A stretch of DNA of 63,234 nucleotides, counting the filler, from Reticulomyxa filosa (Eukaryota; Protista; Foraminifera): the NCBI GenBank assembly GCA_000512085.1. It is 24 parts of 24 records of this genome, joined end to end, with 100 filler letters (N's around TTAATTAATTAA, not from the genome) between each part and the next. Parts side by side here need not be neighbours in the genome. Positions count along the whole stretch, not along the records: positions 51,661 to 54,823 come from ASPP01008678.1; 23 more parts are not named here. The stretch is one strand, 5' to 3'. Below are positions 1 through 63,234 of this stretch, piece by piece. Position numbers and translations under genes: made by a program. The notes under the pieces are model-generated. The model did not search any database and was not told the DNA's origin. It saw only the letters and a program-made list of their open reading frames with translations. Positions within the stretch are counted from its first letter, which is position 1, and each line of letters opens with the position of its first letter.

Positions 1-19
1 AAAAAAAAAAAAAGAGTAA

Positions 20-1010
20 CAGCAGGTGTGCACAGTTCATTAAACCGATTGACTCTTTCTGCATCCGATGAAAATAGACGTGTAGAAACAATCCTGCAGT
101 ACTGTCACAAGATATTCATACATACATTAACCTTTTTTTTTTGCGTTTAGGTTTACGCATAACCTAAGCAAAAAAAAAAAGTATACGTCTACGCACACAA
201 ATGTACACGCAAATAGCACTTTTCTACCTCCCCCCTTTGTAGAGGCTTTTTCTGTGATTGAAAAATAGGAAGAAAAAAAAAAAATGAAAACGAAGTTTTA
301 AAAAGTTATATTACCTCGAGAGATTGTCCAAGAAATTGCGGGAAAACTTTTTTCGTCAAAATAAAACTACGGTAATCATTGTCTTCCCAATCGGTACCCT
401 TGCCAACTGAGTCTTCCCATTCGCTCGTGTACTCAGTGTATTCCTCCTTGGCTATTGTCATTGAGCACGGTTTTAGTGATGAGTACACCTCACCCATATT
501 GATACATATTAGTACTGATTCCATTCGCTTTTTATTTTGTATTATTATTGCTTTGCTCTCCTTGCTCGCTCCCTTTTTTTTGTCCCCCCCTCCCCCCCCC
601 CCCCCTTGTCCTTACCCTAACTCCCCCCTCCTCCATTCTCCCTTTGTGTATCCAAAATTTCAACCCTTTCTCATGCACAAAAGAAGCAAGCAGCTAAAGG
701 CATGCCTTTTTTTAAAAAAATCTCTGGAACTCAACTTTATTTACTTCTTTACTCATCACATTACCACACATTTTGATGTTTTCAAATCCCTTGTCCTGAT
801 CAAATATTTTGTTGATTGAAGGATTGTATGCTTGTTTTTCCTTCCCTTCCCTTACTCTCAACAAATTATGTCAAAACTGCCAATCGTTGGTCACTCATTT
901 GAGGCAAAGAATGTCCATTGCGTTGCCTATTGACTGCATGATTTCTTCAAATACTTCAATCAGCTTGTGGCTGGGCAAAGTTTTTGTTAAGACCACTTGT
1001 AAAAAAAGTC
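20..1010 (-). pseudogene. Degenerate or fragmentary spliced gene of unknown product
   Basis: A coding-like minus frame at ~620-1010 is interrupted by TGA, TGA, TAA, TAG. Exon ~315-524 ends SLE|GTAATA. Small downstream exons are plausible via GT-AG introns. No family recognised. Confidence 0.3.
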
Positions 1011-1855
1011 GTTTTTTTGTTTAAGTTGTCCTCTAAAAACGGCCAAACATTTGAATATTTAAATTTAGATAAAGATTATAGTAGTAATCAAAGTTGTAAT
1101 GAGCTTATAGTATTTGAAGCAAAAAAGTGGTCACTTTAAATTTTTTAACAGGATGACTTCAATTTTTGTAACAGGTGTCAAATAAGAACGAAGTTGCGAC
1201 AAAGAAATTGTGTGAATTGTTGTATATTAACATAATGCGTAAGAAAATTCCCAATCCTATAGCACAAAAAAAAGCAACAATCTTTTTATTTTTCTGTCAA
1301 CTTCGCTGAGCAATAACGGAGATATATACATTGGCAAGCTCAATCCGGAACGTCAATACACAATCAATCCCTATTTGAGTCAGTCATCATCAGCTTTAAC
1401 GATTCTTGTTGTGGCCTATATTTTCAACGAACCTGCAGCAAAAATAACCAAATAAAGCAAGTTCAAATAAACCTTGCTCATAGCCATTAAGGACAGCACT
1501 CTTTTTGTGGTACACAAAACATTTAGTCCATGATCTAGGACAAGAGAAAATTAAAACCCTAATTCAAACATGACAAGCCAGAATGCAATTTGAGAGAAGT
1601 TAAACATTAATTGGAATAGAAATGACATTAGTGCTAGGACTTAGGATTTCCAATCCTCGTTTTTTCCTTAAAAAAAAGAAACTTTTAAATTGTTTTCAAA
1701 ATGAAAGTCAAAACCTTACAAAACAAGAATAGCTTTGTAGTAAATTTGAGCTAGTTAGAAGGACGTAAATTATCAATTTATGAAATATGAAAAAGGAAAG
1801 GTCAATTATGGCTCTGTTATGAGATGTCTCCTGGCTACAACAATGAGTATCTTAC

Positions 1856-3493
1856 TCATTTGTCTTGAGAAGTAATGTGATATTTTTGCTTGATGGTGTG
1901 GAAATACTGAACGGCACGATCATACCGAGTTTGGTACTCGTGCAACTGACTTTGTAAAAATTGGACGACGGCGTCCTTTTTGAGAAGAACGTGACGAAAG
2001 TCCAATGGTTTATTATTTTCTAAAGTTTGTGCCAATTGACTGGCTTGCAACTCTTTAATCTCAAGGATTTCCTGAAAAAATGTGAGTTGTTGTGACAACA
2101 AAAGCAGTTGTAAATTGTGACTTTGTTTCTTGTGGACCAGGTCTTTGTCGTTGTTGTCAGTCAAAAGCAAGTACTCTTGTTTCAAGTGCTGGTACTTTTG
2201 CATTAGCACTTCATACTTCCATTGCATATTTTCCAAATTGGCTGACGCCTTTAAGATATCAGTTTTAACTTTGTTGGCATGGTGTTTGTTATTTTCATAC
2301 TCTTTGAGTTGGTCTTTCAGTTCATTCAATTCATTTAAATTTTTTTTTAGCGGAGTGCTCAGATGTTTGTTTAGTTCTGTAATTTCGAGCATTAATTGTT
2401 CTTTGTTTTTTTCTTGTTTGCTGCACTCATTCAGCTCTGCTTTGAGTGTCTTGATCAGGTCCAAGTTGCTATGAGTGATATCACTGTAATAATTTTTTAT
2501 GTCTGTCAAGTTATTTGCATGAGTTTTCATTAGCTCTTGAATATGTGTATTTTTTAGATTTTCTATTTTCTTGCATTCCCTCTGTTGCAAGTCATTGTAT
2601 CTAGCTCGCAAAATTTTGAACTTTTCTTCCAATGCTTTTTTTAAGTTGTCGATTTTGGTTGTATAATTTTCGCACAAGCTTTGAACGCTCAGTTCATGGT
2701 TTAGTTTGTATTCGTTCAACAACTCTGTTTGCTTGCTTTGCACTTCCTTCTTTTTTTGCAAAAGTGTGCGGGTCCCTGCACCTAAGTAGTGACTCTCTTC
2801 ACTGTGCTGTTTTTCCAGTGTCTTTAAAATAGACTCCGATTCGATGCGCACGTCGCTGATTGTCCACTGATGCTCCATTAGCAAATGCCGCACTTTTTCT
2901 TGGTATATCTATGCAATACCAGTCATTTTTTTTAAAAAAAAATTTTTTTTTTTTTTTTTTTATGATATTTCATAAACATGTGTATTCGTGCTGATCGAGC
3001 CATTCGTCTTGATGAAGAGAGAGAGAACAAAAGGAAATTTCATTCTTCATCCTAAAAGATAAAATACACATACACAAAAATTGTTAATGATATTGCTGAG
3101 GACAAAACTCTTAATTCGTTTTGTTGCTGTAATTCTAATTCCTCTTTTTCAATAAATTTGTTTCGAATCGTGGTTTTCATGTTTTCCAACTTGTCCTTTT
3201 CTGACTCCCAAAGTACTTGCAATTGTTCAATTTCTTTCTCAAATCCACCCATCATTTTTTCCTCAATTTCAATCTCTTTCTTCAGATGTCGGCATTTTTG
3301 TATCAATGACTTTTCTTCATCCGTGTGTACCAGTTCTGCAGCATTATTTTCGGTCTCCGTGGGTATCCTTGTGGCTTCGTTTTTTAAGTGTTTTTGTGCA
3401 CTTATGAAGGAATCAAAACAAACAAAAGAAAGATATTTATGAATAACTGTTTTTTTTTTGTTTATCTTTTGTTCTTGATGGCTTGGCCGTCAT
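1856..3493 (-). CDS. GAS8: Dynein regulatory complex subunit 4 / growth-arrest-specific 8 (flagellar N-DRC), 3 exons
   Basis: Motifs QQQNELR|IYQEKVRHLLMEHQ and IKNYYSDITHSNLDLIKTLK match DRC4/GAS8. GT-AG intron at 3108->2909. Probable ATG at 3493 (MTAKPSRTKDK) with a short first intron whose phase needs a 1-nt poly-A correction. Confidence 0.88.
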
Positions 3494-4716
3494 GAGTGCT
3501 TCTTAAAAGACTAATATTTCATTTAATCAAAATAACTCGGTAAATCTATGCTTTTCTTCATAATTGAACACGATTTTAAAAATCTTTGAGATGACAATTC
3601 GGCTTGAGCAAAAGTGATTAGACAAAGAATGTAAACAGTTTAAAGTAAAATATTTTTTTTGTAGCGTCGTTGATAGGTGGTATAACACAGAGTTTCTTTG
3701 TTGTCTTGCAAATTTGCAATTTATTTCGGAGTCGCATCAAAAAATAATCGTTTTTAAAAACATTAACAAAAGAAAAATCGACAATCGATAAAAGTTGAAA
3801 ATAAATCCAACGCTCATATTTTGCATTTTTTCAGCTTTACATTAGGCAGTATCCTGACCGCATAATACTTTAAAGTTTATACAAAGAGTATACTTCAAAT
3901 AGTTTTACAATTTAAAATAATACTTAACAAGAGAGCAAATGAGAATCTAATAATTACAATGTCAATCATTATAATTAATCATTTATTTGTTTGCTTTGTA
4001 TCGAAAACAGATAAATTAATTATTATTAGTTTACACTTAATTGCTTATTGAATAATAACATAATTTTATGAAGGATAAATTGTGAATGTGCATACAGTTT
4101 TTAGTAAACTTGTTTTTTTTACTTTTATATCTTACATTCCTTTGAATTTAAAGCTATTTACTTTTTTTTCTTTTGGTTGTAATGCAAAACTAACACGTCA
4201 AGTAGTTTAAATTATAAAATCAAGTACTTAATGCATAAAAAAAGCATAAATCTCCAGTTACCACACTATGAACAAAGCATTGGCGCTTGGGCTAGAGTAA
4301 TTTTAGACATTCGCGGTTCTGTAATCTTTTTTGTCTATTTTCTTCTTTCGATGCGGAGTTCTTTACAATTATCCTTTTTATTTGCTTAGTTTTTGTTGCA
4401 GTATTTAATTTGATTGAAATATCATTTTTTTGTGATACTTTGTGACCACAGTATATGTTTTTATACTGATTTATGATATTCGTGGATGTTTCACCAGAGA
4501 CGGTACTGTAGGCCCATATTATTTAGTACAATACGTATAGTGGTGATATTCAATAAAAGACATTTGTAAAGATTAGATTATATTATTGCTAAATAAATAA
4601 AAATTGTAATGATTTTAATTGCTTTTTTTTACTTTGAACAACATTATACAAAAATGTGTTACCTCTTACTGTGAACGCTCAATTCATGTTCCCGTTATTC
4701 AAAAAAACAAAAAAAA

Positions 4717-5303
4717 ATGAGATTCAGCCCCGAAACTGAGGAATATGTAATTTTTTCTCAAGTATTATATTGCATTGGCACAGTGATATTGACCTTTTGT
4801 TTCGGCTTGCATGCATATGTGACACATAAATTTTTAAAAAGTCAAGCGGAAGAGCTTAAGCAAAATCCGAATCAATGGTCAGAGAGAGGTATCCCAAGCA
4901 CATATACCGCAATGCATCACATGGACTAGTATTATTATTGATGCTACTGTACATATTGTTTAACGTGAATTCATGTCTGAACTACTTTGGTTTGGCTCAA
5001 AATCATTTCCGCATGTCGTGCCACACAGTGCAAGTGATGAGTGTAATATTTTTCAATTCGGCCAAGCAAATAATGTATTTAGTGTTTATAATCCGATTGA
5101 AGCTAGTGTTCGACGAGGCAAACTTTTGGAGGATGTGTTACGTCAAAGGCGGAATGTATACAGCAGTTGTTTTGCTCTTCGCCTACGTAGTTGTCATGTT
5201 GACTCTCACCAGCGTATATGCATCGGGGGCTATGTTTTACGGATTCAACAATCGAGCTATTTACTGTATTTTGGAAGGTCTGAAAACCCAAACAAGCAAA
5301 TAA
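4717..5303 (+). CDS. Multi-pass (7TM-like) membrane protein, 5' part; frameshift near 4910; truncated by contig end
   Basis: Overlapping ORFs 4717..4929 and 4875..5303 give about 4 consecutive hydrophobic helices, including KQIMYLVFIIRLKLVF. Confidence 0.5.
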
Positions 5304-5358
5304 AATTTTTTTTTTTTTTTTCACCAAACAATATGTGTACTCATAATATAGTATATTT

Positions 5359-5401
<43 letters not shown>

Positions 5402-5408
5402 TAATATA

Positions 5409-5508
5409 NNNNNNNNNNNNNNNNNNNNNNNNNNNNNNNNNNNNNNNNNNNNTTAATTAATTAANNNNNNNNNNNNNNNNNNNNNNNNNNNNNNNNNNNN
5501 NNNNNNNN
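5409..5508. other. Artificial contig spacer (N44-TTAATTAATTAA-N44); first of 23
   Basis: Identical 100-nt spacer with stops in all six frames starts at 5409, 6763, 10468, 12559, 14797, 17598, 19787, 22258, 24352, 25962, 27425, 29315, 35503, 36837, 38052, 42919, 44370, 47673, 48871, 51561, 54824, 56761 and 58046. Genes across spacers are not linked. Confidence 0.99.
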
Positions 5509-5900
5509 CCCATGATCCAGAACATATCACATTTGAATTACCAATACTATTCTTTATTACAAATGGTGAATATTCAGCAGCACACACATAACTTGTGTGT
5601 CCACTGAACACTTGAATTTTTATCAGATCGAATATCCCACAAACGAACACTTTTATCATTTGATCCATATTTTACACTGATCCAGAACAAATTGTATATC
5701 CATTTCCACCAATCACACCAATATTATTCATTTTATTATTATTATCATTTTTGTTATTGTTATTTCGTGGAAAGTCAACAAAAAATTAATAAGTTTCTAA
5801 TTTGAAACTTGATCTTGATTTGTTTGTTCAAATGTTTTATTGATATGCGAACCTTTGAAATATCTTGAAAATTCGCTAACCAGGAGATAAAAAATCATTA
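5509..5900 (-). pseudogene. WD40-repeat gene fragment, degenerate
   Basis: FSGHTSYVCAAEYSPFVIKNSIGNSNVICSGSW and an upstream GNGYTICSGS repeat lie in shifted frames. Confidence 0.75.
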
Positions 5901-6906
5901 TATGTAAACTTATAATCTAGTCAATATTGTTATAGAATTTTTGATTTAGAAAAGAATAGAAATAATTTCAACAACATCATAGTAGTTTATGTTTCGATTG
6001 GACACAACACTTTGTATACGTTATAAAAAAGGACAACTCAAAATAATCTCATTAATTTGGACTGCAAAAAAAGGTAATTTGGTTTAACAATAATAAAACA
6101 AAAAAAATTCATTTCGTTTAATTTAGGAATAACAGAAAAAGAGGTAGAAATTTGAACAGTTTTTCTGGTCAATCTGATAAATACACATTTAATCCTAGTA
6201 AAACAGTGATTTCACAGGTTTTTTTTTCATTTTGTTCAGCTTTGCTTTAACTTGGATTAACGAATTGACGCTATTTTATTCCGACTTACAAAAAGTGCTT
6301 CTATTATATCTACAAAGGGGGAGGGTTCCTCTTTGAAACAAGAGACTATGTGTACACGAGGACCTTTTGTGACATCGTCCCCCTTTTCCCTCTTTTTTTT
6401 TTTAAAGAAAATTCTTTATGTACGTAAACAAAAAAAAAAAAATGCGCTTATAAAAATAATGAAAGGTTTTGTGAAGGATGATACTGCAACCCGAACCCAA
6501 GTATTTTTTCTTATTTTCCAAATTACAATTGATGATTGACATTTTGTTTGTTTGTCGTGATATAATTACATTTTAGGTGATAATGAGCAAAGATAGTCGC
6601 CATAGTGTAACCATGAACATAACAAAAGAAAATTGTGTATGTGATGCAGATGTGATAGATTTGAGTGTGGATGGAGTTATTTATTACAAGTTACCAGTAT
6701 TCTTCGAAGGCAATGCATATTATTAAAAAAATATATAATAAAGAATAAAGACACTGAAGCAANNNNNNNNNNNNNNNNNNNNNNNNNNNNNNNNNNNNNN
6801 NNNNNNTTAATTAATTAANNNNNNNNNNNNNNNNNNNNNNNNNNNNNNNNNNNNNNNNNNNNTTTTGAGAATTTAAAAAAAAAAAAGCATAATAGCAGAG
6901 CTTTTT

Positions 6907-7311
6907 TTATTGACGGTTGTTTATTTTCTTAATGGGGAAGATGCGATTCTCCGCAATTCCGTTTTCAACAAGTTTAAAAAAAAAAAAAACAAGGTAGCGG
7001 AAAGCGCAGAGACGATTGTGTAGAAGAATAGAAAGTGTATGAAATGGATTGAATGTAACTCGGATCGTAGCTAAATCAATTGGTCTGTTTGGATGTATTA
7101 CTTTGCAATAGTGTGTATACTCAGCACTGCTGGCAAAGTAGTTCGCACCCATTTGCTCAGAGTACCATGCTGATTTGTCGTCTAAATTCAATGTATTAAA
7201 TGCATTCAACACTTTTGCCCACTCCGCATCTTTACCTTGCACTAATATTGGTGTCACCAATTTTGGTCGATGATCTAAGTAACGTGGCTCCATCATTTCC
7301 CAGCAATACAA
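6907..7311 (-). CDS. Divergent bromodomain-like protein fragment
   Basis: WAKVLNAF...DDKSAWYSE...YCKVIHPNRPIDLATIR resembles the bromodomain alphaZ/ZA-loop consensus (SWPF...YY.VI..PMDL.TI). Likely donor after TIR. Confidence 0.5.
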   Translation of the reverse strand: MYCWEMMEPRYLDHRPKLVTPILVQGKDAEWAKVLNAFNTLNLDDKSAWYSEQMGANYFASSAEYTHYCKVIHPNRPIDLATIRVTFNPFHTLSILLHNRLCAFRYLVFFFFKLVENGIAENRIFPIKKINNRQ

Positions 7312-7949
7312 ATAGGAAAGATTGGATTATGTTGCTTTTTTTTTTTTTTTGTTGTATTTTTTTGTTTTTTATTTTATGTTATTCTTTTCTGTTACGCTTT
7401 CGTCATTGATCCGAACAATTCAGATCACAGATTTCGTCAACAGATTTTTGTCAAAACTTTACAAATGGTATCTTAAAAAAAAAGTTATTCATTATTCTGG
7501 GAGAGGTAAAAAGGAAGCAATTTCGAAGAAGTTGACACATTCCCAGATTTGAACTCCAAAATTGAAAACATGTGCTAACTTGAAGTTCAAACATAAAAAC
7601 AAAAGTTAATAGACTCACATTCTTTTAGGCCAGGAACAACAATTATCCCGTGCGCAAAAAAAAACCCGGAACTTTGGTTATCCCTTTAAAAACGCTTTAG
7701 TTCCGTTACGTTTGTAAGAGCAAGAGAAAATTCGTTATATTTTCTTGCATTTTCGTTGGGAAAAAACAATAATAGAATCCTAGAAAAATGTAAGGAAGCA
7801 CTGATTCAAAGTGTAATACGAAAATATTAAGTTTTAGTTTGTTTTTTTTTTAAAGAAAATAATTAAATAAGATCAAAAATGAAACAAAAAAATAAAATTG
7901 GTGAAAGAAGAAGTATAAACGTTTTAGGAAGAATGGATTCAGTCTGGAG

Positions 7950-8520
7950 TGAACATCCCTTTACATTCCATCATTTGCTATAAACAGTATATATTTTCGT
8001 CCTGAAGAAGAATGACATCAATCGAAAAAATTCATTCATATGAATTCATTATCAAATAAATTTGTAACTGAAAAAGAAAAGAATAATGGAAAAAATCAAG
8101 TAATGTTATGTCTTAAATTTATATTATGGTTCAGCAAAGATCCAGATCTTAAGACATTTTATTCCGTTATGTTTCTTATTTATTGATCATATACAACACC
8201 TTGCTATTTGATCTAATATCCAAAAAAACGAATTATCTAAAGATCCAGAACATATCACATAGACTACAACCAGCGTTAAAAATTTACTTCAAATTGTGAG
8301 TATCAACAGTATTCATACAATGTTTATGCCGACTGAATCTTGAATTTATTGATATGATCGAATATCCATAAACGAACACTTTTATCATATTTGTATATAC
8401 TACCACAAATCAAACTAATATTGATATAATTTTTGTTATTGTTTTGTATGAAAAATTCGCAAAAATAGTATTGCAGAATCAAAAAGAAAATTATATCAGC
8501 AATTCGGATTTGTTGATTAA
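7950..8520 (-). pseudogene. Highly degenerate WD40-repeat pseudogene
   Basis: Remnants such as GCSLCDMFWIFR (frameshifted VICSGSLD) and nucleotide similarity to the 5509-5900 WD40 fragment (gatccagaacatatcaca; gatcgaatatcc..aaacgaacacttttatcat). Confidence 0.55.
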
Positions 8521-9557
8521 TTCAACACAACTATTAATAATTCTTGATTATTAATTTGATATATTATCCTATGCAAAAATATAATAAAAACATGAAGAAA
8601 TGTTTCTGAAATCATGAAATGAAAATTATGATGTCAGTTTTGATTTAATTTGTTTACCACGGCTAACTGTTGTCATTCTTTAATACACTAATCCTTTTTC
8701 TTAAGTTCGTCTTGCGCAATTCATCAAATAACTTTTCTTTGTTTTTCAGTTGGAATCTTTTTTTTTTACAGATTTTCATTGAGAAAAGCAAATTATTATA
8801 TGACTATAATATATTTGACTAAGTTCGTATTGTATGTCAGATACATTTTCAACTGGAAGTCTAAGAAATTTAATTAAAAGATAATCTTTTTCAAGGCATC
8901 TATATGAAAGAGATTCTTAAAAAATTATATAAATCATTGATAATATATATTCAGTAAATTTATTTCTGAACAAGTTTTTTTGCAGAAACAATAAGATAAT
9001 TCAATACACTTCAAATTTGAAGTTTTTTAGATTACATTTTATGTTGGGAAACACTGAAGCAAGACAATAATGTAGATATAATATTTCAAATGGATAATAA
9101 GCTAATTAAGAAAAGATGAACCAAATAACAATAATATCAAATATTGATGAAAAAGAGGACAGGAATAAAAAATACTAAGAAAAAACAAATTCAATCAACA
9201 AAACAAGCGAATAATAATGAAAAAGATATTTTTATTATGTCAAGAACAAACTCAAAAATAAAACAAAGATTAAAGTCGATGAAAAAGGAAGAAACCGCAC
9301 TTTTTCTTGCAGTATACGTGTTATAAAACGAGATTTAATTATTTATTGCAAAAACTTTTATTTTAACGCTACTTAAATTAGAAAGCGTTATCATAAGAAA
9401 ATACACGCTGATATAAGAAAGAAAATTCAATGTATCATCTGGATTGATCTTAGGAATTCAATAAATGATCGTCCCGCACAGGGTCCTCAAGACGGGGACA
9501 CAAAACGCAGGAAAATCCTGTATGAGTATTAATTTAGGGACAGAAGGTGACTTAGTC

Positions 9558-10467
9558 ATGTCGTCTATGAATGTTATTTTTGGTTATATTCTGGGTGCGA
9601 TTGTGATTTTAGTTGATCTCATTTTAACAATAACGTTTTTACAGAGAACAAAGGTGTCGTTTAGCACAAAATATACAGCTGACTTGCACTTTGCAAAAGC
9701 GAATGACAAATGGCTAAAAGGAACAAGATTATCCGGTGTTATATTTTGTTTGTTTCATTTGTTGGTAATATGTTTGGTGATGTATGTACGAACCAAGGAC
9801 CTAAGTACTAGACTGTCATATGTCTACTGGATATCTCAAACAATTTGGATTTTATTTGAGCACTTGGCAATTGTGCTTATCACTCAACGAGTGAGTGTTC
9901 CTTGTGCCAAAAAAAAAAAGAGGAGGGGGGGGGGGAACATACGAGAGAAAAAAAAAAGTAAAAAAAAAATTTGAATGTTGTCAGATTATTCACGCGTACT
10001 CAAATACAACCAGTCCATTTGCCCCATTTCGAAAATGGTTTCAAAATCATGTGGAAAAGTTGGATGTGATGTTGTGGCTATTGTTCGCATTGACAGTGGT
10101 ATCACTGACATTCGCGCCAATAGCAATGTTGTTGAACGTATACAACATCGGCGCTGAAAAGATGAACGCAATGCAGAGCTCTATTGCCAACGCGACACGT
10201 TTATTGACTGCAGTATTGATACTGTTGTGTATGTTAATCATTGCATGCTTCTTTACATGGATTGCCGAAAAGTCACAAAAATTGGCTGGCTTTACCGCTT
10301 TGTCACGGCGCATTGTTGCAAAAGAGACGATTAAACTATGTATTAATTTTTTTTTTTTTTTTTTTCTTCCATCTCTTCCCCCCCCCCCCTTTTCTCCAAA
10401 TTCAAATACATATACAGCATGTGTATATATATATATTTGTGAGTCCATTTTCAGTAAGTTTGAAACA
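9558..10467 (+). CDS. Multi-pass (7TM-like) membrane protein, spliced, 3' truncated
   Basis: ORFs 9465..9974 and 9895..10515 give about 5 hydrophobic helices. A GTGAGT donor at ~9891 and a CAG acceptor at ~9984 flank a homopolymer-rich intron. Confidence 0.55.
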
Positions 10468-10567
10468 NNNNNNNNNNNNNNNNNNNNNNNNNNNNNNNNN
10501 NNNNNNNNNNNTTAATTAATTAANNNNNNNNNNNNNNNNNNNNNNNNNNNNNNNNNNNNNNNNNNNN

Positions 10568-12450
10568 GAAGAAGAAGAAGAAGAAGCAGTGATGGGCTTT
10601 TTAATGTCTATCCTTTGTTGTTCTTTCTCCGAAGGCTTCAATTGCTTGCGTTTGGACGGCACTTTGAAACTGGTTTTGGAGGGAATCAAGTTTTGTCGCT
10701 TGTCAATTTCAGCGATCAGAATGCTATACTTTTTCTCTTTCTTTACATTGGCCACGCTCGTGCCTTTCACACCTGCTTTCAGCTTCTTATTTTTACTGCT
10801 CTTCTTGCGGCTTATGTTGCTCTTGTTGCCGTCTTTTTTCGTGCTCGGCGGCACTACCAGCTTTGGCTGACCTTTATCTTTACTTATCCCTCGGTTACGA
10901 GCTGTCTCTTCTACCGATGGTTTGCTATTTACCTTTGTAGTTTTGGGCAGCGGGTTCGGTACCACCTTTTCTGCCTATATACATATTTATATACATATAT
11001 ACATATATGTGTATGTATATTTAATTAATGATATATACGACAGACATAACAGGTGCAGGTGGAGTTTGTTGTGATTCACTCTGCGGAGAAGGAGAAACGG
11101 AAGGTTTGGTTTGCGACTGTTTCAAAGGCATATCGAAGGTGGCAGCAGCAGTGGTAGTAGTGGCAGTGGCAGTGGTAGAAGGAGCAGCAGTAGTGGCGGT
11201 AGCAGTCGAAGTGGAGCCAGTGGTAGTGGTAGTGGAAGTGGATGTAGTGGCATTAGTAGCAGTAACAGTAGCAGAAGTAGTAGTAGCAGGAGTAGTAGCA
11301 GTAGTCGTAGTTGTAGTGATAGCGGCAGATGACTCACCTGGCTGACCTGATTCACTGTCGGTACTCATGTCATCTTGACTTCGTTTTTTACGCGGGGTGC
11401 TCTTTTGTTTCGTCTTGACTGCGTTGGACTTGCTTGCGCGGGGAGTCGATGAATACACGCGATGACGCTCTCGTGAGGAATCGCGTCCCCTTTCCTTTGC
11501 TTGGCTGTCTTGATCTGCTGCCGGTGGGCTGGCATTTCCAGCTCGGCTATTCTCTCGTGCTTCCTGTTTATGTGTTTGGGATTGGTATGCCATTTTGCAC
11601 AAAAAATGAAAGACTGAGTTTCCATGGTTAGTCACGTATACTTAAAATCCCATTGTCGTTTTTTTTTTTTTTACATTCGTGTGTATATGCACGGCTATTA
11701 AAGCTTGTGTGTCTTTTCTCGCAAATAAAAACAAACTGGTTTTTTTGAGGTTTTCGGAATCATGGCAGAACTAGCACGAGTTCTTCCATCTTTTGTCTGA
11801 GTGGATGCAAGTTTGTCATCCACGGGACTCTCTGTTGCTGGTGGTGTTGTTATCACGGTTGTTGCCGCTGCCGTTGCGATTGTCGTTGTCGCTGTTGTTG
11901 TTGTTGTTGTTGCTGCTGTTGTTGCTGTTGCTGCAGTTGTTCCACTCGTTCCATTATTTGCTGTGCCAACTACTTCTCCTGTTCCTGGTGTTCCGGCTCC
12001 GGTGCTACTTGTGTCTGGAACAGAGGACGCACTGTTTTCATTTTCTTGCGAATTGTTATCCTTGCGGCCAATATCACGTGGAGCTAATTTTCTTTCCATT
12101 TCTGCCTTTTTTTCTTTTGTTTTATTTTGTTTGGCTTCGTTTGGAATACGTTTATATACACATATAAATGTACAAATGTATATATGTATATATGTATATA
12201 TATACATATATGTATGTATATTATGCAAGAAATAACTTTTCTCATTTTCAGTGTCCAAAGATTTCCTTCGTATTCTCGCGACAGAAGGCTCTTCCAAAAA
12301 CGAGATTGTAACGTCCGCGCTCAGAGAACTATCTTTGAATTCAGGTGGATTCCAATCCGATCGGCCTATGGCACGTGGCCCCCATTTCTTTCTTGGCTCA
12401 TCCGCTCCAGGTGCCGGGGATTTGCTGCGAGCATTTGGAACGTGCTGCAT
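10568..12450 (-). CDS. Low-complexity Thr/Ser/Lys-rich hypothetical protein (several exons, both ends missing)
   Basis: Successive minus-strand ORFs (11698..12450, 11021..11635, 10516..10965) are separated by (TA)n-rich intron-like segments. Poly-T/A tracts are encoded by trinucleotide repeats. Confidence 0.55.
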
Positions 12451-12511
12451 GTAGTTGACTGCTTCCTAATTTTTTTTGGTTTTTGTTTTTTTGTAATAAA
12501 AAGATGGTTTC

Positions 12512-12550
<39 letters not shown>

Positions 12551-13366
12551 ATTTTTTTNNNNNNNNNNNNNNNNNNNNNNNNNNNNNNNNNNNNNNNNNN
12601 NNTTAATTAATTAANNNNNNNNNNNNNNNNNNNNNNNNNNNNNNNNNNNNNNNNNNNNCTTATCAGTGTCATATACAATGAAGGTACTGTCACCATGCTA
12701 TGACTTTGATGTTGAAAGATAGTAGCATACTCGTTTTGCTATATCTTCGAGCTTATCACTGGCGCTATAGCTTTCACTTAACCTTAGAAGCTTTGAGCAA
12801 ATAACATGGTGATGTGGCAATGCATACAAAAATATTAATAAAAAAAGACGAACGAAAGATACAATCTTTTTTTTTGTTGGTCCTCATAGTTGCTGTTTTT
12901 TTTTTTGATTATCATAGTTTTTTTTTCTGGAGTGGGTACTACCACACTTTTTACATAATGCGTGTGTAGGTTAACTCATTAAGATATAAATAGTCTTAAT
13001 GATCAAGTGTTCTTTGACATTAAGAATTTTATTTTCTTTCACAAAGAATTTTTTACTTAATAACCAAAAACATTCAGCATAACTAACTTAAAAAAAATCT
13101 TAAAACACAGTTAGTGTTTTTTTTCTGTTATAAATTGAATAGTATTTCAGGGTGAATGATGTTGACAACAACATCTGAAGAAAATTATCTATTGACTGAT
13201 GTAATTACAAAAATTTTTTATTTTAATGTTTTAAATTTGAAAAAATCGAAATTGTGACAATTCTTAAAAATATCAAACAATTGGAAGAACTAATAAACTG
13301 TTTAAAAAACGCAAAAAAGGGAGAAGTATTTTCAAGTTTTTAATATAAAAGTTCATCAATAACATT

Positions 13367-14796
13367 TCAACGTGATTGATTCGATTCATCTCCGAAAATG
13401 TTTCGTTGATTCAAACGAGCAGCTTTAGTTTCCAACTTACAGTTTGAACAGGATCTCAAGTTGATTGCCATTGCACACGTAGTCCCAACTGAACTGCTTC
13501 GGATAGTGATAGTCCATTTCACACCGAATTTCTCGCATATGTCGAGCAGCATAATATTTCTTTGATTTCTTCCTGTGCACATAGAATTTCTTTTCCGCTC
13601 TTGGACAATGTCTTGATATTTTTTTAATACTTGCTGGCCATGTTTCTACTGGTACACATAAGCTTTTGCTTTTTGCAAGCAATCGATCAATGTGCGTGTC
13701 AATGATATCTTAAACAATCAGGCCTCTTTCATTGTAATAACTCGACATACAATTCTGACTGTCTTTCTGCATCGCTATTTGTGACTATATTTGGACTTGC
13801 TTGAAGGAGTGCATTTCACTTCTGCTTGTAGACTCCGTTTCTGTGTTAACATCTGCAGAAACTTTGAATATTTAAATGTCCATATTTTCAACAAGTTGTT
13901 TCTTTTTTTTGTTATCAAAATCATGAATGGTTGAGTTCCACTTTGTCGGATGAGCTGTTTTCGCAGATATTAATTCTTTTACATTTTGATAGAATGTATT
14001 TGTGTCAGCATTTTGATCATCTTCTTCATTGTGGTCCTGTCATCTCCTATACTTGTGCTTTATTTGTTGTAACTTTGAGAAAAAACAAATTTGATAAAAA
14101 AAAAAGACAATAATACTTTAAGCAAGTTTTACCACTAATCAATTTTGATAGTACACAAACAAATAAATATTTTAAAAAAGTGTTTGTTTAAACAAAATAG
14201 TTGCTTTAATATCTTCTTTCAAAGGTGATTGAATTAATGAGGTGTAGTCATTGCATCCGAAACACAATCTGCTCACAATTTTTGTTTAAAAATTTGAAGA
14301 AAAGTTGAACTTGCAGAAAATTTTAAAAAATATCAAACAATTGGAGAAATTGATAAAATTTTGAAATTAAATAACACATTAAAACGATTCATTCAACTCT
14401 AACACAAATTTTTTTTTAGAAGTTCAGTAAAAACAAATACTTCACATGATGGCAACTAAAACAGCTCGAACGAGAGTTTTTTTCAGCCCACAGTTGACAG
14501 CGTTTCAACTTGGTACACTTACACACAGCCACAAACGGACTGTCTCACACAGTCGCAGCCGTATTTCAAATCAAATTTCGTGCATCATCGACAACATGTA
14601 GCCAATAGTGATGTTCTCACATAAATTCCAATGGTCCTTTCTTCGAGTTTGTGTGCTTGTCGACGTACTTTCTTTTCCATTCTTGAACAATGCCTTGCTC
14701 TTTTTTCCCCGCTGGTCGTGTCTATACTGGTTTGTGCAAGCTTTTGTTTTTGCGGATCATTGATAAATATTGTGTCAATGGCATTTTGGACAAAGG
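13367..14796 (-). pseudogene. Two tandem, diverged, frameshifted copies of an unknown gene
   Basis: RHCPRAEKK (~13610) parallels RHCSRMEKK (~14680). Both copies share a downstream sequence aaaaatatcaaacaattgga (13266, ~14326). Multiple frameshifts and stops. Confidence 0.45.
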
Positions 14797-14959
14797 NNNN
14801 NNNNNNNNNNNNNNNNNNNNNNNNNNNNNNNNNNNNNNNNTTAATTAATTAANNNNNNNNNNNNNNNNNNNNNNNNNNNNNNNNNNNNNNNNNNNNAGTA
14901 CACAATATCGGCGAGGGCATTAGTTTCCAGACAATACACGGCCTTTTGCAGAATTTTGT

Positions 14960-15257
14960 AAAGTGGTTCAATTGGAAAAAATTGACTTTTAAAAGATTTT
15001 TTTGTTGGTATTTATTCCATTCATGACGACGTCAAAATAAACCATTTGATCTGGAACTTAGTTGGGTATTGAATGACTCAAAAAAGTTAATCTTACTTTG
15101 TTCGTTTGTTTATTTGGTTGGTGCATTGAAAACAAAGAAAATTCATGTTTGGACGAACGACAGACACGTATTTGTTCCACAAGATGTGTTGTCACAAGCA
15201 AAAGACGCTGGTGTCAAAGCAACACAAGATGAAGAGTCCGATGATGAAGATGCTTAA
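14960..15257 (+). pseudogene. PSMA3: Proteasome subunit alpha type-3 (alpha7) C-terminal fragment with frameshift
   Basis: GIYSIHDDVK/KPFDLELSW, then after an intron WTNDRHVFVPQDVLSQAK...EESDDEDA*, matches the alpha7 C-terminus (IYIVHDEVKDKAFELELSW...HEIVPKD...EDESDDD). 1-nt deletion at ~15037. Confidence 0.75.
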
Positions 15258-15648
15258 TTTGTGCCACTTTTAATTTTGACAATCAAATCAATTTGTTGTT
15301 ACCCCTTTTTTTTTGCTGAAATTCAGGGCAATAATCAATTTCACAAATTTCAATATTCAACATGCTCGCGTACACTTTATTACAAGGAAAATAATATTTG
15401 TTATTTCAGCAATGAAATTTTGTTACTGAACCATATTTTATTATAAGAAAAAAAGGGTTTGTTGGTGCTTAAAAGAATTTTTATTAGACTTACACTTTGC
15501 GAACTTGTATGATTTCAAAAAATTTGCTTGCTGAATAGATGTTGAATTGTTCACTTTAAAAATAACAAGTTTAAAATAAAAATTAAAAAACAAAACATTT
15601 GGAAAACAAACAAGATTCACAATTTCTTTGTTCCCCCTACAACAAAGA

Positions 15649-17597
15649 TTAATCAATTTCTTCCTTTTACAAATCGGTATTTTCTGCGCATCGTCTGGTT
15701 TGTCCGCTGATTTTTCTTCTAGTACCTCTTTTGCTGCTTCTTGCGGCTTATCATCTTCAAATTCTTTCAATATTCAACGACCATCCATATTCCAGTGTAA
15801 CCAAAGAAGTCGAATAAACCATTCGATGCTGACAATGACTTTTTCCACATTGTCCCCCAGGATCTCTTTCATTTTCTTCGCCAGAGACTCATACGTAACT
15901 TTTTCGTTTTTTTGTTTCTATAAAAACACATAAAAACAAATTATACGTAATGTTTTTAGTTTTTTTTTAAATAAGTATCCTTTTTAAAAAAACTAACTTT
16001 TTTTCTTCTTCGGTCAAGGGTAAATCCAGACCTTTCGTAACGCACAATAATTTCTTTCCATAATATTCTCGCAATAGTTGGACTGCAGATACGTCGATAG
16101 GGTCCACTAAAATAAGACTTCTAAGTCTATCTTCTTCAATACTTCCAAAAACGGCGACATTTTCACATTTGCTCGCGATTCACCTATAATGTAGTAAATG
16201 TGCTTTTGATTTTCCTTCATTTTGCCAACAAATTTCTTTAAGCGACGTGAGTTCTCCACTAGATTTGGTCGAATGATATTTCAGCAAATAGTCTAATTTA
16301 TTGAGATTCTTTTCATCTTTATTAATTCCCAGTTTGAGCTTATTGTGGAACTGCTCGTAGAATAATTTGAAGTCGGCCTTATTTTCCGCAATTTCGCCAA
16401 ATAGCTTCGAACACTTATTTAATACATTTCTCTGGATCTTCAATATCTTATTTTGCCGCAATGATTTTCACTAAGGTTCAATGGCAAATCTTTGCTGTCC
16501 TGTACACAATGAATGGACATATATTCATTGCAAAGACCATTGCAATCATCAATAATAAAAACTCTTGGAACTAAGAGTTTAATGTTCTTCTCTTTCTTCG
16601 TCGGCTCAGATGGTGCCTTCTTTGGCACAAATAACAAGCCAAACATCTTTTTTTTTTGTTTAAAAAAAAAAAACAGCAGCAACACTTCCCCCCCACACGT
16701 ATGTACGTATATTCAAAACAAATAAAAAACAAACGCAAAACCTTTTCTTCTTCTTTGCACAAGTTAATCCGGAAAACAAATTGATAGTGTTTTTTTAGCA
16801 ACTTCTTTTAAAGTTTTTTCCTTACAAAAGTTTGCGCAATCATTTTTTAAGTATAAGTATAAGTATATCTCAGTTCCCCGTTTTATCTGGTACGGGTTAT
16901 CGCTGTCATCACGAACCCTGTAAGTGCCGCTTGCTGTACTTTTCCACACATGTTGTTCATACTCGTTTTCACTTTTACTTATCTTACTTTGTTTAATTCT
17001 CACCAACACGCGCTTACTCACTAAATATGCGCTATAAAAGCCAACATCAAATTGTACTATTTCAATAAATTTTTTCGTGCCACTTCGGGCAATTATCACA
17101 ATGTTATTCACAAGATCTTCTTTTGTCATCCAACTCCCGGTATCTCTTATTATCAACCGTTTTTCATCGGGATTGGGTATATTCTCAATTTTAAGTTCTT
17201 TCTTTTTTCTAACACTTCAGGGTTCGGACGAGACAGGTATCTTATTTTGTAAGCGCATTGATTCATTTAATATTAACACTCAAAAAAACTTCATCACTAG
17301 ATCAAACGGCATTAATTATTAATCTATTTTTGTTATATGTATTTGTGTTTTTTTTTTTTTTGTTATACGTATACTTTTTTTTTTAAGTTATACATACGTT
17401 TTTTGTTTTTTTTTGCGAAATCTTCGCGTAAAGAAATTTTCTTTTAAAAAAAAATACCTCATCATTTGTGCGATATCCTCATTAAATTGAAAAGTCTCAG
17501 CTTCTCGGCTAGACTTCCAACGCTCTTTTGCTTCCATTTCTTCCTGGGTCTCTTTGTTGTTTGCCGTTTCCTATTGTTTAGGTTTTTCCTCATTTAC
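15649..17597 (-). pseudogene. HSP90: Cytosolic Hsp90 pseudogene (intron-retaining, internal deletions)
   Basis: ETFQFNEDIAQMMS|[85 protein letters not shown] and a terminal EEID* (~15649-15663). Many stops and frameshifts. Confidence 0.93.
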
Positions 17598-18819
17598 NNN
17601 NNNNNNNNNNNNNNNNNNNNNNNNNNNNNNNNNNNNNNNNNTTAATTAATTAANNNNNNNNNNNNNNNNNNNNNNNNNNNNNNNNNNNNNNNNNNNNTGC
17701 ATTATTTTTGATTGGTTATAATAGTACTGTACAAGTATGGTCTGCTGCAGTTGGAAATTAAATGAACATGTTATGAATAGCGGTGGCAAGCAAAAATATG
17801 CATTCATTTTGATTGCGTTGATGCAATTTATCTTTTTTATTTGAAAACACGATTTTTCGCATTTTGAGGTACGTATATACAATAAAGAATTTCATCATTG
17901 TGACTCATGTTTATTTATGAAGTAAAGCGAAATGGTATAGAGGTTTTTACAAAAAAAAGAATTGTAATTTTGTGTCAATTTTTTGCACTTGTTTCAAATT
18001 AGTTTTGGTTTTTTCTCCGTCATTCATAACACATCACAGAGAAAGAAAACCTTCACACAACAAGTTATTGCATCTTTGTATGGTAAGGAAATTATTGCCC
18101 AATTGTTTGCAGAACAAATATTCACGTGACGCAAAGCCTTTTCCATGTACGTTGAATTGTTGTCGTTGCAAACGCAATTAACTTAACAAAAGTGTCACAA
18201 CTTAGGCTGAAAACAATGATGAAACAGAAGATTTGCCTTCAAACAGCAGATATCGTAATTAGGAGGTAAAAGACTTCAATCTTGATCTATTTTTTGAATA
18301 GAAAAAGGAAACAACCCCCTTGAATTCTTTTTTTGGAAACTTAATTTTCAATTTTTGGTATTTGATGCCGAGAGTAGTTTTTTGGATGTGTAATTTCGTT
18401 TTTTTTTTTAAACTCTAGGCAGAATATAGTTTTTATTCACTTAGTCTTACAACACTTTGAAGAACACAAACTCGAGAGTGTTTATAAGACAGATGATGAT
18501 TGGAAATGACTGGCTAATCAAGAGACTTGGAATATGTCCGTGCCGTTCAAGAGTATAAATGTCTCAAATCTGATCAAAATAAAATTAAAATTACCTTAAC
18601 TGGTGCTAAACGTCGGTGTCATCTTTTCACATTTTATTCAAAGTTTTTTCTATTTGCTTTGTCTTGTCTCGAAAAAGTAGCAACGAAAGCCATTGTCATA
18701 TTTGCGACAAAATTGTGTGTTTTTTCTGTTTTGATATTGATATTGAAGATCATTCTGTTGAATGTACCTATTAGCTCTTTTAGGCTATTATAACATTTTT
18801 TGTTTCACTGGGCTTTTAA

Positions 18820-19340
18820 TGATTGGAAGGGCACAAGCTTCCATGGCAGCCATTCATCCTATAATAATTATAACAATACAATATAAGTTATTATTATTAT
18901 CATATGAAAAATTCTTTTTGTTTTAGACATACCTAATGGTTTGCACTAATCAAAGGAGGTTACAACTAGTGCAAATATGGCGTCAGCTTGTCACTGGCTT
19001 CAATCAAAGTGACGCTCTCAACTTTTGCTTTGTTTGTTGCTTTTTCAATTTTTTGGTGGGCTAGGATCTACATCAGGGTCATCAATGCACATCATATCAC
19101 TAATGTGCGGCACCTTTTCTTTTTTCAAGGTTTTCACGTTTACACCGACGTTATCACTAACTTCTGCTTTGTTGACTGTTTTGTGTGCATTTCAATAGAA
19201 AATGCTTTGACAGTTACGCTCGCTGGATAAAAACGAACAGGGACACCAGAGGTAATTATTCCTTGTTCAATACGTCCAGTGATTACACCACCCGCTTCTT
19301 AATGTTATAAATACCACTGATTAGCATACGGAGTTGTTTT
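18820..19340 (-). pseudogene. EFL: Elongation factor-like (EFL) GTPase, domain II/III pseudogene
   Basis: LRMLISGIYN..GGVITGRIEQG..VRFYP...KAFSIEMH/KTVNKAEVSDNVGVNVKTLKKEKVPHISDMMCIDD...LVVTSFD*CKPL-G fits EFL better than canonical EF-1alpha. Stops, frameshifts, deletions and a retained intron (~18862-18932). Confidence 0.8.
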
Positions 19341-19972
19341 CAATTCATCATAATCCAAAGCAACATAGACAATCTTTCATTAATGTCTAGCACAGTTTCT
19401 TTATCAGCAGTGGTTGTGAATGAATATATTCTTTCAATTAAGATTTTTCCAATTATTCAATATGTGCTCGACCACTTGATCCACATAGTTGCCAAATAAT
19501 CACTGTTGTGTTTTTTGATAATTGAACTAATCTATGATTTACGATTCTTTGTTTTATTATTTCTTTCTTCTTCAGTCCTTGAGAAGACTTTTCTAATGTC
19601 TTAAATAGTCTCTTTACTTACATGATTTGTTTCCAACATTCTTCTTCTTTTGTTTTCTGGGAGCAAAGGACATTGGGACTTTAGTTTTTGTTGTCAAAAA
19701 GACGGCATTGCAAAAACGAACATAAAAAAACTTGAACTACATCCCCCCTCCAACACTTTTGGAAATTTTTTTTTTTGACAAAAAGTNNNNNNNNNNNNNN
19801 NNNNNNNNNNNNNNNNNNNNNNNNNNNNNNTTAATTAATTAANNNNNNNNNNNNNNNNNNNNNNNNNNNNNNNNNNNNNNNNNNNNTTTTTCTCTTCCTT
19901 CTCCTCCCTTTTCCCTTTTTTTTTTTTTTTTTTGCTTTCTCAAAGATTTTTTCTCTTGTCACACGCGCACTC

Positions 19973-21508
19973 CTACTGTTGCAGTAAAATGGTTGACTTA
20001 TCCTTTGAAGTACGTTTACTTTGTGTATCTTTGCGGTTGGTATCAGCCTGGTATTCTTCAGAGAGTTCAAGTGATTTATGGTCCTCATCCTTGTTATCAT
20101 CACGACGATCTTCTTGGAGTGTTGGTTTTTTGCTTTGGACGGGGTGTGTTGGAACATCGGGCATATCAGAGTCCAGCTCATCCAAGTATTGCTGAGTCAG
20201 CAAATCTTCATACTCCTTGTCAATCACAGCATCATCCACATCAGTCGAGACTTGCAAAGGCGTGCTCAATCGATCACTTACATCTTTGTTTTGAGCCGCT
20301 ATATTTTCAAAATTTCCCATCATTGCATCGATCTCTTCTAAAGAAGGTTGTTCCGATGTTAGTTTCTTAAATATTTCATTTGCGGCTTTCATTTCGCGGA
20401 ACACCTTAATTTTAATATCAACAAATGTATTTACATTATTATATAAATGTACAGTATAATATATAAAAGTATATAAACCAAACCATTTGATTTGTTTCAA
20501 TGTCATTAATATGTTCGATAATGTTTTGGAAATTGTGAATTTGTTGTTGAAAGCGTGCTTGGCGACCAACGAGAAGCTTTTTACGGTTGAACGTGCTTTG
20601 GTATTGTCGAAGGATATCTTTGCACGCTTGAGCACGAGGATTGTCGTATTTATGTTTATACTTTTCAATGGCTTGTTGGGTCACGTTGAGAATAAATTCA
20701 GTCAGTTGTTTAATCTCCTCGCCCATATCGTCTTTCTGTTGTTCCAAATATATGATCATCAGTTTCAACGACATCTGTCTCATTGCCTTTTCCTCGGCGT
20801 CTGTGATCTCACCCCAGCCAAATTTTACATCTTTTTTTTTTTTATAGTATTTCATTTGACAAAAAAAAAAAAAAAAAAATTTCTTTGTGATCAATCCAAT
20901 AAAAAAATCACAAGAGTATATATATACATATATATGTATATGTATATGTATATGTGTATATAAACATACGTATACTATTTACAAAAAAAAAGACACAAAA
21001 TGGACCTCATTTCTCAAAGAAGAAGGATGGCGTGGAAGTGCGTTGACAAATGTAAAGACAGGCGATTGTGTTTGAAACGATTCGTGTTTGACGTCGGTGG
21101 CATCTTTCAACAAAGCAGTATTGCGTTTGGAAGCATCATCTTCGAGATGGTTGTGATGATAGCCATTGAAGTGGATGATTTGAATACGCTGTTGGGACTG
21201 CAAATACTGTTTGACGAGGATAATGTCTTGGTCGGTGAGTCGAAACAAGTCCTTGCATAGTCGATGGAACACGATGCTGTTGAGAATCACCTGTCGCGAA
21301 TTGATATGATGAGAGCTGCGTTTCCTCTTCTTACCACCACTATTACTACCATTACTATTTTTGGTCACAGAATGGCAATTGTCCATCAAAGGCGAAGACA
21401 TGTCCATTTGCTCGACAAACACACCAGCCGAGCATAGTTCATCCAATTCAATCTTCTCAAACGAGTTCATATCGCTACTTTTTCTGGGTTTCTTTCGACT
21501 AGCATTGG

Positions 21509-21539
<31 letters not shown>

Positions 21540-22257
21540 GACAGTGGGAGTTACATTTGCTTTTGCGCTTGAATGTGTATTTCCATTGACACTTGTTGCA
21601 TTATTTGTATCATTTGTGTTACTACTATGATTTGTGTTGTCCTTTGCATGATTTGCACTTGTGTCAACATATCGATGCGAAAAAAGCGCAGAGGGGATGT
21701 GTTGATGCCGTCGCTGTCGCAGCTCTCGAGGCAGATGGCCTCGATTTTGTCGACGACGTCGTCCAAGACGCAGCGCAGGATGACGGGCGTGTCGATAACG
21801 AGCACAGGGGACGGAGATGAAGAAGAGACGACAGAGGCCGAATGAGGGTCGTTACCTAACATAACAGGAGAAGAAGAAGAGGAGGAGGAGGAAGAAGAAG
21901 AAGAGGAGGAGGAGGAAGAAGGGGGTTGTGATGTTAGAAAATTGGAAAGTGAGTAATAGCCACTCACATAGCCCCAAATTGACGACATGACATTGCTTAC
22001 AGTCACCACAAGACCATTGCCATTGTTATTTTCAATATCATTGTCATTGTCATTGTCATTGTCATTGTCATTATCATTGCCATTGCCATCATTATGTTGT
22101 TGAGATAGATTACTATCATTGTCATTGCCATTGCCATTGCCATTGTCATTGTCATTGTCATCATTCGAATAAATTACTCTTTGCTCTTTTTCTTCATTCC
22201 CTTCTGCTGTCGTTGCTGTCGTTGCTGTCGTTGCTGTCGTTGCTGTCGTTCGTCTTC
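19973..22257 (-). CDS. CHMP7: CHMP7-like ESCRT-II/III hybrid protein (N-terminal domain with low-complexity inserts + Snf7 domain)
   Basis: Snf7-like helices (QQQIHNFQNIIEHINDIETNQM|VFREMKAANEIFKKL...LEEIDAMM...DDAVIDKEYEDLL), with a long N-terminal region containing SSIWGYVSGYY and LTDQDIILVKQYL...VKF. Intron at 20483->20405. Apparent homopolymer frameshift at ~21680. Confidence 0.72.
22021..22250. repeat. Hexamer (CATTGT/CATTGC)n and 9-mer (GCTGTCGTT)n tandem repeats
   Basis: Directly visible. They encode ND/NG and RQQ runs on the minus strand. Confidence 0.9.
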
Positions 22258-22357
22258 NNNNNNNNNNNNNNNNNNNNNNNNNNNNNNNNNNNNNNNNNNN
22301 NTTAATTAATTAANNNNNNNNNNNNNNNNNNNNNNNNNNNNNNNNNNNNNNNNNNNN

Positions 22358-24351
22358 TATATTTAGATGTGTCTTTGGTTTTGACTCATTCCAAATCTTG
22401 TATGCCAATACAAGATTATGACCATTGAATCGACCTGACCATCTGATACACTTGTGGTACAACTTCACTTCTTCTTGTCTTCGTCGCCATTCAAGAGTTG
22501 AATTCATAAAGAAAAACAATTTGAACAAGCACCTCACCCAAAAATGAGTACAGTACTAAATACACACTGCAATACAACAACACTACAAAAAAACAAAAAT
22601 AAGTGTCTTCAATGTTCTTGTGTCCGTTCGTATCCTAATATCGCTTGAATGAAGTAGTCATTGAAGGTAATCTTGTAGAAAGGCTTGGGCCTTTCAACAA
22701 TTTCCACATTGGTGCACTGCATGTTCAATCCTGTAAGTCTTTCTTTGAATACAGTTACGTCTTTAGCCCCGATCATAGATAACAATCTGGTTCTTGTAAT
22801 GTATTTATAATTGTTCATCAACAACATTTTGAGATTGTTGTTTTTTATTATTTACAATAGTCGCATGGACGAAACCAATACGCAATTTCATTTGCTTGGC
22901 TTGGTCTATAGACTTGTAATATTCCTTTCACAACCTTTCGTCTTGAATCGCTATCTGACACATGACAAATGATGTATTTGCCTAACACTAATTTGTTAGC
23001 CTTTGTGATTGTGGACGTATACGTCATTTTCAATAATTGGTTTACCAGTATTTTTTCGAAGGTCCCGTGACAATTTGATTGGAGTTTTTTGATTTACGAC
23101 AATGTTCGATGGATCTGCAAATGTGAATATAGGATTATTTTTTTTTTGGTTCATTACGACACATTGCAATTCTTTGTATTCGTTCCAATCGTTTCTTATG
23201 ATGTCTGCTGCACCATTCCAAAATGCTTTTTTTTTTAGATAGGCTGCAGTGGGTGCGTGTCAAGCATCGGACTACTCTCGCTTCTCTCTACCTGCACAAA
23301 CTCAGGTCTTTCTAGATAAGAAATAGAACACAGTACTCAAAAAAGAACATAAGACAAAAGAAAGACACAACACCTTACAACGACCAAAAGGTCAATGCAA
23401 AATAATTAAAAGAAAAACAATAAAGTTATTCCACTGCCTTGACAGCTTTAATTCTAATGTCTGGTTTCCATGCTCGGTCTCCAACAATGAAATATTTCAT
23501 CGATAGGAACAATATATTAATATCTGGAAGAAATATCTGGACATTTGTCCACCAACTGCGACGTAATTCTTGATACCGCAAACAATCCATCAGGAAATGC
23601 TCGACAGCTCTTCTTCTTCACACCAAATACAATCAGGAGAATCTGATCTTTTGATTGTATAAATAATCATTCAGTCCAACTTTGCCAGCAATCAACCGAC
23701 AAATGATTCTGCGTTCACTAAATGTCAATGAATGCATAACAATCTTCTCAAAGATTGAGCTTCCATCAGGTTAGATAAAAAATATCGTGGCATTACATGT
23801 CTTATCCACTCCTTCGCATATCCAATGTCTATTCCATGATTATTTAGGAATGCCGCTGATCTATGTTGTGTGATCAGACCAGGAATTTCAGAATGATTAA
23901 ATGATCTTAGGATCTTTTGACAATCCATAATTTACACTTTATAGATTTCGGAATCACATTTGTTGAATAATGCATTGATCACGAACTTGCAATCAGTCAG
24001 GATAATCACCCTTCCACTATGGAATCTGTAATGATCACCGACATACTTCAATGCAAGTCTCATTGTTCGTAATTCCATTGATTGGATATTTTGGCATACT
24101 TGGATTTTGAATTACAAGTCCTACGGAGGAAGTTGGGAAATAACATTGACTGTGTCATAAGTAGTCTGGTTCATTACACCAAGAATGCGGCACATTGCAA
24201 TCCTTTGTATACGTTCCAATCATCTTTTATGGTATCCGCTGCACCATTCCAAAATGCCGAAGCATACTCAAGACTTGGACGAATGATGGTCTTGTATAAT
24301 AAATTATATGTGGATAAACTCGGTCTGACACCTTTGTATGAGCATAAGTAT
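22358..24351 (-). mobile_element. Decayed non-LTR retrotransposon (LINE) fragments: RT C-terminus, RNase H, CCHC zinc knuckle
   Basis: LLYKTIIRPSLEYASAFWNG (RT thumb, ~24230-24310), RVIILTDCKFVINAL (RNase H, ~23975-24020) and SPDCIWCEEE..VEHFLMDC (~23585-23640). A second AFWNGAAD copy at ~23205-23230 and LEWRRRQEEVKLYHK at ~22450-22500. Many stops and frameshifts. Confidence 0.85.
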
Positions 24352-25601
24352 NNNNNNNNNNNNNNNNNNNNNNNNNNNNNNNNNNNNNNNNNNNNTTAAT
24401 TAATTAANNNNNNNNNNNNNNNNNNNNNNNNNNNNNNNNNNNNNNNNNNNNTTGTGATTCCAAAAATAGGTAATTGAAAATTAGAATTGTTTTTTGGAAC
24501 GAATCCTTACTTTTTCTTGAGTAACAAATTTTCTCTTCCAGAGAAAAAATTTTCCCTTTTAAAAAAAGTTCTCTTAGACATTACGAAAATGGTTTTTGCT
24601 CTTCTCTCTTCAAACAATTTAACAAGCCAAATGTATACAACATGGAGCACTCCTTTACCAATGTATTCCTCTACAAAAATGTAACATCTGCCGAAAAAGA
24701 AAGAATAGAGTTAGTGTAAACTCATGAAATTATTTATAAATAAATCAGATATTCAATCATACACCATTTTCACAATCAAAAACAAAGTCTACAATATTAC
24801 CTTCTGTTCATCGAAATTGATTGTCTATAACAACCAGTACGTGGAATTACAAAAAATCATCACAACAATGGGGTCAATTGTTACAACGACGTTCTCAATG
24901 TTAACATATGTATTAGTTTGTTTTTTTAGCACTTTTTTACCAAAAACTTTTTTTACTAGATCATGTTTCTATGTATTTTCTGTCACTGTATTGTGACCAA
25001 ATAAAGAAATAAGCCAAAAACTCATTCAAAGCATGTCGAATCTAATACTTCAACGATTGACTATCCAAAAAAAAACAAGTTATCAATGATTTACTTTTTT
25101 TGGAATTATCATCAGTGAAAAAAATAGTTGATATTGAAAACAATGAAAAATCACAGGATAGATGTACACACAATTAATCCGATGATTCATTATTAAAACA
25201 TGTAAATCTTCGGCCATAATTTCTGAACATTGAGCGGGAATCGAATTAGCAAATATAATTTTTATTATCAAGAAACGGTTTAAAAAAAGGATTCTCCCAT
25301 AAAATCCTTAATAGTGGCGAGAGGTCAAGTTGATGAACGTGGACAAAGTTTGTAATTGATCTTTAAAGTCAAGATCCTCCAAAGTAGATTTGACGACAAA
25401 AAAGAGACCCTCACAAAAAAAAAAGACATGACACCACAATTTGGACCAGTTGTGGGTATCTTGAAACTAACAATGTAACAGATTTTGAGAATTTTGCGCA
25501 ACTGGATGCACAGAATGAAGACAAAGAGACAACACGAACTAGCCTCTTCGCATATCTTTTCAATCTGTCTTTAAAAACAGTGACAAAGAAGAACCTTAGA
25601 A

Positions 25602-25919
25602 ATGAGTTTTGACGTCATTTTCGAAAAAAACAAATCGTCCATGGAAAATCTGTTAAACATTAAGAAAACAGACCCATCATCAGAAAGTATGCAGTACCTG
25701 TCTTACTTAATCTTTTTTGACAGCAAAACTAAGAGCGCATTGCATGGACTTATGAATGACTTGGCAGAAAGTGACTCAAAGGCATATCAAGAATTCCTGG
25801 TCTCTCAACACAAGGCTTATATGGAGTCGAGCAAAGAAACGGACGCAAAGCGAAAGAATGGACAAGTGCAAGACATAAACTACAGCGAGCAAAAAGAAGC
25901 GCACAAAATGAACCAATGA
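25602..25919 (+). CDS. Hypothetical protein fragment
   Basis: 105-aa ORF with coding-like composition; no family recognised. Confidence 0.3.
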   Translation: MSFDVIFEKNKSSMENLLNIKKTDPSSESMQYLSYLIFFDSKTKSALHGLMNDLAESDSKAYQEFLVSQHKAYMESSKETDAKRKNGQVQDINYSEQKEAHKMNQ

Positions 25920-26061
25920 GCATTGGAAACAACATTTGTGAAGCCAAGAAAAGAGGTGGAANNNNNNNNNNNNNNNNNNNNNNNNNNNNNNNNNNNNNNN
26001 NNNNNTTAATTAATTAANNNNNNNNNNNNNNNNNNNNNNNNNNNNNNNNNNNNNNNNNNNN

Positions 26062-27424
26062 AATGGTAATGGTATTGACAATTGTCTCTCCGACACGAAC
26101 TCGGATCTGTCCTTAATTGACTATGAAGTAAATGTAGAGAGATAGGAATGGATGGCATTGGAAGGACTAAGTAGTGAATGAAGAGTTGGTTCCGCAACGC
26201 ATCAAAGATGCCAACGTGGTGATCAACACCATCGATACGCTTCGACAATCAATGCGTTATCGGATCGTAGCTGCAAGAGCGAAGACCGGTCATTCTGTGC
26301 GGCCCCTTCTGGCAGTGGCAAATCGATGACACTCAAAGATGTACTGAAAAGTAACCTTGCAATGCGCTAAACTTTTCATCGACAGCCCGATCCCAGTCTA
26401 TTGTTCAAGTGCTTCGATCAGCATTGCAAAGTACTTCAGATATCGCAAGGGTATACGTTGTGTCCCATTATGCCAAACAAGACATTAGTCATGTTCTGCG
26501 ACGAGTGCAATCTGCCTGCGGAAGATAAGTACGGCACGCAGGTAATCATTACATAATTGATTGAAAAGGGGGGGAGGGAGATACTAGAATCATGCAGATA
26601 GGAATTGGGTGCAATTGGAAAACATTCAAATCGTAGGCGCATGCAATTATCTCCTCGTTTTTTGAACCATTGTCCATTGGTATTGATCGACTTTCCAGAG
26701 ATAGAGAAAGAGAGAGAGAAACTCATTGTTGGAAATGTATAGCACGTTCGTTGGAACGCCGTTGAAGCTGACACCGTCGCTGAAAGGTCTGGGCGAAAAC
26801 ATCACGCACGCAATGATGGACGTATACCCAAAAGTCGCAACACTATACGTATACAGTCCGCGAGAGCTGAGTCGATGGGTGAGCGGCATGTATCGCATGT
26901 TGATCGACCTTGGAGAACGTAAGGAGGGCCACGACGGCGGGAAGAGATGGTGCGTCTGTGGGGGCACACGAAGTATTGCGTCTTGTTTAGTGATACCGCC
27001 TGGTGACGACAGAGGAAAAGGATTGGACATATGGAGATGTGCACTTGCACGCTGTCGACGATTTGGATCAGGCACTTGAGCAGACGATCTTGTTTTCGGA
27101 TTATCTGTCATGTCAAAAAAAAGGGAATTGGACCTGATCCGACGAAAAGCAACAGCATCTCGACGAACTGCAGCGGCATTTGAGCGTCGGACTGAAGATC
27201 CTGCACGAGACGGATGAGGAGGAGGTGGAAAAGCGACAGCTCGACCTGAATGAAAAGGAGACACAGCTGTCGGAGCAGCAGCGGATTGCTGACGAAAAGC
27301 TGCACCAGATGATGCACTCGGAGCAAGAGGTGACCAAGTCCAGAGAGGAGGCCATCCGAGTGGAGGAAGAGATTAGTAAGGAAATGGCGATGATTACGGC
27401 GCAAGCCAAGCCAGCATTGGAGTT
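26062..27424 (+). pseudogene. DYNC1H1: Cytoplasmic dynein heavy chain pseudogene (AAA3 region fused to stalk by deletion)
   Basis: VVINTIDTLR, RPVILCGP, LNFSST, KTLVMFCDECNLPAEDKYGTQ, FVGACN, PRFLNHCPLVLIDFP and YVYSPRELSRWV, followed by stalk HLSVGLKILHET...ADEKLHQM...AKPALE. Many frameshifts. Confidence 0.88.
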
Positions 27425-28050
27425 NNNNNNNNNNNNNNNNNNNNNNNNNNNNNNNNNNNNNNNNNNNNTTAATTAATTAANNNNNNNNNNNNNNNNNNNN
27501 NNNNNNNNNNNNNNNNNNNNNNNNATTCTAACATCAAAAAGACAAATTGGCAAAGTTAATCAAATGTCTGCACTCCCAACATTCAGTACAAAAAAAATTT
27601 TTAATTTTTAAACAGAATCTCTGTTTTATTTCATTTAGACATTTTTTTTAAACACTATCGTTGTGTTATTCTAGGATTTCGTTTTACTTTTTTCGGGCTA
27701 TAATTTAGATGCAATATTGCATTCTTTGGTATATTTCAACTTTGTTGCCAATTCTTAGCATTTAGTTGAAGGTGCATAGGCATCTCTTAAAAAAGAATTT
27801 CAAAAAATGTTTGTTTTCATTATCAAATAGTTTTAATTTTGGTTTACTTTTTTTACGTGTCAGGCAGCTGCTTATCTTTTTTCCGATCAATTAAAAATTT
27901 TTTTTTTGCATTTTGGAAAAATTAGGGAATGATTAGACATTCCAATCTCAAAATTTAAACACGACAAACAATCACCTTTACAAGATACATTGTTGAAAAG
28001 CAAAAAAAAAGAAAAACAGGAAATATATACTTATTCTATGATAATTTCAC

Positions 28051-29314
28051 TTAAATTTTTGATTTACAAAAATACGATGCAAATCGAAGGAAAACATTTT
28101 TTAAAAGGATTACAAGCATTTCTATTACACCTATTGCAGTTACATTTGATTTAAATACATTAACGTTACCTTAAAAAAAATAAACACAAAATATTTAGCA
28201 ACAAAGCTCCATATTGTCCTTTTTTTAAAAAAAGAATATTTAAGACAACTAATCTAAATTATAACAAATTACATTAATTTTGTTTTGAAAATAATGTCAG
28301 TGTTATTCCTTTTGCTCATTACTATAGTGCTTTCCAATCTTTGTGTCTATCATACCTTGTGTAGTAATTAATAATGTTATTTGAATTAAAAGAAAAGAAA
28401 TCAAGGTTTTTTTAAAATGATTTGTTTGAAAGTTTGCTAAATTGATATCAATGAACTTAGAGTCAAAACAAAAGAAATCACATTTTTTCTAGAGATGCAT
28501 TGATCATTGTTTTAAAAAGAAAGAAGTTTAAATTAAAATAATTGACACAGGTGCATAATTAGTGAAATTAAAACAAGAATTATCACGTTCAATTCTGCTG
28601 TTTTACTTTTGCCTCATCAAATTTATCATAAAATAACCCAAAAAATTTTTCGTTACTATTGCATCGTAAATTCATTACTTCAAAATAAAGCATTGCAAAT
28701 TACATAGTGTAACATTCGAATATAACCTTTGTTACATACTGTTTTATTAATCAATTGTTTTTATGCAGGAGAGAACAAATAATCGTTCTGCAAAAGACTA
28801 AGTACATATATAAAATATAAAATAATGTGTTCAACAGAATTATTTTTTTAATTGGATATTTTCAAAAACTACAATAAAAAAATGTGATTTCTTTTGTTTT
28901 GACTCTAAGTTCATTGATATCAATTTAGCAAACTTTCAAACAAATCATTTTAAAAAAACCTTGATTTCTTTTCTTTTAATTCAAATAACATTATTAATTA
29001 CTACACAAGGTATGATAGACACAAAGATTGGAAAGCACTATAGTAATGAGCAAAAGGAATAACACTGACATTATTTTCAAAACAAAATTAATGTAATTTG
29101 TTATAATTTAGATTAGTTGTCTTAAATATTCTTTTTTTAAAAAAAGGACAATATGGAGCTTTGTTGCTAAATATTTTGTGTTTATTTTTTTGAAGGTAAT
29201 GTTAATGTATTTAAATCAACTGTAACTGCAATATGTGTAATAGAAATATCTGTAATCCTTTTAAAAAATTTTTTCATTAAATTTGCATCATATTTTTGTA
29301 TATCAAAGATTTAA
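28051..29314. repeat. Long inverted repeat: arms ~28051-28488 and ~28877-29314, ~390-bp spacer
   Basis: The reverse complement of the right arm matches the left arm. The inner ~315 bp look identical and the outer ~120 bp carry scattered mismatches. Confidence 0.95.
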
Positions 29315-30299
29315 NNNNNNNNNNNNNNNNNNNNNNNNNNNNNNNNNNNNNNNNNNNNTTAATTAATTAANNNNNNNNNNNNNNNNNNNNNNNNNNNNNN
29401 NNNNNNNNNNNNNNAAGTAAGAAGTAGTTAACTGAGGAAGTTTAACCAAAGAGAGCTCCTCAGTTCCATACAAGTTCTACTATGTGTGATAAGGGCTTGC
29501 CCTACACATTGATTAATGACTAGTTTCAGTTTAAGACTTAACATTGAATCATCACACTGTATTGGTTATTCAATGTGTAACAGTTAAATCATATATGAAC
29601 TAAACATTTATAAAATATAATAATTCAATTAATTAAAATATATTATATAACACATGATATTAATACAAATAATTATCATATAATAAAATATTTGTATATA
29701 TAATGTAGAGTTGACAGCGGATAATTATATATCAAATTGTACATTGCTCAAATAATGTGAAATTAATAAAAATAAAAAGATCAAAATTGATTTATACATA
29801 ATGTTGAAGATGGAATCTTTTAAAGAATAATGTTAGAAATTGTGAAAATAACTAAGTATGCGAAAACTTTTTATAGAAGAATAGAACAAAAAGAAGATAA
29901 AATACATTTGATTTTTTTAATACAATTTTCGTCAATTTAATGTTTAAAAAAAAGTATTTATAGTTCATGAAATGTAGCTGTTTTTCAAGGAAAATCTAGA
30001 TAATCATTTTTTTTATTTTTATAATTTTTATGCAATATATGAGCATTATTAACTATAATTTGAAGAATATTTTAAAGTGTTTGCCATTCAATAAATTTTT
30101 GGTTAATGTTGTTTTTTAACATTTTGTTTGATAAAATGGAAGGTGAGCACTTTCATTTGGACTTTATCAATGCAATTCTGATCATACCATAATCATATAT
30201 TTAAAAATGTTGTTTATTTCTTATGTTTTTAGCTGGCCTTTAACTTTATCGTTACTTTTTTTTTTTGAGGTGCTCAATTGAGCCAAAACTCGATTCAAC

Positions 30300-31910
30300 A
30301 TGTCGCATAAAAGTAAACAAGATCATTCCGCTGGCTTGGTCCCTCAGCTCGGTCAATCAGTAAATAAATCCATTTCAACATTGCAAGCCAAAGTAGGAGA
30401 TACAACCTCGAAATTCTTGTCTCAAGCAGATGAAGTCATCAACCTAGTTTCTCAATCGACAGGTTAGACCAGCTCTTAAACAAAAAAATTTATTTCTTTT
30501 TAATTTGTGTGCAAAAAGTGTGATGCATGAAGCATGAAAAAAGTGAAAGTTGATGGATTGTGATTGGGTATAAAAGGCATGAACTTTGCGCCAGTGAAAA
30601 TTCCATTAGCCCGACGTCGCCAAACTTTGGCGGTATGGATTCATACCTCAGTGATATTTTTCTGCATAGGATTGAACTTTTGGGCGTTTCGATATTGGGA
30701 AGGATTGTATTTTTACATGTATATTGCGTACATAGGATGGAAATTAGTATATCAAACATTTCATAAAAATGGAGGATTACCGATTCCATGGTTGCGACAA
30801 TGTTTTTTTGTGGCAATGGTTTGCCGAGTATTTTCCAGTGACACTGCACAAAACCGTATCATTAGATCCTAATGACACCTATCTTTTTGGGTTACGTACA
30901 AAAACTAGTCCTTTTTTTTTTTGTTGTTGTTCATCCCCCTTTTTTATTCAAATGATTTTCAACTATGGTTTTGAAGAAAAGGGGGAGGAAAGGGCAAGTG
31001 ATTTTTTTTTTTTTTTTTGTGAAAAAAAAAAATGCTACGCACACACGCATATTTGCGTGAAAAACGTAAAGATTGTAGTATTGCCTAATATGCAAACATG
31101 TGTCTGTACATAAAAGATATCACCCACATGGGATAATTGGTATGGGCGCGTGGGCGGCATTTGCAAGTCAAGCCTCGGGCTGGGACGACTTGTTCCCCGG
31201 CGTGGACGTGCGCTTGGTGACGTTAAAGCTGAATTTCTTCATTCCATTTTTCGACTTGTTTTTAACGTTTATGGGCGTATGCGACGCCAGCAAAGAGTCT
31301 TGTGATGCCATACTGCACAATCGCTCGTCTCTCGCTATCGTCCTTGGCGGGGCCAAAGAAGCCTTGGACGCACACGCTGGTGACGTGGTTTTGTTTTTGG
31401 CCGAGCGAAAAGGTTTTGTCAAAGTTGCTTTGTCCAATGGTGCCTCATTGGTACCCGTTTTTGGCTTTGGTGAAAATGATTTGTACTTCCAGGTTTGATA
31501 TTGAAAATACCATTTTTTTTAAATTTTTTTTTGTGAGTGCAAGAAAATGACGAATATTAGTAAACAATTAATAATAATAATAATAATAATGATAACAAAA
31601 GGTGTCAAATCCAAAAGGGTCAATTGTCCGACAGTTTCAAGAAAGAGTACAACAAAGGATTGGATTTGCAGTTCCAATATTTCGAGGGCGTGGAATATTT
31701 CAATATAATTTTGGCTTACTTCCTAAACGAGTTCCGATTAATATTGTCTTTGGGGAACCTATTAAGTGTCCCAAATTACCGCCCGAAGAAATAACAAATG
31801 AAATATTAGATAGATATCATCGGCAATACGTGGAGTCTTTAAAACAATTGTTTGATTCGCATAAACACAAATTTTATCATGCACCTCTCCCACAATTAAT
31901 TTTCAGATAA
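30300..31910 (+). CDS. DGAT2: Diacylglycerol O-acyltransferase 2 (DGAT2/MOGAT family), 4 exons
   Basis: FAP.KIPLARRRQT, EYFPVTL, FG|YHPHG, GGAKEAL, RKGFVKVAL..GASLVPVFGFGEN and GLLPKRVPINIVFGEPI. Introns at 30473-30576, 30891-31116 and 31493-31601. One frameshift in the poly-T at ~30803-30809. Confidence 0.95.
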
Positions 31911-32375
31911 TCTTTTTTTTTATGTATACCCTTCTCTCCTCACCAGCGCATCCTTCATCCAAAGGAAAGTCAACTGTTGTTGTTTTTTTCTTTGCATTTG
32001 ATTTGATTACTATCAAAATATCAGAAGAAATTTGCATCCTTTTTGTCATTTTCTTTTTTTTGGGGTGAGGGAATTTGACATAATCTTCTGAAAAATTCAC
32101 TTTTTATATGAGCAAGGTCATCACTTTCGTTTACTTACTTTGATGTCCATATTTTTTTCATTCCGTGTAGTTCTGTTAAAATACTTATATATATTAGTCA
32201 AGAATATGACTCTACAGCAAACAATTACAAAAACGACATGTTGAAAATCGAAATCAGTAATAAAATTGAGGGTAAAAAAAAAGAAAATGTTGCAGTGCAG
32301 CAATTATAAGTAAAAAAAAAGCAAAAATGATTGAATAATGAATAACACGCTTGGGCAAAGGAGCACAAGAAAAAA

Positions 32376-33905
32376 ATGCCTGATTCAGTATCTAATGTCG
32401 AACGCAAAGATATTTGCCAAGTTATTTGGTCCACGACAAAATCAATTTTATTTAATCATCTTCTATTGATTGGGTTGGTATTAGTGGTGATATTAGGCGC
32501 AACAGTGCCTTCCATAGGTCACAAAGGAGGCCCGTTGAAACCTGAAATAACAACAAGCTGGTTATGTGTGATAGTGATATTTTTTAATAGTGGCCTGAAT
32601 GTAAAGACTCAAGAGCTTGCTCATGCGGCCTTGTATTGGAGATTGAACATATTTGTTCATTTTTTTGTATTTGTTTGGTACCCTGCGATAGGATTTGCCT
32701 TGGTCAGTATTTTGAAAGCAACGACAACGATATCGGTTGCAATGTTAAATGGCTTGTTAGTGACAACATGTTTGCCGACAACCATTAGCAGTGCTGTGGT
32801 GCTGACAATGAACTGTGGTGGAAATGAAGCAGCAGCCATCATTAACACAGCATTAACCAACGTGATTGGTAAGGGTGTGAAAACATAAGTGTTAAAAAAA
32901 AAAAAAAGGGGGATCGAAACAAAAACAAAAAAAAATGTAGGCATAATGGTAACACCAGGATTGGTGCTATTATTGCTAGGTGGAGGAAGTGGAATCGACA
33001 TTAAAGAGGTTCTATTTTTGTTGATGATGAGAGTATTAATACCATTTGTGATTGGTCAGTTGGTTCGAAGCCTGTATTGTCCGCTTTGCCGTCGTAAGGC
33101 TGATACGTATAACACGTGTTTGAAATGGCAACTACAAAAAAAGAATAGTGCGACCACGATATTTCACATGGATAAATTCATTGGCAAATTCAAATCACAG
33201 AGTAAAGTTTTGAATGAAGTACTGTTGCTATTAATTGTATTGACAGCCATTAGTGAGTTATTTTATTCGGGCGTGGATGCATCCTTTTCGGACATTGCTA
33301 TTACATTTTGCCTTGTTACCATCTTGCACATACTCACTTTAGCAATCGTGTGGTTTGTTTTTCCGTCAATATCTCTTTTTTTGTTTATTGTAGCTTGTCT
33401 TATATATATGTATACATTGGATGCATATTTAACCTCTTTTTATAGGGGCATTAGCTCTATTTCACAATGCCAGAAAAAGGACAACCTACAAGATCCTACC
33501 GCAATGACCTCCAACAGCCAAGATAACAAACAGTTTTGGATTCAAACATGTTTGTTTATTTATTTATTTGTTAGTAATGAATGGTTTGTGCACTTAAGGA
33601 CGAGTTGGTCGCAATTTACCTTTGGTGATCGTGCGGCAATGTTGTTTTGCTCCTCTCAGAAAACAATTGCCTTTGGTGTACCAATGATATCGACGTTATA
33701 CCAAAACAAAACTGATTTGGGAATTTATTTGGTCCCTTTGCTCTTATTCCATCCAATGCAGTTAGTTGTTGACTCCTTTCTTGTTCCAGTGCTTAGAAAA
33801 AAAATTCAAAATGCGCAAATACAAGCCAATATTCTACCTTTGAAAGAATATAGCATTGAGATGAGTGCGCCTAATTCTGATTCTAGTCAAGAACGGCTAC
33901 AGTAA
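32376..33905 (+). CDS. SLC10A7: SLC10A7/RCH1-like sodium:bile-acid symporter family (SBF-like) transporter
   Basis: IFFNSGL, CLPTTISSAVVLT..CGGNEAAAIIN and FCSSQKTIAFGVPM...PLLLFHPMQL. Intron at 32869-32940; possible extra in-frame introns at ~33365-33445 and ~33554-33598. Confidence 0.9.
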
Positions 33906-34935
33906 ACATATTTAAACAATCAAATTCTACTGCTCCCTGTGTTCACAATGGTAAGAATTTGCGCATTATCACTAGTTTCAAACAGATAAATAAGTTGCAA
34001 ACAAATCTGAAAACAAATTAATTATAAATCTATTTATTGTTTTCCCCTTTTGGTTTTAAGGATTGGAAAGAATGATGGATATGAAAAAGGAAGCAAGAAA
34101 ATAAATGGACATTTATTTTCAATGCATTCCCATCATAATAATGTTCCCAACAATTAGGTTATTACATTGCTAATATCTGTTGTCATTTCATCTTTTTTCT
34201 TTTCAAATCCTTCATTTCTATAATAAAAAAGAGGTATTGCTTGAATATTCAACCTCGTATAGGACAAGACCCTACTGATTAAAGGAGAAGTTCCACTTGG
34301 AACGAAGGAATCCTTTTCCTCCAACAAAACAACCTTCACACTTCTTTGACTTTAGCCTTATCAGTGTGTTGGTCATTCCTTCATTATTTCAATTTTTCTC
34401 TTTCTGACATCATTCAATAACAACTTTCGTATTTGATAATATATATCTATATGATGATATATCAATGTGATATTATCTATGTTGGGTGGGTTGTTCTGTG
34501 TTAATCATTAAACTGTCACTAGTTGTTAATCAGGGCATAGGGATATGGGATATTGTATAGATTAAATCACCGTCATAAATCTTTTTTTTTATGATAATTA
34601 CATTAATGTGCATTAGATTAAAAAAAAAACTGATATACCAAAATGCATGAAAAACAAATTTTTTACTTTTTTTTTAAAACGGTTTCACTAATAATAAATG
34701 ATTTGTTTTTGATTTATATATTTCAATAAGCTCTTTTTTAAGAAAAAACCTTATTAATATAATTATGCTTTCTTTTTGCAATGCAAACATAAATTAATAT
34801 CATTACATAAACAAATCTAATATTTACTATTTCACACGCAAAACATGTTCATTGAATAAGATATCCTTTTTTTTGTACAACAAATTTCAAACTGTTTCGC
34901 AATATTAACGTCGTAATTTCTAAAGAAGATCGCAA

Positions 34936-35429
34936 TGGCACAAGCACCAGCAACTATGAGTTATGTACTAACTTTCAATTTATCTTTTTACTGAAATATA
35001 AAACAATAACAAAAACATGTAGAATTGTCAGAACTACTAAAAAAAGTAGTAGCAAGCCATAGTGATCTATTTAATAAAAAAATTGACAACGATGCGTATA
35101 ATAAGAACTCAATTGCCGCAGTAAACAAAAAACTGAAGGCCAGAATATCGCGAGAATATGTAAATATAATATTTACAGATGAAAAAAAATGGGAGCAGTC
35201 TGATGACTGTGGTAATGATGAAATTATAGATAACTATTTGAATAATTTAACTATTATATTATGTTATCTTTGGAAAAAAGTATTAAATAATAATGAAAAA
35301 GAACAAAAAAATTATCATATTTTTGTATCACGACGCAATATCGCGTACAAAATAGCATTTGCAGCGCCATATTTGTCACCTAGTTGCACACTATATGATC
35401 AAAAATTGACAATTTACATGGGACTTTAA
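34936..35429 (+). CDS. Hypothetical protein (spliced, possibly degenerate)
   Basis: ATG at 34936, a short intron ending TAG at ~35022, then a 134-codon ORF. Confidence 0.35.
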
Positions 35430-37877
35430 AATCAACAATAAAAGGATTACTTAGTTCTTCTTTACGACAAGTTTCCTTACTTTCGTTGCAAGGCATGTGC
35501 TTNNNNNNNNNNNNNNNNNNNNNNNNNNNNNNNNNNNNNNNNNNNNTTAATTAATTAANNNNNNNNNNNNNNNNNNNNNNNNNNNNNNNNNNNNNNNNNN
35601 NNACTTTTATTAAAAACAAAATACATTTTTGGATTCACCACGATATATATATTTCATTTAAGCAAAATTTTAAAAAGTTTTTTTAAATAAATTTGATTGT
35701 AAATTTTTGCGTCAGTTCATTTTAGGGGATTTTTTTTTTTATGTTAATAAAAGATCATAACAATTAATTGTTTTCCAATTATTTTAATATTCTTTGGAAG
35801 TTGATGGAAGTATCAGCATTGTTAATTTCTTGTACTACACATTTAATAATTATCAATTAACTGTCAAAATACTTTGACAGAGTTTATGCAGTACGATTTA
35901 AGAATTGTTACTACTAAATGAAAATTATGTCATTGATCACTAACTAATTGCCGTAGTGTCAATGTAGCCCAGTAAAAATGGATATAAAAAAACTCACTAA
36001 AAAGAGAACTTTTAACATATCACTTCAATGGATGTCATTTTAGGCATGCAGTTTTTTTTTCTAACTTGTGTAGTACGCATTCCAAACACAATCAATTTTC
36101 ATTTTCAGAATATCAAAGCAATCGAAAGCATAAAATCAATTCGGAGTTAGTATTTCTTCATAAAAAACATTGACGTTTAATATTCAAATGTCTGACTTAA
36201 ATGACTAACACATAAATTTTACACACACAAACGAGTAAGCAAATTGTCAATATATTGAATGTTATTCTATAAGAGCTTTTCAGTTAGCAAACAAATGGTC
36301 TTGTTCATGAAAGGAAAACACTGTCAACAAACAAATACAAAGCAATCCATTTTTTTCTTCTGTTCTGAAGATTTTCAAACAAAGGAGAATCAGATTTTGT
36401 ACTAAAAATATGTAATCTGTACAAAAATCAGTCAAAATATTTTTTTTTAGAATATTAACGATCCTTTTTAAAAATGAAATATGTACTACAGAAAAAATGA
36501 TATACTCTATCATTTGACTGAATTGGAAGAACTTTTATTAGATGATAGTTAGTTTAATTTATAACACAACATATAGAATTTTCCAAAAAGCTTATCTAGT
36601 TCCATACTCAAAGATAATATCATACTATGAAAAAATGTACAAATATATCTGCTCTTATCTCAATGATGTCCAACTAATTGGATATTGTGTTGTACAATTG
36701 AATCATTATATCTTGTCCATGTCAATAATATCATTTGCGTATATTCATCTTCACTTTCTGCTTTTGCATTCCATGTACATTGTCCTTATATGTTTTTTCA
36801 TCAAAAACATGATTTATATTTGACCTTGCAAACAAANNNNNNNNNNNNNNNNNNNNNNNNNNNNNNNNNNNNNNNNNNNNTTAATTAATTAANNNNNNNN
36901 NNNNNNNNNNNNNNNNNNNNNNNNNNNNNNNNNNNNCCCTTTTTTTTCACTTCTCCTTTTTTTCTTCTAAAAGACGTTACAAGAAGTTGATAAACTAAAA
37001 CTTTCTCACAAAAACAGTTTATATATTACAATTTTAAGTTTTGAAATTATTACAGCAGATTTATTCTGAGAATTTGGACCGCATAGACAAACCCCACTTC
37101 TTTGTACAATTCGTCGATATTGCCTTTCATTTTACTGATCTCTTTTTTATACTTTTCTTTTATTTATTTCAGCTCCAATTGATGTCCTTCTTGCTGCTTA
37201 ATCAATAGTTGCTGCGTATTTGCAAATTTGATCTTATATTTGACGTAGAGTTTTTTGTATTGAATGCAAATGTTATAGTCTTCTTTATCAAGAAGAATTT
37301 ATCGTAATTATGCTCCTTTACAAAATTGTCAAATTTTGCTTTATGCTATTCATTACAGAATTTAATTCAGTTCAAACCAGTAACAGATGATATTTCTTCT
37401 ATTCTGTTTAGTATAATTTTGAAATGTTGCTAAACGAATTTCTAGCCACTATTTTGTAAATATTCACAATATTACATCCAACGACCCATTCTAATACTAA
37501 CCCATTACAATTACTGTTACTATTAATAACATTGCTTTATTTGCCGCGAATGAAATTAGCATTGGTATCAGTATTCGTATTAGTGTGTGAAGAAGGAAGG
37601 TTATTATAGTTTCCTTGCTGTGGATGTTCCACACTACTACCATCATAGTCATGTCCATTCACGCCAGATGAAGCAGGCAATTGAATTGATATGTTTGTTG
37701 CAAATTATTCTCCTTTTACTTGTTGAACATAATTATTATGTTACTTTTTTTTTTCTTGCAACAATTTTATTTTCAAATAATTTTAAAAAATGTCAACTTT
37801 TTCGTTAATATAATTTACTTATGTTATTTTTTTTTAAGGGGCTTGCCAGCAACCTTTTTTTTAAAAAAGCGATTAAA

Positions 37878-38051
37878 ATGGCTAATTCAGCCTTTGAAAA
37901 CTTGGAAAGATCCCCCATTCCATTTAATCAGACTCAAGGCGTTTTGTACCAAAACGAAATTCTTCTTTGTGGAGATCAAGACAAAAGAGATTGTTATACA
38001 ATCAAAAATGAATACAAGTTAATATGTTATTATCCAGACAATATTAATTTG
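37878..38051 (+). CDS. Kelch/beta-propeller family member, N-terminal fragment
   Basis: MANSAFENLERSPIPFNQTQGVLYQNEILLCG parallels the N-termini at 48715(-) and 57298(+). Confidence 0.6.
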
Positions 38052-38317
38052 NNNNNNNNNNNNNNNNNNNNNNNNNNNNNNNNNNNNNNNNNNNNTTAAT
38101 TAATTAANNNNNNNNNNNNNNNNNNNNNNNNNNNNNNNNNNNNNNNNNNNNTTTTTTTTTTTAAATATATGTGTATACATATATGTATATGTATATGAAT
38201 ATATAAATGTATATGTGTATATAAATATATATTTATATTTATCTATATATGTATTATATATATATATATATATGTATATCTTCTCTAATTGGAATCAATT
38301 AGGTTCAAATTACCCTA

Positions 38318-40651
38318 TGGCACAATCAATCACACAGAAAAGAGTACATAATGACAACACTGAAAATGCCGAAAAAGCGTTTGAATTGTATAAACAATCC
38401 AGTGTGACGGTTGCAAAATTGATTCGACAATTTCTGCGTCCAGAGTGGTTCCATCAGATGGAGCATGGATTACTGTTGGCTAAAGTGATCGACGTGCTGA
38501 AGAAACTGCTGACCGCCAGTGACATTCCCTCGCGTGTCATGCTGTGTGATGTCATGTTCCACATTTTGCTATTGGAATTCACCAAGCGCAAGTCGTACTT
38601 CCAATTGCAATATTTCCAGCAATTTGAGCCGCACTTTGGATATTGGGCAAACACGCTACAGTCTCAAATGTTGCCATTGCTGAAGCAGCGATACAAGCAA
38701 GATTTGAGAGCTGTGAAGAGAGCGTCGACAATGGCACGTCTTGATGAGGAGAATAAAGATAAGGAGAATAAAGATAAGGACAAGAACAATGACAGCGATA
38801 AATCAAAAGAAAATGCACAAGTGCAAAGTCAATCATTGGAATTAACATTGTCAAATGTATCGAAATGGCAAAGTATGGCCAATTCCTCCTCCTCCTCCTC
38901 TTTCTCCTTTTCTTCTTCTTCTTCTGCAAACAATGCGATCAACAGCGAAGAGAAGAAAAGACAGTTAATGCACTTTGTGGCAATGAACCCGGAATGTTCG
39001 CTGAAGAATGTCATTCGCAAGCTGTTGAACACCTCGCAGCAGCTGATCGCATTGCATGTGCTACGGTCTCATGACCAGCCCTCGTCCATTCATGAGGACG
39101 ATGTCAGCAACAGCACAAGCATCCCGTTACCAATGTACGGACATTTGACCAACTTCTTTTTGTCAATGATCGGCACTCTCGGCTTGGAGATGGACGACGA
39201 CAGCGCCGTCTTTGTATTGAATCACTACCCCTTGCTATTCTTGGAGCGCAAAATGGACCTGGAGTGCGTTCCTTTTCAGTATCGCGACGAGTTCATTTGC
39301 AAGACGCTGGATATGGTCATCCAACTCTGCGTCGACCAAAAAAAAGCCGTACGTTTTTACAAGAGTCAGCAGTTGTTCCGGAAGAAGCAGAAGGAATTGT
39401 ATGAGTCATACTTGCACGAGAAGAAAACACTCGGAGAAACGGGACAGTCGGACCGACGTCCAAAGCCGAAGAAGAAGCGTTCGGGAACGACGAAGCGGAA
39501 CAAGTCCGGAAGATCCGAGGATATATCTCCGAAAGCGATTGCAGCAGATGACTATTGCGATGAGTATGGTCCAGATGAGCCCACCAAACAAACATGGAGT
39601 GGTAGTGGAAATGATACGTACTTGGATGATTGCGTCATCCCAACGACAACAGCAACAGCGACGATAACAACTACCGCTGCTGCTGTTGCTGCTGTTGCAA
39701 CAACAACAACAACAAATGCTGCTACGTTTGCAAATGCAATGTATACGACGTCAGGAACAACAGCAGTAACAATGCGCAAGATTCCTTCACGACATGCGAC
39801 AATGACACCCACACCTTCGGTGTATGGAGGAGATATGCCGCACTCGTATCAAGAAGAAATACGACTGCGACAAAAGCAATTGGTTGCCTACTTGTGCGAC
39901 AAACTGCATTTGTTTTCGCTAAACCAACTCCTCACTATTCACTCCTGTCTCACCAAGTCTGTCGATAACATTCTCCAAACCTTGGCTGGCGCTATTACCT
40001 CTCTCACCAATGGCAACTCTAATATCTCCACTTCGTTTGCACAGTCAATGATGTCCAAGGACGAAACCTTCTATGAACAGATTAGTCGCTTTTGCGCGAC
40101 GCAAGGCAACGACGACAATGTGCTTTCGACGCTGCTATGGTCGGCCCCTTGGTGGCTGTCTCTGAGCTTGAAGATGCTCCTGCGCATGCGACAGCTGCTT
40201 CGAGATGCGGATGACAACAAAGACGACTTGCAAATATTGGCGACGTATCATACGTTTGCAAAGGACAAATCGCAGAGTGATTCGATCTCCACCAATGCAC
40301 GTGTCATTATGCAATGCGCGCAATTGCTTGACAAGGTTTTGCAACAGTTTTCCGGCATGTTGGATGTGGCACACATTTTGGATGAACTCTACAAACACAG
40401 TGATTATGTCATCGCTTGCGTTGTGTACGACAAGCTGAACAATCTTCACGATTATACCTTGGCTTTGATCCATTATGTCCAACTCGTCCATCGTCAGGAA
40501 TTCATTCAAAATGCTCAATTTCGACACTTCATTTTATACGACTTGCTGCTGCCAAAATTGCTGCTACTCACTCCTGTCAATTTCTACTTGAGTCAAGTCA
40601 ACAAACAGAAGGGATTGCATTCCTTGGAAGAATTGAAACCTTACGTCACTG

Positions 40652-40686
<35 letters not shown>

Positions 40687-40995
40687 AACAATGACAGCAA
40701 TGTCACACCTATTCCTGCCAAATTAATCATGGACAGTGGACTTACTGTTGGACAGAGTCGATGCTTGACTCAAGTCTTTGTTTTGTGGACCATGCTGCAA
40801 TGTCCGATTCTCGAGGTGGAAAAGTTGTGCTTTGACCACTTTGACTATGTCAAGTTTGGACTGGTCGATGTCTTGTTCAACAGTTGGACCAAATATCAAT
40901 CTGCTTTCACAAACGAACAAATGCCTTTCTTTTCTCCCAAACTCATGTTCAAATTGACACGTTTCTCTATGCAGCACAACCTTACCAAAGACTAA
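38318..40995 (+). CDS. Large alpha-helical hypothetical protein (internal exon, ~890 aa)
   Basis: 2.7-kb uninterrupted, GC-elevated ORF flanked by intron-like (TA)n and poly-T, with low-complexity S/T/N inserts. Family not recognised. Confidence 0.8.
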
Positions 40996-41669
40996 TTTTT
41001 TTTTTTTTTCTTTTGCTTTTGTTATTGCCATTTGTTTGTAATACACTCTGTGCTTTATCTCCGACACTTTTTTTTTCCCCCCCCCAAAAAACAAAAAGAC
41101 TGCACTTATTTCAATTAGAAAACAAAAACTTGTACTTTTTCAATGAAAAACTCTTTTTTAATTAGTTCATATTATCTGTATTTACAATTCATTTCTATTG
41201 GTCTTCAAGTATTGACGAATGTTTGTGCGACAAATTTTTATATACGTGTATATGGTTCAAAACGCTGCATGTTTTGTGATGGCTCGGTCGCAATTATTTT
41301 CCGGACAGAGTAAACAGAAAGGAAAGTAGTTATTTTTGTTAAGATAAACCTGGACTTAAGCTTATCCCTAGCAATAGAATAACTAAACTAAGTTACATTT
41401 TGGAAGAAAATATTTAAAATTGCAAAATTTAAACGGCAGACAGGGCGTGATAATATTTGAAAATAGTTCGCATGTTCTTTTATCTAAACACTAAATAGCG
41501 AACATATATATAAAAAATAAAAAGCAAAATTGCTCTAGACATGACAACCAATGAGGTAAAAAAGCGCAATTAGCTTTTGAGTAAGATCATAAAAGTGGAC
41601 AAGTGAGGGGGGTACTGTTTTTTTTTTTTTAATGTTCGGAGAGAAGGGGGAAACAAACAAAAAAAAAAA

Positions 41670-42896
41670 ATGCGACAGGAGCCAGAAGAAAAGAAGGTAA
41701 CAAACAAAGGCAAGACAAAAGTAGAAAAAAAGAGCCCCTTGACGACGGATGATATCCAATCGATGATAGCAAAAGGAGACAAAGTGTCATTTCGCTATGA
41801 TGCATCCCGAAACGATCCATGGATGGAAGGGACATTTTATGCATTCGATGAGAATGATGCGAGCCAAGCGTTTGTGACAGTGGACCACAACAACGGACAA
41901 TGGGAGATAATATCAGTGAAGAATGACCCATCGCATATGCGAAAGAAAGTGGGGACATTTGAATCGCAAGGGACCATACATCATAGCGATGGTGATCAAG
42001 CAAATGTCGACCAATCGCCGTTTGTGGACATGCCAATGTCGCCAACGCCGGACGACATATCATTGGCATATGTTCAGTTGCATAATGGTCAGTTGACATT
42101 GGAGAACTCAGTGACGGAGTTATCCGAATGGTCTGGCAATGTCAGCGACACGGCTTCAGAAAAGATGCCACTAACCACACCACCATCTCCTCAGCAATCG
42201 CAATTGCAACATCAATCTCAATCTCAATCACAATCTCAATCTCAATCTCAATCTCAATCACGATCACAATCGCAGACAAACAAACAACCCTCCCCTTCCA
42301 CATCAAAGCAGAAGAAGAAGAAGCACGTTTCGCCAAAGAAGGACGGCAAGATCAAAAGCAACTTGAGACAAGGCAACCGACGCGCACAAACGTTGCCACT
42401 CCACATCAAATCGCAAAAGGCAAAGACACCCAATCCACGTGACTTTGAGCGGTCCAAAGAGCGTCGCAAGCGTACGCAAACATATCACGACGAAGAGAAA
42501 AGTGATGGTCTTCTCGACAACGATAACAACGATAACAACGATAACAATGATAACAACAATAATAATAATAATAATGATGACAGTAGCGTCAAAAAAAATG
42601 TCACCAAAAAACACAATGTCAATAGCAAAAGCAGTGTCATCTCCGAAGACTACTTCTTCGCCAATCCAAATCTGAGTCCCGACTCGCCCGACCTCAACGA
42701 CTTGGATGAAAAGTCCTCGGTGAAGGGTGCCGAAAAGGTGAAGCCGCCGCCGTCGCTGGAAAAAAAGCGAGTCGAAACTTGGAACTGTCCCGAAGTCGCT
42801 CGATGGCTGTATTACACTCAAAATGGCAAATTTCGCTCTTACGTCAAAAAATTCTTGGCTGCACAAATCACTGGAAAAAAACTGTTATTTAATTAA
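41670..42896 (+). CDS. SAM-domain protein with long disordered region, 3' truncated
   Basis: C-terminal VETWNCPEVARWL...FRSYVKKFLAAQITGKKLL matches the SAM consensus (W...DV..WL...Y...F....IDG..LL). Contains (SQ)n and N/D repeats. Confidence 0.8.
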   Translation: MRQEPEEKKVTNKGKTKVEKKSPLTTDDIQSMIAKGDKVSFRYDASRNDPWMEGTFYAFDENDASQAFVTVDHNNGQWEIISVKNDPSHMRKKVGTFESQGTIHHSDGDQANVDQSPFVDMPMSPTPDDISLAYVQLHNGQLTLENSVTELSEWSGNVSDTASEKMPLTTPPSPQQSQLQHQSQSQSQSQSQSQSQSRSQSQTNKQPSPSTSKQKKKKHVSPKKDGKIKSNLRQGNRRAQTLPLHIKSQKAKTPNPRDFERSKERRKRTQTYHDEEKSDGLLDNDNNDNNDNNDNNNNNNNNDDSSVKKNVTKKHNVNSKSSVISEDYFFANPNLSPDSPDLNDLDEKSSVKGAEKVKPPPSLEKKRVETWNCPEVARWLYYTQNGKFRSYVKKFLAAQITGKKLLFN

Positions 42897-44469
42897 TTTT
42901 TTTTTTTTTTTTTTTTTTNNNNNNNNNNNNNNNNNNNNNNNNNNNNNNNNNNNNNNNNNNNNTTAATTAATTAANNNNNNNNNNNNNNNNNNNNNNNNNN
43001 NNNNNNNNNNNNNNNNNNAAATAAAATGATCTTGATGTTTTCGTATTTTTTTATGTTCATTATCGGATGATACAATAATAATTTAGAGGATTAAATGCGA
43101 GCTTTTAGTAGTACTATTGTAGAAAGCAAGGACATGTGCCTTAACTGGTTGCACGAAGGTTATTGTTTTTTGAATTGTTTGCTTATTAAGAAAGGACGGA
43201 AAAATGTTTTTGGTATCATTGTGTGTCCATTGTGCAAGACTTTTTCACTGTCCACAAAAAAGTTTGTTCGTTTGTTGACGATTGAAAATTTTTAACATAG
43301 TTTTTGATTTTAGGAGAAAAAGCACATTTTTATTTTCGCAAATGTTTTTTGAAACGCAAGCTTTGTAATTTGGATCTTCACATTCACCAACTGAAACGAG
43401 TGTCTTACAAAAAGCAATATTTTCAATAAAACTCATAAAATTTCGATACAAAACCGAAAAGGACAAAAAAGGTGTATCATTTGAGTCAAATTAGCAAGAA
43501 CTAAGCAATATCTTTCTAATGACTTTTTTAATACCAATAAAGAAGTAGCGTTGGGCTTATGAACTCGAAAACGTTTTCAGGGACTATGCTTAAAATTTAA
43601 ATTTACACATCACCAAATGCAAGCACATTTGCAAAGACAAACAAAATCAGCATTTTTTATCGTTGAAAAAGGCGGGCTTCGAAGAGATGTTGATGATCAA
43701 AGTGTAAAATACTATGCTAGTGCCAACGTCGGCACAAACGTCAACGCTTTGAGTTGGTAATAATCGTGTTCCCGTTTGTTCGCAAAGACAACTTTGGAGA
43801 AAGCGCATTGTTATGTGGAGAAAAGCACAATTGTATCATTGATGCTTTGGATAGATGTTGGATGACGGTGTTTTTATGCATATCAAAAAAATGAAAATGG
43901 AGAAATTGATGATGTTGTAGTATATTTCTTATTTAGTTTACTATAATATTATATATTTATATATAATATAATCAAATGTGATAAATTTGTTTCGAATATA
44001 GAAACGTGTATGTAACAATTGCATATCATTTGAAACACTTATGTTGATTTAATACTGGATAAGCAACAAAATAACAACGTAGTTATATAATCAAATAATA
44101 ATTTGTAGCGAAGCAAAGTACTTAAATATAACTATAAAAGTGCAAAAAAGTAATAATAATATTATAATGATTGATATCATACAATATATTTTGTCAAAAA
44201 AGAAATACGACAAATTGAAATAATATGCATTACTTATTAAAGTGTTTATACAAAATATATGCAAAAGATATAAAATGGCACATTATAAAGATAATTGATT
44301 TTTTTCATGAAAAATAATTTCAAATATTGTAGTTTTAAAATATTGTAGTGCAAGGCCATATAAATATCTNNNNNNNNNNNNNNNNNNNNNNNNNNNNNNN
44401 NNNNNNNNNNNNNTTAATTAATTAANNNNNNNNNNNNNNNNNNNNNNNNNNNNNNNNNNNNNNNNNNNN

Positions 44470-46806
44470 GTGATAGTGTCACCACAAGAGCATGAAGCAA
44501 TAACGAAAATATACGAGCGATACAATCGTGCGAAGCAATTGTTGGCAGAACTGGACCGAAGTGTGAGCGCCATGGAAGAGCGCAAAACCCAATGCAAAGA
44601 CCAAATCACCACCCAAATGACAAAACTCGTGCAACAGTTGGAAAACAAGAAAACGTATTTGATAAGCGAAATGAGCAACGTGAAATTGGAAAAGAAAAGC
44701 AAGTTGCAAAGACAATTGAATGATTTGAATAGCTATCGTGACGCCATTAATGAGGTTAATTTTTATTATTATTATTATTTATAATATGTATACATTAAGG
44801 AATATTTACATACTAAGGCAACATAATGTCGCATGCAAAAAAAAAAAAAAAAAAAAAGGGGGAGAAAAAGTTTTTTTAAATTAAAAAAAAAAAAAAAAAA
44901 GGGGAAACGAAGATACGAAGAGTGGATTGGCGATGAATCATTGGATGTCCATTTGAGACGTCGAAAAGTGATACAGTTGGCCAATAGCATACTTGATTCA
45001 AAGCCGTCGATGGTGATGGTGACACAGCCCAATGTCAAGTTTGCCTTTGACGAAGCGACCTTGAAGAAATACCTCTCACAAATCATTGTCGATGATTGCG
45101 ATCAGCCGGGCGCCCCCACTCTTAACATTGTCAAGATTCTTCACAATACTGCTGAGGTAAAATGCAAACAAGCATAGCAATAACAATTATACATATACAT
45201 ATACATATACTTATACTTATACTTATACTTATACATATATAAAAAAATAAATAAATATATGTAGATAAGCTGGACAATGCCAATGAAAGATCTTCAAAAA
45301 ATATTGTTTGCGTTTGCAATCGAAATTGCGTTTGTGAAATCCGTAGAAAAGACAAAAAAGAAAAAAGAGAAAAAAAAAGACAAGAAAAAGAAAAAAAAGA
45401 AAAGAAAGGAACAGCGACGCGAGTGACTCCAACTCGAGTGAGTCATCCGATGATGACGACAGCGATGAGTCAAGTGAAGAAAGTCCATCGGAAGAAGAAG
45501 AAGAAGACGACGAGGAGGCCAGCGGCTCTTCCTTTCGGATAAAGACAAGGACGATGAAGATGATGACGACGACGAAGACGAGAAGGAAGACAAAGACGAC
45601 TCGTCGTCTAACAGCGACGACAGCGATAACAAGAAGGAAGAGGTCGCCTCTTCGTCGCGACTTAAACGCAATCGAATCGCTCCGGTCGACAAAAAAGAAG
45701 ACAACGAATACGTTATCGAAAAAGTCGACGAAGGCGCCGATCTGGTCTCTGACAAAGATGGCAAAATCAAAACATTGGAATGGACCGTCTCTCAAATCGT
45801 TTCTGTTGACAAACTGCCCAAAGGAAAATTTTTGTGGACTATCCGAGTTTAATACGAAATATACATACATATATGTATATATTTGTATTTGTGTGTTATT
45901 ATATTATTATTGCTTATTTATACATACATGTATATATATATATATATGTATATATGTATATATTGACTGACTAATCTTTGGACAGAAATTGAAACCAAGA
46001 AGCGTCTATTTGTTGCGAATGAGAGCGAAAAATTCCAGTGGGTGGGGACTATACAGTTTCCCTGCCACTCAGCTCGTCACAAAGGACTGCGATATTGAAA
46101 GCAAGATTTTGAAACCGAAAGAACAAGAAATGCTGTCGAAATGGATGCCAAAGAAATATACTCAGAAAAAGTGGAAGCTGCTACTTCGCGCCAGCAAAGA
46201 TGGCTTTGATTCTGCCACTTTCCATCGCAAATGTGATAACAAAGGGCCGACTGTCGTTATTGTGCATAGCCATTTGGGGCATGTATTTGGAGGGTATGTT
46301 TTATTGCTTTTACACTCTGAGAAAGAAGCACGATACGAGAGGAGAGAGATATATTTATTTTAATATTTTTTTTCTTAAATTAATTGATCGTACAAATATT
46401 TATTTGATGCACGTTACAATAACCTCTATGTATACGTACACCTATAAAAATATATATGTACATACAAACATTTGGTTACCGAAAAATGAAAGGTATTCTT
46501 CGGTGTCTTGGACTTCTGTCAACAATTATGCCAACGACAGCAATGCATTTATCTTTTTATTGAGAAGTTCTCGTGGAGAGAAAGGCAAGTATACATGCAA
46601 AAACACTGGCAATGCGGTATATCATCACCAATCTTACGGTCCGACCTTTGGTGGTGGTTTTGATTTCTATCTTTGTTCTGGCTGCAATTCCACCAGTGGC
46701 TCTTATTCCAATGCTGGATATAGCTTCAACTGTGCTTCTGATCAAACCTGCTTGCTGGTGCTTACAATTTTACTGTCAAGGCTACGAAGTATTCCTTTTG
46801 AAATGA
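44470..46806 (+). CDS. Coiled-coil + fibronectin type III + TLDc domain protein (5' truncated, 5 exons)
   Basis: FN3: PGAPTL...AE|ISW ... LKPRSVYLLRMRAKNSSGWGLYS. TLDc: WKLLLRASKDGFDSATFHRKCDNKGPTVVIV...VFGG|YSS..W...DSNAFIFLL...YGPTFGGG. Introns at 44755-44901, 45157-45264, 45847-45985 and 46294-46492. Small indels in the low-complexity insert and the last exon. Confidence 0.88.
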
Positions 46807-47211
46807 TCTTCTCTCTTCTTATTCTTGTTTGTTCAACAGTGCACTTGCAGAGAAAAGTAAAACAATGGTTGTCTTTTGTTTTTAAGACAGCTTTATGGAA
46901 CAAAAAATGTGTTCTCTTTTTTGTATTGTGAATATGCCTTGGTGTTATAAATTTTGGGCGATAAAAAGTCTTGGTCCAAACAGTTATAATTTTCAAAATA
47001 CATGAAAAAAAAATCCACTTATTCCGGCTTAACTTTCTGTGCAATTTCTTTCTTTCATTGAGTTCCGCCACTTTTATCACAATAAAGTATTTTCGTCTTT
47101 GAAACACGTATTCTGTATTGTTTTTTCAACAAAACAGAACGGAAGGAGGAAAAAAAAAGGGGGTAATCGTGTTCACTTTGTTTGAGTTGTTTTAATAATC
47201 ACAACAATATA

Positions 47212-47597
47212 ATGCCTCGAGAGATTATCACACTTCAAGTCGGACAATGTGGCAATCAAAGTTACTATTATTTATACTTTTTATTTTCTCTTGTTTGTTT
47301 GCGGAAACTGACACCGGACCAAAACACATTAACACAGTCGGAACTGAATTTTGGGGTCGATTAATCGCCGAGCATGGCATTGGACCGTAAGTTTTCTTTT
47401 TTTTAAAAAAAGGCACATATAGCAACAAGAATTTACGACCACATATCAACATTTCTTTTTTGAATTGGCAAATAAACAGAGATGGTATTGTAAAGGAGTT
47501 TGCGACGGAAGGAACGGATCGCAAGGATGTGTTTTTTTATCAAGCCGACGATCAACATTACATTCCACGTGCTTTGCTCATTGACTTGGAGCCGAGA
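47212..47597 (+). CDS. TUBG1: Gamma-tubulin, first three exons (truncated by contig end)
   Basis: The spliced product [35 protein letters not shown]...[27 protein letters not shown] is diagnostic. Introns at 47261-47337 and 47387-47479. Confidence 0.97.
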
Positions 47598-47772
47598 GTT
47601 TGTTTTATATATGTATATGTATATGTATATAATATACATGTATACCGCTTTTATATGCTTTTCACCTCTTTTNNNNNNNNNNNNNNNNNNNNNNNNNNNN
47701 NNNNNNNNNNNNNNNNTTAATTAATTAANNNNNNNNNNNNNNNNNNNNNNNNNNNNNNNNNNNNNNNNNNNN

Positions 47773-48715
47773 CTCCAATGACATTCACACATGTACCATT
47801 CTCAGTCAAAACTGCAGTACCAGAGCCCAATGGAATAGGCAAAGTATGTTCAAACATCGTCCATTTGTCTTCTTCAATAGAATATTTGTGCACTTTGTTT
47901 CCCCATTTTCCGAAATCCATTCCGCCAAAAAATAGTACATTATTGTCATTAACACGTACATATGCATAATCATTAAGATTTGCAATACTGTCACAAACAG
48001 ACAAGCGATGGCCTTGAAATGTATTTCTGTCTTCATCATATTCAATTAACAATCCTGTCTTTTTACAAAATAACAGCATTTCATTCTTTTTTTGATTTCT
48101 GTTTTCACGTCTGGAAATAAAACAAGGGTATTGAATATAATCGTCAACTAGAAAAGTACTACGATTAATATATTTAAAAGTATTTAAATTGAATACTGCA
48201 ATACTTTTTGGAGGATAGGTAATAAACAATAAATGATTATTGCTTCCTCCAATTAACGACCTTGCTCCGGTGTAGTCGTCTTCTCCTCTTTCCATTTGAA
48301 TTGGATTGTTGTGTTCATCAACTAATGGTTCCCATTTATTGAAAGCCTTATTTGTAATGATATTCATATTCCCATCATCATCCCAAACACTCTTATAATA
48401 CATTCGCAATATATTTTTGTTTCTACTCCTCCTGCCACCAAAAGATAACAAAGTGATATCATTTAATATTTTATCGTTGTTATTGCGCACATCTGCCACC
48501 ACACAGCGCACATCTGTCACACAGTGCACATCCATTTTGGTATAGGAACAAATTGATTTGTACTGCTTTCTAATCATATTGTATGAAAAGCATTCGCTTT
48601 CTGGGTCGCTTCCACAAAGCAGCAATTCTTTTTTGTACACCACGCATTGACTACGACGTAGTGAAACTGGCAAAGAAGGCAATGTTTTAAATCTAGTGAC
48701 AGTTTGCTTTGCCAT
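47773..48715 (-). CDS. Kelch/galactose-oxidase-type beta-propeller protein (lineage-expanded family), 3' truncated
   Basis: ELLLCG, LLSFGG, SLIGGSNNHLLFITYPP and VLFFGG...KYSIEEDKW...LPIPL repeats. Confidence 0.85.
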
Positions 48716-49235
48716 AGTTGTTGGTAACGTCAAAAACCTTTGGCAATTTTTTAAGTAAATGGAAACAAAAAAACTGTTTTTGGAAAAACAGAGCCAAAGG
48801 GAATCAGTAATCATTGTAGTTTATTATGTGATTATTTTTAATTGAAGTAATGATTGAACAATTACAAGAANNNNNNNNNNNNNNNNNNNNNNNNNNNNNN
48901 NNNNNNNNNNNNNNTTAATTAATTAANNNNNNNNNNNNNNNNNNNNNNNNNNNNNNNNNNNNNNNNNNNNTTGACAAGAGTGCTGATAGGTCTCTTTTGG
49001 GGGCTTATCGGCGTTTTTTTTTCATTTGTAGTCGGATCATCTTTCTTTGGATCTCTATTTTTGTGATATAACCACTGTTTTGTTTTTGTTTTTTTTTTTT
49101 ACTTGTTTTTTTTAATATTTTCGTTTTACACTTAGCATTCAAAAAAACATTTTTCTATTGTCGTTTGCAAAACTAAACTGCACATGTCCTGAAACTGTAT
49201 TTACTTGGGAATTCAAATCAAATTGGTCTGTATGT

Positions 49236-50250
49236 TCACACAAAAGTGATCAGGAAAAAAAGTTGTTTGATGAGCTGCAAAGAGAAAAAACTTTGAATCG
49301 TTCCAAGAGAACATATGCGTGCGCATGGTTTTTTTTTTACGTCACTTAATTTCTTTTCGATTGCCACCACTTTTGTCTGTAACACACAGAAGGACAAGCA
49401 GTGATAGTATAAAAAAACGAACACCTCAGCCAATCAAGAAAGTTATATTCACGACTTTGATTGGTTGAAAAATCTCTTTTTTCCCAAAACTTGCTTTGCT
49501 CCTCTTTCGGTTTCGCTTGAAGAATCGATGGCAAGCTCAGTATGTTTCTGGCTGATTCAGATTTATTAAAAGTGCTATCATTTCTTCCAAACTTTTGGTT
49601 ATTGGTAGAGGTAGTGAAAAGCGTCTATTCGTATTACATTTTCGCTTTGCTATTGGGGCCGCTTTTACACTAGTGGTCTGGTTTTGGTTGATAGATTTTT
49701 CAGACATGCTCTGAGGTTTTGAAACAGTGGACAGCTCCTTGAGATAAGGTTTGTCAAGCATAATTTGCCTCCATTTTTCCTCAATCAATTTGACTCGGGT
49801 TTCTTCTTTTCTAGATTTGAAGCCTTCGCTGGTTTCGATCAAAAGAATTGTGTTCTTGACTGTGTACTAGATATTGTGATTACATTTTTTTTTTTTTTAC
49901 CACAATATAGCTCATTCAATGTATTTTTTTATTGAGATGTATTGTGGTTTATTGCGTGTTCACACTGACATCAATTTCACAAGCACTAAACATTGAATCT
50001 AAGTTTGTGGATATTTAAAAGCTTCTTGCTACTTCTATCAACAAAACAAACGGAAAAAGGTGCAACGACATACATTTTGTACATCCCATTTGCTCAACTG
50101 AGGTTTGGAGGCTTGCTGTAAAAGCAAGAGACAGTAACTTTCGAATTCATCTTCAATTCGAGAAGAATCTTGATGAAAAATTTTTGTGACACCGGTAAAT
50201 GTCTGATTTATGGCGACAATTTTGCCCAACATGTGTCTGATATGGCTCAC
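49236..50250 (-). CDS. Hypothetical spliced protein, possibly degenerate
   Basis: Chain of minus-strand ORFs 50038..50250, 49537..49842 and 49346..49534; no family recognised. Confidence 0.3.
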
Positions 50251-51660
50251 AAAAGAAGACCTTTTTCAGGTTTCAAAAAAAGAAAACCCAACAGAAATCT
50301 TTACGAAATAGTGAACTTTAAACACTCAATAAATTTTATCTACATTTCTCTTAAGTAATCCTGTGCAGATTTCTCAAGGTTTTCTTTTGTGACATATTGA
50401 AACTGATTTAAAAATCGTAAAAAAAACCATTGCACAGATACTCTTTCATACAAACGGCAAAAAATCTTGTGGTCATCCTTTAACTGAACAACAAGTTCTT
50501 ACTCTTTCAACATTAGAAATAAGTTTTTTATTAAAAAATACAATCAACAGTAATTAACTCAAAAATCTAAAATTCTTTGCTTTTTAAAAATACCTTTCTT
50601 GTTTGGTGTTTGTGAACTTCCAAAAACTTTTCTTTCTGATGAGTTATATTGTAACAAATAACATAATAACTCAAAAGATCAAGAAAAGAAAATCTGTTTA
50701 TATTTATAATTCTGTATGATTGAGTTTTTAATTTTATGAACGAAAGGAAGCTATATTCAAATTCATGTTTTTTTTGGAGTAGAGTTTTGGGGATAAAATT
50801 TTTTGTTTTGAGTGGGGGGGGCATTTCAGTTTGATTACACTATTTAAGAAATAAATACGCCCAAGGTATATGCAATTCAATAATGTACTTTAGAGTTAAA
50901 TGTCCCTTTTTTTAAATGAGTACGCGTCATAAAGTCTTTTTTAGTACTTTTATTCAATAACATCGATACTCTAATAATAACAATTAAGACGTATCAAGTT
51001 TTTCTTTATTTAATTGTTTGATCAAATTGGTTATTTTATTTTCGGTTGCAGCTTGTATTGTTTCATTTATTAAATCCTCTGTCATTTATTTTGTATTATT
51101 ATCATTCTTTATCATTGTTGTTATTGTGACGCTTAAACATGGCATTTAAAGCAGTTTGTTGAGATCTTGCAACAGCTCCTGATATATCTTGTCCAAATCT
51201 TCTTTTGTCCAGGTCACTCTCGCGGGACATTTGCCTCTACTTCGTTGTTCGACGTGCACTCCTCCGAAAAAGTCTGGAGTTTTGCTATGTCGAGGTTCGC
51301 TTCTGCCAAACTTATGCTATTGCGCATTTGCATAACTCACTCTTGTTCATTTGTTCCTTGGACAAAGATAAAAAAAAAAAAATTCAAAAATACCATTTCC
51401 TCTTCCGAATTGTTGTCCTCATTCTTGTGATTTCTTGTTTTCATTACTTTATTTTATTTTATTTTATTTTGTGTCCATTGTCAATGTCGTATTTTCCAAG
51501 ATTTGGCAACACAACGCGAAATGAAATTGTAGCAATACGCGCGAAACAAAAACAAACCAANNNNNNNNNNNNNNNNNNNNNNNNNNNNNNNNNNNNNNNN
51601 NNNNTTAATTAATTAANNNNNNNNNNNNNNNNNNNNNNNNNNNNNNNNNNNNNNNNNNNN

Positions 51661-52986
51661 TTTGTCTTCCAATCGATCATTTGTGGCTTTCATTAACTTG
51701 TCATATTTCAATTTGTCGTGTTGTCCAAGATCAATTCCTCTGCCAATGGTTATTCCAGACTTTTCACTAGGCCAATGAGGTACACGACTAAAGTTTGGTC
51801 CTTTCTTCTCTTGACCTTCCGCAAAAAACGTCAGAGGGTACTTATCCGGTATATCAGAATCTTGTAAATCTTGGTTTCCTGTTGTTTTTTTTGTAATTGC
51901 ATATCCATCACTGCCTTTACCTCTTTTGGCTTCCCCAAAAATCTTATTTTTTGGAGCATTCAAAACATCCTTCAGCAAAGACGTCGCTGCATGATCTGCT
52001 TGCGCATTGCGTGCGTCGTCCTTATTTGTCGTGTACTCTTTTCCGTTCCAAAGAAACGTATGACCTGGTCCTAATTCTTTGTGCGCTTGTTGGAATGCCT
52101 CTTTGAAGGTGCCTTTATACTCTTTTGGAGCATTGCTTTGCAATGTGTTCGCAGCAGCTTGCTTGCTTTTAACTGACTCTGTTTTTTCTTTCTCTGCTTT
52201 CAAATCTCGTTTATCATCTCGATCTGTGGTGTACTCTTTTTTGTTCCAAATGAACGTATGGCCTGATCCTAATTCTTTATGTGCTTGCGCAAATGCTTGT
52301 TCGAAATTTCCAGCGTATTCTTTGCGAGAATCACTTTGTGACGTATTCGTAGTTTGTTTGCTTTCGCTTGATTTTGTCGCGGGCTCCGTTTCTTCTTTAG
52401 GTTGCGTAGCTGGTTTTGTCGTTGGCGTTGGCTCCGCTTCTTCTTTAGGTTGCACACCTTTTTTTTTTTCTCCTTCTGCTTTCAAATCTCGTCCATCATT
52501 TCTATCTGTTGTATACTCTTTTTCTTTCCAAGTGAATGTATTGCCTGAACCTAATTCTTTATGTGCTTGTGAAAATGCTTGTCCAAAACTTCCGGCGTAC
52601 CCTTTGGGAGAATCGCTTTGTGATGTGTTCGTAGTTTGCGCACTTTCAACTGATTTTACTGCTGGCTCTGTGTCTGCTTTAGATTGCACACTTTCACCTG
52701 ATTTTACTGCTGACTCCGTGTCTGCTTTAGATTGCACACTTTCAACTGACTTTACTGCTGACTCTGTGTCCGCTTTAGATTGCACACTTTCATTTCCTTT
52801 CTCTGCTTTTATATCTCTCCCATCGGCTCGGTCTGTGCTGTATTCGCTACCTTTCCATTCGAATGTTGCACCTGCTCCCTGCTTATTATGCTCTTCTGCA
52901 AACGTCTCACCAAAAGTTTTTTCATGTCCGGTGGAAGAATTTGTCGGCTCGTCCTTTGACGTATCATTTGAAGCGTTATTGCCCAT
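51661..52986 (-). CDS. Putative N-myristoylated, repeat-containing pesticin-like muramidase (phage-lysozyme-like toxin domain); 3' truncated
   Basis: Intronless ORF starting MGNNAS, with four copies of F..AF..AHKELG.G.TF.W..KEYTTD. C-terminal FAEG...FSRVPHWP...SGITIGRGIDLG matches the pesticin C-terminal muramidase signature. Confidence 0.85.
52640..52790 (-). repeat. 48-bp coding tandem repeat (ESVQSKADTESAVKSV), ~3 copies
   Basis: Visible in the protein and in the DNA (gctttagattgcacactttca at 48-nt spacing). Confidence 0.95.
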
Positions 52987-54430
52987 TGGAAATGAATAAA
53001 TGCAGAAAACAAGAAAGTAAATCTTTTGAAAAAAAAACTAGCTAATTAAAGTGACTTGCTGTCGTTGTAGGAAAAAAATGAAATTTTTGATTAATTTTAA
53101 AAAATAAGTAACGGAGATTAAAAAATTACTTAAAGTCTTACAAAAGTTTCTGGTTTAACACAACATGAAATGAAAAGCTTTTCAAAGATTGTGCGGTTAC
53201 TGCACAGTTTAGAGAAACGTAATTATTTCACATGTACAAGCAAGTATTCATCGAATAAACAAAGTATGAAGTATAAAAGTTTTATTATAATCTTTGGCTT
53301 TGAAGAACTGAGAAATTCTCAGTAATAAGCCAACGTATAAATAGAAAAGGGTCAGACTTTTTTTCAGTTTGTGTACTTTGGTAATATTTCTTCATTCGAA
53401 TCGAGTTAACATAACAGCTCAATCAATTCCGTTCTAAATTTATTTAACTTGTTATATATCTTTACAGAGATTAAACTAAAAAATCCAAAGAAAGCCCAGA
53501 ATGTAGTAAGTAAAGGAAAAATATTACTTTAAAATTACAAAATTGGTGGACACATTGGAACTTCATAGTAGCATAAAGCGACAATAGAAGAAGGATGTTA
53601 AATCACAATTTGCAAGACATGTTGGTACTTTTTTCTAAATGCTTGGAGAGAGTAATGATTTTCAGGCAGAAATTTGTGTTATTAATGATGACAGTACGCT
53701 TTCAATGTCATTAACCAAGTGATATAAATGCACATATATATATAATAAGCTGTAACACTAGAAATGAATGAAACTCATTTCAATTTATGTATACACATAA
53801 GGATGATTAAACAGATACAAATTTATTTTGTAGAAACTTTATTTAATGTTTTTATATATGCTTAATATTGGATATTTTTTATTTATGTGTGTATAGTAGC
53901 TACTAACAGTATATAAATACACATTTTATAAAGATAATTGATTTTTCAATGAAAGAACAACACTTAATCAATTTTTTTCAAAGAAATAAATACTAATCGT
54001 ATAGTTTTTAAATATCGCTTTTGCTTTCTCTTTTATCTAAAAAAATATAAACTACTTCATAACCACAATCATTCAATTATCATTGGAAAACATGAAAAGC
54101 ACAATTAATTTAAATGAAGATAATTTTAGAGCAGTGAGTAATTGCAGTATAAATTATGAATTGCATGTTACAGTTACTTTTAAAAAGTTTACAAATTAGC
54201 GTGCAGTGTAGCAGAAATCATATTTAAAATGCATAAAATATTTATGATGATTGTTACTTATTAACAAAAAATCTTTTATATTTCAAGCAAAATTAATTTT
54301 ATTAATATAGTAATCATTCACGAACAAAGTGACAGAAGGAATGCTATTTGAATTAAAAGTGGATATATTCAATTCACATTTTAAAGTATTTCAACTCTTA
54401 AATTAATAAAAAGATTGAAGCTGGATGAAA

Positions 54431-54823
54431 TTATTTGTAGAGTCTATTAAATGGTTTTGGATCAATTTTTTTAATATCATCTAATGATAATTCAATACCA
54501 TAGATCGCAATTCTTCCTTTTCCACCTTTATTTCCTTCATCTTGATTTCCTCCAACACATGTAATAGTTCCAAAAGTTTGTTTCAATAATTTTGAATGAG
54601 ATTGAGGTTGATATTGACGTTGTAATTCAATTAATATTGATCCTCCACTTCCACCACCACTAGAGACTCCACCTCCTCCATTGGATTCAATCGAACCATG
54701 ATTAATCAATTGCTGTCCAATTATCAGTTCAATTATCCCACCACCACTTCCTCCAAGAAAAAAACGATAGCTGCCTCCACCACTTCCAAAATGAATTTCT
54801 TTCAACAAAGTCTCTTCTCCATA
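54431..54823 (-). CDS. Gly-rich hypothetical protein, C-terminal fragment of a lineage-expanded family
   Basis: ETLLKEIHFGSGGG...GGSGGGIIELII...NHGSIESNGG...GGSGGSILIEL...GGKGRIAIYG; AT-rich codon usage like host genes. Confidence 0.7.
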   Translation of the reverse strand, partial: YGEETLLKEIHFGSGGGSYRFFLGGSGGGIIELIIGQQLINHGSIESNGGGGVSSGGGSGGSILIELQRQYQPQSHSKLLKQTFGTITCVGGNQDEGNKGGKGRIAIYGIELSLDDIKKIDPKPFNRLYK

Positions 54824-55799
54824 NNNNNNNNNNNNNNNNNNNNNNNNNNNNNNNNNNNNNNNNNNNNTTAATTAATTAANNNNNNNNNNNNNNNNNNNNN
54901 NNNNNNNNNNNNNNNNNNNNNNNATGGTTGATATGAGCTGTCATTTTGCAACTACTTTTGTTTTTTGGCTTGGCTAGTCTTCAATGATGTAAAATGGAAA
55001 AGTTTAACTTTTTTTTTCAAGTTCAATGAAGGGACTTCAAAAACAGAATTTATGATTGTATTAAAACAATAAATTATCTTTTTTTTACTTATTCAGTATA
55101 TCTAATAATATAATGCTTATATGGTTAAAATGAAAATGCAAATGTTTTATTATAAAACAGAAAAATTAAACGCAATAAGAAGAGAAAATATGATACTGGA
55201 TCAAAAAATGCATTTTACACGCACTATTATGAAAATAATCACAAATTAGACAAATACAAAATAAAAGTATTTGCGCAAAGACATTGACTGTTTAGAATAA
55301 TTCCAGTTTCTTGATTATTACAACAGAAAGCATTGAACAAGAAATCAATTTGGAATCTCGTTCCTTATGTTCTCGTTAGACAATTTTATCAATAAGACAT
55401 ATTATGCCGCATTGGATAAATATCATCAAAATACTCAAAACGGGAAACTATTAAAATGGTAACGAGGTACATTATCAAAAACAATATCTCCTCTTGTATC
55501 AAGATATGAACGATCAATAATTCAAAAAAATGCAATCAGATAAAGAGATACTTAAATATTTCAGGAATAGTTTATCTTAAGGTATCTCTTTCTATGTTCA
55601 GAATTGAAGTGCACTAATTTAATCATTGTACTGGATAAATTTGATTTAAAAAAAAAATATTTTGAACAATGGCTCAAGAAACAACAAGTTTGATCTGTTA
55701 AGCAAGTGATGGAATGTAAAGATTTTTAAACAATTAGAAATAAAAATGTAAGGCTTGAATTAGAATATAATATTATTGAATCAGACAAGAATGTGAAAA

Positions 55800-56259
55800 G
55801 AGAATTAAAAATAGATTGGCAATGATGATTACAATTAGTGAATATATTGATAACACAAAATGGCCTGATCTTTCAAATGTGAAAGAAAAAGATACCCAAA
55901 CATTGTTTTAAAAAGAATTGAATTATGAATTTGAATGCGATCAATCTCCACAATTGACAAAACAAGATAGCAATTGCAAAGCATGAACTTCACGAAAATA
56001 CTAAAAAATATGATGGATTGACAATATAATAATAATTTGCGGACATGAAAAGAATAACATATGTCAGTGGCAAATGATGGAAACTCTTTATCAATTGACG
56101 AAATGCGTAATAACATTTAATTACCATGAAATGAAATCTTTCAAAGATTTTCCAAAAATATTTATTGCCGATGTTTGTCGTAGTGAGAATATTCCAACTT
56201 TTCATCAAATAACAACGATAGAAACAAATATAAACAAAGATATGTCATTATGGACATAA
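55800..56259 (+). pseudogene. Caspase-like (clan CD, C14) peptidase pseudogene
   Basis: KYDGL..IIICGH (His motif, ~56008-56048) and FPKIFIADVCRSEN (Cys motif, ~56149-56190) lie in shifted frames. Confidence 0.7.
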
Positions 56260-57297
56260 TGACAATGAATTTTTTTGTTAAGTTGTTTTTATTGCAAAAG
56301 TATATTTTGAAGTTTTTTTTGTTATAATCGCTACATATTTTTGCTTAAGAACATTTATGAAAATTAATTCGTATTTTAAGGTATGTCTCAAACTTATAAC
56401 ATTGTTGTATCGATATGACATCAGTACAACTTGCTGGATTCGTTTCATCCATAATATATTTATTGAAATATTCAAATAAAATTACGTAAATAGCTTTTTC
56501 TTTGGATTGAATTTACAAAATTGATCATAAACAAATTATTTTGTTGTAAGGAAGAAAAATATGTAAGATTCAACAACTATTTTCAATCAAATATAAAAAA
56601 TGAATTAAAATTATTAATATTAAATGAATAATCATAAATACAAATAATCATTTATTCATTCACAAATATCTTACAATTTATTCTGTTTTTTGAACAATTG
56701 ACTCTTAGTTCAGTTTATCATTTTTTCATCTTGCATCATCAAAGATTATCTCAAGAGAAANNNNNNNNNNNNNNNNNNNNNNNNNNNNNNNNNNNNNNNN
56801 NNNNTTAATTAATTAANNNNNNNNNNNNNNNNNNNNNNNNNNNNNNNNNNNNNNNNNNNNGTTGAATTAGCGATCTACCCACATATAATCACTTTGTTTC
56901 TGAAAAATATTTTCACAAGTCTTTTTTTTGGGAATCAAATTTTGCATTGCTTTGCAGAGGCGAACTGCTGTTAATTAATCAACTTTTTTCGACATTTCAT
57001 TTGATTTTTGTATATTTTCTTTGAAAAATTGCAACAATGCTTTAAATAATTCAAAAATTTTTTTTTATTATTGTATTAAAGAAAGTAGATGCAATAGAAA
57101 TAACACAAAAAATCACAATAAATTTATTTGAAAGTACATTATATCAACATTAAAATTTTTTAATAAGAAAATCACCTTTATTTTTCTAAGTCAGGCCACT
57201 CCAAAAAAATTTTAGATTTTTTTTTTAAAGGAGGGCTTTTTTCGTCTTCACCTTTTTAAAAAATCTAACCACTTCATAATTCCTTAATATTAACAAC

Positions 57298-57975
57298 ATG
57301 CGTAATCAAACACTTCAAACTTTGAAGGAGTTGCCCATTCCACTTGATGAAGCTCAATGTGTGCTACATAAACACGAACTCCTCGTTTATGGAGATTATG
57401 AACAAAGAGCTTGTTATTATTATCATACACTTAAAAACGAATACAAATTTATCTGTTAGTATCAAAGTCATGTTAAATTATATGGACACTGTAGTGAAAC
57501 TGGTGGATAACAATAACATTGGAGATAATTGTGATTATCGAGGAGCGCGTGCAGTGATTGATGGAAGCAACAATCATTTGTTATTTATCGCTTATTATTA
57601 GCGTGTTTGATTTAAATACATTTCAATTTATTAAACATAGTAGACTATCGACTAATTTTATTCGTGATCATTGCTTTGTATCAAAGTCAAAAAATGGACA
57701 ATGACAAGAAATGATTAAAACAAATAAACAAAATTATCAAATGCTGCTGTTTTGTAATTATACAGGATTATTAATTGAATATGATGAAGATAACAACATT
57801 TTTCAATTTCATGAACTTCCTGTTTGTGATGATATTGTGCAATTAAATAGATATGCATGTGTGTGTATCAATAATGTCATCTTATTCTTTGGTAGATGAA
57901 GTTTAGATGTTGTTTCAAAATCAGTGTACAAGTATTTAATTCGAGAAAACAAGTTGATGACATTTGAAAACACAT
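57298..57975 (+). pseudogene. Kelch/beta-propeller family pseudogene
   Basis: Paralogous to 47773-48715 (GARAVIDGSNNHLLFIAY; MLLFCNYTGLLIEYDEDNNIFQFHELPVCDDI; VILFFG), with frameshifts and stops. Confidence 0.85.
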
Positions 57976-58205
57976 AAAAAAATAAAAATAAAAAGTGTTA
58001 ATTCGCTTGAAAGCAAGAATTGATGTCAAAGTTTTATCATTTCTTNNNNNNNNNNNNNNNNNNNNNNNNNNNNNNNNNNNNNNNNNNNNTTAATTAATTA
58101 ANNNNNNNNNNNNNNNNNNNNNNNNNNNNNNNNNNNNNNNNNNNNAAAAAAAAAAAAAAAAAGAATGTTTGCAACAAACAGCACGAAACAAATACATCAC
58201 AATAG

Positions 58206-59412
58206 CCTTTGGAAAAAGGAGAACAAGTAATTCGAAAATCACGCTATGGCACAATCGATTCATTCATATCTTCTTGCGATTGGCTGAAGGAGGAATACAA
58301 TGACAGTCCACTAGAAATAAACAAGGATTGCTACGATCGCTTGAAAGATGCTGGCATTGATGAATTGATGACTCGACACATTGCGCACTTATTTATTCGG
58401 GATCCATTGGTCGTGTATTCAGATCTAATCGAAATGGATGATGCCACTAGTGTTCATCACTTTGAAGTCAAGTTTTTTATTATTATTGGACACAGGGACA
58501 GGGACTTTGACACGTTTGCAAATGCAACTTGCTTTGTGTGACAACAGACTATCCAATCCACAAATTGGCACAATGTCCGCTTCAAACCTCCTTCCAATCC
58601 TAACACAGGATGGCGTGTGGAGTTTCGTCCACTGGAAATTCAATTGACAGATTTCGAAAATGCTGCTTTTGCAATATTCGTAACTCTATTGTCCAGAGCC
58701 ATATTATTTTTCGGACTAAATCTATATATTCCCATTTCCAAAGTTGGTTTCTTTTCTTTTCTGCTTAGTTAGACAATGTTATAACAAAACATGATGGGAT
58801 CATTGCCTCCAAAAAAAATAAAATAATAAGTTGGATGAAAATATGCAACGAGCGCACAAAAGAAATGCTGTTCGCAATGAAAAATTTTATTGGCGTACTT
58901 GCAACAAAAGAGATGGTGAATTGGCTATGGCAGAACTGACTATTAAAGAAATTTTTTGTGGATCAAAAGAAACAGGTTGTCTGGGCTTGGTTACAATTGT
59001 CGAAGAGTATGTCAAATCAATTCAACTGGATGACGAAACTGGAAACAAAATAGCAGAGTATATTGCACTAATCAAAAACAGAGCAAACGGAAAGCTGTTA
59101 ACCACAGCCGAATATTTGAGAAACTTTGTGAATAATCATCCCTTGTATAAATTCGATTCGAACGTTAGCGAAAGCATTGCCAGAGATATAATTGATTTGG
59201 TCGTTGGGATTGCCCATGGGACAGTGAAGGTAAGACCTTTTTTTTCTTTTTTTTTTCCCTTCCATTATAAGAAAGTATGGCGGTCACTGTAGGCTCCAGA
59301 ATTGCTTGGTGAAGGGGTGGATATTGGGTTGCGTAGAAAGGACAGCGTTAACACGTGCGATCCATTAAAAGGATGCGACAACCGAAAAGGATTACTAAAA
59401 TCACGTTTGTAA
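58206..59412 (+). CDS. GCLC: Glutamate-cysteine ligase catalytic subunit, 3' exons
   Basis: [18 protein letters not shown]|[41 protein letters not shown]|[11 protein letters not shown] and [20 protein letters not shown]. Introns at 58467-58547, 58743-58830 and 59230-59292; stop at 59410-59412. Confidence 0.96.
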
Positions 59413-59627
59413 TCCATGAATTAAATTCTTTTCACTTCAAAAGGCATTTTTCCTTGTTGTCTTTTTTTTTTTCTTCCTTCACAATTTTACAGTTCTTGCA
59501 TAACAACCACAGCAAAAATGGTTTTTTTGTGGGTTCATCTCATCCAATAAGTTTTTTCAAGGGGACCTACTTATCTTATTTCAAAATCTTGTTGAGTTTT
59601 GAAAGTTTCTGTTTACCTTATTGTTAC

Positions 59628-61140
59628 ATGTCCCGCAAAAGATCTAAACCAGATACATGTGATTCGAATGGACAAGAGTCAGTGTCCAAAAAGCGCCGAC
59701 TTGATCCTTCTGTGACTGTGTCAACAAAAATTTGGAGGATCGAAGAGCCAAAGTCGGGAGCACACACAAATGGCACTTCAATTGATCATAGCACAGAACT
59801 GTACAAGTACTACAAAACATTGCCAGAAATAATAGAAGCAGGTGAACTAATCAAACAAGGGGAATTGGTGGCATTTCCAACGGAAACAGTATACGGTTTA
59901 GGGGCCAATGCCTTGGATGATAAAGCCTGTCAAAAAATATTTGTGGCAAAAGGTCGTCCTTCGGATAATCCATTGATAGTTCACATCTGCGAATTTGAGC
60001 AATTGGACGATTTAACGAGATCACTTAACGTGACAATCCCAGAAGTGTTGCTGCAACTCGCCAAACACTTTTGGCCCGGGCCTTTGTCAATCGTGATTCC
60101 TCACTTGTCTTTGGATAATTCCGAAGAAAATTCCAAAGAAAATTCCAAAGAAATTTCCGGCGATAACAAATCTACATTTACAACAGGAACAATATGTAAA
60201 ACAGCAAGAGCAGGCTTATCTTCAGTGGCGGTAAGAATGCCCTCGCATCCAATTGCAAGAGCGTTGATATACGCAAGTAAGGTGCCGATTGCAGCACCGT
60301 CGGCAAACACTAGCGGTCGTCCCTCGCCGACGTCGTCGCAGCACGTGCACAAGGACCTGTTTGGGAAGATTGCGGGGATCATTGATGGCGGCGACTGTGT
60401 GTGTTCAGTGGGTTTGGAATCGACAGTGGTGAAGCTGAGAAGTAGAGACCAGCAAGGTGCAGAGTCAAATGGCAATGCAAATGAAAACGAAAATGGAAAA
60501 GAAGAGAGTGATAACAAAAAAGAAGAACTCGTAATCCTAAGACCGGGCGGCATTACGCTTGAAATGATTCGAGAAGTTGTGGACACTGACAAATATAACA
60601 TTACATATGCCAAAGAAGTAAGCACGCTATTTGAAACATCTGGAGTCCAATGTCACGAGGAAGATCCGCATTTCGTGGACGACAACGTCTCTGCTCAGAG
60701 CCAGGTCGACCTCAAACCAGAGGCCCCTGGCATGAAGTACAAACATTACTCGCCCGAAAAACCGCTGTACTTGGTTGCCAACGATAAATTGCTCCAAGAC
60801 ATTCTGGACGTTCTGTCCAAACAACACAAGACGGTCGAAATTGGCGTTTTGGTGAGTGACGAAAACCATGTTCGACACAACACCAAATATCAACATCTAC
60901 CGTGGATAAATATACACTGTTGGAACGCGCACTGACATGAAGAGCATCGCCGCTAATATGTTCAAGGGGTTACGAGATTTGGATGAAAGCGAGCACTGTC
61001 AACTTATTCTCGCTGAAACTTTTCCACTCAAAGACATGGGGGTTGCTGTTATGAACCGTTTGACAAAGGCTGCTTCTTGTCGAATGGTTTCTTCTTTAAG
61101 TGATTTAGTCAAGTTTAAAATTATTGATAATTTGAATTGA
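59628..61140 (+). CDS. SUA5: Threonylcarbamoyl-AMP synthase Sua5 (YrdC + SUA5 domain); 1-nt frameshift at ~60907-60918
   Basis: VAFPTETVYGLGANA, KGRPSDNPLIVH, FWPGPL, VAVRMPSHP, AAPSANTSGRPSPT, GLESTVV, ILRPGG and APGMKYKHYSP. The C-terminal IAANMFKGLRDLD...GVAVMNRLTKAA is in the +1 frame. Confidence 0.96.
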
Positions 61141-61383
61141 GTTCTTTTTTTTTAGCCCCTCAATATTTTAAACGAAAGCCATTTCATTACCTTTTCAAAT
61201 GCAGTTTCTAATTTGAGGCTACACTTTTTCATTTACAAATACCAGGTCTAATCGTATCTCTTCAGAAAATACTGCTACGTTGGTATCAGAGCAAATTAGC
61301 TTTTCGATCACTATGTTTAGTTTGTACATAAACTCCTTCGTTAAAAAGGGACCAGTCAATTGGGCCAAATAAGATCAAATAAT

Positions 61384-62141
61384 ATGGCATTTTTGGAGGA
61401 AAAGGACAACAGCGTATTATGTGACAAAATAAAGGATGAAGCTGATGACCACTTCATTAATAAAGACAATGAAAATCTGTATACTGCGTTTAAGAAAGAC
61501 TTGGCAAAGTTGCTCCAATCCAAACCGCAGTCATTAGTGAGCTGGAAAAAGACTCACATAACAATCCACGGGATATTGTCTCCACAAGTGATATTTGAGA
61601 TGGCGATGCCTCCGGAGTCGTCGTTATCGGTGTATGCAGTGCGTTTGGAGTTGACCTATCACTTTCCAATAGCCCCTTTTCGTCATGCCATAATCTTGAG
61701 CAGGTAAGAAGAAGAAGAAGAAGAAGCATTGAACGAAAAGAGAGGAATGACATACATAAAAGAGTATTGCAATGTGTGTTATGTATTGAACGGGGGATAA
61801 TAATAACAGCAAGGCAAAAGAAAACGAGTCGGAAAAGGAGGGCGAAGAGAATAAAGAAAAGACAAAAGCAGAGCAAACGAAGCCGCTAAGTGATTTGGAC
61901 AAAGACACAATTTTGATACGTCCGAGAATTCAATCGATTTGTTATCATCCCAACATTTACGACACGGGCACATTGATCGAGTATCTTCACGACGAGTCCT
62001 TGCTGAAAGAGCACAATCTATCATTTGATTCAATGCTATCCTGTTATAATTCTGTGTATCATCTCCTCGTGCACCCGGTCTTGCCACTCAAGCATTTATT
62101 CCCGTCCAGCAATCTTATGACTGCATGGGAGAAACATCTGG
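61384..62141 (+). CDS. UBC-like (E2 variant) domain lacking the catalytic Cys; probably the N-terminus of the downstream oxygenase
   Basis: FKKDLAKL...YAVRLELTYHFPIAP...PRIQSICYHPNIYDTGTLIEYL...VYHLLVHP follows the E2 fold pattern. Intron 61703-61809 keeps the frame. Confidence 0.6.
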
Positions 62142-62200
62142 GTTAATTGTGTTTTGTTTTGCTTTATTTTGCTGCAGCTGTCAAGAATTGAACAGTTTGA

Positions 62201-63152
62201 AGTGTACGACGTATACGTTCTGGAACAGATGCAAATGCTTGTCGTTGCGAGTTCTTTTATTCGATGCCGTGCACGTTTGAAGAGTTTGTGCGGAAATCTC
62301 CGGAGGAAAAAAAGGAGTTGGTAGCCAAGTTGCGTGCAAACTTGGGAAAGTTTCAAATCCAACGAGTTCAAAGGCAACAAAAACTAATCAATACTGCCGT
62401 CTCGCGTTACAAGCCTTTGTATCCAAAGATGTTTCAATTGAAGGTTTTTTATTACACTTTTTTTTTTGTATACGTATACACATAACAAACTTGCATATTC
62501 CTATTTTTTTTTTTTTTTAAAAAAAAAAAAGGAATGGGATTGGAACGACGTGTTGGATCAACGCTTTGTGTCTGCTTTCAAAAAAGGACAATCCGCTTTT
62601 TTAAAATTGTGCAAAACTGAAATCGATTACGTGTTCAGTTTTCCACTGTTTTCATTGTCATTTTGCGAACAAGTAGTGACCGAACTGCGCAATTACGAGA
62701 CCACGGATTTGCCAAAGGAAAGACCCAATTCAATGGTAACATTTTTTTTGTTGTTGTTGTTGTTGATTGATGAATGGATTGACTCTGAAAATGCAAATGG
62801 ACCAGAACAACTACGGCGTGATACTGAATTATATTGGGCTGGAGCCTCTAATGACTGATTTAATGCAAAAGTATTTGTCCACGGTCGCAAACTGGCTATT
62901 GCCAGAGTTCACTGGGGAAAACACGCTCGATCACCACCACACATTCATGGTGCAGTATAAAGAAGGGGAAGACGTTCTTTTGGATATGCACATCGACGAC
63001 AGCGAGGTCACGTTCAATGTTAATTTGCACGATGAATTCGAGGGCAGTAAATTGGCCATCTGTGGTATTCAAGGGACCAAAGAAAGAAGAAAACATGCCG
63101 TCAGTTACCAACACGTGCTAGGGCAAGCTTTATTGCATGCCGGAAAACATAG
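62201..63152 (+). CDS. OGFOD2: 2-oxoglutarate/Fe(II)-dependent oxygenase, OGFOD2-like (3' truncated)
   Basis: VFSFPLFS..FCEQVV.EL, RPNSM|NNYGVIL, LDHHHTFMVQY, LDMHIDDSEVTFNVNL (HxD) and GQALLHAGKHR. Introns at 62444-62531 and 62736-62805. Confidence 0.88.
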
Positions 63153-63234
63153 GTGTGTGTACATATTTATTTGTTATATATACATATATGTGTATATGTA
63201 TATATATTTTATTTTTATTTTTATTTTTTTTTTT

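Follow-up and report, generated by a model that had tools for sequence, protein, structure and literature searches.

The stretch of DNA analysed here (the window, 63,234 nucleotides) carries an open reading frame, P0001, that we read with a probability of roughly 55% as a genuine gene of the foraminiferan Reticulomyxa filosa, encoding a pesticin-type muramidase of probable bacterial derivation behind four copies of a module whose likely targets are bacteria or the bacterial wall. The encoded protein is laid out as an MG start, four modules, flexible linkers and a catalytic lobe holding Glu, Thr and Asp. The window consists of 24 separate contigs of R. filosa, joined by artificial N44-TTAATTAATTAA-N44 linkers, and the features of the contig with P0001 are as follows.

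51661..54823: contig of the gene, 3163 bp, with artificial N/TTAATTAATTAA linkers at its ends
51661..52986, minus strand: open reading frame P0001, 442 codons, 3'-truncated by the contig end; NCBI gene RFI_11910 (P0002)
52969..52986, minus strand: MGNNAS start, predicted N-myristoylation signal (Gly2, Ser6)
52822..52914, minus strand: module copy 1, core at residues 25-55
52632..52807, minus strand: low-complexity linker of 16-aa (48-nt) tandem repeats
52495..52587, minus strand: module copy 2, core at residues 134-164, predicted helix plus two-strand hairpin
52213..52305, minus strand: module copy 3, core at residues 228-258, dN/dS 0.24 against copy 2
52015..52107, minus strand: module copy 4, core at residues 294-324, dN/dS 0.13 against copy 3
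51661..51834, minus strand: N-terminal quarter of the pesticin-type muramidase domain, residues 385-442
51817..51819, minus strand: E390, predicted catalytic acid, in an E-G pair invariant in alignment A2
51788..51829, minus strand: 42-nt GT-AG stretch, in frame, encoding the conserved motif around E390
51748..51750, minus strand: T413, counterpart of pesticin T201 by profile alignment
51730..51732, minus strand: D419, counterpart of pesticin D207 by profile alignment
52987..54430: AT-rich spacer, 1444 bp, 25% GC, with no ORFs and no operon neighbours upstream of P0001
54431..54823, minus strand: 3' end of a Gly-rich gene (P0006), family unknown, on the same contig as P0001

The frame is open from 52986 to the contig end at 51661, with no stop codon and no interruption, indicating that the muramidase domain is cut off by the assembly. 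An earlier, sequence-only reading had quoted the C-terminal peptide and the codons of E390, T413 and D419, and we recovered all of them at exactly the same coordinates. Its assignment of the domain to the pesticin-type, T4-lysozyme-like family is borne out by profile scores, by the E/T/D residues in the motif E-G ... G-x-T-x-G-x-G-x-D, by profile matches in the PDB and by the predicted fold of a relative (P0022). The Pfam Pesticin profile it pointed to (PF16754) does match residues 397-440 (E = 7.5e-4, 19.9 bits), but the score falls below the curated cut-off of 25.8, because only positions 15-64 of the profile (50 of 156) are present; a family profile of our own, made from 99 relatives, gives 60.2 bits for residues 385-434. 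On the latter profile the fragment covers positions 6-56 of ~205, the first quarter of the pesticin-type domain, and ~150 codons, about three quarters of the enzyme domain, are missing from the contig.

A search of 1.84 billion representatives returned 92 matches, among which 14 have the catalytic motif without the module repeats; all 14 match Pfam Pesticin, five of them above the cut-off. When a profile of 24 motif-sharing relatives (alignment A2) was compared with the PDB, each of the 8 matches was to pesticin (best E = 0.006), and the Thr and Asp of the P0001 family aligned to T201 and D207. Pesticin E178 lies outside the printed alignment, and we infer that E390 is its equivalent. Pesticin E178A, T201A and D207A are inactive mutants according to their PDB titles, and the excerpted text of PMC9927483 likewise gives E178, T201 and D207 as the three catalytic residues. 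All three are kept in 97 of 100 family rows, across which the E-to-T spacing varies from 22 to 31 residues. The spacing had been described as that of pesticin, and 23 residues do separate E from T in both proteins; the agreement is nonetheless coincidental, since indels offset each other (E390-H404 is 14 and H404-T413 is 9 in P0001, E178-H185 is 7 and H185-T201 is 16 in pesticin).

The best identity of P0001 to any relative is 52% over 64 columns. The nearest full-length relative, P0022 (71% identity over 41 residues), was folded as a proxy, from an alignment that included the P0001 fragment. The model reached a pLDDT of 94.5, and its top 11 Foldseek hits were pesticin, followed by T4 lysozyme; VIA-align gave Z 14.8 and rmsd 2.9 over 171 residues against pesticin and Z 10.6 against T4 lysozyme. 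Structure prediction thus puts pesticin first, for the proxy rather than for the truncated P0001 itself. With phmmer, neither the 73-aa fragment nor P0022 gave any hit among PDB sequences (0 hits), and only the profile reached pesticin. The complete enzyme, with its ~150 further codons, would probably be active on peptidoglycan.

The public annotation departs from this picture at the catalytic motif. The NCBI model of RFI_11910 takes the 42-nt stretch 51788-51829 as an intron and so lacks 14 residues including E390, while the model of a second copy (RFI_34175, P0003) retains the E390 stretch but lacks 7 residues around the Thr; both models end at residue 433. With these catalytic-motif residues deleted as tiny in-frame introns, the match to Pfam is lost. 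Since both stretches are in frame and form the best-conserved part of the pesticin family, 51788-51829 is probably coding and the NCBI intron false. The gene had also been called intronless; we read the 442-codon frame in the same way, whereas the NCBI model splices out 51788-51829 together with E390.

It is improbable, in our view, that P0001 is a decaying or truncated relic of a host gene, in which the muramidase would be incomplete or its Glu stretch spliced out, leaving a repeat protein without lysis. Such decay would agree with two gene models that each lack part of the motif and stop at residue 433, with the deletion and decay seen in the paralogues, with the very long branch of P0001 in trees and with the residues after D419, which fit the family weakly (8 of 200 shuffles score equally high). 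It agrees poorly with a 442-codon frame that is uninterrupted, with E390, T413 and D419 all intact, with purifying selection on the modules, and with two NCBI models that disagree on the intron although both stretches are in frame and best conserved.

That P0001 resides in the Reticulomyxa genome appears very probable. A near-identical second copy, RFI_34175, lies on a 799-bp Reticulomyxa contig and lacks an internal segment, and the paralogue RFI_00395, on another Reticulomyxa contig of 3400 bp, is decayed; with the second copy deleted in part and the third decayed, the family may be dying. The contig of the gene correlates in trinucleotide composition with the other window contigs at r = 0.78, the 11th value from the bottom among the 24 contigs, which range from 0.37 to 0.95. 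Across 80 bacterial loci the median is 0.42 and the maximum 0.81, and the six of them that are AT-rich give 0.28-0.45. The GC3 of P0001 is 0.31, and that of ten other ORFs in the window 0.13-0.53. By tblastn, nothing among 50,697 records of phages and 72,556 of plasmids matches P0001. Eukaryotic families, GAS and Snf7 among them, are found on other contigs of the window. The earlier claim that the gene belongs to a protist genome is therefore probable from the paralogues, the host-like composition and the module subtype, and the surroundings described then, AT-rich non-coding DNA with no bacterial operon neighbours, are those we find in the gene-free 1444-bp spacer of 25% GC. Elsewhere in the window, ordinary genes (GAS, Snf7, SBF-like transporter, TLDc-like, Kelch-like and Sua5) occupy positions 1856-2893, 19973-20668, 32889-33905, 46200-46931, 47773-48814 and 59355-60935.

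The neighbouring Gly-rich gene, offered earlier as host-type, does share the contig with P0001, but the searches do not bear out a host type: it has no Pfam match at the cut-off, and most of the Atlas clusters closest to it are bacterial. Its GC3 is 0.13, its look-alikes are bacterial Gly-rich repeat proteins, and no second copy exists within the window. A contig that came from a bacterium, symbiont or virus of the culture, or that is chimeric, would account for such a neighbour. A Midichloriaceae symbiont (Rickettsiales) was sequenced together with the Reticulomyxa culture, as reported in the excerpted text of PMC10847448, the contig is short, and P0001 has no certain or proven intron, while the portion consulted of a Rhizaria-wide gene-transfer preprint puts introns in 69% of prokaryote-derived Reticulomyxa genes. 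We nevertheless consider this origin very improbable, given three copies in the assembly, one of them decayed, a host-like composition, the 1.4-kb gene-free spacer, and a module subtype that is otherwise known from a diatom, from the transcript of a protist and from a genome with introns. Moreover, the module profile found nothing in 251 genomes of the phylum Bacteroidota (a search without a positive control) and one marginal partial match in 401 genomes of the alphaproteobacterial class (also without a positive control). The pairing of module and pesticin domain occurs in none of the best 80 bacterial or 61 viral loci: the module is absent within 4 kb of the former, and the pesticin domain is absent from the latter.

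Among GTDB genomes, 233 of the 247 pattern matches encode relatives, and the best 80 come from Myxococcota, Bdellovibrionota, Bacteroidota, Pseudomonadota, Planctomycetota and Cyanobacteriota; viral contigs gave 6 weak pesticin-like loci. Because all named relatives of the enzyme domain are bacterial, the domain was likely taken from bacteria. Two donor trees were built, a quick one of 100 rows and a careful one of 40 of those rows, and P0001 is a long branch that falls in no supported group of either. It was grouped with P0004, which has the same module-plus-pesticin layout, in 0 of 200 bootstrap trees, and the AU test of a clade of the two gave p = 0.33; such a grouping is neither rejected nor supported. 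Phylogeny with bacterial homologues, as suggested by the sequence-only reading, thus returns bacterial relatives but leaves P0001 itself unplaced, with no nesting in a supported bacterial clade.

The same reading had called the gene a candidate domesticated bacterial toxin. Membership of the pesticin family stands, but descent from a bacteriocin or injected toxin finds no counterpart in the delivery domain or immunity gene that would mark it: Pfam, NCBIfam and PHROG detect no bacteriocin or T6SS delivery domain (translocation/receptor or VgrG) in the N-terminus, and the 1.4 kb upstream, without ORFs, holds no immunity gene, the other flank lying beyond the contig end. Pesticin (PF16754; PDB 4AQN/4EPF) and the VgrG3cp-type T6SS effectors share with the P0001 family the motif, the E/T/D residues and, in the modelled relative P0022, the T4-lysozyme-like fold; unlike them, P0001 has no translocation/receptor domain, VgrG or nearby immunity gene, and it further differs from pesticin in its loop lengths, its eukaryotic setting and its N-terminal module array, its domain being incomplete in the assembly. 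P0001 is thus a pesticin-family domain and not a bacteriocin, and resembles a domesticated lysozyme with a binding arm. VgrG3cp needs a peptidoglycan-binding part beside its catalytic domain, as stated in the excerpted text of PMC9927483.

The most novel part of P0001, absent from the earlier reading, is the four-copy N-terminal module. It is ~35 residues long, Phe, Phe, Gly, Phe and Thr in it are invariant, and its copies are separated by low-complexity linkers. An AF2 model of copy 2 consists of a helix and a two-strand hairpin (mean pLDDT 80, core 88-90). Among the copies, dN/dS is 0.13-0.24 in two of the six pairs; the remaining four are saturated at synonymous sites. From these codon comparisons the modules are under purifying selection, and since dN/dS reaches only 0.24 and 0.13 and synonymous sites are saturated, the copies appear old and selected as protein.

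In P0001, no family in Pfam, NCBIfam or PHROG corresponds to the module, and profiles of known cell-wall-binding modules (LysM, PG_binding_1/3, SH3b, SPOR) do not match it. Its fold was compared as a 52-residue model, which does not exclude a family: none of 48,161 PDB chains resembles it at Z>=2, and in BFVD it resembles unnamed phage proteins only (best E = 0.017). The module sequence profile gave two chance-level matches in the PDB, and an Atlas search with copy 2 gave no usable match. A Tae4 (Pfam) hit on copy 4 (E = 0.056) was rejected as chance.

A profile search for the module matched 158 proteins, and the best 120 of these were examined. After three proteins had been dropped from the tree and the counts (P0002, the same gene as P0001; P0095, a duplicate of P0012; and P0030, spurious), a module tree of 210 rows and 47 columns placed all four P0001 copies in one 39-row clade (SH-like 96), which includes two phage-like rows (P0084, P0156). 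With the three Reticulomyxa proteins P0001, P0003 and P0008 left out, a library-supported muramidase or endolysin accompanies the module in 11 of 30 clade proteins and in 4 of 141 outside (p = 7e-7), where all but one spurious match were scanned for partner domains; after de-replication the counts are 9 of 24 and 3 of 74 (p = 1e-4). The C-terminal domain of P0029, which has no library support, was counted as no muramidase, and the goose-lysozyme-like exon ends of P0005, P0009, P0018 and P0116 were kept out of the main count; counting such ends outside the clade gives 9/24 against 6/74 (p = 0.0015). It should be noted that nine muramidase fusions had seeded the module profile; among 12 clade proteins newly found by the profile there are four fusions, all in families already seen. 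The module recurs on six muramidase families, five besides the pesticin type, which are listed here with the proteins that carry them.

Complete pesticin-like domain: P0004, module-plus-pesticin layout as in P0001
GH108: P0036 and P0040
SLT/GH23: P0012 and P0122
Phage_lysozyme2: P0019, from the diatom Thalassiosira exigua
PHROG-873 endolysin: P0033, P0104, P0115 and P0117
GH24-like: P0026 in the clade; P0011 and P0035 outside it

P0115 is an MMETSP protist transcript with a hydrophobic N-terminus, and matches the PDB endolysin 7Q47 at E = 4.5e-15. P0115 and P0117, which both join the module to an endolysin and have a signal-like N-terminus, carry D-E-M as their last residues, perhaps a signal of the retention type. 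In four of five metagenome loci, three of which are one gene, the module is split by a GT-AG intron of 60-64 nt, in two variants; the exon ends inside the last Arg codon of the module, and the frame resumes after the intron with D-L-R-A-E-R, as in unsplit members. One intron-split gene with the module lies on an animal-like contig. The intron-split loci are direct evidence that the module occurs in eukaryotic DNA.

Proteins of other make-up carry the module as well. A phage subtype, ending in R-A-D-D-K, occurs once in each of the Lys/Pro-rich low-complexity proteins of 61 viral loci (L001-L061), and one locus of the clade's subtype was found on viral contigs. A third subtype (P0010, P0020, P0027, P0028, P0045 and relatives) belongs to acidic proteins anchored by a hydrophobic segment at the N-terminus; in P0010, three copies precede a weak match to a TonB-receptor plug, which would place this subtype in the bacterial envelope. 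P0038, P0042, P0106, P0108, P0110 and P0179 are ~120-150 aa long, with one module and a conserved His/Trp-containing C-terminal domain that has no Pfam or PHROG match and is, by module walking, a candidate new cell-wall-active or binding domain. P0029, of a 31-member cluster, has two modules; its C-terminal domain resembles a lysozyme on visual inspection, without support in libraries or the PDB. P0005, P0009, P0018 and P0116 have an M-G start, one to three modules and an end resembling the N-terminus of goose-type lysozyme (P0009: PDB E = 0.25), and are probably first exons of intron-split genes.

Most module-bearing proteins, being of the phage type or the acidic membrane-anchored types, have no muramidase, and the module therefore does not need one. 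This bears on a further alternative, which we regard as unlikely, namely that gene and muramidase are as we propose but the module works within the host's own cell, in sorting, in oligomerisation or in binding membranes or nucleic acids, instead of binding bacteria. The same fold in Lys-rich phage proteins (61 viral loci) and in acidic anchored proteins, in both cases without lysozyme, speaks for such a role, as do the 19 of 30 clade proteins that show no muramidase and the lack of a structural match to any known binding domain. Many of those 19, however, appear to be gene pieces that end at introns (P0085 matches the exon in L145), and repeated fusion to six families of peptidoglycan hydrolases, and to no other enzyme recognised by Pfam, is the pattern of a substrate-targeting module. 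A module that binds bacteria or their wall is accordingly the reading that we prefer. The four copies may act as a multivalent docking arm on bacteria, comparable to LysM or SH3-type cell-wall-binding domains, a role to which we give slightly less than even odds.

In eukaryotes, antibacterial enzymes acquired by horizontal transfer mostly carry signal peptides and are secreted. P0001 departs from this in having no signal peptide, together with a predicted myristoyl start: no signal peptide or membrane helix was detected anywhere in it (maximum 19-aa hydropathy 0.14), and MGNNAS is presumably a myristoylation-type start under the myristoylation rule. An M-G-x-x-x-S/T start is present in 5 of 30 clade proteins, four of them convincing, against 3 of 141 outside, these three all being goose-lysozyme-like fragments; some other members of the clade have signal-like N-termini. 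The absence of a hydrophobic stretch and the MGNNAS start suggest a membrane-tethered protein that faces the cytoplasm. A myristoyl anchor would hold it on the cytoplasmic face of membranes, and the complete enzyme would cut the MurNAc-GlcNAc bond of peptidoglycan, as do pesticin and T4 lysozyme. Its targets could be bacteria in the cytoplasm (symbionts, or bacteria escaped from food vacuoles), unless the protein leaves by non-classical export; we see an even chance that it acts through this tether in one of these two ways rather than in the vacuole lumen. Prey lysis or defence had been proposed as its function: lysis of prey in vacuoles fits poorly, because there is no signal peptide and the start predicts a cytoplasmic-face anchor, and control of intracellular bacteria, or non-classical export, fits better.

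Bacterial or phage peptidoglycan hydrolases kept in a eukaryote, as probably in P0001, are described in the excerpted texts on antibacterial GH25 lysozymes acquired horizontally by eukaryotes (PMC4241558), the GH19/GH25/GH3 antibacterial toolkit of Trichomonas (PMC12612818), phage lysozymes kept in bivalves (PMC5303276) and the horizontally acquired antibacterial enzyme Dae2 of ticks (10.1101/2020.04.10.036376). These enzymes belong to families other than the pesticin type, and their activity, expression and donor have been shown, whereas P0001 is a predicted enzyme. A closer parallel to the module lies in fungal muramidases, in which, as the excerpted text of PMC10394673 reports, one accessory module is common to different families; that module is SH3-like, whereas the one in P0001 is predicted as a helix and hairpin of ~35 residues, resembling no PDB chain at Z>=2. 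Both follow the logic of module walking. Our literature searches turned up no report of a eukaryotic pesticin, nor of the module, which has no name to search by. The main text of the Rhizaria gene-transfer preprint mentions no pesticin, lysozyme, muramidase or peptidoglycan, and its supplements could list the gene. Antibacterial gene transfer to eukaryotes is known, and what appears new is the eukaryotic pesticin fusion and its module.

More broadly, and tentatively, the repeat may be a domain for binding bacteria that has not been described before. Distantly related eukaryotes (a foraminiferan, a diatom, further protists and probably animals) would have grafted it repeatedly onto muramidases of six or more families, each acquired separately, and the myristoylated versions, P0001 among them, would form a cytoplasm-facing antibacterial system of protists. 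If so, following the module from protein to protein would bring new cell-wall enzymes to light. It offers a route to enzymes that are not annotated, as two module-bearing families have C-terminal domains of no known family, and public annotation hides P0001 itself, whose catalytic-motif residues are deleted as tiny introns in both NCBI models. The module is also a possible new cell-wall-binding tag. The pesticin family would join the few bacterial cell-wall enzymes that eukaryotes are known to have kept, here in a lineage with a known intracellular symbiont. Moreover, the module marks predicted lysozymes across distant eukaryotes, and so offers a testable way into the recognition and killing of bacteria by phagotrophic protists.
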